DNA of 64,000 nt from Bacteroidales bacterium (GTDB lineage Bacteria > Bacteroidota > Bacteroidia > Bacteroidales > UBA12077): NCBI GenBank assembly GCA_028282585.1, contig JANQHR010000020.1, positions 1-64,000 of the forward strand. The letters are read 5' to 3'. A program made the translations under genes and the position numbers. This document shows, one piece after another, positions 1-64,000 of this stretch (positions are counted from its first letter, which is position 1; each line of letters starts with the position of its first letter). The notes under the pieces are model-generated. The model saw nothing but the letters and a program-made list of their open reading frames with translations. It was not told the DNA's origin and ran no database searches.

Positions 1-47
1 TAAGGTTTTATTTCTGTGCTTCTTTTTGTATAAGTTTTAAAAGCTCA

Positions 48-446
48 TTATCCCATTAATCTAAAATGAGTTCCTATCATTTTAAATTCAGCTATACAAA
101 TATCCTTGTATTGCATTCCAATATCTTCAATATCTTCATCATCTTCCTCATAGTACCAAACAACACTCACATCTGAATTTTTAAGATCTACCAAATGATT
201 AATTCTCCTAAAAATGTCAATAAAAACTTTAGATGAAGATGTATTTAACAAAACCATTCTAAATTCGAAAACCGTTTTATCATTTGGAGACTCTGAATAT
301 TTGTCAATCCATTCCAATGCCGGTTTATAAAATGTAACTGCATTTTCAGGTAACGACCTTCCGTGTATTTGTAAAAATCCTGTTTTAGCATTAAAGTTTA
401 TTGATGGGCTCACCTCTGTTGCCTTTATAAATATTTTTTTTTTCAT
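48..446 (-). CDS. SiaC/DUF1987 family regulatory phosphoprotein
   Basis: 132 aa with family motifs GRSLPENA, LNTSSSK and WYYEEDDEDI. Confidence 0.8.
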   Translation of the reverse strand: MKKKIFIKATEVSPSINFNAKTGFLQIHGRSLPENAVTFYKPALEWIDKYSESPNDKTVFEFRMVLLNTSSSKVFIDIFRRINHLVDLKNSDVSVVWYYEEDDEDIEDIGMQYKDICIAEFKMIGTHFRLMG

Positions 447-475
447 TTGTTTGAAATTATTGTTTGAAATAAGTT

Positions 476-2461
476 TTATAAAGAAGATATTATTTTAATT
501 TCGGTTCTTCTATTTTCTGTTCTTCCCTGTTCATTGTCATTTGTACTAATTGGCTGATTCTCTCCATATCCTTTATATGTAAGTCTTTCCTTTTCTATTC
601 CCTTTTCCAATAAATATTGATAAACTGATTTAGCCCTGTTATCTGATAATTTTAGGTTATATTCATTAGTACCTACATTATCAGTATGTCCGGAAATCTC
701 AATAATTAAACTCGGGTTATTGCTTAGGAATTGCAATAATTTGGCTAATTCCACTTTTGATTTTTCTTCAAGTTCATATGAATCAGTAGCATAGAAAATA
801 TTTCTCAAAATAATTCTTTCGCCTGTTTTTATTGGCATCAATGCAATATCTTTCAAATACGGATCAGAAATTTCATGTACACCCTTTAGTTCAAAATTAT
901 CTGAATAAAACAAATATCCTTTTTTCGAAACATTTAAGGCATAGTCATTATTGGTTGGAATACAAACTAAAAATTCACCAGAATTTTTATCTGATTCAGC
1001 TTGCATAATCAACTCGTTTGTTTCCAAGTCAATCAATTCAAAACTTGCGTTAATGTTTTTCTTGCTTTCCGCATCAAATACTTTACCTTTTAAATATGAT
1101 ACCGGATTAGGCCTTGCTTCCTTATAAAGCTCAAATTCAAAAATATCTCTTCCTTTATTGCTTAGTCTATCAGACGAAAAAAACGCTTTATCACCTTTGG
1201 CATTAACAATCAATCCAATTTCATCAAAAATTGTATTTATTGGGTATCCTAAATTTATTGGCTCACTCCAAGTACCATCATCATTCCTAGTAGTTTTAAA
1301 TAGATCAAATCCACCCATACCTGTATGACCATTAGAAGCAAAATAAAGTGTTTTATTATCAGGATGAATAAAAGGCGATTGTTCTTGACCGGAACTGTTA
1401 ATTTTTTCACCCAAATTAACAGGTTTGGTCCAATTTCCATTTGGTAGAAGATTACTCATCCATATATCTTTTTGTCCTTGTCCGCCACCCCTATTACTTA
1501 TGAAATAAAGTGTTTTCCCATCAGGTGATATACTTGGTTGTGCTTCCCAAGCTGCTGTGTTGATAGGTGAACTAATATTAAGAGGTTCAGTCCATTCATT
1601 ATTTTCCAACTCACTCCTATAAATATCACACCTTCCCTTCCCATCCGGTCTGTTACAAGCAGTAAAGTACATTATTCTACCATCAACTAATAAAGTTTGG
1701 GCTCCCTCGTTTCCTGCTGAATTCAATGGTTCACCAATATTCTTAGCTTTACCCCATACATCATTTTCTTTTACACTAACAAAAAAATCTTCCTGTATAT
1801 TACTAAACATTGATAAGCCCTGTGGGTTTCGCTGCATATTTTGCTGATTAACATTTCCACTAAGCTCATTATTCATATCTTTTGGAACCAAACGGGTAAT
1901 AACTAATGTTTGTTCATCAGCTGTTAAACTAGGCCAATATTCATCATATTGAGTATTAATATTCTCACCAATATTAACAGGATTGAACGGTACAGGGTTT
2001 TTAATTGCTTCTATAGCAAAATTGCATGATTCAAGTTTTCTTTTTGCCTGAGAAATGGAAATAGGCTTTAAATTAGTATAAGTAAGGTATTTTTCCAAAT
2101 ATTTTTTCGCAGTTTCAAAATCATTTTCCCTCATTTGTAATTGGGCTAATGAAAAATATAGGCCCGGGAAAAAATCAGGATCAATCTTTAAGACATTTTC
2201 ATATGACGCTATGGCATTTCTTGTATCTCCGTTTTCAATATATATTTCTGCTAATACTATATGTGCTTCAGTAAATTCGTCATCATATTTTATTGCTTTT
2301 TTCATTAACTGAACCGCAGTAAAATAATCTTTTCGATTAAATGATTGCAAAGCTTCTTCATATGCACTTATTGCCTTTTTATTTTTAGTAGAATAAGTAT
2401 ACTGACTATGAGCTATTAAGGAAGCTAGCAAAAAACTTGTTATAAAAATAAATATTCGCAT
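476..2461 (-). CDS. TPR + PD40 beta-propeller + OmpA_C protein (PorE-like)
   Basis: Signal peptide, TPRs, PD40 repeats (PSISPDGKTLYF, SPFIHPDNKTLYF) and an OmpA domain (ISGHTDNVG, NLKLSDNRA, NRRTE). Confidence 0.85.
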   Translation of the reverse strand: MRIFIFITSFLLASLIAHSQYTYSTKNKKAISAYEEALQSFNRKDYFTAVQLMKKAIKYDDEFTEAHIVLAEIYIENGDTRNAIASYENVLKIDPDFFPGLYFSLAQLQMRENDFETAKKYLEKYLTYTNLKPISISQAKRKLESCNFAIEAIKNPVPFNPVNIGENINTQYDEYWPSLTADEQTLVITRLVPKDMNNELSGNVNQQNMQRNPQGLSMFSNIQEDFFVSVKENDVWGKAKNIGEPLNSAGNEGAQTLLVDGRIMYFTACNRPDGKGRCDIYRSELENNEWTEPLNISSPINTAAWEAQPSISPDGKTLYFISNRGGGQGQKDIWMSNLLPNGNWTKPVNLGEKINSSGQEQSPFIHPDNKTLYFASNGHTGMGGFDLFKTTRNDDGTWSEPINLGYPINTIFDEIGLIVNAKGDKAFFSSDRLSNKGRDIFEFELYKEARPNPVSYLKGKVFDAESKKNINASFELIDLETNELIMQAESDKNSGEFLVCIPTNNDYALNVSKKGYLFYSDNFELKGVHEISDPYLKDIALMPIKTGERIILRNIFYATDSYELEEKSKVELAKLLQFLSNNPSLIIEISGHTDNVGTNEYNLKLSDNRAKSVYQYLLEKGIEKERLTYKGYGENQPISTNDNEQGRTENRRTEIKIISSL

Positions 2462-2574
2462 AATTGTCTGGATAATTTATAGACAATGAAGTTACGAAAA
2501 AATACTTAAAACATATTTAATTAAAAAATTCATATAGTTTGAGAATTACTAAAAACAGGTTATTTATTTAAAAG

Positions 2575-2604
2575 ATTTCTCCCCAGCAAAAACTGAGGAG
2601 AAAT
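2575..2604. terminator. Hairpin downstream of the SBBP-repeat gene
   Basis: ATTTCTCCCCAG...CTGAGGAGAAAT imperfect inverted repeat. Confidence 0.45.
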
Positions 2605-2650
2605 AACAAGGTTAGATATTATAGTTATTAATATCATTCTCTCATAAATA

Positions 2651-4204
2651 TTAATGTTTATTCATTAATTCACTATTTTCTAAAATTAACTTACCTAGCA
2701 TAAGATAAGTTGGCGGTTCCATAAACCTATTTTCAGTTATAGGAAAACCTGTCATACCAGCCGCTTCACGTTGTCCAGCTTCTCCTGCAAAACTAATATT
2801 TCCATGTTGATCCAAATGAATTCTAAACTGAAAACAATCACCTAAATATGTTGAGTATAAAAGTTTATTATTTTTAATATCCACTACTGCTACAAATGAT
2901 TTCCTTCGACCCCAAAAAGTTGAATTAAAGGTTTTTTCCCACACAGGATATTCGGAATACAAAGCATTTTCAGTTAAAGGAAAATCTACGGAGTTTGTCT
3001 TTCCTCCTAAAACAATATTATGCTCATTAAGAAAATATGCTCCCTGAATGTGCTCAGCTTCGCTTCCTCCAATTAAACTCGAATATAAAAGGGTCATATT
3101 TTCTGAATTAAAAACTGCAAAAAAACCATCTCTATCACCAATAATTCTTTTTCCTATAATATTCTCAGTTATGGTGGCAAAACCCTCATTTTTAGTACTA
3201 CCACTTACAACTAATCTATTTGGTCTTGACCAGCTAACATTAGAACCCATATGACCACCCGCTCCAATATAACTAAGATACAAGATCTCTGTTCCGGTTT
3301 CATTTATTTTAGCTATAAAATGATCTATACCATCTTCAAATCCGCCTACTTTAGGCATTATTATTTCCTTTCTAATAGCAGCGTTGGTTACTGGAAGATT
3401 AGCAGATACGGTAAAACCTGTTGCATAAATATTATCTTCATCATCAACGGCAACGCTGGTAATCATATCCATAACGCCATTGCCCAAAAATGTGGAGAAT
3501 ATAAGTTTTTCACCTGTGGGGTTAAATTTGGAAATAAAACAGTCTTGTTTTGTAAGCTCCTTACTAATTACTCCTTTTGTTGTTGGAAAATCAGATGACA
3601 ATGTTGTCCCCGCAATAATAATATTTCCTTTAGAATCAATCTTTACTTCTCCAGATCCAGCTGTTTCTTCTAGTTCTCCTCCAATAAAAGTAGAAAATAT
3701 AATTTCGCTTCCTGAAGGATTTATTTTAGTCAAAAAAACATCACCTGCCCATTCACCTTCTCCATTAAAACTGGTATCATAAGCTCCAGAGGTCACTGGA
3801 AAATCAGAAGAATGTGTGCCACCTATTAAATAAATAAAACCTTCATTATCAACGGTTATTCCAGTATGATGTTCTCTTTTCGATCCTCCTATAAGTGTTG
3901 CAAAAACTATTTCACCCTCGGATGAAAATTTAGCAACAAAAGCATCGGCATTTCCTTTTAATTCAGTCTGATATGCTCCTTCTGTCGCAGGGAAATTCTT
4001 ATCTCTTGTATTTCCTGAAATATATGTGCTTCCTTCTTTATCTGTATAAATATCGAAATTCGCAGCGTATTTATCAGTATGTGATAGGTAGGTAGAGAAA
4101 CCAAGACTATATTCTATTTTTTTGGGCAGTTCATTTGTCTGCGATAATAAATCTCCATTACTAAAATAGAACAACAATAAAATAAAACTAACTTTTTTTA
4201 GCAT
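2651..4204 (-). CDS. Secreted SBBP-repeat (beta-propeller) protein
   Basis: Repeated D..G..Y..G.T.S.DFP.T..A and D.F..K.N..G motifs. Start set at ATG 4204 (MLKKVSF, signal peptide); the ORF track begins at 4252. Confidence 0.75.
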   Translation of the reverse strand: MLKKVSFILLLFYFSNGDLLSQTNELPKKIEYSLGFSTYLSHTDKYAANFDIYTDKEGSTYISGNTRDKNFPATEGAYQTELKGNADAFVAKFSSEGEIVFATLIGGSKREHHTGITVDNEGFIYLIGGTHSSDFPVTSGAYDTSFNGEGEWAGDVFLTKINPSGSEIIFSTFIGGELEETAGSGEVKIDSKGNIIIAGTTLSSDFPTTKGVISKELTKQDCFISKFNPTGEKLIFSTFLGNGVMDMITSVAVDDEDNIYATGFTVSANLPVTNAAIRKEIIMPKVGGFEDGIDHFIAKINETGTEILYLSYIGAGGHMGSNVSWSRPNRLVVSGSTKNEGFATITENIIGKRIIGDRDGFFAVFNSENMTLLYSSLIGGSEAEHIQGAYFLNEHNIVLGGKTNSVDFPLTENALYSEYPVWEKTFNSTFWGRRKSFVAVVDIKNNKLLYSTYLGDCFQFRIHLDQHGNISFAGEAGQREAAGMTGFPITENRFMEPPTYLMLGKLILENSELMNKH

Positions 4205-4286
4205 AATATTCTTTTTTAAATTAAAATAAATCAGATCTTTAAATCTATACAAAACAAATAAACTCTATCTATGATAGTCCATTCAA

Positions 4287-4318
4287 ATTGCGACAAGTAT
4301 AACCGCTCATTGAGACAA
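4287..4318 (-). promoter_or_regulatory. Direct repeat, probable binding site of the adjacent hybrid two-component regulator
   Basis: ATTGCGACAA (4287-4296) and ATTGAGACAA (4309-4318), 22 bp apart, upstream of the SBBP gene. Confidence 0.5.
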
Positions 4319-4362
4319 ATGTCAAAAAAACAAGGAATATATTTAAAACAAACCTAACGAGT

Positions 4363-7300
4363 TTATTTATATGTGGATGGAGAAACTCCATGAAAACTTT
4401 TAAATGCCTGGCTAAATCGGTTGGTATCTTCGTACCCCACCATTAAGGCAACTTCGTTTACACGGTAATTTTTATTTTTGAAAAGTTCAGCAGCGTAAGA
4501 CATCCTCGTGTATTTTATCAGGTCAACTGGCGATTTACCAGTTAGGGCTTTAAATTTACGTAACAAAGTTCTTCTGTGAATATTAATATTTTCTGCGAGG
4601 GATTCGACTGTAAAGCTATTGTTGTCAATATTTTCTTTGACTATTGTGATACAATCATTAAGGAATTTTTTATCGTATTTGGAGTAATTATTGTTAGAAC
4701 GTTTAATGTCTGTGAAACTAAATTGCTTTCTTGTATTTTCGTTAGTTGTAATTAGATTACTTACTTTTTTAACTAATATATCAGAGTCAAAAGGTTTTAC
4801 AATGTAATCATCTGCACCACAGTCATACCCATCTACTATACTTTCGGATGCACCTTTAGCCGTAAACAGGATAATTGTGATATGGCTTGTGTTTATATCA
4901 TTTTTTAATAATTTACATAATTTGTTACCACGAATTTTTGGCATCATAATATCGCTAATAATCAAATCAGGTATATGTTTTAAAGCCATTTCTTTTCCTT
5001 CCAACCCGTCCTTTGCACAAATAACGTTATATGATTGAGTAAATAAATCATATAAAAATAATCGTAGTTCATAATTGTCTTCAATGATTAAGATACACGC
5101 CAATTTGTTATCTGAATCTTCAGCTATATGTTCTTCCAAATTTTCAAATAATAACTTTTTTGGTTTAATTTCAATTCTAAAAGGAGTTTCCGAACGAAAT
5201 TTTACTTTTTCCAAAGGGAAAGTTAGGTTTACAGTTGTTCCCATACCCACTTCACTTGATATCTGGAGCTTTCCATTCATTAGTTCCACCAATTCTTTTA
5301 CATAAGCAAGTCCAATTCCAGTTCCTTCAGCTTCAAAATCCGATTTTTCAACCTGATAATATCGTTCACCCAATCTTTTAAAATGTTTATCTTCAATACC
5401 TTTTCCAGTATCAATGATTTTTATTAATAAATCATTTAGTTTAACTTCCAAAATTAATTTTACCTGGCCATCCAATTTGTTATACTTAAAGGCGTTTGAT
5501 AATAAGTTATTAAGGATTGATTGAAATCTTTCTCTATCAAATCTTATATAGGCTTTACCAATATTTGATTCAAACATAAGCCTGCAATTGCTTTGATAAC
5601 AATATCCTTCAAATGAAATAACCGTTTCATTACAGAAAGCAACTACATCAAAATTTGATAAATTAAGTTTTAACTTATGTTCATCTAATTTTTGTAAATC
5701 AAGAATTTGGTTTACCAGCATTTTTAATCTTTTAGTATTATCAAGTGATAATTGAATTTGGTTAGTAATACTTTTGTCAATGTTTTTAGATTTAAGAATT
5801 CTGTCTAACGGGGACATAATTAAAGTCAGTGGAGTGCGAATTTCATGAGAAACATTTGTAAAAAAATCAAGTTTTCTTTTACCGGATTCCTGTAACCTTT
5901 TTGATACTTCCTGAATTTCAGTTTTTTGTTTTATTAAAAGTTGATTATCCTTTTTTTTAAGCTTGTATGCCCTAAAAAGGAATATTACTAGAACAATAAA
6001 TACTGCTCCACCAGATATAGAAATATTTCTTATAAGCTTTTCTTTAGTTATTTTACTTTGCAGCTTGCTTGCTTCAAGTTTCCTTTCTTCCTCTTTACGT
6101 TCAAAAAAGAATTTCATTTCTAGTCTAGCTATCTCATTATATCTTTCGATTCCCGCTAAACTATCATTCATTTGGTTTACTATTTTTAAATAATCAGAAG
6201 CTACTTTAAACTCATTTCGTGAATAGTAAATATTACTAAGTGATTCCGCTGTTTTTTTTACTTTTTCCAATAAACCTAATTCTAAAGCTAACTTATGTGC
6301 TTTTTTTAAGTAAACTATGTAACTGTCTGTTTCTTGAATTGTTTGATAATAATTTGCAAGCTCAATAAATGATTTAATCATTTCCAAGCCCGATTCAATT
6401 TCAACAGCTATATTTCTTGCTTTGTCTAGATAAAAATAGGCTTGTTTAAAATCACCTTTCAAGATATAAAGATTTGCAGCTTCAATATAAGTACCATGAG
6501 CTAATATCTCAGGGCACGATTCACATATAACATCTATACTTTTTTGCATATAATACATGGCTGAATCATATTGGGAATTATGCTTATAATATCTTCCAAT
6601 CCGGCAATATGTATTCGAAAGTAATGTGTAGCTATTCTTTGAAGCATTATTTAATATGTTTTTTAAATATTGTATTGCTAAGGAATCATTTCCAGCAGTA
6701 AAATATAATTCACTAATACAAAGATCAACCCAGTTTATGTAAAGATTGTTACCCGTTTCTTTGAAAAGATTTTTTGCTTCTTGAAAATATTCGAGTGCTA
6801 TATCCTTATTTATATGATTATTGAGAAACAACTTGCCCGCACTAAAATATATTTTAGCTAACATACGCTTATCTCCTTTACTTTCAATATACTTTATTCC
6901 TTTCTGTAAATAACTATAAGCAAGTTTGTAATTATATTGCTCTGCATATATGGAGGTAATATTTTGATAACTGGTTAGTAAAGAATGAAAAGGGTAAATA
7001 TTATCCTTGTTTCTAATATTCTTTTTGTAATAAACCAAAGAACTGTCATATACGCCAATACTTTGATATACTCGTGCTATATAATTGTTTGTATGTGCAA
7101 TATACTCAACATTACTTAATTCATTAAACAACTCAAGCGCTCTTCTCTGATAAGCTATTGATTCATAATAATTAGATTTCCATTCTTCGATCCTCCCCAA
7201 ATAATGAAAAGAAGAAGCCAATATTTCTTTTTGATTCTGTTTCTCCGCTAACTCTAAAGTTTTTAAAAAAGTTTTTTCAGCTTGTTTATAATTACCTGCA

Positions 7301-7464
7301 TCATGCAGTTCTATAGCTTCATTGTAGAAATTAATTACCTGCTGGATACTAGGGGTATTAATATTCCATATATATATTGGAAGGCCAATGGATTGATTTG
7401 AATAAAAAGAATAAAAACAGCAAAAAAAGATTAATAACACTATTTTAATGCTTATTTTTTTCAA
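4363..7464 (-). CDS. Hybrid two-component system (TPR sensor, TM, HisKA, HATPase, REC, AraC HTH)
   Basis: FFTNVSHEIRTPL, NLLSNAFKY, GTGIGL, PDLIISDIMMP, and C-terminal EVALMVGYEDTNRFSQAFK. Confidence 0.9.
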   Translation of the reverse strand: MKKISIKIVLLIFFCCFYSFYSNQSIGLPIYIWNINTPSIQQVINFYNEAIELHDAGNYKQAEKTFLKTLELAEKQNQKEILASSFHYLGRIEEWKSNYYESIAYQRRALELFNELSNVEYIAHTNNYIARVYQSIGVYDSSLVYYKKNIRNKDNIYPFHSLLTSYQNITSIYAEQYNYKLAYSYLQKGIKYIESKGDKRMLAKIYFSAGKLFLNNHINKDIALEYFQEAKNLFKETGNNLYINWVDLCISELYFTAGNDSLAIQYLKNILNNASKNSYTLLSNTYCRIGRYYKHNSQYDSAMYYMQKSIDVICESCPEILAHGTYIEAANLYILKGDFKQAYFYLDKARNIAVEIESGLEMIKSFIELANYYQTIQETDSYIVYLKKAHKLALELGLLEKVKKTAESLSNIYYSRNEFKVASDYLKIVNQMNDSLAGIERYNEIARLEMKFFFERKEEERKLEASKLQSKITKEKLIRNISISGGAVFIVLVIFLFRAYKLKKKDNQLLIKQKTEIQEVSKRLQESGKRKLDFFTNVSHEIRTPLTLIMSPLDRILKSKNIDKSITNQIQLSLDNTKRLKMLVNQILDLQKLDEHKLKLNLSNFDVVAFCNETVISFEGYCYQSNCRLMFESNIGKAYIRFDRERFQSILNNLLSNAFKYNKLDGQVKLILEVKLNDLLIKIIDTGKGIEDKHFKRLGERYYQVEKSDFEAEGTGIGLAYVKELVELMNGKLQISSEVGMGTTVNLTFPLEKVKFRSETPFRIEIKPKKLLFENLEEHIAEDSDNKLACILIIEDNYELRLFLYDLFTQSYNVICAKDGLEGKEMALKHIPDLIISDIMMPKIRGNKLCKLLKNDINTSHITIILFTAKGASESIVDGYDCGADDYIVKPFDSDILVKKVSNLITTNENTRKQFSFTDIKRSNNNYSKYDKKFLNDCITIVKENIDNNSFTVESLAENINIHRRTLLRKFKALTGKSPVDLIKYTRMSYAAELFKNKNYRVNEVALMVGYEDTNRFSQAFKSFHGVSPSTYK

Positions 7465-7649
7465 TTTCCTTTTAATTATTTATCAATTAAAACAACTTTG
7501 TAAAATTATTTCATATAAAATCATTGATCTCTATAAACTTAAAAGTATAAATTACCACTGAATCTGAATTGGTATATTAACTACTTATAATAAGGTAATA
7601 AAATAAACTAAAAATTTTCTATTCGACAAAGCTTATTAAATAATTAGTT

Positions 7650-8300
7650 CTATGGTATATGCATAAACTTATGTGCTTGCAAAGAAATATTCCACTTTGG
7701 GTATGTTTTCACATAATCAACTATCGATAGAATATTTTGTTCATATTGGCTCCATTCCGATTGTAAGTAAAGCTTACATCTATTCGTAACTTTTTTTGAT
7801 GCTTCTTCTGCCCAACGATAATCTTTATCATCATGAATTATAACCTTTAATTCATCGGCAATTTCATAATATTTATCAAAAGGAGGACTTTGTCTTTTTG
7901 GAGATAAACATATCCAATCCCATGTACCGGTTAATTCTTTTGCTCCTGCAGTTTCAATAAATGTTTTAATACCATGAACCTTTAACTTATCCGTTAAGGG
8001 TTTTAGGTTAAAAAGACTAGGCTCACCTCCTGTTACGACGACCGCATTAGCCGGTGTTTTCAATGCATTTGAAACAATGGTATCAATTGAGACTAAAGGG
8101 TGAATACTTGGATTCCAGGAAACCTTTGAATCACACCAACGACAACCAATATCGCAACCTCCTATCCTAATAAAATATGCTGCTTTTCCTGTATGATATC
8201 CCTCTCCTTGTAAAGAATAAAATTCTTCAACTAAAGGCAATTCCAGCCCTGCTTCTGCTATTTTTTCATCAAAATTTCTCATTCCTTCAATTTTATCCAT
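7650..8300 (-). CDS. queE: 7-carboxy-7-deazaguanine synthase (radical SAM)
   Basis: EFYSLQGEG, CDIGCRWCD (CxxxCxxC), TGGEP, SLQAHK. The true start may be ATG 8282. Confidence 0.9.
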   Translation of the reverse strand: MDKIEGMRNFDEKIAEAGLELPLVEEFYSLQGEGYHTGKAAYFIRIGGCDIGCRWCDSKVSWNPSIHPLVSIDTIVSNALKTPANAVVVTGGEPSLFNLKPLTDKLKVHGIKTFIETAGAKELTGTWDWICLSPKRQSPPFDKYYEIADELKVIIHDDKDYRWAEEASKKVTNRCKLYLQSEWSQYEQNILSIVDYVKTYPKWNISLQAHKFMHIP

Positions 8301-8331
8301 GCAAAAATAAGGTATTTTTAAAATTTAATTG

Positions 8332-8360
8332 AACCTTGCAGGGATAATCCCTGCAAGGTT
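8332..8360 (-). terminator. Hairpin between trpB and queE
   Basis: Perfect inverted repeat AACCTTGCAGGGAT-A-ATCCCTGCAAGGTT just after the trpB stop. Confidence 0.6.
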
Positions 8361-8366
8361 AAGATA

Positions 8367-9563
8367 TCAAATTAGTTTTCTATCAACATCTTTATCGCCA
8401 CGCCCGGATAGGTTAACAATACTTAACTCGTTTTTGTTCTTCAACAATTTCATGGCTAATGCAACAGCATGCGATGATTCAATGGCAGGAATTATTCCTT
8501 CTAAAGCAGAAAGTTTCTTAAAAGCTTCAATGGCTTCTGCATCTGTAACAGAATGATATTCTGCTCTTTTAGACTCTTTTAGGAATGCATGTTCAGGCCC
8601 TACTCCCGGATAATCCAGTCCTGCAGCAATAGAATAAGTATCAATTGGGTTACCTTGTTTATCTGCAACACAATAAGAATAAGTTCCCTGAAAGACCATA
8701 GGTTTTCCCATAACTAAGGTTGATGCTGTCCTGCCTGGAATTAAACCTTCACCTCCACCTTCGGCTGAATAAATCCTTACCTTCTTATCTTCTAAAAATC
8801 CTGAATATAATCCAATAGCATTTGAGCCTCCGCCCACACATGCAAAGATAGAATCTGGGAGCCTCCCCTCCTGCTCTATAATCTGTTTTCTTGCTTCAGA
8901 CCCAATTATGCTCTGGAAAAATCGAACCATGCTTGGGTAAGGGTGTGGACCAACCGCTGAACCTAAAATATAAAATGCGTTAGAATTTTCGATATAGTAA
9001 CCTAAAGCAGCATCCACTGCATCTTTCAACGTTGCGGTACCCTGATCTGTTGTTATAAATTCAGACCCAAGCAATTTTATCCTGTATGCATTTAATTGTT
9101 GGCGTTCTGCATCTTTTTTGCCCATGAAAATTTTACATTTAATTCCCATTAAAGCTGCTGCGGTTGCCGTTGCAACACCATGTTGCCCCGCTCCGGTCTC
9201 AGCAATTATTTCTTTTGTCCCCATTCTTTTTGCAATTAAAATTTGCCCAATAGTATTATTAATTTTATGAGCGCCTGTATGATTTAAGTCTTCGCGTTTT
9301 AGATAAATACGGCTTCCAACCTCACTTGAAAGCCTTTGCGCAAAGTAAAGAGGCGAAGGGCGTCCAACGTATTGATTTAAATAGTAATTGAATTCTTTGA
9401 TAAATGTACTATCCGTTTTGAGTTCTTCAAATACTTCCGATAACTTTAAAAGTTTAGGTTCTAGTACAGGCGGGACAAACATGCCTCCAAATTCTCCAAA
9501 GTATCCCGGTTTGTTTTCTTGTTTATTTTCTTTTAATTCCGTTTTTATATATAATGTACTCAT
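8367..9563 (-). CDS. trpB: Tryptophan synthase beta chain
   Basis: KREDLNHTGAHKINN (PLP lysine), AETGAGQHG, CVGGGSNA, GLDYPGVGPEH, NLSGRGDKD. Confidence 0.95.
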   Translation of the reverse strand: MSTLYIKTELKENKQENKPGYFGEFGGMFVPPVLEPKLLKLSEVFEELKTDSTFIKEFNYYLNQYVGRPSPLYFAQRLSSEVGSRIYLKREDLNHTGAHKINNTIGQILIAKRMGTKEIIAETGAGQHGVATATAAALMGIKCKIFMGKKDAERQQLNAYRIKLLGSEFITTDQGTATLKDAVDAALGYYIENSNAFYILGSAVGPHPYPSMVRFFQSIIGSEARKQIIEQEGRLPDSIFACVGGGSNAIGLYSGFLEDKKVRIYSAEGGGEGLIPGRTASTLVMGKPMVFQGTYSYCVADKQGNPIDTYSIAAGLDYPGVGPEHAFLKESKRAEYHSVTDAEAIEAFKKLSALEGIIPAIESSHAVALAMKLLKNKNELSIVNLSGRGDKDVDRKLI

Positions 9564-9619
9564 TTTCTTATGTTTTAAATATTAATAACTGATTTATTTG
9601 ATGTATTTAATTTGACTTT

Positions 9620-9679
9620 TCAAATACGCCATAGAAACTGAATACGCCGCCACCAAAAAATGTATTGGTAATTATACAT
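9620..9679 (-). CDS. Second Trp-rich leader peptide MYNYQYIFWWRRIQFLWRI
   Basis: Hand translation of ATG 9679 to TGA 9620. Three Trp codons including WW; lies between the attenuator terminator and trpB. Confidence 0.65.
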   Translation of the reverse strand: MYNYQYIFWWRRIQFLWRI

Positions 9680-9696
9680 AGTGTAAAATTTTAAAC

Positions 9697-9724
9697 AAAA
9701 AAACCGCAGGTTATAACCTGCGGT
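9697..9724 (-). terminator. Attenuator intrinsic terminator
   Basis: Minus strand ACCGCAGGTTATAACCTGCGGT followed by a T-run. Confidence 0.85.
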
Positions 9725-9753
9725 CTTGATAATATTATAACATACAAAGTTGG

Positions 9754-9816
9754 TTATATACCTGTTTTATGATATATCATTTGCCTCCACCAATTTGTAT
9801 TTAAAATCTGTTTCAT
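9754..9816 (-). CDS. Trp attenuator leader peptide MKQILNTNWWRQMIYHKTGI
   Basis: Hand translation of ATG 9816 to TAA 9754. Tandem TGG TGG. The 3' end CAGGTATATAACC can pair with GGTTATAACCTG of the terminator (antiterminator). Confidence 0.8.
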   Translation of the reverse strand: MKQILNTNWWRQMIYHKTGI

Positions 9817-9833
9817 TTTTTCTTTATGTTTTA

Positions 9834-9841
9834 CAAATATA
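9834..9841 (-). promoter_or_regulatory. Bacteroidota -7 promoter element for the trp leader
   Basis: TATATTTG matches TAnnTTTG, about 18 nt before the leader ATG. Confidence 0.65.
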
Positions 9842-9867
9842 AGAATGATTTATAAAAATCAAAGTTC

Positions 9868-11190
9868 TTATTGGATGTCTTTTAATAATTTTGTTCCTCT
9901 TGCATTTTGAACGGCTATATCAAAGTCATTCAACAACTTTATTATTTGGTCCTTTTCCGTTGATGCAATGGCCAATATTCTATCTGTACCCCTATGATCA
10001 ATTGCATTTAATACATAACTAACGGATAATATATTCGTATCAACTGCAGGTTGGTATGCTGTTTCCTTTTCATATTGTGTATTAACTTCGGATAAAATTC
10101 CACTATCAACTAAAATATAAAGAATATCACGGACTGATCGAATTGGAATCTCCAACCTTTTGCTTATGTTTTCAGCTGTCATTGCTTTTTCGCCTTTTGC
10201 AAAATTTTTAATTAACAAATGAGCAACCATTAATGTTAATACACGCCAACTAAATGGGCTCAAGCTATGTGTATCAGGTTCAAATTCATATTTCTCCACA
10301 TTTTGCACGGCAAATGAGATTTCTGCGCCGAAAAGAACAATTAGCCAGCTCATTTGCAGCCAAATAAGAAATAATGGCAATGCTGCAAAACTTCCATATA
10401 TTGCATTATATTTCGAAACTCCAACTTGAAAATGAATATATACCCATTGTATAAATACAAATGCAGTTCCTGATATAATTCCTGCTACAAATGCAGACTT
10501 AAAGTTCACCTTCGTATTAGGCATTACCATATAAACCATTGTTAAAAGCAACCAAATAAGAACATAAGGGATAAGCTTTATTAAAAGAAACAATAATGGG
10601 CTTAAAACACCTACAATTGCACTTTCAGCAGCCAATTCTTTTAACATTGTTGATATAAAAACAGTTGCACTACTTGAAGAAACTAACAAAATTGGCGCAA
10701 TGATCAACATAGATATATAATCACTAAATTTTCTGAACCAGTTTCTACCCTGCCGTATTTGCCAAATTGCATTAAATGAGCTTTCAATATTTCCAAATAC
10801 TTTCATTACCGACCATATAAGTATAATTGCACCTATACCGGCTATTAAACCTCCTTTTGTATTTTCAAGAAAAGAGTTAGAAAATTGAATAATGTACTCT
10901 AAAACTTCTTGTTGCCCGGCAAACTGTTCATTCAGGTACCTTGTTAATTGCTTCTCGATTCCAACCATTTTTGAAATTCCAAAAGCCATTGCTGCTACGG
11001 GGACAACCGATAGCATTGAATAAAATGTTAAGGCTGATGAACGTAAACTTACTTTATCTTCATTATAACCCCGAAAAGCTAACAACAGAATGCGTACTAC
11101 TTTTATTAAAATAACCTGATACTTAGGCATATCTTTAAATGTAATACGCCAAATATCTTTTCTAATAAAATTTAAAGCCTTTTGCAACAT
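9868..11190 (-). CDS. YihY/BrkB family membrane protein with C-terminal wHTH-like region
   Basis: SALTFYSMLSVVP, IESSFNAIW, YNAIYGSFAALPLFLIW. Confidence 0.85.
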   Translation of the reverse strand: MLQKALNFIRKDIWRITFKDMPKYQVILIKVVRILLLAFRGYNEDKVSLRSSALTFYSMLSVVPVAAMAFGISKMVGIEKQLTRYLNEQFAGQQEVLEYIIQFSNSFLENTKGGLIAGIGAIILIWSVMKVFGNIESSFNAIWQIRQGRNWFRKFSDYISMLIIAPILLVSSSSATVFISTMLKELAAESAIVGVLSPLLFLLIKLIPYVLIWLLLTMVYMVMPNTKVNFKSAFVAGIISGTAFVFIQWVYIHFQVGVSKYNAIYGSFAALPLFLIWLQMSWLIVLFGAEISFAVQNVEKYEFEPDTHSLSPFSWRVLTLMVAHLLIKNFAKGEKAMTAENISKRLEIPIRSVRDILYILVDSGILSEVNTQYEKETAYQPAVDTNILSVSYVLNAIDHRGTDRILAIASTEKDQIIKLLNDFDIAVQNARGTKLLKDIQ

Positions 11191-11283
11191 TATCTTATGT
11201 GTTTGGATTTAAGCATAAAAATAAGAATTTCCTGCCTTTAAAATCGATTTGAGCCTATTTTTCGCATAAATTTGTTAAACTCC

Positions 11284-11992
11284 ATGGCCGAATCAATTTT
11301 AAATATCAACTCACAAATTAAGCATTGTAAGTATTGCCGCTTATACGAAACAAGGCTAAATGCTGTTTGTGGTGAAGGAATAATTCCTTCAAAATTTATG
11401 ATAATTGCTCAAGCTCCAGGAAGAATGGAGGATCAAGAAGGTGAAATATTAATTGGACCATCAGGCAAGGTATTCAATAGTTTGTTGGAACAAGTTCAAC
11501 TAAAACGCAAAGAAACTTATCTGACTAACTTGATTAAATGCTTTTTACCTAAATGCAGGAAGCCAAAAAGTGATGAATTAATTACTTGCAATGAGCTATA
11601 CTTAGAAAAAGAAATTGAGTTGGTAAAACCGGAAATAATTGTTACCCTTGGTTATGAAATTTATATTTAAACGATTTGATTTAAAAGTACCTACCCGCAT
11701 AGGATTCAGAAAATCATTTGGAAAGATATTCGTAGCTAAAAACAGAAAAATTGTTCCTGTAAGGCATCCTGCAACCGTTGTACATGAAAGCAAACAGTTC
11801 TCCAAGTTGGTTGAAGATTATAAAATCCTTAAAACACTTCAATCAAACTGCCCATTAATTGATTCATGTGCACAATATCGACGCTTTGAAGAGGGATTAA
11901 TTCCACATGAATTCGTGGAATTGCATTGTTATGGTGACTGGAAAAACTGTAAATATTTTCAAAAAGAAAGGTATGTCCAAAAAGTACAATAG
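11284..11992 (+). pseudogene. Family 4 uracil-DNA glycosylase, frameshifted near 11650-11660
   Basis: ORF1 has CKYCRL, AQAPG, GPSG, TNLIKC and KPEIIVTLG. ORF2, in another frame, has the C-terminal RHPA motif and a Cys-rich tail. Confidence 0.75.
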
Positions 11993-12014
11993 TTGAATTT
12001 TGTTCGTATTTTCT

Positions 12015-12108
12015 ACTTTGAGTAACTTTGTGTCGTCTTTGTGGTTCTCTGTGTAACAGTCTTTTATAATTATACCACGTTTCACAAAACAAACACAAAG
12101 AACACCAG
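12015..12108. repeat. Short ~10-bp CTTTGTG-type repeats with inverted CACAAA copies
   Basis: CTTTG/CTCTG at 12016, 12026, 12037 and 12047; CACAAA at 12083 and 12094; located between convergent genes. Confidence 0.45.
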
Positions 12109-12147
12109 GACTTTTTGGACAACGCCATTATTCAATTTTAGTATAAT

Positions 12148-14589
12148 CTATTCGTACTTTAGAACATTAACCGGATTTTTATGCGCTAACCGGATTGCAT
12201 GATAAACAACTGTAATAAAAGCAATTATAATAGACACTAACACAGCTAACAACCATGAAAACACCGAAATATTCGTTTTATATGCAAAACTTTGCATCCA
12301 GTTAGTAATAAACCAGTATGCTAACGGTAATGCTATAATTATTGAAATAAATATAAATGTCATAAATTTAAATGACTGAGCCTTTATAATGGAAATATTT
12401 GAAGCACCGAGTACTTTACGAACTCCAATTTCTTTCGTTTTCAGTTCTGCATTATAAGCTGTTATACCAAATAGCCCTAAACAAGCAATAAAGATGGTAA
12501 AGATGGTAAAAGCCTTAAATAAATTACTCATTCTTGTTTCTGAAGTATAGTAAGAATCCAAATAATCATCAACGAAGGTGTAATTTATGATAGCGTCAGG
12601 AACTATTCCTTTTATTGTTTTTATTATTTGATCTAAGCTTTCTTTAACATTACCCGGATTAATTCTAATAATAACGTTGCTTAAAGCCCAACCACGCATT
12701 TCATCATCCATACAGTAATGTAAAACCAACGGTTCAACATTATTATGTAAAGATTCATAATGAAAATCTTCAATTACGCCAACTATTCTACCATTACTTC
12801 CGAACATTGGATCTGCTTCCCAACCAATCGGATTTTCCAACTGCAATATATTCACTGCTTGCTCACTTAAAACAAACAAGCTCTGTTGTGGAAATTCGTC
12901 GGTAACATCTTCTCCTTCAATAACATTTAATTCCATTGTTTTAATATAATCTTTACAAACCCTATTTACCCTCATTGCATGATTCGATAATTCAATATCC
13001 CGATTTAAAATTATCAGCTGTTCTACACTTAAACCTTGGCCCGGTAAATTATTGCTATAACACATATTTTTAACAACAGGCAATCTTTTTATTTCTTCCT
13101 TAAATGAAATAGAATTATCATAGATATGTTGGCCCAAACTACCGGTCACATTTAATCTCACAAGATTTTCCTTATTAAATCCAAGATTTTTATTTTGAAA
13201 ATACCTCATTTGCTTGTAGATTCCAATAGTTGAAAAGATCATGAAAATTGAAATTACAAACTGAAAAACAAGCAAAGCTTTCCTAATTCTGTGTGATTTA
13301 TTACTCGGATCGTTAATTCCTTTAACTGCCATAATAGGGTTAAATCTTGTAATAAAAAATGCCGGATAAATTCCAGATAGTAATCCAATGGATAGAACCA
13401 TCAGAATAAAATACAACAAATTAATAGTCTTAATAAATGATGTAAATTCAAATTGCTGACCTGCTAAACCATTGTAATAAGGTAAAGCAATATCAATAAA
13501 AAGTATCGCTAACAAACCACCTAAAATAGCAGTTAATAATGCTTCGGATAATATCTGTATTTTCAACTGAAACCTGGAAGAACCATTTATTTTCTTTACG
13601 CCAATTTCTTTAGTTCGTTTCAATGCCAAAGATGTAGCTATATTTACATAGTTTGATGCAACTACAATTAGTATAAATACTATAGAAATAATAAAAATAT
13701 AGATGTATGTAATGTTTCCGTTAACTGTTGCTTCACCATCCATATCAGAATGTAAATGAATATCAGTAATAGGTATTAAACTTAGCTCTGTACTTTGCAA
13801 TATATCCGAAGGATTTTCGTAATCCTGAGTTCTATAAAATACCGTAAAGTCATCCATTCTTTCTAATACACTTTCAATATCTGCTGATTCTTTTAGCTTA
13901 ACATAATTAAACATTCCTGCCCAGCCTCGTGCATAATATAAATCAACATAACCCCAACTAAGAATATCTTTTTTAAATTTTTTAAACGGCATAAAGTATT
14001 CGTAGTAGAGATGAGTACTTTGTTTACAATCCGGAAAAACGCCTTTAACTGTATATAAATTACCTATTGTTTCAATTTGCTTACCAATGGCGCTTTCATT
14101 CCCAAAATACTTTTTAGCTAAAGATTCGGAAATAAGCAATGAATTAATGTCTGAATAAAAATCATCAGGAGTACCTTCGATAAGTTGTAAACCAAACACT
14201 TCGAATATGGATGAATCAGCATGAAAGCCATTATCTTCTTCAAATTGAATCACATCGCCGTTCTTTGGTTTATAAAAAAACGTCATGCTACTTGCTTGTC
14301 TTAGTCTTACCGCACTTTCCACTTCAGGAAAAAACTTTGGTAGCTCATAAATTAATTGAGATGATGTCTGAGCCCATTCTCTTCCGTTATCACCATAATT
14401 TTGACTGGAAACTCGAAATACTCTTTCTGAGGCCGGAATATGCTTGTCGTAACTCAGTTCGTATCGAATATGCATTAGTAATATCATACTAACTGCAATA
14501 CCCAAGGCCATACCTAAAATATTCAGTATGGTTGTTAGCTTTTGATTAAATGCAACTCTAATTGCTGTAACTATAAAATTTCTAAACAT
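12148..14589 (-). CDS. ABC transporter permease, MacB/FtsX type
   Basis: ELSYDKH, KRTKEIGVKKING, KEIGVRKVLGAS, NPVNVLKYE. Confidence 0.9.
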   Translation of the reverse strand: MFRNFIVTAIRVAFNQKLTTILNILGMALGIAVSMILLMHIRYELSYDKHIPASERVFRVSSQNYGDNGREWAQTSSQLIYELPKFFPEVESAVRLRQASSMTFFYKPKNGDVIQFEEDNGFHADSSIFEVFGLQLIEGTPDDFYSDINSLLISESLAKKYFGNESAIGKQIETIGNLYTVKGVFPDCKQSTHLYYEYFMPFKKFKKDILSWGYVDLYYARGWAGMFNYVKLKESADIESVLERMDDFTVFYRTQDYENPSDILQSTELSLIPITDIHLHSDMDGEATVNGNITYIYIFIISIVFILIVVASNYVNIATSLALKRTKEIGVKKINGSSRFQLKIQILSEALLTAILGGLLAILFIDIALPYYNGLAGQQFEFTSFIKTINLLYFILMVLSIGLLSGIYPAFFITRFNPIMAVKGINDPSNKSHRIRKALLVFQFVISIFMIFSTIGIYKQMRYFQNKNLGFNKENLVRLNVTGSLGQHIYDNSISFKEEIKRLPVVKNMCYSNNLPGQGLSVEQLIILNRDIELSNHAMRVNRVCKDYIKTMELNVIEGEDVTDEFPQQSLFVLSEQAVNILQLENPIGWEADPMFGSNGRIVGVIEDFHYESLHNNVEPLVLHYCMDDEMRGWALSNVIIRINPGNVKESLDQIIKTIKGIVPDAIINYTFVDDYLDSYYTSETRMSNLFKAFTIFTIFIACLGLFGITAYNAELKTKEIGVRKVLGASNISIIKAQSFKFMTFIFISIIIALPLAYWFITNWMQSFAYKTNISVFSWLLAVLVSIIIAFITVVYHAIRLAHKNPVNVLKYE

Positions 14590-14616
14590 AATTTTAAATA
14601 TTGTTTAGATTATATA

Positions 14617-14632
14617 TTCGAATTTTATACCA
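14617..14632 (-). promoter_or_regulatory. Putative sigma54 (-24/-12) promoter of the permease
   Basis: TGGTATA-AAAT-TCGA with GG and G at canonical spacing; an NtrC-family gene is adjacent. Confidence 0.55.
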
Positions 14633-14695
14633 CAAAGTACATGTGCCTATTTTACAATTCTTTACAAAAATAGCGTAAGTCAAAATATCCCATTT

Positions 14696-14733
14696 TGTCC
14701 ATTTGTGGACAAAGTGAAGTCCATAAATGAACA
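14696..14733. promoter_or_regulatory. Tandem 16-bp palindromic boxes (putative enhancer-binding sites)
   Basis: TGTCCATTTGTGGACA (14696) and AGTCCATAAATGAACA (14718), 22 bp apart. Confidence 0.65.
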
Positions 14734-14774
14734 ATTCATTAAATTTACTAAATTTGTTTCAGACATTTCGTAAG

Positions 14775-16160
14775 ATGAAAAAAACTAAAGCAAATATACT
14801 TATTGTTGATGATGATCCGCATATATTATTTTCATTGCAGACCTTGCTAGAAAAGTACTTTTTACATATTTATACCGAAAAAACTCCAAAGAAAATTCCT
14901 TCTATTTTAGCTGAAAAGGAACTAGATGTAATTATTCTTGACATGAACTATTCATACGGTGAAACTTCTGGTAATGAGGGCATTGAATGGATTAAGAAAA
15001 TTCAAAAAATTGACTCAAACATAAGTATTGTTCCTATTACAGCGTATGGAGGTGTAAATATGGCTGTAGAATCGTTAAAATCAGGAGCTATTGATTTTGT
15101 TGTTAAACCCTGGCAAAACGAAAAGATTGTATCAACCATTACAGCTGCCCTTAATTATGCAAAATCAAAAAGAAATATCACTGTTTTAAAGGAGCAAAAG
15201 GCAGTATTAAACAAAACATCCTCCAGTTTACCTAATGATTTTATTGGTGAATCGGATAGCATGCAAAAAATATTTGATAAAATTAATAGAGTATCCGAAA
15301 CAGATGCCAATGTTTTAATTTTAGGCGAAAATGGTACTGGAAAAGAGCTTGTTGCTCGTTCAATACATAATCTATCTGAGAGAAAGAATGAATCATTTGT
15401 GAATGTTGACCTGGGAAGTATTTCCGAATCTTTATTTGAGTCGGAACTTTTTGGACTTACCAAAGGAGCATTTACAGATGCCAAAGAAACGAAACTAGGA
15501 CGATTTGAAGCTGCAAACCAAGGAACTTTATTTTTAGATGAAATTGGTAATATACCTTTAGGTTTGCAGTCAAAATTATTATCGGTACTTCAAAACAGGG
15601 AAATTTTTAAAGTAGGAAGTAGTAAAGCTTGCCCTATAGATATTCGATTAATTTCTGCAACTAATCAAAATATTTACAATTTAGTAAATGAAGGATTATT
15701 CAGAAATGATCTTCTATACAGAATAAACACGGTAGAAATTCTATTACCTCCTTTAAGGAATAGAATTGAAGATATTCCATTGATAGGTAATTACTTTATT
15801 GGGAGATATTCGCTGAAATATAAAAAGAAAATTAATCCATTATCGCAAAAGCTTATAAACTATTTGCAGAAATATGATTGGCCCGGAAATATAAGAGAAC
15901 TTCAGCATAGTATTGAACGTGCTGTCATTCTTTGTAATAAAACTGATTTAATCTCTGAAGATTTTCAATTTAGAAACTCTTTAGGTAATAATGAACAAAT
16001 GCAATTTGATGATTTTAATCTGGATAGAATCGAAAAATGGGCCATTGAAAATTGTCTTGAGAAACATAATGGACATATTACCAAGGCCGCTGAAGAATTA
16101 GGATTAACAAGAGGTGCATTATATAGAAGATTAGAAAAATATGAAATTAAGAAGTATTAA
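14775..16160 (+). CDS. Sigma54-dependent response regulator (NtrC family)
   Basis: REC domain, GENGTGKE, GAFTDA, LFLDEIG, WPGNIREL, Fis-type HTH. TAAATTTG promoter at 14749-14756 supports the 14775 start. Confidence 0.9.
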   Translation: MKKTKANILIVDDDPHILFSLQTLLEKYFLHIYTEKTPKKIPSILAEKELDVIILDMNYSYGETSGNEGIEWIKKIQKIDSNISIVPITAYGGVNMAVESLKSGAIDFVVKPWQNEKIVSTITAALNYAKSKRNITVLKEQKAVLNKTSSSLPNDFIGESDSMQKIFDKINRVSETDANVLILGENGTGKELVARSIHNLSERKNESFVNVDLGSISESLFESELFGLTKGAFTDAKETKLGRFEAANQGTLFLDEIGNIPLGLQSKLLSVLQNREIFKVGSSKACPIDIRLISATNQNIYNLVNEGLFRNDLLYRINTVEILLPPLRNRIEDIPLIGNYFIGRYSLKYKKKINPLSQKLINYLQKYDWPGNIRELQHSIERAVILCNKTDLISEDFQFRNSLGNNEQMQFDDFNLDRIEKWAIENCLEKHNGHITKAAEELGLTRGALYRRLEKYEIKKY

Positions 16161-17484
16161 ATTAAAAATACTTTTAAGGATTTTGTTATTAGCAGTATCC
16201 TTCTTTTTAGTTAGCTATTTAATATTTGAAACAGAAAGTTTCGTACAAGCAATTTATGCATCCTTTTTACCAATTATTTTCAGCATTGAGCTTTATTTAT
16301 ACATTGATAGAAATAACAAACGGATAAAAAACTATTTAAATGCTATTGAACTGGATGATTTGAGTATTAAAATGCCCGAAAATATTCCAGATAAGAGTTT
16401 TTTAGACTTAAATAAATCTTTAAACAAATTCAGTAACAAATTAGAAACTCTCAGAAAAGATAGTATTGCCCAATTCTATTTTATCGACGCTCTTGTAAAA
16501 AAAGCTCAGGTTGGTTTGCTGGTTATCGATCAGAATGATACGATCTATTTTGTAAATGAATCGTTTGCCAAACTTATTGGAAAACCAAGAATTCAACTCC
16601 ACCAATCTGCCAGTGAAGAAATTCCAATGATCTGGAAATCAATTCAGAACCTTAATTTAAACGATAAAAAATCAATTGATATAAAAATCCACGAGTTAAG
16701 CAGTGTATTACTTTTTCAGGTTTCTGAGTTTATAATTGACAATCAGAAGTATAGATTGTATTCTGCACAAAATATAAAATCTGAATTAGAAAATACAGAA
16801 ATTGAAGCCTGGAAGAAACTAATTCGTATACTTTCTCACGAAATCCTTAATTCTGCTTCACCTATTCTCTCTTTAAGTAATAGTTTATCAGACTTAATTC
16901 AAGATCATGAGATTAATCAGGATAAATTAATAGCTAAAATTACTGAGGGATTGGATGTTATAAACCAAAGAAGTTCAGGACTTATTAAATTTACCAATGC
17001 ATTTAGTACTATTTCAAAACTTCCGAATCCAGAGAAAATTGAAGTTCAAACCAAAGAATTATTTCAAAAACTAAAACTTTTATTTCAAAATGAATTAAGC
17101 AATAAAGAAATTGATTTTGAATTTAAGGTTTATCCCAAAGCGGAAAAATTATTTATTGATCACTATCAAATTGAACAAGTATTTATAAACTTAATAAAAA
17201 ACTCTATTGAATCATTTAAAAATAAAGATGATCAAAGAATTATTATAAAGGCTTTTAACCAAAACAAGTTTATAAGAATTGAAATTATCGATAATGGTTC
17301 CGGAATTTCGGAAGATAAACTAGACAAAGTCTTTTTACCGTTTTTCACAACAAAAGAAAAAGGAAACGGTATTGGTCTTGCATTATCAAAACAAATATTA
17401 AATCTACACAAAGGAAATATAAATATTGATTCGAAAATAGAACAGGGAACTAAGATTATCCTTGAAGTTCCTATTACGAATTAA
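16141..17484 (+). CDS. Sensor histidine kinase (NtrY-like)
   Basis: WKKLIRILSHEILNS, NLIKNS, DNGSG, PFFTTK, GIGL. Confidence 0.9.
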   Translation: MKLRSIKLKILLRILLLAVSFFLVSYLIFETESFVQAIYASFLPIIFSIELYLYIDRNNKRIKNYLNAIELDDLSIKMPENIPDKSFLDLNKSLNKFSNKLETLRKDSIAQFYFIDALVKKAQVGLLVIDQNDTIYFVNESFAKLIGKPRIQLHQSASEEIPMIWKSIQNLNLNDKKSIDIKIHELSSVLLFQVSEFIIDNQKYRLYSAQNIKSELENTEIEAWKKLIRILSHEILNSASPILSLSNSLSDLIQDHEINQDKLIAKITEGLDVINQRSSGLIKFTNAFSTISKLPNPEKIEVQTKELFQKLKLLFQNELSNKEIDFEFKVYPKAEKLFIDHYQIEQVFINLIKNSIESFKNKDDQRIIIKAFNQNKFIRIEIIDNGSGISEDKLDKVFLPFFTTKEKGNGIGLALSKQILNLHKGNINIDSKIEQGTKIILEVPITN

Positions 17485-17493
17485 AATTTTAAA

Positions 17494-18612
17494 TTATGCT
17501 ACTTTCCTATACTTCCAAACAGCCAGGCTAAGCATAATAGTTCCATAAATTAACAAACTGAAAAATTCGTAAGAGATATCTCTAAATCCTGATCCTTTTA
17601 AAAGAATCATTCGGATAACTCTCATAAAATAGTAAAATGGATTAATGATATTTACCTTTTGAGCCCACGGTGGCATACTTTCGGTCGCAGTAAAAATTCC
17701 GCTCATTAAAATAAAAACCAACATAAAAAAGAATGCAATAAACATAACCTGTTGTTGCGTAGATGAAATGGTTGAAATAAACAAGCCAATTCCTAATACA
17801 ACCATTAAGTAAACAACCGTAAAACCAAATAATAACCCTAAACTTCCAACAATTGGTATATGAAAAAAGAATTTGCCAATTGCCAAACCGAATGCCAATT
17901 CAAATAATGCAATCACCATAAATGGCAAAAGTTTACCTACAATAAACTCAAACTTTTTAATTGGCGTAACATTCAATTGTTCAATGGTACCCACTTCTTT
18001 CTCGCGGACTATGTTCATAGCAGTTAAAAACATACTTATCATTGTAACCAGTATAACGAGTATTCCGGGCAACATATATATCTTGTAATTTAGTTCAGGA
18101 TTATACCAGTAAGTTGTCTCAATATTTATCGGTTCAAGGTTCGCTACCGAAGGCATTTGGGTTAAATCTACCATTATATTTCTATTAAAACCTGAGATTA
18201 CTGCTGACGAATATGCATTAATTAAACTCGCCGTGGTTCCATTAATTCCATCTATTAATAATTGCACCTCGGTTTCATTTTCCCGAATTAAATCACGTTC
18301 AAAACCATAAGGAATTTGTACTATGACATCTGTTTTGTTTTTTTCCAAGGTTTCAAGTGCTTTATCCAAAGAGAAAGATACCCCGTTAATGTTATAAAAC
18401 GGCGAACCATCAAACTTATTAATTAGTTTATGCGACATGCTTGAAAGGTCTTTATCAATCACATACATGTCAATCGATTTCATTTCTAAAGTTGCTGCAT
18501 GCACTAATATTACAAGTTGAATAATCGGGACTCCAAGAATCATTGGAAGCATGGTTTTATCCCTAAATACCTGTATAAATTCTTTTTGTAGTATGTATTT
18601 AATTTTTCTCAT
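17494..18612 (-). CDS. ABC-2 type permease (YbhR-like)
   Basis: KEFIQVFRD, IVREKEVGTIEQLNVTP. Confidence 0.9.
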   Translation of the reverse strand: MRKIKYILQKEFIQVFRDKTMLPMILGVPIIQLVILVHAATLEMKSIDMYVIDKDLSSMSHKLINKFDGSPFYNINGVSFSLDKALETLEKNKTDVIVQIPYGFERDLIRENETEVQLLIDGINGTTASLINAYSSAVISGFNRNIMVDLTQMPSVANLEPINIETTYWYNPELNYKIYMLPGILVILVTMISMFLTAMNIVREKEVGTIEQLNVTPIKKFEFIVGKLLPFMVIALFELAFGLAIGKFFFHIPIVGSLGLLFGFTVVYLMVVLGIGLFISTISSTQQQVMFIAFFFMLVFILMSGIFTATESMPPWAQKVNIINPFYYFMRVIRMILLKGSGFRDISYEFFSLLIYGTIMLSLAVWKYRKVA

Positions 18613-18641
18613 TACTGTAATCTTTAAGCATAAATACTTTT

Positions 18642-19748
18642 TTATTCCAATCTCACTTTAAATTTTTTAACGCTCATCATAAGAAAAAACAAGGTCATTC
18701 CAGCAATTATCAAAGTTTCCTTCCATATAACACCTATTCCTGAACCTTTAATCATTATATTCTTTATAATGGTTATAAAATATTTGGCAGGCATTATAGC
18801 GCTAACCCATTGTAGTAATTTAGGCATATTTTCTATAGGAAAAATAAAGCCTGAAAGCAGCATGGTAGGCAACATTAGAGCAAACATGGAAATGAACATA
18901 GCAACCATTTGGCTGTTACTTGCAGTCGATATTAAGATACCTAAAGAAAGTGCCATAAAAATAAACAGCAATGTTTCGGTTAATAAAAAAATAAGGCTTC
19001 CTTGTATTGGCATCTCAAAAACGAAGAAGCTTAAAGCAATAATAATAATTGCATTAATAAATGATAACACCATATATGGAATTACTTTCCCAATTACAAT
19101 TGGCAGTGGTTTTAAAGGAGAAACCAAGAGGACTTCCATAGTTCCCATTTCTTTTTCACGGGCAATGGAAATGGATGTCATCATAGCTGACACAAGCATT
19201 AAAATTAAAGCCATTGTGCCGGGAACAAACATATACACTCCTTTTAATTCATCGTTATAAAGCATTCGTACCTCGGGATTAATTTGATAAGTTAAACCCT
19301 CAGCCCAGAGCTCTTCTCTCATATAACTATTAATAATGGATTCAGTATAGTTAGCTACTATATTTGCGGTATTTGCATCAGATGCGTCGGCAATAATTTG
19401 TATAGAAGCTGAACCCTCCCGTTCTAATTTCTGGGCAAAATTTTGTTCAAATACAATTACTTCGCGAATAATGCCCTTTTTAAATGCATCTTCAATCTCT
19501 TTATCCGAATCCAAATTATCGCTCAGAATAAAAAAACCAGAGGCAGTAATTTTATTGGTTATTTCTTTGGTTATATGATCTTTTGATTTATCATAAACTC
19601 CAATTTTCACATCATTAATTTCATTGGAAACCACATAACCGAAAATTAAGATTTGTGCAATGGGCATACCAAATAGTATGAGCATCGTGCGGGGGTCTCT
19701 GAATATGTGGTGGAATTCTTTTTTAACAAATCCTATGAATCTCTTCAT
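18642..19748 (-). CDS. ABC-2 type permease (YbhS-like)
   Basis: KEFHHIFRD, IAREKEMGTMEVLLVSP. Confidence 0.9.
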   Translation of the reverse strand: MKRFIGFVKKEFHHIFRDPRTMLILFGMPIAQILIFGYVVSNEINDVKIGVYDKSKDHITKEITNKITASGFFILSDNLDSDKEIEDAFKKGIIREVIVFEQNFAQKLEREGSASIQIIADASDANTANIVANYTESIINSYMREELWAEGLTYQINPEVRMLYNDELKGVYMFVPGTMALILMLVSAMMTSISIAREKEMGTMEVLLVSPLKPLPIVIGKVIPYMVLSFINAIIIIALSFFVFEMPIQGSLIFLLTETLLFIFMALSLGILISTASNSQMVAMFISMFALMLPTMLLSGFIFPIENMPKLLQWVSAIMPAKYFITIIKNIMIKGSGIGVIWKETLIIAGMTLFFLMMSVKKFKVRLE

Positions 19749-19821
19749 TCTTTTCTTTTTAATAAAGTTTATACCAGGAATAATCTTTAATGCTTATAAA
19801 CAAACTATTAAGCACTAGCTT

Positions 19822-20553
19822 CTAACGAGCAATTTTTAAAAATACCTCATCCATATTTTGCGCATTAAATTGGCCCTTTAATTCAACAGGTGTACCTAAG
19901 CCTTCTATACTTCCCCTGTCCATTATTGAAACACGGCCACAGTATTCTGCTTCATCCATATAATGCGTTGTTACAAATACTGTTATTCCTTCATGCGAAG
20001 CTTCGTAAATCATTTCCCAGAAATCTCGGCGTGTAATGGGGTCAACACCTCCGGTGGGTTCATCCAGAAAAACGATCTTAGGGCTATGAAAAATAGCAAC
20101 GGAAAAAGCAATCTTTTGTTTCCAACCTAATGGCAAAGAACTGATTAATGAATTTTGGATATCTCTCATTTTTAACCTATCCAGTAATGACTCTGTCTTT
20201 TCCTTGATGTATTTATTCGATAAACCATAAATACCACCATAAAACCTAATGTTTTCTTTAACAGTCAAATCTTCGTACAAGGAAAACTTTTGGCTCATAT
20301 AACCTATATTCTTTTTTACCTTTTCACGTTCTTTATAAACATCGTAGCCAGCCACATTTACTTCTCCTGACGTTGGATATGATAATCCCGAAAGAATTTT
20401 TATTGCTGTAGTTTTTCCTGCTCCGTTAGCTCCCAGAAATCCAAAAATCTCTCCTTTTTTCACCTCAAATGTCAAATGGTCATTGGCTACAAAATCTCCA
20501 AATTTTTTTACCAAATCTTTAACCTCAATTATATTTTCCGTACTTTTTATCAT
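19822..20553 (-). CDS. ABC transporter ATP-binding protein
   Basis: GANGAGKT, LPLGWKQK, FLDEPTGGVD. Confidence 0.9.
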   Translation of the reverse strand: MIKSTENIIEVKDLVKKFGDFVANDHLTFEVKKGEIFGFLGANGAGKTTAIKILSGLSYPTSGEVNVAGYDVYKEREKVKKNIGYMSQKFSLYEDLTVKENIRFYGGIYGLSNKYIKEKTESLLDRLKMRDIQNSLISSLPLGWKQKIAFSVAIFHSPKIVFLDEPTGGVDPITRRDFWEMIYEASHEGITVFVTTHYMDEAEYCGRVSIMDRGSIEGLGTPVELKGQFNAQNMDEVFLKIAR

Positions 20554-20559
20554 TGCCTC

Positions 20560-21480
20560 TTACTGCATTAATTCCATGAAACAATCTTCAATATTTGCTT
20601 CTATTTCTTGAATCTTAACTCCCGAATGCCCCATTCTATTTAATTCTGGGGCCAGGCCTTTTAAATCATCATAGCCCGGTTTAACGGTTATGTGTAAGTA
20701 TTCGCCAAATGGAAAAACGGTATGAATTCTGTTATCCGTTTTTAAATCTTGAATTAATTGATAAATATTATCGGATTTAATAGCCCAAAGCTTTCTGCCA
20801 AAGTTTTCTATTATCTTTTGAGGCGTATCAATTGACATAATCTCTCCGTTTTGGATCAAAGCAACACGGCCGCATAAATTAGCTTCGTCCATATAAGGTG
20901 TTGACACTAAAATTGTAATGCCTTTTTCCTTTAACCGGATTAACATTTCCCAGAATTCTTTTCTCGAAACAGCATCAACACCAGTTGTAGGTTCATCGAG
21001 TATTAATATTTCCGGGCTGTGAATTAAAGCACAAGAAAGTGCCAACTTTTGCTTCATCCCTCCTGAGAGTTTTCCAGCTTTTCTGGTTTTAAATGGTTCA
21101 ATCTGAACATATATATCTTTGATCAGGGAATAGTTTTCTTCAATTGTAGTGCCAAAAATCCTTGCAAAAAATTCTAAGTTTTCTTCAACGGTAAGGTCTT
21201 GATACAACGAAAACCGTTGTGGCATATACCCCAGGTGGTTTCGGATTTTTTTATAATCACTTACTACATTTAAATCCATTATGTTAGCACTTCCTTCTGT
21301 TGGAAACATGAGTGTGGTAAGAATCCGAAATATAGTTGTCTTTCCTGCCCCGTCGGGGCCAATTAATCCAAATAGTTCGTCTTTTGAAACTGAGAAATCT
21401 ATTCCCTTTACTGCTTCTACGCTATCGTATGTTTTTTTTAGCCCTTTAACGCTTACAATATGTCCTTGTGCATTGCTCAT
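20560..21480 (-). CDS. ABC transporter ATP-binding protein
   Basis: GPDGAGKT, LSGGMKQK, ILDEPTTGVD. Start set at ATG 21480. Confidence 0.9.
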   Translation of the reverse strand: MSNAQGHIVSVKGLKKTYDSVEAVKGIDFSVSKDELFGLIGPDGAGKTTIFRILTTLMFPTEGSANIMDLNVVSDYKKIRNHLGYMPQRFSLYQDLTVEENLEFFARIFGTTIEENYSLIKDIYVQIEPFKTRKAGKLSGGMKQKLALSCALIHSPEILILDEPTTGVDAVSRKEFWEMLIRLKEKGITILVSTPYMDEANLCGRVALIQNGEIMSIDTPQKIIENFGRKLWAIKSDNIYQLIQDLKTDNRIHTVFPFGEYLHITVKPGYDDLKGLAPELNRMGHSGVKIQEIEANIEDCFMELMQ

Positions 21481-21502
21481 TCTTCCGGTCAATTTTAATT
21501 AC

Positions 21503-22384
21503 TTAACCAAATATTACTTCACCTGGCATTCCGATTTTTAACTTCCCATCATTTTTAACCCTGATTTTTACTGCATAAACCATATTTACGCGTTCTTCCT
21601 TTGTTTGTATTATTTTTGGTGTAAACTCTGTTTGATCTGAAATCCAATAAATCTCACCCTCATATTCTTCGAACGAATCTTCATTCTTATCGATAAGTAC
21701 TTTTACTTTTTGCCCCAACTCAATACTGGAAAGTTGGGCTCCGCTAACATAAACTCTTAATTCTATCTCGTCGAGGTACGCAATTTTATACAATGCTTTA
21801 CCTGTAATTGCTATTTCATTTTCTTCCAGGTATTTTTCGAGGACGGTTCCATTAACCGGGTTGGTTATAATAGCTCTTTTGATTTGGTCATCAATAAGTT
21901 TAATTTGCTTATCGTATATATCCATTTCTTTTGTTGTGGATGTAATCTGAGTTTTGGTAGTGATAATTTGCTTTACTAAAACATCGTAATTTCCCTGAAC
22001 CTCGTCCAATTGTTGCTGGGTTGCAGCATGATCCTTAAATAAGTTTTCAATTCGGTTTTTCTCAATCTCAAGGTTAGCTTTTTGCTCCTCTTGCACTGCA
22101 ATTTGAGCTTTAATATTAATTAGTTTAGTTGCTACTGCTTGCTTTTGAACCTGGAATTGTTCCTTTTGAATAGATAAAGGAATGGTATCTATGTACCCTA
22201 CAAAATCGCCTTTTACTAATTTATCTCCTTCTTCAATTTTAAACTCTTTTAGCTTACCTTGAGCTTCGGCACTAATAATTACTTCCTTTGCTTCAAAATT
22301 TCCATACGCATCGGAACCATTTTCATTTCCATTGCATGCAACTATTAATAAAGGAAGTACCCAAATAAATATTTTTGCTTTCAT
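21503..22384 (-). CDS. HlyD-family efflux membrane fusion lipoprotein (YbhG-like)
   Basis: Lipobox-like IVAC, coiled coil, EFTPKIIQTKEER, LKIGMPG. Confidence 0.85.
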   Translation of the reverse strand: MKAKIFIWVLPLLIVACNGNENGSDAYGNFEAKEVIISAEAQGKLKEFKIEEGDKLVKGDFVGYIDTIPLSIQKEQFQVQKQAVATKLINIKAQIAVQEEQKANLEIEKNRIENLFKDHAATQQQLDEVQGNYDVLVKQIITTKTQITSTTKEMDIYDKQIKLIDDQIKRAIITNPVNGTVLEKYLEENEIAITGKALYKIAYLDEIELRVYVSGAQLSSIELGQKVKVLIDKNEDSFEEYEGEIYWISDQTEFTPKIIQTKEERVNMVYAVKIRVKNDGKLKIGMPGEVIFG

Positions 22385-22391
22385 TTGTTCT

Positions 22392-22490
22392 AGAATTTAG
22401 TAATTAGTATCAAGTATCAAGATTTAGTATTTTCTTACTATTTCAATATGATTCTCAATTCCTAATTCATAATTTATAATTCGTAATTCT
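22392..22490. repeat. Two degenerate heptamer tandem arrays in the TolC-HlyD spacer
   Basis: AGTATCA-type units at 22392-22432; ATTCTCA ATTCCTA ATTCATA ATTTATA ATTCGTA at 22451-22485. Confidence 0.6.
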
Positions 22491-22491
22491 T

Positions 22492-23748
22492 TTATATCTC
22501 TCCTTTTAAATACAAGTAATTCACTTTTGATTGTACTAGCTGTAATTTGTGAGTCTCGTAATTTAGTTTCGCTTGAGTCTCAGCATTAAGTTCTGTTATA
22601 TATTCAGTTGAAGTAATTATTCCATTTTCAAGCTTGGCCCTTGCGCTCTCAGTTACCTCTTCTCGAAGTTTAATGATTTCTTTATCACTGATTAAAGTGC
22701 TTTGCATTGTAGCTATATTAGCTAATTCATTATGTACAGAAACCATTATTTGTTTATTAAAAGTTTCTTTTTGAGTTGTAATTAAATCTTTATTGATAAG
22801 TGCAACTTGCTTTTTTCTTTTTGTCTGGTTCCAGTCCCAAATGTTCCAAGTTAACCCTACTCCAACAATATAAAATGAATCAAACTCACTACTTACCATA
22901 TTTAATCCCGGTTTACCATAACCTAGCTGGGCAAATGAGTATAGCATAGGATTATTTTGCTTTGCTATTAACTCACCGGAAGCTTCGGTTTGCTTTATTT
23001 GAAGGTCAAAAAGATGATGTTCAGGCCTTGATAATTCTTCTCTTTCACTCATTTCGTAATCAGGAATTTTAAGCTTTACTTCAGAACTTATATCTAAACC
23101 TGTTAACTCAGAAAGAATTCGAATTGCCGCTAAACGTTGGTTAATTATTTCGGTAATGCTTTGTTTAATTTTCAATTTCTCAGCCTTTAGAACATTTAAT
23201 TCTGCACTTAGCACCACTCCATTCTTAACTGCAGATTCAATCATTTTTTCCTGGTTTTCAATATCTTCCAACATAAGATTCATCAATTCCTCATTTTTCT
23301 CGAGGATTAAAATTGAAAAATAAAATAAGTTGACCTGTTCTTTTAATTTATTCAGTTCCACTTGTGTATTTTGTTTTTTAACGCTCAAGTCAGTATTTTC
23401 TAACTGTTTTGTAGCCTTAATTCTTCCCCAATCATAGATTAGTTGGTTGATATCAATGGTAGCTTGATATTGGTCTTTTTCAGCTTCAAAGCCAAAACCC
23501 ATAGAAGGAATAGAAAGTTCCATTGCATCGGATTGATAGGTTGCTGTAGCATTCAAATCAGCACTTGGTAACCAACCGGCTTGGTGATTCTTTTGGTTCA
23601 AACTACTTAACTTCTCATTAATTGAAATCTGATTAATCAAAGGATAACTCACCATTAAATTTTCATAGCAATCGTTCAGGGTAATAAGATGTTCTTGCGC
23701 AAACAAACTGCCTGAAAATATCATAAATACAATCAAAAAAAATTTCAT
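22492..23748 (-). CDS. TolC family outer membrane efflux protein
   Basis: Signal peptide, QLIYDWG, LTWNIWDW, KLENGIIT; position in an efflux operon. Confidence 0.85.
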   Translation of the reverse strand: MKFFLIVFMIFSGSLFAQEHLITLNDCYENLMVSYPLINQISINEKLSSLNQKNHQAGWLPSADLNATATYQSDAMELSIPSMGFGFEAEKDQYQATIDINQLIYDWGRIKATKQLENTDLSVKKQNTQVELNKLKEQVNLFYFSILILEKNEELMNLMLEDIENQEKMIESAVKNGVVLSAELNVLKAEKLKIKQSITEIINQRLAAIRILSELTGLDISSEVKLKIPDYEMSEREELSRPEHHLFDLQIKQTEASGELIAKQNNPMLYSFAQLGYGKPGLNMVSSEFDSFYIVGVGLTWNIWDWNQTKRKKQVALINKDLITTQKETFNKQIMVSVHNELANIATMQSTLISDKEIIKLREEVTESARAKLENGIITSTEYITELNAETQAKLNYETHKLQLVQSKVNYLYLKGEI

Positions 23749-24371
23749 CAGGCTTTAATTGAATTAATTATAAACTCTTTCACAAACTCCTTACGTTGTT
23801 TAAGGAATTCATTATACTTCGCTTTATTATTTTCGAATAAAACCCCTTGTATAACCGGGCGCCCAATAATCGGAAATATGCACATGCCAATTATATTTAC
23901 CATCAAATTTCTTGCATCAACAGGTTTTAAAATTCCAGCTTCAACTTCAGTTTTGATCTGTTTATCAAAATTTTCAAGTATATCATTTTCAGTAAACTGG
24001 ATATTCTTTTCAAAAATATTTACTAAAATTTGAGGATTTCTATTTAATTCACTTAATACAAATGATGGTATAAAAGGGTGTTTGTATAATAAACTTATAT
24101 AATTATTTACAAAGAATTCTATTTTTTCAATTACCGGTTTATCCGACGACATCATCCCTAATGTTTTGGGTATAAATATTTTGAAGGCCTTTTCAAATAC
24201 CTTTTCAAACAATTTATCTTTTGTCCGATAATAATAATGCAATAAAGCTTTGTTTATTCCTGCTTTATCTGCAATTTCCTGCATTCTGGCTCCGCTCATC
24301 CCTTTTATCATAAATACATCTTCTGCCGCATCCAAAATTTTTTGTTCTGTGTTTTTTTCATGTTCTTTCAT
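23748..24371 (-). CDS. TetR/AcrR family transcriptional regulator
   Basis: KILDAAEDVF...GARMQEIADKAGINKALLHYYY. Start set at ATG 24371. Confidence 0.9.
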   Translation of the reverse strand: MKEHEKNTEQKILDAAEDVFMIKGMSGARMQEIADKAGINKALLHYYYRTKDKLFEKVFEKAFKIFIPKTLGMMSSDKPVIEKIEFFVNNYISLLYKHPFIPSFVLSELNRNPQILVNIFEKNIQFTENDILENFDKQIKTEVEAGILKPVDARNLMVNIIGMCIFPIIGRPVIQGVLFENNKAKYNEFLKQRKEFVKEFIINSIKA

Positions 24372-24384
24372 AAAGCTATATGTA

Positions 24385-24444
24385 TTAACTATATAATTTA
24401 ACCACATTGTTTAACTATTTGATTTAACCAATTGGTCAAATTTA
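24385..24444 (-). promoter_or_regulatory. Four tandem 13-bp TTAACYA units (probable TetR operator) abutting a TAAATTTG promoter
   Basis: Units start at 24385, 24398, 24411 and 24424; the last forms the near-palindrome TTAACCAATTGGTCAA; -7 element at 24437-24444 on the minus strand. Confidence 0.65.
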
Positions 24445-24650
24445 CGATTTTTTTTAATTATTGGTTATATTATTCCTTGCTTTTTTTATAAACCTTCATA
24501 TAACTACCTGATAAACTGCATTATATTTTTGATTTGACTTTGTTTTATATTTTAAAAAAAAAATTGATTTATTAGCTCAATAAGTTTTTTTAAATTTTTA
24601 AATTTGTATAATCCTTTATGATAAATCCATTTTAACCTAAAATCATTTTT

Positions 24651-25352
24651 ATGAGTACCAAAAGATATTATTTGATCATCTTGCTTTTATTATCAACAAT
24701 AGCCTTAAATGCTCAAAACATTAGAAATAAACAATTCTCTTTATTTAGTTACAAACTTTCGGTTTCTAATGATTTTGCAGAGGAAATATTAGAATTAGAG
24801 CCATTTATTGATAATATTAAAACATATAATGATCCGGGCAACGAAAAGTTAAAAGCAATTTTAATACATATCATTTATTATAACTTAAAGGAAAAGCTTG
24901 AAGAAGAATTGGAAATGGAGATTCTTCCAATCAACACATTCATGCGAAACGTTAAATATGATGATTATGGTTATCCCGATGCAAATATCAGGCAAGCGTT
25001 AAGAAAAGGAAATTCTCGATTTTATTTTAGTGTTAATGCCAATTTGAAATCATTAACAAAAGATAAACGCAATGAAAATCCCGAAATATTTGAAGACGTG
25101 GATAATCCGGTAGTTTACCCTGAATTAACTATTGAAGTTACTGTTTTTAATAATGAAGGAATTATTCCTGTAGCTAAGTGGATCGGTACAACCACACCAA
25201 AGTATCCATTAGAAATAAATGAATATTTATTAAAGGGGTTTGATAACACTGAAATGGAGATCTTACCGGCAGAAGCCCAGCAAACAGATAATCTCTACTT
25301 AATGCTGGATAGGTCTATTCATAATGCTATTCAGGATCATTACAACGATTAG
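24651..25352 (+). CDS. Hypothetical exported protein
   Basis: 233-aa ORF with signal peptide; no family recognised. Confidence 0.6.
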   Translation: MSTKRYYLIILLLLSTIALNAQNIRNKQFSLFSYKLSVSNDFAEEILELEPFIDNIKTYNDPGNEKLKAILIHIIYYNLKEKLEEELEMEILPINTFMRNVKYDDYGYPDANIRQALRKGNSRFYFSVNANLKSLTKDKRNENPEIFEDVDNPVVYPELTIEVTVFNNEGIIPVAKWIGTTTPKYPLEINEYLLKGFDNTEMEILPAEAQQTDNLYLMLDRSIHNAIQDHYND

Positions 25353-25355
25353 TAT

Positions 25356-26411
25356 ATGCAATCCTATCATTCCATAGGATTAATGTCAGGAACTTCTTTA
25401 GATGGTCTTGATATTATCTTGTGCAAATTCTCTTTTAATAAGAACTGGAACTTTAAGATAATTAAGTGTCATACAATTGAATATTCAAAAGAATGGTATG
25501 CTAAATTGTATTCAGCACCAACTCTTTCAGGTTTTGAGCTATCCCTCTTACATAAAGAATATGGTTCGTACATTGGGGATTGTGTTAAAAAATTTCTTAA
25601 AGATATCTCAATTGATATAGATTTAATAGCTTCTCACGGACATACGGTTTTTCACCAACCCGATAAAAAATTAACCCTACAAATTGGAGATGGACAAGAA
25701 ATTGCCATCAAAACTGGTATTAAAACTATTAGTGATTTTCGCTCATTGGATGTCGCTATGGGCGGACAGGGAGCTCCGCTTGTTCCCATTGGTGATAAGT
25801 TGCTTTTTTCTGATTATGATTATTGCATAAATATTGGTGGTTTCGCAAATGTGTCATTCGAAGAAAGTGAAATAAGATATGCATATGACATATGCCCGGC
25901 TAACATTATATTAAATTATTTAGCAAATAAATTAGGGCAACCATATGATAAAAATGGAGCACTTGGTTTATTAGGTAAAATAAACCATAACCTTTTAGAA
26001 AAGTTAAACTCTCTCAAGTATTACTCTCAAAGTCATCCCAAATCTTTAGGAAAAGAATGGTTAGACAATACATTTTTACCCGTTATTAAGGATACCAAAA
26101 TTACTTTTCATGATCAATTACGAACTGTATATGAACACATTGCATTACAGATTTCTCGTGCAATAAATTCCGATCAAAACTCTAAAACGTTATTAACCGG
26201 TGGTGGTACATATAACAAATTATTAATTAATCTTATAAAACATAACAATTCCTCTGAAATTATTATTCCGGATAAAAAAATTATTGAATATAAAGAAGCA
26301 TTAATTTTTGCCTTATTGGGCACACTAAAATTGAAGAATCAAGTAAATACCCTCGCATCTGTAACCGGTGCAAGTAAAAATTCTTCATCAGGAATTCTAT
26401 ACAACCCGTAG
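25356..26411 (+). CDS. anmK: Anhydro-N-acetylmuramic acid kinase
   Basis: GLMSGTSLDGLD, SHGHTVFH, DFRSLD, GGQGAPLVP, NIGGFAN. Confidence 0.92.
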   Translation: MQSYHSIGLMSGTSLDGLDIILCKFSFNKNWNFKIIKCHTIEYSKEWYAKLYSAPTLSGFELSLLHKEYGSYIGDCVKKFLKDISIDIDLIASHGHTVFHQPDKKLTLQIGDGQEIAIKTGIKTISDFRSLDVAMGGQGAPLVPIGDKLLFSDYDYCINIGGFANVSFEESEIRYAYDICPANIILNYLANKLGQPYDKNGALGLLGKINHNLLEKLNSLKYYSQSHPKSLGKEWLDNTFLPVIKDTKITFHDQLRTVYEHIALQISRAINSDQNSKTLLTGGGTYNKLLINLIKHNNSSEIIIPDKKIIEYKEALIFALLGTLKLKNQVNTLASVTGASKNSSSGILYNP

Positions 26412-26518
26412 TTAAAAAACATTAAACTATTTATGTTAATTTTTGTCTATAATTTTGTTCCTTAATACGAGCAATTGTATTTTTAACGTCCTTTTATCGA
26501 TCATAAAAATTAAGTTAT

Positions 26519-27658
26519 ATGGAAAATTTTACTGCCTATAATCCAACCAAATTACATTTTGGTAAGGGAGTTACTGAGAAACTAAGCGAAACAGTTCTCG
26601 AATTTGGGAAAAAAGTTTTATTACTTTATGGAAAAGGGTCTGTTCAAAGAAATGGTATTTATGATAACGTTGTTAAACAACTAGGTTCTATAAAAGCGGA
26701 AATCTTTGAATACGGCGGAATCAAACCAAATCCCTTGGTAGATGATGTCCTGGAAGCCGCTCAAATAGGTAAACTAAATAATGTTGATGTTATTGTTGCA
26801 GTTGGTGGAGGAAGCGTTATTGATTCGGCTAAAATAACTGCTTTGTCAATAGCCAATAATACTGATCCATGGGCCATCATGAAATATAAAGTAAAGCCTA
26901 AAAAAACTGTTCCGTTAATTGCAGTTTTAACACTTGCAGCCACAGGAACTGAAATGAACGGTGCTGCAGTTCTTCAAAATCATAAGACGAATGAAAAAAT
27001 CGGATATGTATCTTCTTTAAATTATCCGAAACACTCATTTCTTGATCCGGAATTTACATTTACTGTTCCAAAAAATTATACAGCATATGGCATAGTAGAT
27101 TTGATAGCCCATACGTTAGAAGCATATTTCGGTGAAGGTGAAGCGTCATTGTCTGATCGCTTTGTAGAAGTAATTATAAAAGAAGCTATGGAATATGGTC
27201 CACATGTTTTAAAGGAACCGCAAAATTATGATTATCGTGCTAATATTATGTGGGCTGCAACTAATGCACTCAACGGTTTAACAAACTACGGACGTAAAAA
27301 TGGAGATTGGGGTGTTCACGGTATTGGTCATAATATATCGTATTTATTTGACACACCTCATGGTGCAACTCTTTCCATTGCATATCCTGCATGGTTAAAA
27401 CTTCAAAAAGATCGAATTCCGGAGAGGATTACCAAGTTAGGAAATCAACTATTTGGAACAAATTCGGTTGATGATACTATTGAGCGTATTGAAAATTTCT
27501 TTAAGTCAATCAATTGCCCAATTAGATTGTCAGATATTAATATTGGAGAAGATAAAAAAGAAGAAATTATTGAACAAATGCTTAATACTAAAATAAATGG
27601 TATGGTTCATGAATTTACTGATGAAGATCGTAAAAAAGTTGTTGAATTAATGATGTAA
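26519..27658 (+). CDS. Iron-containing alcohol (butanol) dehydrogenase, BdhA/YqhD-like
   Basis: NPTKLHFGKG, AVGGGSVIDSAK, TLAATGTEMN, HGIGH, HGATL. Confidence 0.88.
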   Translation: MENFTAYNPTKLHFGKGVTEKLSETVLEFGKKVLLLYGKGSVQRNGIYDNVVKQLGSIKAEIFEYGGIKPNPLVDDVLEAAQIGKLNNVDVIVAVGGGSVIDSAKITALSIANNTDPWAIMKYKVKPKKTVPLIAVLTLAATGTEMNGAAVLQNHKTNEKIGYVSSLNYPKHSFLDPEFTFTVPKNYTAYGIVDLIAHTLEAYFGEGEASLSDRFVEVIIKEAMEYGPHVLKEPQNYDYRANIMWAATNALNGLTNYGRKNGDWGVHGIGHNISYLFDTPHGATLSIAYPAWLKLQKDRIPERITKLGNQLFGTNSVDDTIERIENFFKSINCPIRLSDINIGEDKKEEIIEQMLNTKINGMVHEFTDEDRKKVVELMM

Positions 27659-27742
27659 AACACATTCACTTTTTTAGTTTAATTATTTTCATATTTTTGT
27701 CAAACTCAAGTATAAAAAAAACAAATCATAAATAAATTAACT

Positions 27743-29413
27743 ATGAAAAAAACGCTATTAACTATTTCGTTAACTCTAATTTCAGTTCTTCTGATAAATA
27801 CAGGTTTTGCCTGTACAAACTTCTTAATCACGAAAGGAGCATCAACTGATGGTTCTACTATGGTTACATATGCTGCAGATGCACATGTACTTTATGGTGA
27901 GTTATATCATTGGCCTGCTGCAGATTACCCTAAAGGAACTATGTTGAAGGTGTATGAGTGGGATACCGGAAAATACTTAGGTGAAATTGACCAGGTTGAG
28001 CGTACGTATAATGTAGTTGGAAATATGAACGAATTCCAGCTTGCAATTGGTGAAACTACATTTGGGGGGCGTTCCGAATTAAAAGACTCAACAGGTATAG
28101 TTGATTATGGTAGCTTAATTTACATTACATTGCAAAGAGCAAGAACAGCTCGTGAAGCTATCAAGGTAATGAGCAATCTAGTCAAAAAATATGGTTATTA
28201 TAGTTCAGGAGAGTCTTTTTCTATTGCTGATCCGAACGAGGTATGGATTATGGAATTAATTGGTAAAGGCCCAGGTATTACCGGTGCGGTTTGGGTAGCG
28301 CGTCAAATTCCGGATGGCTATATTTCCGGACACGCTAACCAAGCAAGAATTACAACTTTCCCATTCCAAAAAGAGAATAATTTTAATGATCCTAACCAAA
28401 CTACTTACCATTCACCTGATGTAATCTCATTTGCTCGTGAAATGGGATATTTTGATGGAAAAGATAAAGAATTTAGTTTTTCTGATACTTATGCTCCTCT
28501 AGATTTTGGTGCTGCTCGCTTTTGTGAAGCACGTGTTTACGCAGGTTTTAACAGGGTTGCTTCCGGTATGGAAAAATATGAAGATTATGCAATGGGTGAA
28601 AATCTTGAAAACAGAATGCCACTTTGGATTAAACCTGACAAGAAATTATCTGTTCGCGATGTAATGAATATGATGCGTGATTACTACCAAGATACTCCTA
28701 TGGATATGACTAAAGATGTTGGAGCTGGTCCATATAGTAGCATTGTTCGTTGGAGACCACTTTATTGGACCGTTGACGGTGAAAAATATTTCAATGAAAG
28801 AGCAATTTCTACTCAACAAACTGGATTTTCTTTTGTTTCTCAAAGCCGAAGTTGGTTACCTGATGCAGTTGGAGGAATTCTATGGTTTGGTGTTGATGAC
28901 ACATACTCAACAGTTTATGTACCAATGTACTCAAGCATGACCAAAATACCAAAACCTTTCGCAGTAGGTAATGGTTCAATTATGGAATTTAGTGAAACTT
29001 CTGCATTTTGGGCATTTAACCAAGTTTCTAATTTTGCTTATACCCGTTATTCTGCAATGATTCCAGAAATCCAAAAGGTACAGGACAAACTTGAGTTAGG
29101 ATTCATTGAAGAGGTTAAAGGAATAGATAAAGCGGCTGAAGAAATTTATAAAACGAATCCCGAACAAGCTGTTAAGTTTTTAACTGATTATTCAATTGTA
29201 CAAGCAAATAAAACGTTAAAATACTGGAAAAAACTATATGCCCATTTATTTACTAAATTTATGGATGGTAATATAAAAGAAGCCAGACCACTTCCTGAAG
29301 GCCAATATTATACTCCGCCTAAAGTTGAACAACCAGGTTATGGAGATGAATGGTATAAGTTTATTATTCAGGAAACCGGTGAAAAGTTTAAAGTAAAAGA
29401 TGAAGATGAATAG
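27743..29413 (+). CDS. C69 family dipeptidase
   Basis: Signal peptide then ACTN (N-terminal Cys nucleophile), NMNEFQLAIGETT, HANQARI. Confidence 0.88.
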   Translation: MKKTLLTISLTLISVLLINTGFACTNFLITKGASTDGSTMVTYAADAHVLYGELYHWPAADYPKGTMLKVYEWDTGKYLGEIDQVERTYNVVGNMNEFQLAIGETTFGGRSELKDSTGIVDYGSLIYITLQRARTAREAIKVMSNLVKKYGYYSSGESFSIADPNEVWIMELIGKGPGITGAVWVARQIPDGYISGHANQARITTFPFQKENNFNDPNQTTYHSPDVISFAREMGYFDGKDKEFSFSDTYAPLDFGAARFCEARVYAGFNRVASGMEKYEDYAMGENLENRMPLWIKPDKKLSVRDVMNMMRDYYQDTPMDMTKDVGAGPYSSIVRWRPLYWTVDGEKYFNERAISTQQTGFSFVSQSRSWLPDAVGGILWFGVDDTYSTVYVPMYSSMTKIPKPFAVGNGSIMEFSETSAFWAFNQVSNFAYTRYSAMIPEIQKVQDKLELGFIEEVKGIDKAAEEIYKTNPEQAVKFLTDYSIVQANKTLKYWKKLYAHLFTKFMDGNIKEARPLPEGQYYTPPKVEQPGYGDEWYKFIIQETGEKFKVKDEDE

Positions 29414-29455
29414 TCATCTTTGGTAAAGATTACTTTTATTTAAGAAGCATATTTT

Positions 29456-29488
29456 AAAGAATCCCTAAAATTTAGGGGTTCTTTTTTT
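29456..29488 (+). terminator. Intrinsic terminator
   Basis: AAAGAATCCCTAA...TTAGGGGTTCTTT followed by a T-run. Confidence 0.7.
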
Positions 29489-29558
29489 GTATTTTACAAT
29501 ACTGGATTTTTGATTCTATTATTTGTAAATTTGATAAAAACCATAAAACTATAAAACT

Positions 29559-30566
29559 ATGAAATTTTTAAAATGGCTTGGTATTGTATTAGCTTCTATT
29601 ATTGCTTTAATTTTATTAATTCCTTTGTTTTTACCTTCTGATTTTCATGTGGAAAGAAGTACAGAAATTGAGAGATCGCCTGAAATTGTTTTTCAAACTG
29701 CAGTTGACATGAATCAAAGAGCTAATTGGGATCCATGGTTAGAAATGGAACCAAATGCCGAGGTTAAAGTAGAAATGACTCCTGAAATCATTGGATCAGG
29801 TTATCATTGGAAAGGAATAGAAATTGGAGAAGGAAAAATGACAATTAAAGAATTTGTTCCAAATAAATTAATTAAATCCGATATAGAGTTCATTGCTCCT
29901 CGAAGCTCATCAGCACAAGTTATATGGAACTTTGAAAATTCTGATAAAGGAACAAAAGTAACCTGGGCTTTTGAAGGAGATTTATCGTACCCGTTAGAAA
30001 AATGGATGGGATTATTTATGGATATGATGCTTTCTGAATCATTTGAAAAAGGGTTAAAAAATTTTAAAGAACTTGTAGAAAGTAAACCGGAAATGACAGG
30101 TAGGACTGGAAATATATCTGAATCCCAATTTGAAGGATTAATTGGAGTAGCCATTAAAGAAAAATGTGAAATAAGTCAAGTTAGTTCAAAAATGATGCAA
30201 ATGTATTCATCATTAATGAAGCATCTTAATGAACATAACGAAGAAATAGCTGGGTTTCCTTTTACTATTTATCATTCCATGGAAGAAGATGGATTTATAA
30301 CTATTGAGTGTGGATTACCGGTTAGCAAGAAATTAGAAGAAAATGATAAAATTAAGTCGATTGAGCTACCTGCAGGTAATACAATAATGGCATCGCATTT
30401 TGGGCATTATACTACTTTAAAATTAACTTATGAGGCAATACAAAAATACATTGAAGAGAATAATCTTGAAATTATTGGTGCTCCATTCGAAGTTTATGTA
30501 ACCGATCCAATACAAGAACCTGACCAAAGTAAGTGGGAAACCAAGGTATATTTTCCAATAAAGTAA
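29559..30566 (+). CDS. SRPBCC + GyrI-like ligand-binding protein
   Basis: N-terminal TM, VERSTEI, WDPW, C-terminal H.G.Y and FEVYVTDP...W.T.VYFP. Confidence 0.8.
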   Translation: MKFLKWLGIVLASIIALILLIPLFLPSDFHVERSTEIERSPEIVFQTAVDMNQRANWDPWLEMEPNAEVKVEMTPEIIGSGYHWKGIEIGEGKMTIKEFVPNKLIKSDIEFIAPRSSSAQVIWNFENSDKGTKVTWAFEGDLSYPLEKWMGLFMDMMLSESFEKGLKNFKELVESKPEMTGRTGNISESQFEGLIGVAIKEKCEISQVSSKMMQMYSSLMKHLNEHNEEIAGFPFTIYHSMEEDGFITIECGLPVSKKLEENDKIKSIELPAGNTIMASHFGHYTTLKLTYEAIQKYIEENNLEIIGAPFEVYVTDPIQEPDQSKWETKVYFPIK

Positions 30567-30590
30567 TTATCTTTTTGAATTCAAAATTGG

Positions 30591-30744
30591 AGGTTGTCTA
30601 AAAAGACTCGAAGGCGTCATTGCGAACGTACCGTTGATTCTTATAATCAAGAGGTTATTTGCCCATAGCAGGCAGGCTTCGTCCTCCACGATAGCTTTAG
30701 GGACTCCACGTAATGACGTTGGATTTTGACTTTTTGTACAACCT
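30591..30744. repeat. Degenerate palindromic (REP/MITE-like) element
   Basis: Termini AGGTTGTCTAAAAAG / CTTTTTGTACAACCT; inner stem CGTCATTGCG / CGTAATGACG; GC-richer than its flanks. Confidence 0.6.
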
Positions 30745-30932
30745 TTTTTATGATTTAAGAATGTTTTTTAATTTCTAAACATTAACACCTCTTCGCAATT
30801 AATCAAAACCGCAAAAAAAATGTAAAGCACTTTCATTTTTAAACAAAAAAATTATAAGTTATAAAAAAAAAATCGTAATATTGCGCTCTGTTAAAAATAC
30901 GGAATACAAAATTTTTTAAATAGTATATCAGG

Positions 30933-31280
30933 ATGGATTTAATTAAAGTTGTTGAAAATGAGTTCGCTGTAAAAAAGGATTTTCCTGAATTTAAAGCTGG
31001 TGATACGGTAACTGTACATTACAAAATTAAAGAAGGAAACAAAGAAAGAGTCCAAAATTACAGAGGCGTTGTTCTTCAAAGAAGAGGATACGGACAAAAC
31101 GAAACTTTTACTGTTAGAAAAATGTCAAGTGGTGTCGGTGTAGAAAGAATTTTCCCTATAAACTCGCCTTTTATTGAAGAAATTGAAGTTAACAAAAGAG
31201 GTAGAGTTAGACGTGCAAGAATTTTCTACCTGCGTAATCTAACTGGTAAAAAAGCAAGAATCAAAGAAAAAAGATTTTAA
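30933..31280 (+). CDS. rplS: 50S ribosomal protein L19
   Basis: [43 protein letters not shown]. Confidence 0.97.
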
Positions 31281-31293
31281 GATATTTTATAAT

Positions 31294-31325
31294 AAAAAAA
31301 CCTCTCATTTTGGGAGGTTTTTTTG
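31294..31325 (+). terminator. rplS intrinsic terminator (possibly bidirectional)
   Basis: A-run, CCTCTCA-TTT-TGGGAGG hairpin, then T-run. Confidence 0.8.
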
Positions 31326-31408
31326 TGTATAATTTCAAATCCGATCCATACTTTCGGATTATTTTTCGAAAGAAAAGAGAAAAGACTTCCAGATGTACAT
31401 ATTTTTTA

Positions 31409-31416
31409 TATATTTG
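31409..31416 (+). promoter_or_regulatory. -7 promoter element of the tRNA
   Basis: TATATTTG ends 10 nt before the tRNA 5' end. Confidence 0.65.
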
Positions 31417-31426
31417 CACGGCTATT

Positions 31427-31499
31427 GAACCTGTAGCATAACGGATAGTGCACCTGACTACGGATCAGGAGGTTGGGGGTTCGAATCCCTCCAGGTTCG
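31427..31499 (+). tRNA. tRNA-Arg (ACG), CCA not encoded
   Basis: Acceptor stem GAACCTG/CAGGTTC, anticodon arm CCTGA-CTACGGA-TCAGG, T-arm GGGGG-TTCGAAT-CCCTC. Confidence 0.95.
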
Positions 31500-31501
31500 C
31501 A

Positions 31502-31759
31502 GAACGGAAGAAGCTTATCATTTTTGATAAGCTTTTTTTATACTTTTTTGGAGGGATGAGAACCGCCAAAGGGGTTCGAACTATTTCATGAGACTCGTTT
31601 ACGAGGCGAGTAATCCCTCCAGGTTCGCAGAACAGAAGAAGCTTATCATTTTTGATAAGCTTTTTTTATACTTTTTTTTGGAGGGATGAGAACCGCCAAA
31701 GGGGTTCGAACTATTTCATGAGACTCGTTTACAAGGCGAGTAATCCCTCCAGGTTCGCA
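31502..31759 (+). repeat. Two tandem tRNA-linked repeat units (128 and 130 bp), each ending in a copy of the tRNA 3' end
   Basis: AATCCCTCCAGGTTCGCA at 31484, 31612 and 31742. The units differ by 2 substitutions and T-tract length. Confidence 0.92.
31511..31539 (+). terminator. tRNA terminator, duplicated in the second repeat unit (~31639-31667)
   Basis: AAGCTTATCA-TTTT-TGATAAGCTT followed by T-run. Confidence 0.8.
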
Positions 31760-31853
31760 AAGAAACTTCTATGTTGTAAATTAAGGGAAGTCTAATTTTT
31801 ATTGTAAAGAGTTTCAATTTTTATTAACTTTATTGTACTCTTAAATTAACCCA

Positions 31854-32516
31854 ATGACTAACCTAAATAAATTATTCATGTATAAACAGAATATTGGGCC
31901 CGATTTTTTGAAACGCTTCTGTCTTTTAAATAACATCAGGTCAAAGTTTTTAACCGTATTCTTATTAATTTGCTCTTCATTATTTGTACTTTATGATTTC
32001 TTTATTATCCAAAAAACTTCAAGTACAGAACTATTCTTATTGCATTTTAAAGCTGATATTATTTTTTTAGTTCTTTCAATGACATTTACACTATTTATAT
32101 ACTTTAACCAAGTTAAAACACATCATAATCTTCAGAATTATCATAAATATATTCATGGAATTATATCGCTAAGTGTATTGATTTGGTCTGTATTTAAATC
32201 TATTTTATTTATAAAATATGGTAATGGATCCTATTCCTTAGCTTTTATCTCAATTCTTTTAACAAGCTTAATTTATCTTTTCCCAACACTCTTTCATTTT
32301 GTGCAATTATTCTTTGTATGCATATTTGCCATTATTATATCATTGACTATGAGCATTACAATCAATGATATAATCTATGATTTCAGTATTCTTGTGGTTT
32401 TTATTTTTCTTTCGATTTTAGTTTCCCGATATATATTTTATTTACAGTATAAAGTTCTTTTAAAAGAAAAAGAAATATTAAAATACAAAAGGAAAGTAAG
32501 TAATGGGATAAAATAA
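31854..32516 (+). CDS. Hypothetical multi-pass membrane protein
   Basis: About 6 hydrophobic segments and a short basic tail. Confidence 0.6.
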   Translation: MTNLNKLFMYKQNIGPDFLKRFCLLNNIRSKFLTVFLLICSSLFVLYDFFIIQKTSSTELFLLHFKADIIFLVLSMTFTLFIYFNQVKTHHNLQNYHKYIHGIISLSVLIWSVFKSILFIKYGNGSYSLAFISILLTSLIYLFPTLFHFVQLFFVCIFAIIISLTMSITINDIIYDFSILVVFIFLSILVSRYIFYLQYKVLLKEKEILKYKRKVSNGIK

Positions 32517-32517
32517 C

Positions 32518-32543
32518 AAACCAGACTATAAATAATCTGGTTT
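32518..32543. terminator. Hairpin between convergent genes
   Basis: AAACCAGA...TCTGGTTT. Confidence 0.5.
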
Positions 32544-32570
32544 ATTAATAAAAATATTATGTTTTAAAAT

Positions 32571-35500
32571 TTAAACTCTTACACCTAAAACTATTATATC
32601 ATCTACTTGTTCCCATTTACCACGCCAATCATCTATTGTTTTATCCAATATATCCCGTTGCTCTACCATTGGTTTTTGATGAATCTCTAGTAATAAGTTT
32701 TTAAAATTCTTGGTTTTAAATTTCTGCCCATCTTCTCCACCAAACTGATCCTGAAAACCATCCGAGAAGATATAAAATGTATCTCCTTTTCTCAGATCGA
32801 TCTCGTTGTTTGTAAAGGATTCTTTTTCTTTTATATATATACCTATTGGCATTCTATCCGCCTTAACCTCCGTTAGTTCATTATTCCGGTATAAATACAT
32901 TGGATTATAAGCTCCGGCATACTGCATTTTCATGTTTTCAAGATCAACAATACAAAGTGCTATATCCATACCATCTTTTGCTTCACCCTCTTTTCCCTCT
33001 TGTCCTAACGTTTTCTTTACATCCCTTCGAAGATCATTTAATATAACGCTCGCAGTCGTAATATCATGCCTGTTAACTATTTCGTTTAAGAAAGAAACTC
33101 CTAACATGCTCATAAACGCTCCAGGAACACCATGTCCTGTACAATCTGCAGCAATTAAAACTAATAAATTATCTTTTTTTGTCATCCAATAAAAATCTCC
33201 ACTTACAATATCCCTGGGTCTGAATAAAATAAAATGTTCCGGTAAGATCTCATTTGCATATTCATTTGAAGGAAGTACCGCGGTTTGAATTCTGCTTGCA
33301 TATTCTATACTATCCGTAATACTTCTATTTTTATCTGCTATCTCATCTCTTTGTTTTTCAATCTCATCTTTTTGCTTAACAACCTCTTCTGTTCTTTCTT
33401 TAACAATCTTTTCGAGTCTGATTTTCTCGAGCTCCAGTCTTCTTGTATAAATTTTAACAATTATAATTACAATAAATACGGCTAATACCAAATAAAAGAA
33501 ATATGCTACAATAGTCTTATACCAAGGTGGTTTTATTGAAAACTGATATTCAATAACTTCACTCTCAATTCCATAGATATTTCTAGCCTTTACTTTGAAC
33601 GTATAATTTCCCTCATCCAGGTTTGTATATCCCCTTTCAGTCTTAGTCTCCCAACTCGACCAATTATCATCAAATCCTTCTAATTTATAACTATATTTAA
33701 TTTCATCGCTTGGCATATAAGGAGTTGTGTAAAAAAACACAAAAGAATTATCCTTGTACTTAGCTACTGTTTTAAGTTCATCAGGTTGTTTTACATCAAC
33801 AATAAATTTCGTTGTGTCTTGATAATAAGTTCCATAGAAAACAACAGAATCAATTCCCATCTCAACTTTACGAATAAGGCTATTATAATATCTGGTAAAA
33901 TCTTCGCTTAGTTTTTCCTGATAATTATAAATTGCGTCAGATGTAGCAATCCAAACACCGTTCTTATTATCTGGCGTTACTTTATAAAATGATTTATTAA
34001 CTAATCGTTTAAACGGAATATCCGTAATTGTGATTATCCTATCTTGACTAATTGTTATTTTATCCAGGTACTCAACACCGGTATTTTGATCAACAGCTAT
34101 AATCCAGTACTCTTTATCAGAAACTTTTTCAATATATTTAACTTCATCATTACTATTAAAATATTTTTCACCAAACCCCTGGTACTTCTCAAATCTATCT
34201 TTATCTATACTATAATAATAAACTCCTTTTTTTGTACATACAACTATTTGATAACCAATAGCATAAGCTCTTATGTTTTTAGTATCGGGCAAGCCATGTT
34301 CTTCGTTAAACTTAGTAAGAACATGATCGGAATCTAACTTTATTATACCGTTTAGTGAAGTACCTAACCAAATATCACCATTTTTATCTTCTACAACTGT
34401 CAATATCTCAGCTTTAAAATCCTCTTTAACAGAACCATGGTCTATCCATTTTCCATTTTTATATTCAATCAAAACAAGTCCGCTTTTAGTTCCAATATAA
34501 ATATTATTAGGATTAGTTTTGGATTGATAAATAAAATCGATTTCATATTCCTCCTCCGAAATCTTATCAGGTTCCTTATCCTTACCTTTATATTCAAGTA
34601 AACCATATTGCGTACCTAAGAAAAGTCTAGTTTCGCCCGATATCTTATCAAGAAATACCTCTAAATAACTAACAGTTCCTTCAAATTGAACCTTTTTAAA
34701 TAAAGGTTGCTTATTGATATTGTAATCTAAATAGTATAAACCAATATTCGTAGCAACTAAAAGTGTTTCATTATAACGTATAACAGTTAATATGATTCCC
34801 TCAATACCGTACTCCTGCCCTAACCTTGTAAATGGAGTATTTAATTCAACAAAAGAAATTCCTTTATTAAGTCCTAACCATAAATGCCCATTGTAAGATT
34901 CATATAAATTAATTACGGTTAAATCTTGCAATCCATTTTCTTTATCCAACTTATAAATAAGTTCTCCTTCAGGAGTAAAAACTAAACAGCCATTATTTAA
35001 TGTTGCCAATGCATAATTTCCATTTGAAAGTTTTATTCCATTGTAAATTAGTGAATTGTTTAATTCTGATGTTAAATGCTTAAAATTCTCTCCCGGAAGA
35101 ACAAAATCCTTAACTAATCCTGTTGTTGAATTATAAATATAAAGCCCGTGGTGCATTGTCGATACTAAAATTTCCGATTCGGACCAAGGCAACATAACAA
35201 ATACGTCTTTTTCTTTAAAAAAATCTCCACCATTTGAAAGTATCACAGAATCTTTGGTTAATTCATACAATCCATCATCATAATGTCCCCAATATATTTT
35301 ACCATTTACATAAAAGCTTAAAAATGATCCTTCTTTATTCCTATATATTTTTGATAATGATTTTTCGGAGTACTTATATATTTTTTTATCACTACAGAAA
35401 TAAACATCTTTTTCATCTGTAAATATTTTCCAAACATCTTTAAATTCGGTAGAATCTAACTGATCAATTAAAGTTACATATTGCATCTCCCCTAACTTAT

Positions 35501-35819
35501 TTGGTGCCAGGTATCCAAATTCATCTACCCCTCCAACATATACAGTACCGTTCGAATACGCCAGGGATCTTACAATTGAACCATTTGCAATGGGTATTTT
35601 ATTCCATTTATTACCATCGAATTCAAGAACACCATCGTCATTATTCGCAACATATATAACCCCTCTTTGATCTTCGCAAACAGCCCAATTCTGTTCTGCG
35701 GCATCATAATCGTTAGGTGCGTAATTCTTTATAAAAGGAATTCCATTTTTGTTAACTTGTGCAAATAAGGAAATATTTAGTATTAAAGAGATGAAAAACA
35801 GGCTATACTTTCTTACCAT
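32571..35819 (-). CDS. Beta-propeller + Y_Y_Y sensor fused to a SpoIIE/PP2C phosphatase
   Basis: Propeller repeats, YSYKLEGFDDNW...YTNLDEGNYTFKVKA, TM, SIEYASRIQ, VSGDFYW, ADCTGHGVPGAFMS, DGMD, FSDG, DDI. Start set at ATG 35819. Confidence 0.9.
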   Translation of the reverse strand: MVRKYSLFFISLILNISLFAQVNKNGIPFIKNYAPNDYDAAEQNWAVCEDQRGVIYVANNDDGVLEFDGNKWNKIPIANGSIVRSLAYSNGTVYVGGVDEFGYLAPNKLGEMQYVTLIDQLDSTEFKDVWKIFTDEKDVYFCSDKKIYKYSEKSLSKIYRNKEGSFLSFYVNGKIYWGHYDDGLYELTKDSVILSNGGDFFKEKDVFVMLPWSESEILVSTMHHGLYIYNSTTGLVKDFVLPGENFKHLTSELNNSLIYNGIKLSNGNYALATLNNGCLVFTPEGELIYKLDKENGLQDLTVINLYESYNGHLWLGLNKGISFVELNTPFTRLGQEYGIEGIILTVIRYNETLLVATNIGLYYLDYNINKQPLFKKVQFEGTVSYLEVFLDKISGETRLFLGTQYGLLEYKGKDKEPDKISEEEYEIDFIYQSKTNPNNIYIGTKSGLVLIEYKNGKWIDHGSVKEDFKAEILTVVEDKNGDIWLGTSLNGIIKLDSDHVLTKFNEEHGLPDTKNIRAYAIGYQIVVCTKKGVYYYSIDKDRFEKYQGFGEKYFNSNDEVKYIEKVSDKEYWIIAVDQNTGVEYLDKITISQDRIITITDIPFKRLVNKSFYKVTPDNKNGVWIATSDAIYNYQEKLSEDFTRYYNSLIRKVEMGIDSVVFYGTYYQDTTKFIVDVKQPDELKTVAKYKDNSFVFFYTTPYMPSDEIKYSYKLEGFDDNWSSWETKTERGYTNLDEGNYTFKVKARNIYGIESEVIEYQFSIKPPWYKTIVAYFFYLVLAVFIVIIIVKIYTRRLELEKIRLEKIVKERTEEVVKQKDEIEKQRDEIADKNRSITDSIEYASRIQTAVLPSNEYANEILPEHFILFRPRDIVSGDFYWMTKKDNLLVLIAADCTGHGVPGAFMSMLGVSFLNEIVNRHDITTASVILNDLRRDVKKTLGQEGKEGEAKDGMDIALCIVDLENMKMQYAGAYNPMYLYRNNELTEVKADRMPIGIYIKEKESFTNNEIDLRKGDTFYIFSDGFQDQFGGEDGQKFKTKNFKNLLLEIHQKPMVEQRDILDKTIDDWRGKWEQVDDIIVLGVRV

Positions 35820-36163
35820 AGTAGATTTATTTCGATCGAAAAACAATATAAATATAAAAAACAAAAAGACAAAATACTAAAAAATAGTATGTTGTATTTT
35901 AAATTGAATTAAACTTTAAATTATTATTTTTGTTTAGATATCAATTTTCAATTAATCGTTCTAAATTTGTACAATTACGACACAAATATCTATTCCATTC
36001 AAAATTTACGTTCCACGTATGTTTTATTAAATCTGAATTTTCAGTTGATAATATTTCACCAGAAATTAAGTTTCAAGTATCGGATTATTAAAGTACTTTA
36101 GCTTTTACTTAAATTTTGTTCTTAGGTTTTACAGAACAATAAGTTTCTTCATATTTATAAAGT

Positions 36164-38203
36164 CTATAATGTCATTAACTGAAAATTAACACCATCGTAT
36201 ATTAACAAATGAATGCCTCCCGCATTGATCTCTCCGCCGGAAAGTTCTGAACCGGAAGGCAATATTATTGATTTTTCATCCAGATCGTTGATTTTAATAG
36301 TTGAAACTGTTGTATTCGTATTTGAAAATTTTATATAAAATGCCATTCCTTCAATATACATTGCAATACTACTGACTTCAGCCGTATAAGTATTGGTTCC
36401 GGATGCTGATCCATAGTTAATTGACCCATTTATTACTACTTTATCTTCCTTAAAATCGCCATAAATTAATGGGTTTGGCATACTACTATTTTCAATATAT
36501 AGCTTTTGAGAACCCGTTGCGTTAAAACCAGCGTTATAACCAATGTATACACTGCTATCACCCTCAACATTCATACCTGCCGCGACCCCAATATATATGT
36601 TACTGTTTCCATAGCTCCATCCTCCTGCATTGTAACCAACCGCAACATTTTCACTCCCGGTTGAATCTTTATTTACAGCAAGCGCACCAATTAACGTATT
36701 TTTATATCCTTTGGTAATTCCTAAACCTGTTTGATGACCCAGAAATGTATTTTGAGTTCCGGTGGTGACCTGTTGTCCTGAATAGGAACCGATTAAAGTA
36801 TTTTCAACGGCAGATTCAACAAATATACCGACACGTTTTCCAATAAAAATGTTTTCACTACCATCAACATTATGATATCCTGCCAGTTCTCCTATAAAAA
36901 TATTATCATTTCCACTTTTGTTTGCTCTTCCAGCCTTATTTCCAATAAATGTATTCATTATTCCGGTTGTATTATTGTAACCAGTTTCAAATCCAACGAA
37001 TACATTATCATCTCCATCAATATTAGAATATCCACTTTGACTTCCCAAAAATACATTATTAATACCTTCAGTATTTGTATATCCTGAACTACTTCCAATA
37101 AAAACATTATCGTAACCTAATGTATTATTAAAGCCTGATTGAGAACCAATATAAACATTAGACATACCATGTGTGTTATCTTTTGCAGTTTGATATCCAA
37201 TGAATATATTTCTTGATCCGGTTTCATTTTCCCTACCTGTTTGATATCCTAAAAACACATTGTAATTTCCAAAATCCGGACTATCCAATGTTTTCTGACC
37301 ACTTTCGTGCCCTATAAAATAATTTTCCGGAGTTATGTCAAGAAAATTATCAACGTTACCTTTTGATGGATTTCTACCACTAACAGCAAATCCACCAACT
37401 TTTCCTTTTGTAGCTTCTTGATTAACATATATTCTTGTACTATCGGCAGTTACAACTAAATATTCTTCTTCTATTGATTTGCTTGGGTTACGGCCACTTA
37501 CAGCAAAACCTCCAACTTTTGCTTTACTTTGAGGTTGATTTACGTAAATTCTTGTGCTATCAGCGGTTACAACCATGTATGTTTCTTCTGTTGATTTACT
37601 GGGATTACGACCGCTAACAGCAAACCCCCCAACCTTTGCTTTTGTAGTTTCATTTACATACACTACCGCACCATCGGGATATACGGCAAATACTACGTTG
37701 CCATTGCGATCTTTTACTGCAAATAGTGTATCTGTATCGGTTACATATATTATGTCATCTTCTAATCTTTTTGCAACGTTTGCTGTATCTGCTTTTATTG
37801 ATTTAGCAGCTTTATCAGAGTAAAGTGAATATGGCACTGATAACAATTGAATTATACCCATTTCCTTATAAGAGGTCCCGCCACTCTCATCTATCTCTAT
37901 TTTTAAAAAGTAATCATTACTACCCCAATCGATTAAACCGAAATCATTGGATTGGTTTGTTCCATTTCCTATTTCTAAATTACATTGTCCATAACTATTT
38001 GAAGTTACATTATGATTCTCATTATATACATCTGTACCGGTTTCGCTTCCTTCTAAAATAGTTATTCTGAAGTTAACATCCTGATTTGTTATTAACTCTC
38101 CATTGTTATTTCTTATTATAGATTGATAGTTAAAATAATCAGATTGAGCAAAAATGTTTAATGTTAGAATTATTAAAATTCCTAATAGTAATTTTTTTTT
38201 CAT
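36164..38203 (-). CDS. Secreted fibre/adhesin-like repeat protein
   Basis: Signal peptide, FNYQ...SVPYSLYS N-domain, three 39-aa KVGGFAVSGRNPSK repeats, many N.FIG..(S/A)G repeats, tail-fibre-like C-terminus. Confidence 0.7.
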   Translation of the reverse strand: MKKKLLLGILIILTLNIFAQSDYFNYQSIIRNNNGELITNQDVNFRITILEGSETGTDVYNENHNVTSNSYGQCNLEIGNGTNQSNDFGLIDWGSNDYFLKIEIDESGGTSYKEMGIIQLLSVPYSLYSDKAAKSIKADTANVAKRLEDDIIYVTDTDTLFAVKDRNGNVVFAVYPDGAVVYVNETTKAKVGGFAVSGRNPSKSTEETYMVVTADSTRIYVNQPQSKAKVGGFAVSGRNPSKSIEEEYLVVTADSTRIYVNQEATKGKVGGFAVSGRNPSKGNVDNFLDITPENYFIGHESGQKTLDSPDFGNYNVFLGYQTGRENETGSRNIFIGYQTAKDNTHGMSNVYIGSQSGFNNTLGYDNVFIGSSSGYTNTEGINNVFLGSQSGYSNIDGDDNVFVGFETGYNNTTGIMNTFIGNKAGRANKSGNDNIFIGELAGYHNVDGSENIFIGKRVGIFVESAVENTLIGSYSGQQVTTGTQNTFLGHQTGLGITKGYKNTLIGALAVNKDSTGSENVAVGYNAGGWSYGNSNIYIGVAAGMNVEGDSSVYIGYNAGFNATGSQKLYIENSSMPNPLIYGDFKEDKVVINGSINYGSASGTNTYTAEVSSIAMYIEGMAFYIKFSNTNTTVSTIKINDLDEKSIILPSGSELSGGEINAGGIHLLIYDGVNFQLMTL
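37320..37660 (-). repeat. Three intragenic ~117-nt (39-aa) repeats
   Basis: YVN....KAKVGGFAVSGRNPSK.....Y.VVTADSTRI occurs three times, the third diverging after the GRNPSK motif. Confidence 0.85.
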
Positions 38204-38306
38204 AGTAAGTTAGGTTTTAGTTGGGCATTTAATTTAGTAATAATATTCCAAAAAATAAATAAAAAAGGTTGCCTATTGACAAGCTTTATTCCTAGTAATA
38301 ATCTTA

Positions 38307-38595
38307 TTATCTTGATTTTAATATATCAACTTCTCTCTTTAGATCAAAAATCATTTCCTTTAACTCTTAACTCTCTTATTATGGCCTATTGTTCCTGAAC
38401 TGCTTTTGTTAGGACAAGAATTAATTTCATTTGGCTGATTTTCAATATATCTTTTTATTTATTATAGGATACCATACCTGGAAATACCTTATTTGTTTCT
38501 TGAGCAATAAAACCTAATTTATCGATTCCGGAACTATCTTTATATTCAAAATCTACAACCCTTAACTTTTCTATAATATTAAGACCATATACCAA
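38307..38595 (-). pseudogene. Remnant of a peptidase S74 (intramolecular chaperone) C-terminal domain
   Basis: Hand translation YGLNIIEKLRVVDFEYKDSSGIDKLGFIAQETNKVFPGMVSYNK*KDILKISQMKLILVLTKAVQEQ*AIIRELR, with two internal stops and a frameshifted coiled-coil tail LKREVDILKSR*. Confidence 0.75.
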
Positions 38596-38907
38596 TAAAA
38601 AACATCATAAATAATAAAATATTCCTTTTCAAGGTGGTAATTATTTGGTTAGCGAATTGTAATCAGTACTGAAATAGGTTATATATTCATAACTAAATAA
38701 ATTTAAGGATTATACAGGTCAAATTTCATGAGTTTTGATAAAAGCGGTTAAAGAGTTTAAGTGTGCGAATTTATTTACTTTTCGTTGATATTTAACCATT
38801 TGTGAATTTAATTACCTAATAACGTTTAAGCACAAATACAAAAAGGTTTCTATGTATAATTTCTGAAGAGAGTTTTATATGCTTAACTAAAAAATAGTAA
38901 ATACAAC

Positions 38908-40875
38908 TTAACTAATTAACGCCCAACCTTTAAATAGAAAGTCTTCGCGTAGCTTCTCTTTTGCTTCTATTTTATCATTACTTAAGAATACAAATACAGC
39001 TACTTCTGTTTTTTGTTCATATTTAATAGGTTCCTGAGGTTTTTTTGCTTTTATTAAAATGTGTGATCCACAATAATCCAGAATTTCTTTTTTATTTTCA
39101 AGTTCAAATAAATACCACTCTGAATTTCCGGAAACAGTTTCATGTCTAATTACTTTCCCCTTGTTTGGAAATAGCCGCATTAAATCCCTGTTCTTTGATA
39201 TTGCCTCTATATCAAAGTTGTCACCTATAGCATTTTTTGGATTATGATCCAATTTTAATGAAAATCTTGGTAATTTTATTTGTATTGGCTTCCACCTGCG
39301 ATGCTTAACACTTATAGTTCCAAGATTTGCAGATATAAAAATAATTAAATAACCACCTGAAATCAAAGAACTTCTCAAACTAATCCAACCATCTTCATGC
39401 CCAAAACGAAACGAAATTGCCAAATATTGAAACATTAAAATGAATGAAAGAGAATATATTAAATAATTTTGAAGCTTTCGTCGATTTAGATGTATCGTTT
39501 CATCGTAAAACTCTGAATTACTTAAAGCATTTGAAATTAAAGTATTAAAAAACGAAAAACAGAATATTAATATTATAATTGATATTAGCCCGAATTGACT
39601 AACTACCGGATTTATTAACCAAAAATTATATAAGCCATGTATAACTGCTGCTAAAAGAAAATACTTTGCAAAATCCGTAAGTAAACTTTTTCTTGCTTTA
39701 TATTTATCTAACATTAGCCCATAAGCAGCTAATGACGTAAGGAACATGTGAAAAACTACGGCCGTTAAAGCCCGCCCCATAATAATTTGAGGGCCATAGC
39801 TATTAAAATAAAGCAGGTTTTCTGCAAACGCAAAACCCAAAGCTGAAACCGACCCATAAACTAAATAATCAACCGGCTCATTAATTGCTTTAGAGTATTT
39901 CAAGATTAAAATCACCGGAAGGATCTTTACAAACTCCTCAATCACGCCAATTCCAATAATACAATAAAGTAAATCGTTCCATACTTTTCCGTTCAACGAA
40001 AATCCTGTAAACATCGAATTTAAATCGCTTAATAAGAAAGTTATTTTTGAGAATAATACACCAAGGAGAAAGATAAGTATAAGATGCTTCCATTTTTCTG
40101 GCTCATAAATATCAATTTTACGTAAATAGAATAACCAACTGATCATAACTAATAATGCTCCCAAAAACCCTATTAAACTTTGATTCTGATATATATGAGA
40201 AAAAACTGCTTCGAAATAGCCTAGTAAATTAAAATTTGACAGGAATAAATACCGTTTCAATTGAGATGGAAAATATACGCGTGCTTTCTTCTCTTTTAGT
40301 AATTCATATAAATCGTTAATCCTATTTTGTGTTGAATATAAATTAATAAGATTTGCATAAGCACCTTCCAGGTTTCCATTAGCTTCAATGGCTTTTTTGT
40401 AATATTCCTCGGCTTGATTAAAATTTTGTAAAGCGTAATAAATTCGTCCTGTTGAATTATTTAGATACTTTAATTCGGTGTTATTAACCTGGGTAAAATA
40501 GAGCAAAGCATTATTGTAATTCTGTTTCATAGATGAAATCAATCCTAATGAATAAAATCCAATATCATTCGCTTTTAAATCATCATAATCCGTATAGGCC
40601 CAGTAAATATCAATTAAATCTTTTTCGTTTATTATTCTTGAGCCTGGCGGGTATGCATAATAAGAAGTTATTAAACCGTAGTGGTTATCTATATTCATTG
40701 AATCTTTTGCAACAATCTCCAGGTATATTAAATCAAGGCGTTCATTTTGCTTTTCTTTTAAAATAAAATTTAAACGATCCTCTGGTGTTTCGAAAGTTGG
40801 TTTATGAACAAAACGGTTAACTAATAGAACAGCTATTATAAAACTGCCTATTACAATAATTAAAGATTTTCTCAT
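38908..40875 (-). CDS. PrsW family intramembrane protease with N-terminal TPR
   Basis: DIYEPE, GVIEEFVK, ALGFAFAENLLY, FHMF, IHGLYN. Confidence 0.85.
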   Translation of the reverse strand: MRKSLIIVIGSFIIAVLLVNRFVHKPTFETPEDRLNFILKEKQNERLDLIYLEIVAKDSMNIDNHYGLITSYYAYPPGSRIINEKDLIDIYWAYTDYDDLKANDIGFYSLGLISSMKQNYNNALLYFTQVNNTELKYLNNSTGRIYYALQNFNQAEEYYKKAIEANGNLEGAYANLINLYSTQNRINDLYELLKEKKARVYFPSQLKRYLFLSNFNLLGYFEAVFSHIYQNQSLIGFLGALLVMISWLFYLRKIDIYEPEKWKHLILIFLLGVLFSKITFLLSDLNSMFTGFSLNGKVWNDLLYCIIGIGVIEEFVKILPVILILKYSKAINEPVDYLVYGSVSALGFAFAENLLYFNSYGPQIIMGRALTAVVFHMFLTSLAAYGLMLDKYKARKSLLTDFAKYFLLAAVIHGLYNFWLINPVVSQFGLISIIILIFCFSFFNTLISNALSNSEFYDETIHLNRRKLQNYLIYSLSFILMFQYLAISFRFGHEDGWISLRSSLISGGYLIIFISANLGTISVKHRRWKPIQIKLPRFSLKLDHNPKNAIGDNFDIEAISKNRDLMRLFPNKGKVIRHETVSGNSEWYLFELENKKEILDYCGSHILIKAKKPQEPIKYEQKTEVAVFVFLSNDKIEAKEKLREDFLFKGWALIS

Positions 40876-40897
40876 TTTGATTTTTATACATTAAACT

Positions 40898-41905
40898 TTA
40901 TCGTGCAGAATTCTTTGATATCACACGAGGTACTTTATGCTCTGACAACATTAAATCAGCTAATACTATTGCCGTTACGGCTTCTAATACTACAGGTACT
41001 CTTAAAGCTATACATGCATCATGCCTACCTCGTACTATTAATTCTTCCTGTTGACCTGTATTTAAATTAACTGTTTTTTGTGTTTTAGATATACTTGATG
41101 TAGGTTTTACTGCAACTCGGAAAATTAATGGATTTCCATTGGTAATTCCACCATTAATTCCACCCGCAAAATTAGTTATTGTTTTACCCGTTGTATCTAT
41201 TAACTGATCATTATGCTCGCTTCCAAACATTTTCGCCGCACTAAATCCTGATCCAAACTCTATTCCTTTAATGGCTGGAATCGAAAAAACAATATGACCT
41301 AAAAGAGATTCTACAGAATCAAAAAATGGTTCACCCAATCCAATCCAAATATTCTCGGCTTTACATTCAACTATACCACCTATTGAATCTTTATTTTTAA
41401 TTGCATTATCAATTGCTTTTTCAACATCTAATTCACCTCCTGCCTCAATCAAACTTGCCTGAATATGGACAGGATGTATCAATTTCTTTGCTATGATCCC
41501 GGCTGCAACTAACCCTAAAGTTAACCTACCTGAAAAATGTCCTCCTCCTCTAAAATCATTAAATCCTCCAAATTTCATTTTAGCAGTAAAATCAGCATGT
41601 CCAGGACGTGGAAAATTGAATAAATCTTTATAGTCCTCTGATTTTGTATTTTTATTATAAAATGAAATTAATATTGGTGCTCCTGTTGTATATCCATTAA
41701 ATATACCAGACTCTATGTTCGGCAGGTCATCTTCTATTCTTGGTGTTGTTCCTTTTGCTCCACTTTTTCTGCGTAATAAATCATCCATAAAGTCCTCTTT
41801 AGATAAAAGCAATCCTGCCGGGCAACCATCAATTAAAACACCTACCTGTTTACCATGTGATTCTCCAAAAATGTTAACTCTAAATAATCTTCCGAATGAA
41901 TTCAT
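40898..41905 (-). CDS. aroC: Chorismate synthase
   Basis: GESHG, RPGHAD, GGGHFSGR, GGINGGITNG, KPTSSI, GRHDAC. Confidence 0.95.
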   Translation of the reverse strand: MNSFGRLFRVNIFGESHGKQVGVLIDGCPAGLLLSKEDFMDDLLRRKSGAKGTTPRIEDDLPNIESGIFNGYTTGAPILISFYNKNTKSEDYKDLFNFPRPGHADFTAKMKFGGFNDFRGGGHFSGRLTLGLVAAGIIAKKLIHPVHIQASLIEAGGELDVEKAIDNAIKNKDSIGGIVECKAENIWIGLGEPFFDSVESLLGHIVFSIPAIKGIEFGSGFSAAKMFGSEHNDQLIDTTGKTITNFAGGINGGITNGNPLIFRVAVKPTSSISKTQKTVNLNTGQQEELIVRGRHDACIALRVPVVLEAVTAIVLADLMLSEHKVPRVISKNSAR

Positions 41906-41965
41906 ACTTTGTTTTGTTTCAGGAAATGAAAATAGTGATTATTGGAAGACAATCAAAATCCAGTT

Positions 41966-43834
41966 TTAAACAAACTCACTTAATTTTAACCAACGATCCG
42001 ATTTCTCATCTAAAAGCTTAATGATTTCTCCAACACGATTTGACTTTTCCATTAAACTATCTGTAGAGAGTGTACCACTAGATATTTCATTTTCCAGGCT
42101 AGCTTTTTCGTTTTCCAACTTTGCAATATCTTTTTCCAATTGTTCAAACTCTCTTTTTTCATTAAAGGAAAGTTTTGTTTTAGGCTTTTCCTGTTTTTGT
42201 TTATAAAAAGTGCGGTTTCCTTTTTCTAACTTAGATTTTTGAGATTCTTTTTCTGCCTTATTTACCCATTCTCGATAATGAGAATAATTTCCCGGAAAAT
42301 CTTTAATATCCCCATCTCCCCTAAAAACAAATAAATGGTCAACTACCTGATCCATAAAGAATCTGTCATGCGAAACTATTATTACACATCCATCAAACGT
42401 AGATAGGTATTCTTCTAAAACTCCTAGTGTCATAATATCCAAATCGTTAGTAGGTTCATCCAGAATTAAAAAGTTTGGTTTTCGCATTAGTACCGTTACC
42501 AAATATAACCTCCGTTTCTCTCCTCCGCTCAATTTAGATATAGGCGTATAATGCATATCAAAGGGAAAAAGAAAGAAATTCAAAAATTCCTTCACTCCCA
42601 TTTGTCTCCCATCGCCTAAAGAAACAACTTCTGCTATTTCCTGAACTACATCAATAACTTTTTGATCAGGTTTAAATTGGATCCCTTCTTGCTTATAGTA
42701 TCCAAATACAATGGTTTGTCCAACATCTATTATTCCTGAATCGGGAGATAAGTTCCCTGTTATAAGGTTTAAAAAGGTAGATTTACCTGCACCATTATCT
42801 CCAACAATACCTATTTTCTCACCACGTGTAAAATTGTAATTGAAGTTTTTTAGTGCCACATAATCTCCAAAAGTTTTAGTAAGGTCTTTTATCTCAACTA
42901 TTTTCTTGCCCATTCTAGAAGACTGAACATTAATTTTCATTTCTTCCTCTGTTCGCCCACCTGCAGCAATATCTTTTAACTGATAATAATTATCTATTCT
43001 ATATTTTGCTTTATGACTTCTCGCTTTAGGCATTCTGCGCATCCAATCTTCTTCTTTTCTTAAACTGTTTTTTGCTTTCTCTACTTGAGCCTCTTCGTTA
43101 TGCAAACGTTCCTCTCTTTTTTTCATGAAATAAGAATAATTCCCTTTGTACTGATGTATTTTAGAATTATCCATTTCTATAATCTCATTACAAACCCTAT
43201 CCAGAAAATAACGGTCGTGCGTTACCATTAATAAAGTTGATCTGGTACTTTTAAGATAATTTTCCAACCATTCAATCATTTCCAGATCTAAGTGGTTAGT
43301 AGGTTCATCCAATAATAGTAAATCCGGCTCATCAATTAATATTGAAGCCAAGGCTACTCTTTTCTTTTCTCCACCTGAAAGAGTTGAGATCTGCCGATCA
43401 TATTTATCGATTTTTAGTTTTGATAAGATCTGCTTTACTTTAACCTCGTAATCCCATGCCTGTGAATGCTCCATTTTCTCCATTGCAGAAGTTAAAAGAT
43501 CTTTATTATTTAAACTTATGGCTTTATTATATTCAAGAATTGCATTTTTAATTTCGGAAGAGGAATGAAAAACCTCATCTATAACATTGTTATTTAAATT
43601 CAGCTCTGGGTTTTGTTCTAAAAATCCAATCTTTATATCCTTTCGAAAGGTTATTTTTCCCTTATCCTGATTATCTTTTCCGGCTATAATATTGAGCAGA
43701 GATGTTTTCCCGGTTCCGTTCTTGGCAACCAATGCAACTTTTTGATCTTTATCAATTCCAAATGTAACCCCTTCGAAAAGAACCAAGTCTCCAAAAGATT
43801 TTTTTAATTCCTCAACTTGCAAATAACTTATCAT
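41966..43834 (-). CDS. ABC-F family ATPase (Uup-like)
   Basis: Two ABC domains (NGTGKT/LSGGE/DEPTNHLD; NGAGKS/LSGGE/DEPTNDLD), no TM, C-terminal KLSFNEKRE coiled coil. Confidence 0.9.
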   Translation of the reverse strand: MISYLQVEELKKSFGDLVLFEGVTFGIDKDQKVALVAKNGTGKTSLLNIIAGKDNQDKGKITFRKDIKIGFLEQNPELNLNNNVIDEVFHSSSEIKNAILEYNKAISLNNKDLLTSAMEKMEHSQAWDYEVKVKQILSKLKIDKYDRQISTLSGGEKKRVALASILIDEPDLLLLDEPTNHLDLEMIEWLENYLKSTRSTLLMVTHDRYFLDRVCNEIIEMDNSKIHQYKGNYSYFMKKREERLHNEEAQVEKAKNSLRKEEDWMRRMPKARSHKAKYRIDNYYQLKDIAAGGRTEEEMKINVQSSRMGKKIVEIKDLTKTFGDYVALKNFNYNFTRGEKIGIVGDNGAGKSTFLNLITGNLSPDSGIIDVGQTIVFGYYKQEGIQFKPDQKVIDVVQEIAEVVSLGDGRQMGVKEFLNFFLFPFDMHYTPISKLSGGEKRRLYLVTVLMRKPNFLILDEPTNDLDIMTLGVLEEYLSTFDGCVIIVSHDRFFMDQVVDHLFVFRGDGDIKDFPGNYSHYREWVNKAEKESQKSKLEKGNRTFYKQKQEKPKTKLSFNEKREFEQLEKDIAKLENEKASLENEISSGTLSTDSLMEKSNRVGEIIKLLDEKSDRWLKLSEFV

Positions 43835-43954
43835 ATATAGGTTTAAATTTATTTATGCAAATGAAGACACTTTAATCAAATTAATAACAAAAAAATATGT
43901 TTATTTTTGTTATTAATTCAATTCGCCAAATTTTTCAATTTTAATTGAGTAGAA

Positions 43955-45916
43955 ATGCTATATATTTTAAAGATTTTAACAATTATTTTCTTTTTTTTTA
44001 ATATTAATAAGTTTTCGCAAATAAACGATACAATTCAGAATTATAAAAAAATTGATTTAATTGATCAAAATCTTGAACTGGTGAAAAAAAACAAAAATCA
44101 CCAAACAGACAGTTTCCTTAATATAGCAAAAAATACACTTTCATTGTCTCAAGAAATTAATTATACTGATGGTATTTTAAAGAGCTATCAGTACATTGCC
44201 GATATTTATAAAATACAAAATGCTAGTGATAGTGCGATTTTATATTATGAAAGGGGACTTGATAAAGCAAAAAATAATAATAACTACGACCAACTTGCCA
44301 TTTATCATTGGAATCTTGCTAATATATACAGAATTACCGGTAATTATGGTCAGGCTTTAAAAAATAGTCTGAATTGTAAAGCACTTGTGGAAAACGGAAA
44401 GACCAAAAACTATAAATTTCAGGTGTACAATTTACTTGCGCTAAGTTATCAAACACTAATGGAATATGAACTTGCATTAGCTAACTATGAAAAATCTGCA
44501 AATTTAGCTCAAGAATATGGAAATGAAGCCTATGCCGGCGTTATATATGCAAACATTGGAAAATTATATTACGACCAGGATAGTTTAGAAAAAGCTTTGG
44601 AGTATTTCGAAAAGGGTATCGAACTTGAAGAAAAACATGGATTATTGGGGAACGTTGGAAATTCATATACAATTGTAGGTAGAATTTACCTAAAGTTAAA
44701 TTTATTGGATTCAGCAAGGTATTATTTAGAAAAAGCTAACGATTACAACGAACAGGCAAAAAATGAGTTGGGTTTAGCAAATACGCTAATTTCAATAAGT
44801 GAATACTTTTATTTAAATAATGATCTCGATATTGCCATGTTACATATTGAAGAATCCATTAAAATTGCACAAAAACTAAACTTAAGTGCTATATTAAAGA
44901 AAGCATATCTTTTAAAGTCTAGAATTTATGCAAAACAAAAGAACTATGAAAAAGCTTATTTTAACTTTATGAGTTTTTTTGAAATACATAGTTCAATGTA
45001 TGATGTAGAAAAGATAAACCAGGCAAAAGCTATCGAGCAAAAATTAATTCAACAGGAAAAAGAAAATGAATTGGTAGAATTGGAACTAGAAAAACATAGA
45101 ACAATAAATACGTTATTAATACTTTTAATAACATTTATAGTAATAGTAGGAATTATTATTCTGCTTTACTTATTTAGGTTCAGAAAACTAAATATGGATC
45201 TCAAAATATCAAAAGAAAAAGCTGAGGAATCTGATAAACTAAAAAGTAGATTCTTACAGACCATTTCCCATGAAATTCGAACACCCTTAAATGGTATTAT
45301 CGGTTTTTCTGAAATGATGCGTACAAATAGTATCAGTAATGATGAGATGAACCAAATTAATGATATGATAAATAAAAATAGCGATGACCTCATATCTACA
45401 ATTGAAAATTTTGTTGACATTGCTCATTTATCAACAAATCAGTATGAAATTAGAAAATCTAATTTTTATTTGATTCCATTATTAGAAAGTATTATAAGCC
45501 TTGCCGAGGAAAATGTAATATATAGAAATAAAGTAAATCTTGAATTAAAACTTAAAAAAAGTATTGATGTAGAATTATATACTGACAAAAACATTATTCA
45601 AAAAATTATATTGCATTTAGTAAAAAATGCCATTTTATATACTGAAACAGGCTCAGTTACTGTTGGCTATAAAAAAGAAAAGTCAAACATTATACTATTT
45701 GTAAAAGATACTGGTATTGGAATTTCTAAAGAAAAGATCGACATAATCTTTTCTCCTTTCCAGCAAGCAGATGAAATGATTAACATTAAAGTTGGAGGAA
45801 CCGGGTTAGGACTTACAATTGTTAATGGTTTAATCCAAATACTCGGAGGTAAAATTTGGGTGGGTTCTGAATTAAAAAAGGGTAGTACATTTTATATATC
45901 GCTTCCATTAAATTAA
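43955..45916 (+). CDS. TPR-sensor histidine kinase
   Basis: TPRs, TM, KSRFLQTISHEIRTPLNGI, DTGIG, GTGLGL. Confidence 0.88.
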   Translation: MLYILKILTIIFFFFNINKFSQINDTIQNYKKIDLIDQNLELVKKNKNHQTDSFLNIAKNTLSLSQEINYTDGILKSYQYIADIYKIQNASDSAILYYERGLDKAKNNNNYDQLAIYHWNLANIYRITGNYGQALKNSLNCKALVENGKTKNYKFQVYNLLALSYQTLMEYELALANYEKSANLAQEYGNEAYAGVIYANIGKLYYDQDSLEKALEYFEKGIELEEKHGLLGNVGNSYTIVGRIYLKLNLLDSARYYLEKANDYNEQAKNELGLANTLISISEYFYLNNDLDIAMLHIEESIKIAQKLNLSAILKKAYLLKSRIYAKQKNYEKAYFNFMSFFEIHSSMYDVEKINQAKAIEQKLIQQEKENELVELELEKHRTINTLLILLITFIVIVGIIILLYLFRFRKLNMDLKISKEKAEESDKLKSRFLQTISHEIRTPLNGIIGFSEMMRTNSISNDEMNQINDMINKNSDDLISTIENFVDIAHLSTNQYEIRKSNFYLIPLLESIISLAEENVIYRNKVNLELKLKKSIDVELYTDKNIIQKIILHLVKNAILYTETGSVTVGYKKEKSNIILFVKDTGIGISKEKIDIIFSPFQQADEMINIKVGGTGLGLTIVNGLIQILGGKIWVGSELKKGSTFYISLPLN

Positions 45917-45950
45917 TTTTTATTTTTGATCTTTATTTAAATGCTTCTTT

Positions 45951-46595
45951 ATGACTAAAAAAGAACGATTCGAATATATTATAGAATATTTCAAAAAGGA
46001 GAAACCTATAGCCGAAACCGAATTAGATTACGGAACTCCCTTCGAGCTTTTAGTAGCTGTTATTTTAAGCGCTCAATGTACCGATAAAAGAGTAAACATG
46101 ATTACTCCTGCCCTTTTGGAAAGATTCCCGACCGCATATGAAATGTCTCATGCTTCGATTGATGAAGTATTCGAATATATCAAATCGTGCTCTTATCCTA
46201 ATAACAAAGCTAAACATTTGGTAGGTATGTCTAAAATGTTAGTAGAAGATTTTAAAGAAGTTGTTCCGGATGATATTAATGAATTACAAAAGTTACCAGG
46301 CGTTGGTCGGAAAACAGCAAACGTAATAGCATCGGTGGTATATAACAAACCAACTTTAGCTGTTGATACGCATGTACATAGAGTTTCTGCGCGAATTGGA
46401 CTTACAACCAATGCAAAAACTCCATTTGAAACAGAAAAACAACTTATAAAATATATTCCGGAAGACTTAATTCCAATCGCTCACCATTGGCTTATTCTGC
46501 ATGGACGATACATTTGCATTGCGCGTAAACCTAAATGCGAAAGTTGCGGTATTAGAAAATATTGTAAATATTATAATAAAATAAAGAAGGCTTAA
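45951..46595 (+). CDS. nth: Endonuclease III
   Basis: LSAQCTD, LPGVGRKTA, AVDTHV, C-x6-C-x2-C-x5-C Fe-S motif. Confidence 0.95.
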   Translation: MTKKERFEYIIEYFKKEKPIAETELDYGTPFELLVAVILSAQCTDKRVNMITPALLERFPTAYEMSHASIDEVFEYIKSCSYPNNKAKHLVGMSKMLVEDFKEVVPDDINELQKLPGVGRKTANVIASVVYNKPTLAVDTHVHRVSARIGLTTNAKTPFETEKQLIKYIPEDLIPIAHHWLILHGRYICIARKPKCESCGIRKYCKYYNKIKKA

Positions 46596-47149
46596 TTCCA
46601 GTTAAATACAATCTCTGTTGCGGAATCATTCTTAGTTAGAGTTTTTTGTATTGTGTAGGTTACTCTCTTGCAGTTTGCCAATTCAAGGGCTCTTTGATAC
46701 CATGAGCCTATTCTGTGTTCAAGAGCCTCATTCATTTTATCAAACCTTAAAATAGTTAGAACAACCGATTTATTTCCATTCTCTGCAACATTAATTTTGC
46801 ATGGCTTGTAAAAGGTTTTCATAATTTTACTGGCACGTCTCATTAAAAACTGAGGTGAGGCCACCAATAAAAATACTTTATATACACCCTTTAAGGCATA
46901 ATCTGCACTAAACCTACCTATGGCTTTTCCACCTTCAACGGAGTTACCTTTATAAAACATTGAAATAATATTTTCTAATGGCTGAATATAAGCTTCTTGA
47001 ATTGGGAACCAACCGGTAAACTCTACATTAAAAGTATATAGTTCCTTCGATTTTAGCGGCAAATTTTCAATCCAAGTACTGTATTCCGATTCAAAATGCG
47101 ATTTTACAAACTCCTTAGTTGTTTTAATTCCTGTACCTTTTACTTGCAT
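46592..47149 (-). CDS. Hypothetical protein (possibly DUF2378/TIGR02265-like)
   Basis: Start set at ATG 47149 (MQVKGTG). Pattern GWFP, GRFSA..ALKGVYK.F, P.F.M.RA recalled from memory, not verified. Confidence 0.5.
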   Translation of the reverse strand: MQVKGTGIKTTKEFVKSHFESEYSTWIENLPLKSKELYTFNVEFTGWFPIQEAYIQPLENIISMFYKGNSVEGGKAIGRFSADYALKGVYKVFLLVASPQFLMRRASKIMKTFYKPCKINVAENGNKSVVLTILRFDKMNEALEHRIGSWYQRALELANCKRVTYTIQKTLTKNDSATEIVFNWN

Positions 47150-47211
47150 AAGTAGATATTTATGGAGTTTAACATAAAGATATTTACTTATACACATTTT
47201 AACAACTAAAA

Positions 47212-49614
47212 TCATTCATATTTTAATACATCCGCTGGTTTGGTATTAGAAACTTTGATTGATTGATATAGAATTGTTATAAGAGTTATAATTAAAAGAA
47301 TAATTCCTGAAACCAAGAAAATAAATAAGCTTAGGTCAATTTTATATGCAAAATTATTCAGCCAACCTTTCATAAAATAATACGCAGCCGGCCAGGCAAA
47401 AACACATGCTATAATTACCAGTTTAAAAAACCGTTTAGTAACAAGAAAAATAATCGAAAAAACCGAAGACCCCAATGCTTTTCGAATCCCTATTTCCTTT
47501 GTTCTTTGAACCATCATGTAAGAAACTAACCCATACAATCCTAAACAAGCTATAACAACGGCAATAAGGGTAAAAGTTTTTATAATCTGAGATGTCCTTT
47601 GTTCATTACTATATCGATTCTGAATTGAGTCTTCCAGTATTTCAGAAGAATATATATATTCAGGGTAAATCTGGTTCCAACAATCCTTAATAAAGCTATT
47701 TAATTCAGAATAAGGTTTTCCATTAGACCTAACGTGCACCTGGGAGAAAAAATCCTCATATGGTAAAAATATCACAGGTGGAATTTCTCTATGCAAGGTA
47801 TAAGTATGAAAGTCTTCTACTACTCCGGAAATCCTTCCATACACCGAGCCAAAAATGTATAAATATTGGTCAATAGCATCAAATGGCCGTTCTATTCCAA
47901 TTTTTTTCACCAGATTCTTGTTTACAACAATATTATAAACAGTGTCATTTAAGCTTGCTGTACTATACCAATCTCCTGCAACTAGTTTTAAATCATATAA
48001 CTTAAAATAACTGGTATCAACAGTTTTAATATTTGCATGAAAATTTGTTTCATAGTCTTCAATTCGTTGAAAGCTGGATGTAATATTAGAACCCGAAAGC
48101 GGAGCTCCAATTCCCGTTGAAACATTTCTAATTTCAGGATTACTCTTTAATAAACTAATAAAGGCATTAGCTTTTGATGCCTTAAAACCAGGCAAATCAA
48201 TCATTACGACGTTTTCTCTTTGAAATCCCATATCTTTGTTTCTTAAATAATCAATCTGAAGTGATATTACTAAAGAGCTTACTATTAAAATTTGAGAAAT
48301 AAAGAATTGTAAAAAAACCAATAAATTATACAATGATACAGATTTGGCTCTACCTAATTTCATATTATATCTTAGTGCCCTAATCGGATTGTATTTAGAA
48401 AGAACCATAGCCGGGTAAATGCCTGATAAAAAGGTTAATAAAACTAATACCATTAATAGAAATATAACAACAGAGAAATTACCATACATTTTCAACTCTG
48501 AACTACTTCCTAAAAAAGCGTTTATTTTATCTAAAACAACTTCGGTAAGAATTACTGAAACTACCTCTGCGATCAATATAATAAGAAAAGTTTCTCCTAA
48601 AAACTGTTTAATCAGCGTTAATCTGTTTGCGCCAAGAACTTTTCTTATTCCAACCTCCTTTGCCCTTTTAATTGTTTGTACTATCGAGAGGTTTGTAAAA
48701 TTTATAAATGCAATTAATAGGATAAACAATCCAACACTAACAAAAATCATTAACAGCTTTTTACTTGTAATATATGATCCATAAAAACTATTAAATCTAT
48801 CATCATAATGAATTTCACTTAATGGTTGTAACAAGTAAAATTCTATTTGTTCACCACCATCTTCATTCGGATTATGCCTTTCAAAAATCTCTTGTATCTT
48901 AAGCTCCATATCAGCTGCTTTTATACCTTCTTTCAATGTTATATAGGTACCAAAACCGGAAGAACGAGTACCCCAATTATCATATCCAAAATCAAAATAA
49001 TCTTCTTTTAAATTGTTAATAGATAACATTAAACGATACCTTATATGCGTGGTTTTAGGTGGATTTTTGATAATACCGTTTACGTTTAAACTAATAGAAT
49101 CATGTATTACAATCTCCTTATTTAGAGCCTCCTCATTAGATCCAAAAAACTTTTTTGCAATATCTTCAGTTATAAAAATGGTATTAGGATTATGTAAATC
49201 TTCAGGGTTACCAATAACAAATTCAACATCAAACACTTCGATAAAAGATGAGTCAACAAATAATACTCCATTTTCTAAATATTTATCGTTTTCTACCCTT
49301 AGCAAACTTTCATCTTGGAAATAAATCTGAGTAACATGATTGTGTCCGGTAAGTTCCGCTTTTAAAACACCACTTAGTGGATATGGAACTGTTTCATCCC
49401 AACTTTCCTCTCCATTTTGAATTTGTTTACTTATCGCTCTATATATTGAACCGTAATTGCTATGATGCTTATCAAACTTTAGTTCATTTGAAACAAATAG
49501 AAATATTATTAATACACAAGTAAGTGCTAAGGATAAACCAAAAATGTTAATAATTGAAAATACTTTGTTACGCGTAAGTATTCGAAATGCTATTTTAAAA
49601 TAATTTTTTATCAT
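47212..49614 (-). CDS. ABC transporter permease, MacB/FtsX type
   Basis: RAKEVGIRKVLGA, RTKEIGIRKALGS, PADVLKYE. Confidence 0.9.
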   Translation of the reverse strand: MIKNYFKIAFRILTRNKVFSIINIFGLSLALTCVLIIFLFVSNELKFDKHHSNYGSIYRAISKQIQNGEESWDETVPYPLSGVLKAELTGHNHVTQIYFQDESLLRVENDKYLENGVLFVDSSFIEVFDVEFVIGNPEDLHNPNTIFITEDIAKKFFGSNEEALNKEIVIHDSISLNVNGIIKNPPKTTHIRYRLMLSINNLKEDYFDFGYDNWGTRSSGFGTYITLKEGIKAADMELKIQEIFERHNPNEDGGEQIEFYLLQPLSEIHYDDRFNSFYGSYITSKKLLMIFVSVGLFILLIAFINFTNLSIVQTIKRAKEVGIRKVLGANRLTLIKQFLGETFLIILIAEVVSVILTEVVLDKINAFLGSSSELKMYGNFSVVIFLLMVLVLLTFLSGIYPAMVLSKYNPIRALRYNMKLGRAKSVSLYNLLVFLQFFISQILIVSSLVISLQIDYLRNKDMGFQRENVVMIDLPGFKASKANAFISLLKSNPEIRNVSTGIGAPLSGSNITSSFQRIEDYETNFHANIKTVDTSYFKLYDLKLVAGDWYSTASLNDTVYNIVVNKNLVKKIGIERPFDAIDQYLYIFGSVYGRISGVVEDFHTYTLHREIPPVIFLPYEDFFSQVHVRSNGKPYSELNSFIKDCWNQIYPEYIYSSEILEDSIQNRYSNEQRTSQIIKTFTLIAVVIACLGLYGLVSYMMVQRTKEIGIRKALGSSVFSIIFLVTKRFFKLVIIACVFAWPAAYYFMKGWLNNFAYKIDLSLFIFLVSGIILLIITLITILYQSIKVSNTKPADVLKYE

Positions 49615-49630
49615 GATTCTTAATGATTAT

Positions 49631-52006
49631 TTATTCGTATCGTAATGATTCTGCCGGATTGGTATTAGCAACTTTCATCGACTGAAAATACACTGTAATT
49701 AAAGCAATTAACCAGGATATTAATAAGGTGAAAATAAAAATACTAGGGCGAATTTCAATTCTATATTCAAAATCTCGTAACCATCTTTCAACAAACCACC
49801 AGCTTATCGGAATTGCAATTATGTTGGCTATAAATACCCAAACAGTAAAAGACTTAAGAAAGTCAAAAACAATATTCAAACTGGTTGATCCAAAAACCTT
49901 TTTAACTGCCACTTCTTTTGTTTTTTTCTTTACTATAATTGATGAAATTGCAAACAATCCCATGCTAGCAATTAAAATCGAAAGGATCGTAAATACGGCC
50001 ATTAATTTAAATAACCTTTCCTCAGATTCATATTGCTCTTGAAACTGTTGATCAAGAAAATAATATTCAAAATTACGAGATGCATCAACTTCTTTCCATT
50101 TCTTTTCCATGTATTTTAAAACCTCAGGAATATTTTTTCCACTAATACTTACGGTTAGATAATTGTGTATCCCATTACTTGATGGTCTGAAAGAATGAAT
50201 GATCGGTCCAACATTATCAGCTACCGAAAGAAAGTGATAGTTATTAACTACTCCAATAATTTTATATTCCTCCTTACCACCAAAGCTAATTGTTTTACCT
50301 ATAGGATCATCCCAACCAACTTGATTTAAAGCAGCCTTGTTTATAATTAAGGATTCTTCAATATCTGTAGGTAAATTTTCATCAAAATTTCTTCCATAAA
50401 TAAAATTAATATCAAATTCTTCGAAATATTTATCATCAATATAACATACTCGCATTCTCAAACGATCGCTTCGCTCCCAACCTTCGGGATAAACAAATGT
50501 GAACCACCAGGGCCAATTACCTGGCACGTGTGTAGAACTGCTGGCTGAAGAAACATCAGGGTTTTTCTTTAACTCTTGGCGAAATACTCCAATTTTTGTT
50601 AATGCATCATCCGAATCTTCAAAAAATTCCATATCAATGGGTATTATAACCTTATTCTCTTGTTCAAAACCTAAATCAGCATTTTTCATTAGTTTTATTT
50701 GATTCCACATAAAAATGGTACCTGAAATAAGTAATACAGAAATAGTAAACTGAAAAATAACCAAAAAACGCTGTACAACTCCTCCAGATTCTCCTTTGTT
50801 CATTTCACCCTGCAGTGCCTTTATTGGTCTTAAAGTAGCAATTGAATATGCGGGATAAACTCCTGATAATAGTCCGACAATTATTGCAAAAGGAATTAGG
50901 CCAATTAATATAAATAAATTTCTTTCCTGGTATAAACCAATATTTGCATCATACATTCTATTAATAATTGGTAATACTATTTCGGAAAATATTACACCTA
51001 AGATTAGCGCAGTTAAACTAACAATAACCGATTCAAAGATTAATTGCTTGAACAATTGCCCTTTTGAAGAGCCAATAGCTTTTCGTAAACCGGTTTCTCT
51101 AATTCGCTCCATAGATGAAGCTGTTTTTAAATTAGTAAAATTTAAGGCAGCAATCAATAAAATTGCAATAGCCACTCCTATAAGTATATAGGCATATTTA
51201 TCCCGTCCAGTAATTTCATTATGTAACTCAGTAAGAGGGGTCAACCTTAATTTCATGGTTTGATTTAACTCTTCATTCCAAATAGTTGTAATAAAAGCAG
51301 GAAATTTACTTTCTGTTTCGTTTGGTGTAATCGATTCATCTAATTCGATATAAGTATACAAAAATGAACCTCCCCAATCGTCTTTAAATTCTTCATAAGA
51401 TGGAACACTACTCAGAGGAATTACAATTTCCATGTACAAAGTACTGTTATCAGGTATATTTTTTATGATACCTTTTACGGTATAAGTTTTTCCATAATCA
51501 ATTCTAATTGTTTTACCCAGAGGATTACTATTTCCAAAAAGCTTAATTGCTTTATCTTCACTAAGGAATAAAGCATTTTGATCTGTAAAAATATCTTGAG
51601 GATCACCACTTTGTAAAGGAAATGTAAACATTGAGAATAAAGCAGGATCCGTATATGTTATTGCTTCTTCCAATTTATTTTCACCTACCTCAATAATTCC
51701 TACTCTATTATAATACCTAGTTGCATTTTTTATCTCAGGAATCTGCCTTAATAAAGCTTCAGCCATGGGAGTCCATGTATCACGCGTTATTTGCATTCCA
51801 CTTGGCAAATGTCTTTCTTTGTAAACCATAAAAATGTTATCGGCTTTTTCGTGGAATTTATCATATGACAGCTCATACCTGGCATATAAGATAAGTACAA
51901 TGCACGCACCCATCCCAATGGATAATCCGAGGAAATTTATTATGGATTGTGTTTTTCTTCTCAATAAGTGCCTAAATGATAACTTCAAATAGTTTTTAAA
52001 CATCAT
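49631..52006 (-). CDS. ABC transporter permease, MacB/FtsX type
   Basis: ELSYDKFH, RETGLRKAIGS, NPAESLRYE. Confidence 0.9.
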   Translation of the reverse strand: MMFKNYLKLSFRHLLRRKTQSIINFLGLSIGMGACIVLILYARYELSYDKFHEKADNIFMVYKERHLPSGMQITRDTWTPMAEALLRQIPEIKNATRYYNRVGIIEVGENKLEEAITYTDPALFSMFTFPLQSGDPQDIFTDQNALFLSEDKAIKLFGNSNPLGKTIRIDYGKTYTVKGIIKNIPDNSTLYMEIVIPLSSVPSYEEFKDDWGGSFLYTYIELDESITPNETESKFPAFITTIWNEELNQTMKLRLTPLTELHNEITGRDKYAYILIGVAIAILLIAALNFTNLKTASSMERIRETGLRKAIGSSKGQLFKQLIFESVIVSLTALILGVIFSEIVLPIINRMYDANIGLYQERNLFILIGLIPFAIIVGLLSGVYPAYSIATLRPIKALQGEMNKGESGGVVQRFLVIFQFTISVLLISGTIFMWNQIKLMKNADLGFEQENKVIIPIDMEFFEDSDDALTKIGVFRQELKKNPDVSSASSSTHVPGNWPWWFTFVYPEGWERSDRLRMRVCYIDDKYFEEFDINFIYGRNFDENLPTDIEESLIINKAALNQVGWDDPIGKTISFGGKEEYKIIGVVNNYHFLSVADNVGPIIHSFRPSSNGIHNYLTVSISGKNIPEVLKYMEKKWKEVDASRNFEYYFLDQQFQEQYESEERLFKLMAVFTILSILIASMGLFAISSIIVKKKTKEVAVKKVFGSTSLNIVFDFLKSFTVWVFIANIIAIPISWWFVERWLRDFEYRIEIRPSIFIFTLLISWLIALITVYFQSMKVANTNPAESLRYE

Positions 52007-52045
52007 ACTCTCCTTTCCTTATTTATTATACACGTGTTCCTATTA

Positions 52046-52061
52046 GCCAATTCTTATACCA
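52046..52061 (-). promoter_or_regulatory. Putative sigma54 promoter of the permease pair
   Basis: TGGTATA-AGAA-TTGG, with the same TGGTATA as at 14632. Confidence 0.6.
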
Positions 52062-52126
52062 TAAACATTAAAGTACTATAAAACAGAATCTTAAAGTCAA
52101 CACAACAAAATTGCATACATCAAAAT

Positions 52127-52165
52127 TGTTCCTGATTGAAACATTATGTGTTCCATAGTGAAACA
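52127..52165. promoter_or_regulatory. Tandem 17-bp palindromic boxes (putative enhancer-binding sites)
   Basis: TGTTCCTGATTGAAACA (52127) and TGTTCCATAGTGAAACA (52149), 22 bp apart. Confidence 0.7.
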
Positions 52166-52215
52166 TAGCAAATCATTTTTTGTACATTTACATTTCTAAT
52201 TTAACCGATTTTATA

Positions 52216-53580
52216 ATGTTTAATGGTAAAATACTCGTTATAGATGATGATAGAGATATTTTGTTATCAACCAAGGTAGTCTTAAAAAAAGACTTTTCGG
52301 AAATCAAAGCTTTATCAATTCCAGAAGACGTAATTCCTTATATTGAAAAGAGGGTTTTCGATGTAATAATCCTTGATATGAATTTTACTACAGGTGCTAC
52401 CAGTGGTAAAGAAGGTTTAGCATGGTTAAAAAGAATTCTACAAATAGATCCGGATGCTACGGTAATAATGATGACAGCATACGGAGATATCGATCTTGCC
52501 ATTGAATCTATGAAAATTGGTGCTGTAGATTTCGTAGTAAAACCCTGGGACAATAAAAAGCTTTTAGCAACTATTATATCTGCATATAACTTAAGTAAGT
52601 CCAAGCAGGAAATAATTCAATTGAAAAATAAACAACAAACATTAGTTCAGGACATAGACCAATCATATTCGGAAATAATAGGGCAATCAAAAAAAATACA
52701 GGAACTTTTTGGTATAATTAATAAGGTTGCTAGAACTGATGCTAACATACTTATTCTTGGAGAAAATGGAACAGGTAAGGAATTAATTGCAAGAGCTATA
52801 CATCGTCAATCAGAAAGAGCAAATAAATTATTTATAAATGTAGATTTAGGTGCCATTCAGGAGAATTTGTTTGAATCAGAGCTATTTGGCCATATCAAAG
52901 GTTCATTTACCGATGCCAAAGAAGACAGGGCGGGACGATTTGAAGTGGCTCATGAAGGCACCTTATTTTTGGATGAGATAGGAAACCTTTCTATGTCGCT
53001 TCAGTCAAAACTATTAACTGCTATTCAAAAAAAGGAAGTTACACGAGTAGGTTCAAATAAATCAGTTCCTGTTGATATAAGATTAATTTGTGCTACTAAT
53101 ATGCCATTAAAAGAAATGGTCGATAATAATACATTCAGGCAAGATCTTTACTTCAGAGTTAATACCGTTGAAGTTCACATACCTCCATTAAGAGATAGAT
53201 TAGAAGATATACCATTAATTTCATATCATTTCCTGGATATATATAGAAAAAAGTATAAAAAAAATGAAATGAAAATAAGCAGTGAAGCGATAAAAAAACT
53301 TAAAAAATACAGCTGGCCAGGCAATATTAGAGAGTTACAACATATTATTGAAAGAACAGTTATTATGAGTAATGGTAATATATTAAACGCGTCGGATTTT
53401 GTACTAAATATTACCGAAAGGTCATCATTAAATAAGAACATATTAAATTTAGAAGAAGTGGAAAAACAAACCATAGAAAAAGCGTTAAAAAAACACAATT
53501 ATAACGTTAGTGCGGCAGCTAAAGATTTGGGATTGGGAAGAACAACAATGTATCGTAAAATGACAAAATATGGTTTTTAA
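52216..53580 (+). CDS. Sigma54-dependent response regulator (NtrC family)
   Basis: REC domain, GENGTGKE, GSFTDA, LFLDEIG, WPGNIREL, HTH. Start set at ATG 52216. Confidence 0.9.
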   Translation: MFNGKILVIDDDRDILLSTKVVLKKDFSEIKALSIPEDVIPYIEKRVFDVIILDMNFTTGATSGKEGLAWLKRILQIDPDATVIMMTAYGDIDLAIESMKIGAVDFVVKPWDNKKLLATIISAYNLSKSKQEIIQLKNKQQTLVQDIDQSYSEIIGQSKKIQELFGIINKVARTDANILILGENGTGKELIARAIHRQSERANKLFINVDLGAIQENLFESELFGHIKGSFTDAKEDRAGRFEVAHEGTLFLDEIGNLSMSLQSKLLTAIQKKEVTRVGSNKSVPVDIRLICATNMPLKEMVDNNTFRQDLYFRVNTVEVHIPPLRDRLEDIPLISYHFLDIYRKKYKKNEMKISSEAIKKLKKYSWPGNIRELQHIIERTVIMSNGNILNASDFVLNITERSSLNKNILNLEEVEKQTIEKALKKHNYNVSAAAKDLGLGRTTMYRKMTKYGF

Positions 53581-54925
53581 AAATTTCAGGATTGGAGTTA
53601 TATTAAGAGTTTCTTTACTAGGCATATCTATTTTTATTTCGATATATGCTTCATATCAAAACGAATGGTATTTGACCACAACAGTTTCTTCTTTTTTTTC
53701 ACTAGTATTTTTAATTGGAATTATTCGTTATGCTGAAAAGTATAAAAAAAGCTTAAGTGAGTTCTTAATTTCAATTAAATCAAGGGATTTTATTAGTTCT
53801 ACAAATATCTTACCAGATAAAAGTACTCAAGATAAATTAAAGGAGGCTTATCACGTTATCTTAGATGAATTCAAGAATATTCGAATTGATAAAGAGATTC
53901 AATATCATTATTTAAAAACCATTTTTGAACATATCAAAACAGCTCTTCTAAGTTTTAACCAAGATGGTAAAATTGAATTTATAAACAAAACAGCCGCTGA
54001 ATTATTCAATTTAAAAGCAAATCAGGAAATAGATAAAATTAAAAAAATTAACATTACTCTTTATAACACAATCTTAAAGCTCAATTCAGGTGAAAGTGAA
54101 CTTATTAAACTAAAACTTAATGAAGAGTTACTTCATCTGTCAATTTTTGCCTCAGAACTTAAAATACAAAATAAAACCGTTAAGTTAATTTCATTTCAAA
54201 ATATAAAACATCAATTGGAGTACCAAGAATTGGAATCATGGCAAAAACTAATTCGTGTTTTAACACATGAAATTATGAACTCTGTTACTCCAATATCTTC
54301 ATTAAGCAGTGCAATAAACGAATCTTTAGGAAATTTGAATAAAAATCAAGCTGAAATAGCCAATATCTCGGATGACGATTTTGAAGATATGATCTCAAGT
54401 TTAAAAACAATAGAAACCAGGAGTAAAGGATTGTTAAAATTTGTTTCATCCTATAAACAACTAACACGAATTCCAAAACCTGATTTTAAACAAGTAAACC
54501 TTTTTGAGTTAGTTAATCATTCAAAAACACTGTTGAAACAAAAACTAAAAGATATAAACATAAACCTTAAAATCACTTCAGATCAAAAAGAAGTGATTTG
54601 TTTTATAGATTATGACCAAATAGAACAGGTAATTATTAATTTATTGATAAATGCAATTGACGCTGTTAGTGAAAAAGAAAAGCCAGAAATTAAAGTGAAC
54701 ATATCGCAAGATCAATTTAACAAGAGTAAAATAACTATTTTTGACAATGGCAAAGGAATTGAAAATGAAGATATTGATAAAATATTTATTCCATTTTACA
54801 CCACAAAAAAGGAAGGGTCTGGAATTGGTCTAAGCTTATCCAGACAAATCATGAGATTGCATAAGGGAACTATCCAAGTTAATTCTGTTATTAACAAAGG
54901 GACAGAATTTATTTTAGAATTTTAA
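53570..54925 (+). CDS. Sensor histidine kinase
   Basis: WQKLIRVLTHEIMNS, NLLINA, DNGKG, PFYTTK, GSGIGL. Confidence 0.9.
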   Translation: MVFKNFRIGVILRVSLLGISIFISIYASYQNEWYLTTTVSSFFSLVFLIGIIRYAEKYKKSLSEFLISIKSRDFISSTNILPDKSTQDKLKEAYHVILDEFKNIRIDKEIQYHYLKTIFEHIKTALLSFNQDGKIEFINKTAAELFNLKANQEIDKIKKINITLYNTILKLNSGESELIKLKLNEELLHLSIFASELKIQNKTVKLISFQNIKHQLEYQELESWQKLIRVLTHEIMNSVTPISSLSSAINESLGNLNKNQAEIANISDDDFEDMISSLKTIETRSKGLLKFVSSYKQLTRIPKPDFKQVNLFELVNHSKTLLKQKLKDININLKITSDQKEVICFIDYDQIEQVIINLLINAIDAVSEKEKPEIKVNISQDQFNKSKITIFDNGKGIENEDIDKIFIPFYTTKKEGSGIGLSLSRQIMRLHKGTIQVNSVINKGTEFILEF

Positions 54926-54941
54926 ATTTGCAGAAAAAAGT

Positions 54942-55325
54942 ATGGCGTTATCATTAGAAGATCAAGAATTAGATAAATTTATTATGGTGGGTGATCGTGT
55001 TTTAATAAAACCTAAAACACCTCAAGGAAAGACAAAATCTGGATTATACTTACCGCCAGGAGTTCAGGAAAAAGAAAAAATTCATAGTGGTTATGTTTTG
55101 AAGGTTGGTCCTGGTTATCCTATACCGGCAATAAATGAAGTTGATGAACCATGGAAAGATAAAAGCAACGAAGTAAAATACGTACCATTACAACCAAACG
55201 AAGGCGACTTAGCAGTATATTTACAAAACAGCGCATGGGAAATTGAGTTTAAAAATGAAAAATATGTAATTGTTCCGAATAATGCGATTTTAATGCTTAT
55301 TAGAGATAATGGGCTTTTTGAATAG
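54942..55325 (+). CDS. GroES-family co-chaperone (non-canonical paralog)
   Basis: GDRVLIKP, KTKSGLYLP, VLKVGPG; no groEL adjacent. Confidence 0.8.
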   Translation: MALSLEDQELDKFIMVGDRVLIKPKTPQGKTKSGLYLPPGVQEKEKIHSGYVLKVGPGYPIPAINEVDEPWKDKSNEVKYVPLQPNEGDLAVYLQNSAWEIEFKNEKYVIVPNNAILMLIRDNGLFE

Positions 55326-55372
55326 AAATTTAAAACATAAAAACTCTAACGGGGTTAATATTAATTAGTTTT

Positions 55373-56791
55373 TTACCAAAACTTAATTTTTCCTGCTGCA
55401 TACCAACACATGCGTAATAACAAAAATCCATGTCGAAAACGTGAAATATTTGTATCACCATAGGTTCTCTCTCTATAACGGATTGGCAAATCAATAATCT
55501 TTAAGTTTAATTTGTAAGCACCAAAGAGTAAATCATAGTCCCCAAAAGGATCAAACTCACCAAAGAATTTTCTATTTGCTTGTAAACGAATATAATCATC
55601 ACGAAACATCACTTTTGTTCCGCATAAAGTATCTTTTATTGGTTGTTCCAATAACCAGCTAAATAACCAACTGAAAAATTTATTCCCCACCGTATTAAAA
55701 AAACGCATAGCTTCTTTTTCCATCGGATATACCAGACGCGAACCATTTATAAACTCGCCCTTTCCTGATGTAATCGCTTCATAAAACTTTGGGATATCTT
55801 CCGGTGGTACAGTTAAATCTGCATCAAGTATCATTAAAATGTCTCCTGTTGCCATTGAATAACCCTTTCGAACCGCATCACCTTTACCTTTTCCATCTTG
55901 CTGGGCAATTTTTATATCATGCGTATCTTTATATTTCTCTTGAACTTTTTGAATCGTATCCCACGTATCATCTGTAGAATTACCTTCAACATAAATGATT
56001 TCGATGTGCTTTCCAAATTTAGGTAATCTCTTTATTGCATCTTCAATATTGCCACTTTCATTTCGTGCTGGGATAACAATTGTTGTAGAATATTCTTCTC
56101 TTCTATTTTCTTTTTGATGAAAAATTGGACGCGCATTTATAAATCTACTAACACACAATGAATTAAAAAGAGGTAATCGTGCTATATATCGATTGAATAA
56201 ATAAGATAACACCGGAATATTTATCGGTAACAAAAATCGATTTGTAGCTCTAAATGATTCAAAATCGCTTAAATAAAGTATGTTTTCTATATCCTTTTTG
56301 GTTAACCAACTCTGTTTAGGGCTTTTCTTTTTTAACCGTAAAAATTCACCTAACTTTAAAAAAGGCTCCCATAAAAAATTATAATATGAGATTAGAATTC
56401 GAGTATGGGGAAAACAAATATTCTTAATACTTTCAAAAACTTCAGTTAAATTATCGAAGTATCCAATTACTCCAGACAATATAATAACATCAAATTTTCT
56501 ATTTAATTGAATATCCTCTGCATCCTGTATATAAAACTCTAGTTCAGGAAATAAAGTTTTCGCCTCACTAATCATTTTCTCACTAAAATCTATCCCAACC
56601 TTAGTATCTCCTTTTAATCTGGATAACAAGGCTCCATTACCACAGCCTATTTCCAATATTGAATTATCTTTATTTAAATAAAAATTAAAATATTTTGAAA
56701 TATCATTATAGTAGTATTTAAATTTTCCCTGATATTTTAGATACCCTTGAGCAATTGAGTCGAAATACATTTTAATATTATCTTTTCTCAT
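55373..56791 (-). CDS. SAM methyltransferase-like + GT2 glycosyltransferase fusion
   Basis: N-terminal LEIGCGNG; C-terminal IPARNE, GKGDAV, ILDADL, DTLCG. Confidence 0.85.
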   Translation of the reverse strand: MRKDNIKMYFDSIAQGYLKYQGKFKYYYNDISKYFNFYLNKDNSILEIGCGNGALLSRLKGDTKVGIDFSEKMISEAKTLFPELEFYIQDAEDIQLNRKFDVIILSGVIGYFDNLTEVFESIKNICFPHTRILISYYNFLWEPFLKLGEFLRLKKKSPKQSWLTKKDIENILYLSDFESFRATNRFLLPINIPVLSYLFNRYIARLPLFNSLCVSRFINARPIFHQKENRREEYSTTIVIPARNESGNIEDAIKRLPKFGKHIEIIYVEGNSTDDTWDTIQKVQEKYKDTHDIKIAQQDGKGKGDAVRKGYSMATGDILMILDADLTVPPEDIPKFYEAITSGKGEFINGSRLVYPMEKEAMRFFNTVGNKFFSWLFSWLLEQPIKDTLCGTKVMFRDDYIRLQANRKFFGEFDPFGDYDLLFGAYKLNLKIIDLPIRYRERTYGDTNISRFRHGFLLLRMCWYAAGKIKFW

Positions 56792-56798
56792 AACCTAT

Positions 56799-57548
56799 CT
56801 AACCTTCATCTTTTTCCACTATAATTGTTGCAAACATAGCTAAATTATTTTTTAACAATGGGGTTTGTTTTTCAAAAAAACGAACAATTCTGATCATAAA
56901 ATCAGGTAAAAAAGCCTTTCTTGAAAATCCACCGGTTAATAAATAAGTAAAAGGCGTATGCAAATCCAGCCTTTTAAGTTTTAGCTTTGGGAAACCTTCT
57001 TGAAACCGATTTAAATCTCTGCAAAAGATAATATATGGTAATGCCATATTTGATCCGCTTAAAGGACCATTAGTTGGAAATGACCAGTCTCGATTTAAAT
57101 CAAAAAGCTCATGGTGGAACCTTTTATAAATAAATTTCGACCAACTTGTATTCCAAGGCTCAATTGCAACTATTTTCCCACCATTTTTTAAAATCCTTTG
57201 TGCTTCATGAAAAAACTTTTCAACCTCCGGAAAGTGATGTAGAGCATCAATCATAAATATACCCGAAACTGAATTATTCTCAAATGGCATATTTGATGCG
57301 GAAAAATATTGATCTACTCCAGGTATTCTGTTTATATCAGAAGTAATAACCCGTGGAATAACATTCTTAATAAATCCTCCACCAGATCCTAACTCAAGGT
57401 AAAGAGAATTTTCCTGTATATATTGCTTAAAAATCTCATACCATTCCTGATATAATTCTTTTAAACTTTTCTTTTCCATAAGAATCTTTCGATGTTCCAG
57501 GCTTCTTTTTGGATCATCTAGACTATACTCAAATCGATAAGTTCTCAT
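56799..57548 (-). CDS. Class I SAM-dependent methyltransferase
   Basis: LELGSGGG, MPF, DALHHF, LKNGG. Confidence 0.85.
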   Translation of the reverse strand: MRTYRFEYSLDDPKRSLEHRKILMEKKSLKELYQEWYEIFKQYIQENSLYLELGSGGGFIKNVIPRVITSDINRIPGVDQYFSASNMPFENNSVSGIFMIDALHHFPEVEKFFHEAQRILKNGGKIVAIEPWNTSWSKFIYKRFHHELFDLNRDWSFPTNGPLSGSNMALPYIIFCRDLNRFQEGFPKLKLKRLDLHTPFTYLLTGGFSRKAFLPDFMIRIVRFFEKQTPLLKNNLAMFATIIVEKDEG

Positions 57549-59206
57549 TAATAGATAATCTCAAATAAATACGCTTTTTCGTCAGCACCTATTGTCTGAA
57601 TATGCTTAATTTTTTGTGGGTATTTCTTCTGTATATAATATAAATATCTTTGAACTGTATTAATTGTATACTCAGTTTTTTGTTTGGGATATTTTCTAAG
57701 GCTTCCCATTATAACATACTTAACATTTTTTTCCTTCAATGCATTTAATAATTCATCAGGATCTTCAGTTTCAATTCTGTAAATTCCATAAAATTTACGT
57801 TTTGCATAAATAAAAGAAATACTTGGTTTTCTGCATGCAATTAAAATATCTTCAGAAATATTTTTTGCAGCCCATTGGCTCATTTTTATGTAATTTATCC
57901 AATCAGGTGTCATACCGTAAAACTCATTTCCAGCTAATGATTGCATTAAGTATTCATCATTTGCTTGTACTTTTTTTGTTAATACATTCAAATTTGTAAA
58001 AAACATAATGATAAAAAGAACGGGTAATAAAAATTGAATAATCTTGTACGACTTTTGCTTACCTAAGTAATATAGGCCTGAAAATAAGAACAACAAAATT
58101 AATGGTAAATAAACTAAAATTAGGCGATCTTGATCCCAAAGAGTTTGGACTATAATGAAAGTAATTCCTATTAAAACTACTAAATATATTCCGGTAAATA
58201 ACAAGAACTTATTTTTCTTGAAAGCATAATAAATTGCTATAATAAATAATACATAAATTATTAATGTTAAAATTGTCTTAGGTTCTAAAATCTCGGGACG
58301 AAAACCGAGAAATTTATAAATATGCTTTGAAAAATAAAGATTGGAATTTTCCAAAAACCTTTCTATAAACCCACCAAAATCTTCTTTGCCTTTTGAAACA
58401 TTAAAAGGATCCACCCGCATTAATGTATCTAATTGAGATGAAAATTGAGGTGCTTTAATTTGAAATATGATATTTTTAATTGTGGAAAACAGTCCAAATT
58501 CCAAAGCAAATGCTCCTGTTGTGAATAAAGCACTTTTCCATCGTAAGGTTACTAAAAAAAATAAAATTACTGCTATAAAGGCACCATAACCAATGCTGCG
58601 TGTTAATCCAAGAAATAAAAGAAACATAGCTAAAATAAGGTATCTACCCCATGCCTCTTTTATACCAAAATCCTTTTCTTTTGAAACAAACTCCTTGAAA
58701 AAATAGAAAAAGAAAAATGCCTGTAAAAATAAATAAAAAGCCTCTGAATAAGTTTGGCTGGAATAATAAAGGACATAAGCGTTAAAAGAAATAATAATCA
58801 TAACATATATCAGTAAAAATCCCGAAACACGTCCTTTAAATGCCTTGTAAAAAAAGTATAACTGAAAAATAATTGAAATTAATGATAACGATTTTAATAA
58901 AGTAATATTTAATCCAAAAATCCAAATAAAAACACTTAAAACCATTGGGTAAAGAGGCCCTTGAAATGAAGGAAACTTAAATTCCTTTAATAAATCATAG
59001 GCTCTTAAGATATATGCTGAGTCATCTCCTGCCTCACTTACTCTGAAATTGAATAGCAAAAAAGAAAAAAGAAGTGTAAAAAATAAAGATATCCAGAAAA
59101 ATATATTTCCATGTTTATCAAAGAACTTATCTGCTTTCTCAAAGAAACCTTTAGATTTTGATTCTACGCTTTGTTTGGCTTTTAATTTTTGTTTGTGTTT
59201 TGACAT
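57548..59206 (-). CDS. GT-C fold membrane glycosyltransferase (ArnT/PMT-like)
   Basis: GDDSAY loop after TM1, PLYP, YSEAFY, about 12 TM segments. Confidence 0.7.
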   Translation of the reverse strand: MSKHKQKLKAKQSVESKSKGFFEKADKFFDKHGNIFFWISLFFTLLFSFLLFNFRVSEAGDDSAYILRAYDLLKEFKFPSFQGPLYPMVLSVFIWIFGLNITLLKSLSLISIIFQLYFFYKAFKGRVSGFLLIYVMIIISFNAYVLYYSSQTYSEAFYLFLQAFFFFYFFKEFVSKEKDFGIKEAWGRYLILAMFLLFLGLTRSIGYGAFIAVILFFLVTLRWKSALFTTGAFALEFGLFSTIKNIIFQIKAPQFSSQLDTLMRVDPFNVSKGKEDFGGFIERFLENSNLYFSKHIYKFLGFRPEILEPKTILTLIIYVLFIIAIYYAFKKNKFLLFTGIYLVVLIGITFIIVQTLWDQDRLILVYLPLILLFLFSGLYYLGKQKSYKIIQFLLPVLFIIMFFTNLNVLTKKVQANDEYLMQSLAGNEFYGMTPDWINYIKMSQWAAKNISEDILIACRKPSISFIYAKRKFYGIYRIETEDPDELLNALKEKNVKYVIMGSLRKYPKQKTEYTINTVQRYLYYIQKKYPQKIKHIQTIGADEKAYLFEIIY

Positions 59207-59305
59207 AATTTCTCTTTCCGGATTAATATTTTATAGTCTTTATCTACCTACACAAATGTAAAAAATAAATCCAAAAAGAATTAGTAATCTTAATAAGGTA
59301 AGAAC

Positions 59306-59330
59306 AAAAAAGCGGGACTTTACCCGCTTT
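59306..59330 (-). terminator. hsp20 intrinsic terminator
   Basis: Minus strand AAAGCGGG-TAAAGT-CCCGCTTT followed by T-run. Confidence 0.8.
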
Positions 59331-59334
59331 AGCA

Positions 59335-59766
59335 TCAAGAAATTTTAATTTCTCTTGTTAGTTTTTCTTTTGCCTCTTCTTTTTTAGGAATCTCTATTGT
59401 AAGAATTCCATCTTTATGATTTGCTTTAATTTTACCCTGATCTACACTATCCGGTAAACTGAATGATCTTTGGAATGAACTGTAGCTAAACTCTCTTCTA
59501 ATGTATTTTTCTTTTTCATCCATATGTTTTGCTTTCTTCTCAGATGAAATAGTTAATACTCTATTATTTAAATCAATTTTAAAATCCCTCTTTTCCAATC
59601 CAGGAGCAGCAACTTCAATCATAAACTCATCAGTATTTTCTAATACATTTACTTCTGGAATCGTCTTGTTTACAGAAGAATCAAAAAAGTCAGATAAAAG
59701 ATCCTTTCCAAAAAAATCGTCAGTAAAGCTTGGCAAAAATCTACGGTTTCTTAACATTGGTATCAT
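59335..59766 (-). CDS. Hsp20/alpha-crystallin small heat shock protein
   Basis: PEVNV, AAPG, RREFSYSSFQRSFSLP, DGILTIEIPK. Confidence 0.92.
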   Translation of the reverse strand: MIPMLRNRRFLPSFTDDFFGKDLLSDFFDSSVNKTIPEVNVLENTDEFMIEVAAPGLEKRDFKIDLNNRVLTISSEKKAKHMDEKEKYIRREFSYSSFQRSFSLPDSVDQGKIKANHKDGILTIEIPKKEEAKEKLTREIKIS

Positions 59767-59820
59767 CGTTTAGTCCTCCTATAATTTTAATAAAACATCA
59801 ATTAAATTCACGCTTACTAT

Positions 59821-59836
59821 TTCAACTTTTGTACCA
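59821..59836 (-). promoter_or_regulatory. Putative sigma54 promoter of hsp20
   Basis: TGGTACA-AAAG-TTGA at -24/-12 spacing. Confidence 0.55.
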
Positions 59837-60002
59837 TTCAATAATTAAGAAAATTTGTCAGTTAAATACCAGTAAAACAAGACTTTATGTCTCATTTGCA
59901 ACATTAAACCCTGTCATTATTTCAGATTTTTACTGTAAGTTTATATAATAGAATATGATTTACCTTATCTTTTGTATTTTTACTTTATTAAAATCAACTA
60001 AA

Positions 60003-62213
60003 ATGAAAATATATTTAGATTATAATGCCACCACTCCAATAGATAAAGAGGTAGTGCAAGCAATGCAACCTTATTTATCTAATTATTTTGGTAATCCATC
60101 CAGTTCACACAGTTTCGGTATTGAAACAAAAAAAGCCGTTGAAAATGCAAGGAAACAAGTGGCAACACTCATAAATTGTAAACCTCATGAGATTATATTT
60201 ACGAGTGGAGGCTCAGAATCGAACAACTATGCTATTAAAGGCGTTGCATATGCTTATGAAAATCGTGGTAATCATATAATTACTTCAACTATTGAGCATC
60301 CTGCCGTAGTTGAAGTATGTAAGTACCTGGAAAGAAAAGGATTCAGGATTTCGTATATTCCTGTTGATGAACATGGTACCATAAATTTGGAAAAACTTGA
60401 AAAAGCTATAACTAAACAAACTATCCTGATAACAATAATGCATGCTAATAATGAAATTGGAACTATTCAACCATTATCTGAAATAGCAAAAATTGCGAAA
60501 AGAAATAATATTTACTTTCACACCGATGCTGCTCAATCTACCGGTAAATACCCTGTGGATGTAAAAAAAATGGAGGTTGATCTATTATCAATTGCAGGAC
60601 ACAAGTTATATGCCCCGAAAGGAATTGGTGCGCTTTATATTAAGGATGGTATCCAACTTGAAAAATTGATTCATGGCGCTGATCATGAACAAAATAAAAG
60701 GGCCGGAACAGAAAATGTGCTGGAAATTGTTGGATTAGGAAAAGCTTGTGATATTGCTCACCGATATATGTATAGGAACATAACCCATATGCATTCCGTG
60801 CGAAACTTATTATTTAGTAATTTAAAAAAAGAATTACCTGTAATAAAACTTAATGGTCATCCCGAAAGAAGATTACCAAATACCTTAAATATTAGTTTTC
60901 CAAAAATTGAAGCCAATATTTTATTAAACGAACTAGAACTAAACGGAATTGCAGCTTCTGCCGGAGCAGCATGCCATACCGACTCAGTTGATATTTCCCC
61001 TGTACTATCTGCTATAAAATTAAATACCAGCTATGCAATGGGCACTATTCGATTTTCGCTTGGTAAGAATACAACAGAAGATGAAGTTAATCGTGCTTCA
61101 CGAATAATAATTGACACAGTAAATAAATTCAATCCGGATAAAAAGGAATTAAATGAGATAACACCTGATTTTTCAAACATTAGGTTAACTAAATATACAC
61201 AGAGGCTTGGATGTGCATGTAAATTAAGACCGCAAGAACTCGAAAAAATTCTGAAAGACCTACCTTTGACTAATGATCCTAATATCTTAATTGATACCAG
61301 CAAATCGGATGATGCTGCTGTATATAAGATCAATAAAGAAATCGCATTGGTTCAAACAACAGACTTCTTTGCGCCGATTGTAAATAATCCTTATGATTTC
61401 GGAGCAATAGCAGCAGCTAATGCATTAAGCGATATATACGCCATGGGAGCTAAACCATTATTTGCGTTAAATATAGTTGGGTTTCCATCAAACAAGTTAC
61501 CTATAGAAGTATTGCAGGAAATTCTTAAGGGAGCTAACGATAAAGCACGCGAAGCTGGAATCAATATTGCAGGAGGACACACCATTGAAGATACTGAACC
61601 TAAATATGGCATGGTTGTAAATGGAATTATTCATCCGGATAATATTTGGACAAACGCAAATGCTCAAGTTAATGATGCAATAATTTTAACTAAACCCATC
61701 GGACTAGGGATAATAACAACTGCGTTAAAACGGGGCTTAATTAATGCAGAAACTGAACGAAAAATTACCCAAATAATGTCAACCTTAAATAAGTATTCTG
61801 CAGAAGTAATGAATAAATTTGATATAAACGCATGTACAGACATAACTGGTTTTGGCTTATTAGGGCACTTATCAGAATTAACGCTTGCTAGTAAAGTAGA
61901 TGTTGAAATAGCTATTAACAATATTCCAATCATTGAAGAAGCAAGAGAATTTGGGGCCAGCAACCTCATACCCGGTAGTACGTTAAACAATCTTAAGTAT
62001 TTCTCAAGGTATGTTGATTGGTATGATGATATTTCCGATTTGGAAAAATCTATTTTATGCGATGCACAAACTTCCGGTGGGTTATTGTTTACAGTTCCAA
62101 TGTCACAAAAAGATGAAATACTGGAAAAATTAACTGAAGCAGGAATTGAAAACGCCTCACATATTGGAAGTTGCGTAACAAAAGGAGAAGGTATAATAAC
62201 CGTAAAAAAATAG
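60003..62213 (+). CDS. selD: NifS/IscS-like desulfurase (Sec-lyase-like) fused to selenophosphate synthetase
   Basis: N-terminal YLDYNATTP, HTDAAQ, AGHKLYAPKG, SAGAACH; C-terminal GCACK, DDAAV, TTDFF, NALSDIYAMG, GGHT, TDITGFGLLGH, DAQTSGGLL; one uninterrupted frame. Confidence 0.9.
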   Translation: MKIYLDYNATTPIDKEVVQAMQPYLSNYFGNPSSSHSFGIETKKAVENARKQVATLINCKPHEIIFTSGGSESNNYAIKGVAYAYENRGNHIITSTIEHPAVVEVCKYLERKGFRISYIPVDEHGTINLEKLEKAITKQTILITIMHANNEIGTIQPLSEIAKIAKRNNIYFHTDAAQSTGKYPVDVKKMEVDLLSIAGHKLYAPKGIGALYIKDGIQLEKLIHGADHEQNKRAGTENVLEIVGLGKACDIAHRYMYRNITHMHSVRNLLFSNLKKELPVIKLNGHPERRLPNTLNISFPKIEANILLNELELNGIAASAGAACHTDSVDISPVLSAIKLNTSYAMGTIRFSLGKNTTEDEVNRASRIIIDTVNKFNPDKKELNEITPDFSNIRLTKYTQRLGCACKLRPQELEKILKDLPLTNDPNILIDTSKSDDAAVYKINKEIALVQTTDFFAPIVNNPYDFGAIAAANALSDIYAMGAKPLFALNIVGFPSNKLPIEVLQEILKGANDKAREAGINIAGGHTIEDTEPKYGMVVNGIIHPDNIWTNANAQVNDAIILTKPIGLGIITTALKRGLINAETERKITQIMSTLNKYSAEVMNKFDINACTDITGFGLLGHLSELTLASKVDVEIAINNIPIIEEAREFGASNLIPGSTLNNLKYFSRYVDWYDDISDLEKSILCDAQTSGGLLFTVPMSQKDEILEKLTEAGIENASHIGSCVTKGEGIITVKK

Positions 62214-62275
62214 TTGATATCTACTTAAAACATTTCAGAGATCATAGCGTTTTAAATTAAATAAAAACTTTAGCT

Positions 62276-62773
62276 ATGAAAAATACAAAAACACTTACCA
62301 TATTGATATTGGCTCTTCTATTTACGGGAACATGTTATGCACAAAGTAAAATCCCAGTTTTAAATAAAGAGATTGTAAAATATTTAAAAACAGTAAAAGG
62401 AAAGAAAGTAGATCGTGGAGAATGTTGGGATCTTGCATATCAGGCACTAACAAGGGTTGATGCTGATTGGGATATGGCTTATGTTTATGGTGACCCTATT
62501 GATCCATCGAAAGATGAAGTATTTCCAGGAGACCTGATTCAATTCGAAAATATAAAAACGCAATATACAGAAGGAAATACAACTTATACCTCAATTATGG
62601 CTCACCATACCGCAATAGTTTATAAGGTTTTGGAAAAAGGCGTTTATGAGATTGCTCATCAAAACACTGAATTCTCAGGTAGAAAAGTTGGTGTAAATGT
62701 TTTAAATTTAAATCACATTATTCAAGGTGATATTTACTTTTACCGACCAACAAAGAACAGAAAGGATGGATAA
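62276..62773 (+). CDS. Exported protein, possible NlpC/P60 or CHAP-like cysteine hydrolase fold
   Basis: Signal peptide; RGECWDLA, PGDLIQF, HHTAIV, HQN. Confidence 0.55.
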   Translation: MKNTKTLTILILALLFTGTCYAQSKIPVLNKEIVKYLKTVKGKKVDRGECWDLAYQALTRVDADWDMAYVYGDPIDPSKDEVFPGDLIQFENIKTQYTEGNTTYTSIMAHHTAIVYKVLEKGVYEIAHQNTEFSGRKVGVNVLNLNHIIQGDIYFYRPTKNRKDG

Positions 62774-63509
62774 CAGATGGAATCTTTCAAATAAAAAAGC
62801 TTTAATTACCGGAGGAACCAAAGGAATTGGATTAGCAATTGCTAAAGAATTTATTGAATTAGGTGCTGAAATAACTATTGTCTCAAGAAACGAGCCAAAA
62901 GAGTTTTCTAACAGTAAAGTTCATTTTATAAAAACAGACTTAAGTAACGTAACAGGACTGAAAAGACTTGTAAACCAGGTTAAGCAAAAGTGGGATTACC
63001 TTGATATTTTAGTTAATAACGTTGGAATGAATATTCGTAAAAAAACAGAAGAGTATTCAAAACAAGAGTATGATAAGATTATTAATACGAACTTATTTTC
63101 GACTTTCGAACTTAGCTGCCTTTGTTATCCGCTTTTAAAGAAATCAGAACAGGGGAATATTGTAAATATTTCCTCTGTGGCGGGACAAAAACACATTAAA
63201 ACCGGATCGATTTATGGAATGACGAAAGCTGCAATGATTCAACTTACTAAGAATCTTGCGGTTGAGTGGGCAGAAGAAGGAATCAGAGTAAATGCTGTTG
63301 CACCCTGGTATATAAAAACACCATTAGCAGAAACCGTATTAAAAAATAAGGGTTATTATAATGAAGTTATTGCAAGAACACCATTGAAGAAAATCGGAGA
63401 TCCTAAGGATGTAGCGGCTACCGTAGCTTTTTTATGCATGCCGGCCGCAGCATATATTACCGGACAATGCTTAAGCGTTGATGGTGGATTTACTATTCAT
63501 GGATTTTAA
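62766..63509 (+). CDS. SDR family oxidoreductase (tropinone reductase-like)
   Basis: TGGTKGIG, NNVG, YGMTK, VNAVAPW, VDGG. Start set at ATG 62766. Confidence 0.88.
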   Translation: MDNRWNLSNKKALITGGTKGIGLAIAKEFIELGAEITIVSRNEPKEFSNSKVHFIKTDLSNVTGLKRLVNQVKQKWDYLDILVNNVGMNIRKKTEEYSKQEYDKIINTNLFSTFELSCLCYPLLKKSEQGNIVNISSVAGQKHIKTGSIYGMTKAAMIQLTKNLAVEWAEEGIRVNAVAPWYIKTPLAETVLKNKGYYNEVIARTPLKKIGDPKDVAATVAFLCMPAAAYITGQCLSVDGGFTIHGF

Positions 63510-64000
63510 TCTAAACAATATTTGTCTAAATTTTCAGCTGCATTGTAGCTCCCATATCTTTTACCTTTTATCCAATCAGAACATGCACCTTTTTTATCTC
63601 CTAACCTATATCTTGCAATTCCCTTTTTGTTATAAACTTCACCAGACCTTGGGTAAATATCAAGAAACATGGAATAATCCTGAACAGCATATTTGTAAGT
63701 ATTTGTAGCAGAATAAATGTCTCCTCTTAATTCAAAAAATTCTTTATTACTCTTTTGTTCAAAAGCTTGATTTATCTTTTTTAAAGCTGTGTGATAATCT
63801 TTATTCCTAAAACAAGCTTTACTATTTAAATAGAGTACATCAGGATTATTTGGTTTTACTTCCAAAATTGAGGATGAAAGCTTTTGAGCCTCATCATAAT
63901 ATTCCATCTTAAAAAGTAAATCTGCTTTTTGAACATAATAATCGATTTCATAAGGATTCATTCGAATTAACTTGTTCAGATCAAATAAGGCTAATTCATA
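63506..64000 (-). CDS. TPR protein, 5' part beyond the window end
   Basis: The frame stays open from 63961 to 64000 (YELALFDLNKLIR); TPR motifs and C-terminal GACSDW..G. Confidence 0.75.
   Translation of the reverse strand, partial: YELALFDLNKLIRMNPYEIDYYVQKADLLFKMEYYDEAQKLSSSILEVKPNNPDVLYLNSKACFRNKDYHTALKKINQAFEQKSNKEFFELRGDIYSATNTYKYAVQDYSMFLDIYPRSGEVYNKKGIARYRLGDKKGACSDWIKGKRYGSYNAAENLDKYCLD

Follow-up and report, generated by a model that had tools for sequence, protein, structure and literature searches.

A tRNA-Arg(ACG) gene in a Bacteroidales genome is followed by two nearly identical units, each of which ends in a copy of that tRNA's own 3' end. Phages and islands that integrate into tRNA genes usually leave a duplicated 3' end behind, and the locus raises the question of whether the units are integrated DNA, an error of assembly or something else. 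We examined the window around it (the whole 64,000-nucleotide stretch that was analysed, positions 1 to 64,000 of contig JANQHR010000020.1) together with related sequences from other genomes. The array probably represents tRNA-linked repeats (TLRs): a read-through, tRNA-tailored structured RNA module behind tRNA-Arg(ACG), amplified by unequal recombination.

Two tandem units follow the tRNA-Arg(ACG) gene

ARAGORN found a single tRNA in the window, tRNA-Arg(ACG) at 31427-31500, and the 3' end of this gene recurs downstream. The 18-mer AATCCCTCCAGGTTCGCA has exactly three copies in the window (31484-31501, 31612-31629 and 31742-31759, all on the + strand; 0 matches in 100 shuffles), and Tandem Repeats Finder reports a repeat at 31484-31759 with a period of 130, 2.1 copies and 97% matches, confirming the first-pass annotation of units of 128 and 130 bp bounded by three copies of this 18-mer. 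Since it lies at the tRNA end, the first 18-mer comprises the 3' part of the T loop, the 3' strands of the T stem and the acceptor stem, and two further bases. The features of the locus are:

30933-31280, + strand: rplS (ribosomal protein L19), context; Pfam Ribosomal_L19, E = 6.6e-48
31292-31326: terminator-like hairpin of rplS; consensus scan
31427-31500, + strand: tRNA-Arg(ACG), host tRNA gene; ARAGORN, Rfam tRNA at 66.9 bits
31484-31501, + strand: repeat R1, the tRNA gene's final 16 letters (from A58, in the T loop) and two beyond; exact 18-mer
31502-31629, + strand: TLR unit 1, 128 bp, with spacer, terminator hairpin, anti-T-arm, core and tRNA tail
31506-31539, + strand: terminator-like hairpin followed by a T run, unit 1; consensus scan
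31548-31567, + strand: anti-T-arm of unit 1, UUGGAGGGAU GAGAACC GCC; sequence and family counts
31612-31629, + strand: repeat R2, the tail of unit 1; exact 18-mer
31630-31759, + strand: TLR unit 2, 130 bp, with the same parts as unit 1
31634-31667, + strand: hairpin of unit 2
31678-31697, + strand: anti-T-arm of unit 2
31718-31741, + strand: helix P4 of unit 2
31742-31759, + strand: tail of unit 2, repeat R3

Both units carry TGGAGGGATGAGAACC, GGGGTTCGAA, a hairpin-bearing insert and the tRNA tail. Two substitutions and a 2-nt change within the T run are all that separates them. Each part of unit 2 lies 128 bases beyond its counterpart in unit 1 ahead of the T run, and 130 bases beyond it thereafter. 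The anti-T-arm of unit 1 corresponds to the T-arm of the tRNA in reverse complement, except that UC in the loop has become GA. The tRNA-Arg(ACG) gene encodes no CCA, and the unit tail therefore ends in genomic CA.

A terminator hairpin had been annotated in each unit, and we recovered both (31506-31539 and 31634-31667) in a consensus scan that gave 4 terminator-like sites versus 0.6 ± 0.8 in shuffles. With a terminator between the tRNA and each core, expression of the core would need read-through. Sigma-70-like matches occur once per unit (9 of 12 letters) and overlap the terminator, their total of 5 not exceeding the 3.3 ± 1.8 of shuffles, and reading by eye we saw no TAnnTTTG, the Bacteroidota-type promoter motif, that could serve the core.

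The neighbours of the locus, as identified by Pfam, are rplS, a GyrI-like protein, an ORF without a Pfam match and a SpoIIE/Reg_prop protein; we found no integrase, recombinase or element cargo beside or between the repeats at this locus. Searches of the source genome by BLAST, Rfam RtT, exact pattern and one-mismatch pattern found no further TLR copies, the two extra matches to the one-mismatch pattern being chance-like in appearance. A repeat of the tRNA end within 600 nt was seen for tRNA-Arg(ACG) alone among the 36 tRNAs found in the genome.

The units are relatives of the E. coli tRNA-linked repeats

Judged by their sequence, the units are members of the tRNA-linked repeat (TLR / RtT) family and relatives of the E. 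coli TLRs. The Rfam RtT model (RF00391) matches them at 28.5 and 28.6 bits over its full length (E = 0.004 in a 1.2-kb search), with GGAUGAGAAC and CGAGUAAUCC as the matching letters in the cmscan alignment; both units miss the RtT gathering score of 45 bits. An Enterobacter copy scores 128.6 bits against the same model, and four other Bacteroidota copies gave no match at E <= 1 in a 40-kb search. Because the Rfam model misses such copies, TLRs go unannotated there and are open to confusion with integration scars or new elements, as occurred with the window units.

The E. coli tyrV-distal units read GGGGAAGGAUGAGAAGC...AAGGUUCGAC...GAGUAAUCCUUCCCCCACCACCA, with parts in the same order as in the window units, and the 5' arm, GGAUGAGAA, GGUUCGA, GAGUAAUCC and tail of the latter are ordered as in E. 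coli tyrT units. The window units begin at 31502, directly behind a same-strand tRNA that ends at 31500, and repeat the 3' end of this tRNA, as the 18-mer, at their own 3' ends. Their number (2.1 copies at period 130, known from the assembly alone) falls within the one to five tandem units of a TLR locus, and their 5' arm and tRNA-derived tail form a closing helix that changes with the host tRNA.

Knowledge of the E. coli TLRs goes back to 1978; the K-12 strain has 22 of them at ten loci, each with a 3' end of 18-19 bp identical to the upstream tRNA or rRNA 3' end, and the openly readable part of the source still reports no function (PMC8144298). A tandem GA motif has been named in RtT RNA (bioRxiv 10.1101/2020.02.04.933952), and discussion in the openly readable part of the TLR literature is confined to E. 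coli and its relatives. The first-pass annotation mentioned enterobacterial tRNA-linked repeats as mere background, but the units are actual sequence relatives of these repeats and much less novel than it implied.

We scanned a one-genome-per-species collection for exact matches to the pattern GGATGAGAA-N(2-32)-TTCGA-N(25-55)-GAGTAATCC. This gave 132 matches in 111 stretches, the majority in Bacteroidota and Enterobacterales, and the same core was seen in Bacteroidota, other Gammaproteobacteria and candidate-phyla genomes. Within the extracted DNA, a tRNA on the same strand lies no more than 700 nt upstream of 95 of the 132 matches, and the host tRNAs are of nine kinds (Ser, Val, Arg, Pro, Cys, Thr, Tyr, Lys and Gln). 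Cultured strains among the carriers include Cecembia rubra DSM 28057, Ekhidna lutea DSM 19307, Fulvivirga imtechensis AK7, Roseivirga seohaensis SW-152 and Marinoscillum luteum KCTC 23939. The search of relatives that the first-pass annotation had proposed came out positive: units of the same architecture follow other tRNAs in related Bacteroidales and far beyond. A crude test for a hairpin and T run between tRNA and core was positive in 42 of 64 non-gammaproteobacterial first units (an undercount, judging by eye) versus 2 of 10 gammaproteobacterial ones.

Pair counts support a conserved fold on the tRNA-sense strand

Counts of pairs across the family are evidence that the tRNA-sense strand folds into helices P1-P4, with tandem G.A motifs at two places. 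The helices of unit 1 are:

31548-31557 / 31613-31622: P1, nine standard pairs and one G.U; fold and outer-pair covariation
31558-31564 / 31573-31579: P2, GAGAACC / GGUUCGA, tandem G.A/A.G and five standard pairs; invariant letters
31588..31611: P4, AUGAG...CGAGU (A-U, U.G, G.A, A.G, G-C) around CUCG-UUUA-CGAG

The RNA fold of unit 1 (MFE -30.7 kcal/mol, z-score -2.8) includes the closing helix that had been proposed. Of the insert hairpin, earlier drawn as ACTCG/CGAGT, the presence was upheld, but comparison across the family reads it better as AUGAG/CGAGU, with a tandem G.A, closing an inner CUCG/CGAG. P3, the remaining helix of the family, is absent from the window units and their lineage.

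RNAalifold on the raw MAFFT alignment recovered P1 alone; P2-P4 come from anchor-based counts and were then counted on the alignment. From the structure set, 24 of 121 distinct scan cores were omitted (without CA[CT]GA or too near the locus end), and alignment A1 also omits L075 and L095 as likely chance matches. Across 97 sequences, 89.6% of the cells were paired versus 79.9 ± 0.5 in shuffles, and the covariation score was 0.237 versus 0.094, a value attained in 0 of 500 shuffles; a control with slid partners paired 19-52% of cells. Position 3 of P3 is UA in 43, CG in 30 and GC in 15 sequences, the closing pair of P4 is GU in 41, GC in 38, AU in 9 and CG in 7, and the outer pairs of P1 are AU 46, GC 14, CG 11 and GC 42, AU 13, CG 10, UA 9. 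The P1 arm and tail pair in 309 of 504 cells, compared to 215 ± 9 in shuffles. P2 shows no covariation, as it never varies in the family: its letters are invariant and the intervening loop varies in length. G.U pairs are common, A.C pairs are rare and the G.A tandems occur on the sense strand only, indicating that it is the sense strand that is under constraint.

We rejected a small protein gene like E. coli tpr, from the ATG in GGATGAG to the stop in TGAGTAA, as the distance modulo 3 is spread 33/38/26 and 30 of 97 copies have an internal stop.

The 5' module is antisense to the host T-arm

Tests of the arm against the T-arm, and of pairing inside the fold, used only copies with GGATGAGAACC, E. 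coli-type copies being left out. On the 5' side, the trinucleotide before GGAU pairs with tRNA positions 63-65 in 151 of 216 cells, compared to 90 ± 6 in shuffles; on the 3' side, the trinucleotide after GAGAACC pairs with positions 51-49 in 139 of 216, compared to 87 ± 6.5 (the maximum of 2000 shuffles being 108). The 5' module (the arm, GGAUGAGAACC and the next letters) is antisense to the entire host T-arm, on both sides of a conserved 11-mer, which is a new result here; in the window units just two of the three letters 3' of GAGAACC fit the host tRNA. The first-pass claim that the inverted arm matches this particular host tRNA is borne out, and the test it proposed, of whether arms covary with their hosts, came out positive, given the both-sided match and the 309 of 504 paired arm cells.

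Inside the proposed fold, the host-matched letters 3' of GAGAACC form 28 pairs versus 32.5 expected; they are unpaired there, and the fold alone is therefore insufficient to account for them. Where tail and tRNA differ, 17 arm positions favour the tail and 18 the tRNA, with ATCC misplaced in some tRNA-Pro genes. These data are compatible with templated formation of the anti-T-arm, as had been suggested, and equally with selection for pairing.

A second host-derived part had been described, a split copy of the T-arm. Its GGTTCGA is there, but as a core motif of all scanned copies (TTCGA being required by the pattern, and the preceding GG present in 78 of 84), and copying of its 5' half from the host is not supported: the three letters before GG of GGUUCGA do not track the host tRNA, pairing with the tail in 94 of 252 cases versus 93 expected, and in 39 versus 41 for long loops only.

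A read-through RNA module is the favoured explanation

The explanation we favour builds on the anatomy of the locus, its kinship with the tyrT repeats, family covariation in P1, P3 and P4, tailoring to the host tRNA, a patchy and wide spread, and the absence of a linked protein gene. Each unit comprises a copy of the tRNA's last 18 letters, an intrinsic terminator and a core of ~75 nt that would adopt a junction fold on the tRNA-sense strand; in the window this predicted junction has three helices, with P1 formed by the 5' arm and tRNA-derived tail, and P2 and P4 each holding a tandem G.A. The core would be transcribed by read-through of the tRNA terminator, for which the E. coli TLRs between two rrn terminators offer a precedent (PMC8144298). 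The tRNA-like tail may confer tRNA 3'-end processing signals on the core, and arrays would grow and shrink as the repeated tRNA ends recombine unequally or slip, often together with a repeated terminator. Such growth is supported by the tandem arrays seen in other genomes and by identity to the tRNA region that, in many copies, continues through the terminator. Our guess is that the anti-T-arm might have one of two pairing partners: the split copy of the T-arm in its own unit, or the T-arm of a cognate tRNA that is nascent or unfolded. The patchy distribution and clean filled and empty sites count against this reading, fitting a mobile element no less well than a host RNA gene, and the contigs of one RNA run gave zero cover over the units.

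These findings narrow the TLR question to a core common to Bacteroidota, Gammaproteobacteria and candidate phyla, with a covariation-backed fold and a 5' module antisense to the host T-arm. The host-matched anti-T-arm is a concrete experimental handle.

Alternative explanations

A possible though unlikely alternative is a non-autonomous mobile DNA mini-element, in which Campbell-type or guide-directed insertion would place tRNA end, terminator and core in the T loop or 3' end of a tRNA gene, with the anti-T-arm as guide and an enzyme acting in trans. Direct repeats of the tRNA end surround each unit; in 69 of 74 first units, repeat identity has one and the same T-loop base (AATCC) as its starting point. 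The distribution is patchy. A model built from scanned family copies (model R1), against which unit 1, among its own source sequences, scores 52.6 bits and unit 2 50.6 bits, recovers 35 copies, spread over 20 of the 37 genomes of the window genome's genus; of the 21 copies inspected, 19 follow a Ser-tga, Ser-gct, Arg-acg, Arg-tct or Pro-ggg tRNA. An even phylum sample has the element in 9 of 150 other genomes and in 5 of 89 genera including the window's own. At the orthologous tRNA-Arg(ACG), only G000, G025, G012 and G007 carry it, and the tRNA is followed directly by a terminator, without the element, in the other 18 of 20 relatives compared. G004, whose site is empty, has there the same sequence as the distal tail and terminator of G025, and in 2 of 9 genomes with two loci the nearest relative of a copy is the one at the other tRNA. 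The fit of the 5' module to both sides of the host T-arm is also what a guide or a templated copy would give.

Against mobility, the insert boundary suggested by G012 and G019 disagrees with that from G025 and G004, and many copies occupy the same tRNA in related genera, as vertical descent predicts. Proteins within 1.5 kb of the 111 loci form no recurrent family, the largest being common to 6 of 111, no GIY-YIG-like small ORF was seen near TLR copies, and no integrase adjoins the window locus. Viral contigs gave two pattern matches, both chance-like, with neither a nearby tRNA nor family motifs, and on these grounds we rejected a phage origin. The presence of G.U pairs and G.A tandems suggests a sense molecule in single-stranded form, of which RNA is the simplest case, and movement of E. 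coli TLRs is not reported in the openly readable part of the source (PMC8144298). Of the first-pass proposal of a mobile unit, the recurrent tRNA-linked unit is real, but the case for its movement is circumstantial (patchiness, filled and empty sites, two genomes), with no linked recombinase or phage copies.

A speculative and rather doubtful proposal is that TLRs are one ancient tRNA-specific antisense family, spread horizontally from Enterobacterales to Bacteroidota and candidate phyla, whose 17-nt anti-T-arm, matched to both T-stem strands, would pair with the cognate T-arm as RNA or single-stranded DNA. Such pairing might act on nascent, unfolded or unmodified tRNA (a folding check, processing or sequestration) or might guide the unit in copying itself beside a new tRNA gene, and the unit's split T-arm would be a built-in competitor.

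That one real unit exists, in two strain variants chained during metagenome assembly, is improbable. The source assembly has 173 contigs, and in a run with 92% of sampled words no contig bridges the array: 31538-31633, its middle, is uncovered, and the listed contigs end at 31472, cover 31469-31536 and 31635-31732, and resume at 31703, a pattern that fits two units as well as one. The units differ at just three places, as strain variants might. However, chaining needs reads that run from tail to unit start, and a mis-join would have to arise at a repeat of 18 letters, which is short for one. Moreover, arrays of 2-4 units occur at TLR loci of other genomes, including complete chromosomes, and the genus members G030, G029 and G034 have two tandem units each.

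Comparison with known systems

The attL/attR junctions of elements that use tyrosine integrases to enter tRNA gene 3' ends share with this locus a regenerated tRNA 3' end, a displaced copy downstream and a block that begins in the T loop, and the duplicated tRNA end, like the decayed distal tail seen in G025, could fit a phage or island once integrated at the tRNA-Arg 3' end and since lost. Such a scar is a very improbable explanation: what is conserved is precisely the ~110 bp that the repeats enclose, a non-coding fold found across phyla with covarying helices, and the units stand in tandem with no nearby integrase, no cargo and no real copy in viral contigs.

A self-cleaving ribozyme related to the hammerhead is hardly credible. 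The core letters GAUGAG - stem - CGAA - A:U stem - U/C, present in the alignment, would correspond to hammerhead positions 5-9, stem II, 12-14 and 15.1:16.1, and the tandem G.A by P2 followed directly by P3 resembles hammerhead domain 2. But CU at positions 3-4 is replaced by G-G or n-G, pairing with the tRNA tail; the additional helix P4 sits at the would-be cleavage site and stem I junction; the window copies are without P3; a hammerhead core of CUGANGA and GAAA, in which stem I joins stem III at the cleavage site, was not found; and Rfam gave no hammerhead covariance-model match at E <= 10 in the window or E <= 1 at five other loci.

The rrA/rrB/rrF repeats, each flanked by the two terminators of its E. 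coli operon (rrnA, rrnB and rrnD), likewise have a tail that repeats the 3' end of the upstream stable RNA (PMC8144298), and many Bacteroidota cores sit in a similar way between the first terminator and its second copy. The E. coli rrnB copy differs in repeating the 5S end and is without GGATGAGAA and GAGTAATCC. In the openly readable part of the source, Hfq and CsrA binding is reported for rrA/rrB/rrF only, the other 19 TLRs being below 0.01 in that paper's CsrA predictor (PMC8144298).

Compared to the E. coli TLRs (the 178-bp tyrT/tyrV-distal repeats, RttR/rtT RNA, RF00391), the window units come from another phylum, fall below the Rfam gathering threshold (28.6 versus 45 bits), measure 63 nt rather than ~100 between the outer ends of the core motifs, are without the P3 hairpin, contain an intrinsic terminator in each unit and follow a tRNA gene without an encoded CCA. 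In both, the units lie directly behind a tRNA on the same strand and in tandem, each closing with 18-19 letters of the tRNA 3' end; the 5' arm complements the tail; GGAUGAGAA, GGUUCGA and GAGUAAUCC follow in one order; the tandem G.A motif is present; and there is an inverted copy of the T-arm, which in E. coli reads GAAGG-AUGAGAA-GCUUC against the tRNA-Tyr T-stem GAAGG/CCUUC.

Anatomy of the tRNA-Arg(ACG) array

The array in the window is a real instance of a known, unexplained family, the tRNA-linked repeats (TLRs). It lies among ordinary genes, and a genome-wide search found it to be the only TLR locus in the window's genome. Its features are:

30933-31280: rplS (Pfam Ribosomal_L19), upstream of tRNA-Arg(ACG)
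31427-31500, + strand: tRNA-Arg(ACG), the sole tRNA gene in the window
31484-31501, 31612-31629 and 31742-31759: three copies of the 18-mer AATCCCTCCAGGTTCGCA
31502-31629: unit 1
31630-31759: unit 2

Tandem Repeats Finder gave a period of 130, 2.1 copies and 97% matches at 31484-31759, and the 18-mer had no match in shuffled window sequence. The units differ by 2 substitutions and 2 extra T in the T run, and both contain, from 5' to 3', a terminator-like hairpin with its T run, TGGAGGGATGAGAACC, GGGGTTCGAA, an insert of about 30 nt and the tRNA tail (the repeated tRNA 3' end), so that every part of the units described in the first-pass annotation is present by window sequence, tandem-repeat analysis and 18-mer search.

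Only about 150 bp (31281-31426) separate rplS from the tRNA gene, compared with about 3 kb on the same contig in most relatives of the genus (G025:C39, G031:C9 and G008:C1, as genome:contig, were compared), a difference by which the window genome seems to lack about 3 kb or to be rearranged there. Two stretches of the terminator hairpin, 20 and 17 letters long, have exact matches at 53736-53755 (-) and 53247-53263 (-); these are probably a similar terminator, not a TLR. A sigma-70-like hexamer pair (TTATCA, 18 nt, TATACT) overlaps each terminator hairpin (31515-31544 and 31643-31672, + strand), with its predicted start at the anti-T-arm; sigma-70-like matches in the region are no more numerous than in shuffles.

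TLRs recur behind other tRNAs

In an initial pattern search, 5 of 36 genus genomes had copies behind other tRNAs and 24 genomes from other families of the order had none (the reversed control pattern gave 1 match). A three-part exact pattern, applied to one genome per species, yielded 132 matches in 111 stretches, 95 of the 132 matches with a same-strand tRNA at most 700 nt upstream within the retrieved flanking DNA; the host tRNAs were Ser, Val, Arg, Pro, Cys, Thr, Tyr, Lys and Gln. By record title, most matches came from Enterobacterales and Bacteroidota, the latter including Cytophagales genera (Ekhidna, Roseivirga, Marinoscillum, Cecembia), Flavobacteriales, Bacteroidales, Chitinophaga and Sphingobacteriia, with a few in other Gammaproteobacteria, two candidate-phyla groups and one Rickettsiales MAG. 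Roughly a dozen matches, with neither a tRNA nor a further family motif, appear coincidental.

We then built a covariance model, R1, from 95 pattern copies and the two window units. R1 found 35 copies in 20 of 37 genus genomes, and 19 of 21 inspected matches, all outside its building set, lie behind Ser-tga, Ser-gct, Arg-acg, Arg-tct or Pro-ggg tRNAs; one of the other two begins at a contig end inside a tRNA. The search proposed in the first-pass annotation thus finds the architecture behind other tRNAs in related Bacteroidales. Across an even sample of 150 other phylum genomes R1 matched 9, 8 of them in one family; 5 of 89 genera were matched, including the window's own. That family, f41, has small genomes (2.1-2.8 Mb), 8 of 31 of them with a match; one genome, G134, had up to three matches on one contig. 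At one genus locus (L017/L020, G013:C10:5663-6109) a pair of family cores is separated by 344 bp; in these cores the first GAGTAATC is an internal copy and CGAATAATCCCC marks the true end, and the intervening sequence looks unlike the usual terminator spacer.

A covarying fold on the tRNA-sense strand

The fold was derived by counting letters beside conserved blocks used as anchors, and comprises helices P1 to P4. P1 pairs the 5' arm and GGAU with AUCC and the tail; the two outermost pairs change from one host tRNA to another (AU 46, GC 14, CG 11; and GC 42, AU 13, CG 10, UA 9), and one tRNA-Pro copy has AGAU/AUCU instead of GGAU/AUCC. P2 joins GAGAACC to GGUUCGA through a tandem G.A/A.G and five standard pairs, with invariant letters and a loop of 2-40 nt. 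P3 follows directly, its third pair (UA 43, CG 30, GC 15) being formed in 96% of copies versus 54% in shuffles. P4 (A-C/U-G-A-z ... z'-G-A-G-U) consists of A-U, C-G or U.G, a tandem G.A/A.G and a closing pair (GU 41, GC 38, AU 9, CG 7). The window's lineage (G000, the window's own genome, with G025, G012 and G007) lacks P3, leaving a three-way junction into which unit 1 folds at -30.7 kcal/mol (z-score -2.8).

Over the 97-row alignment 89.6% of cells pair, versus 79.9 ± 0.5 in shuffles, and a slid-partner control gave 19-52% pairing. Covariation, which the first-pass annotation had proposed to check, scores 0.237 versus 0.094, a value reached by 0 of 500 shuffles. Frequent G.U pairs, rare A.C pairs and G.A tandems that occur on the tRNA-sense strand only place the constraint on that strand, most simply as RNA. 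For RtT RNA, the TLR family in Rfam, a tandem GA motif is named independently in a CaCoFold preprint (bioRxiv 10.1101/2020.02.04.933952).

By eye, many P3 and P4 hairpins (loci L023-L133) end in C-GNA-G triloops (GCGAAGC, CCGAAGG, GCGCAGC, GCGUAGC). Such triloops are familiar from highly stable mini-hairpins of DNA, and the TLR may therefore also take a single-stranded DNA form.

A 5' module matched to the host tRNA

The arm 5' of GGAU follows tRNA positions 63-65 (151 of 216 cells pair, versus 90 ± 6 in shuffles), so the proposed covariation of arm and host tRNA is found. Unexpectedly, the three letters 3' of GAGAACC also pair with the host, at positions 51-49 (139 of 216 cells versus 87 ± 6.5; largest of 2000 shuffles 108). 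With a host match on both sides of the conserved 11-mer, the 5' module is antisense to the host's T-arm over its full length, with loop letters UC changed to GA. At G.U pairs of the host T-stem, the 5' letters give the Watson-Crick complement of the tRNA 3' strand in 26 cases, a copy of the 5' strand in 2 and other in 10; the 3' letters are the complement of the 5' strand in 18, a copy of the 3' strand in 10 and other in 10. In the window units all ten letters of the 5' side fit, as do two of the three on the 3' side (GCC). The letters 3' of GAGAACC show no excess of pairing inside the fold (28 pairs versus 32.5 expected), which suggests that they either record the unit's making or pair with the cognate tRNA or its gene.

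Gain, loss and probable amplification of units

Among 20 relatives with the orthologous tRNA-Arg(ACG), a terminator lies immediately 3' of the tRNA in 18. G025 and G012 carry a single unit there, as does G007. In G004 the empty site is identical to G025's distal tail, AAAG and terminator, so that, relative to G004, the G025 insert comprises a tRNA end, a new terminator and a core. Comparison of G012 with G019 suggests a different insert, of core, tail and second terminator, behind the resident terminator. Either insert is consistent with recombination across the repeated tRNA end. The repeat extends through the terminator in many copies, and arrays reach four units at other loci. tRNA identity begins at one T-loop base in 69 of 74 first units, although the search pattern itself required AATCC.

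The first-pass annotation left the choice between a mobile or amplifying unit and a structured RNA. RNA structure with amplification is the most likely account: TLRs would be structured RNA modules matched to their own tRNA, expressed by terminator read-through and amplified through unequal recombination. Mobility stands as a live rival, in the form of a mini-element using the anti-T-arm as guide. In 2 of 9 two-locus genomes, copies from different tRNAs resemble each other more closely than any copy elsewhere; some same-tRNA copies in different genera are also close, with core identity up to 0.98. No recurring protein family and no GIY-YIG-like ORF was found beside TLR copies.

Other candidates fell away: the core letters GAUGAG - stem - CGAA - A:U stem resemble hammerhead domain 2, but Rfam scans gave no hammerhead match; the ATG...TGA frame that carries the name tpr in E. 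coli annotation is not conserved across the family; and two viral-contig matches look like chance.

No contig bridging the window array was found among those of public runs, and the count of two units is that of the assembly. Two other samples of the same study (runs X2 and X3) each gave one short contig (157 and 158 nt) spanning a whole unit with 8-10 differences, at window 31484-31641 and 31594-31752; their length, about one unit plus k-1, would be expected in a de Bruijn graph from a tandem repeat or small circle.

Comparison with E. coli TLRs and RtT

In a permissive Rfam scan both units matched RtT (RF00391) over the full model length, at 28.5 and 28.6 bits, below the curated cut-off of 45 bits, with GGAUGAGAAC and CGAGUAAUCC agreeing between units and model. 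RtT scored 128.6 bits on an Enterobacter copy; on four Bacteroidota copies it gave nothing at E <= 1, and no other Rfam family covers them. The Rfam model thus misses TLRs in this phylum, for which we found no description of the family in the literature.

PMC8144298 names units of the tyrV-rttR type TLRs, counts 22 at ten loci in E. coli K-12, describes 18-19 bp at the 3' end of each as identical to the 3' terminus of the tRNA or rRNA that precedes it, and reports no known function, an early claim for rtT RNA having been withdrawn. In the K-12 rrnB operon the TLR (L186, 4171629-4172059) sits between T1 and T2, the two terminators; its repeat is AACTGCCAGGCATCAAAT, from the end of 5S, and it has neither GGATGAGAA nor GAGTAATCC. 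The E. coli class therefore takes in more than the present core family. The match to the host T-arm seen above is also present in the E. coli tyrT unit (GAAGG-AUGAGAA-GCUUC against T-stem GAAGG/CCUUC). The 178-bp tyrV-rttR units of K-12 read GGGGAAGGAUGAGAAGC...AAGGUUCGAC...GAGUAAUCCUUCCCCCACCACCA and share the part order of the window units: an arm complementary to the tRNA tail, GGAUGAGAA, GGUUCGA, an insert and GAGUAAUCC, which in tyrV-rttR runs into the tRNA's last 19 letters.
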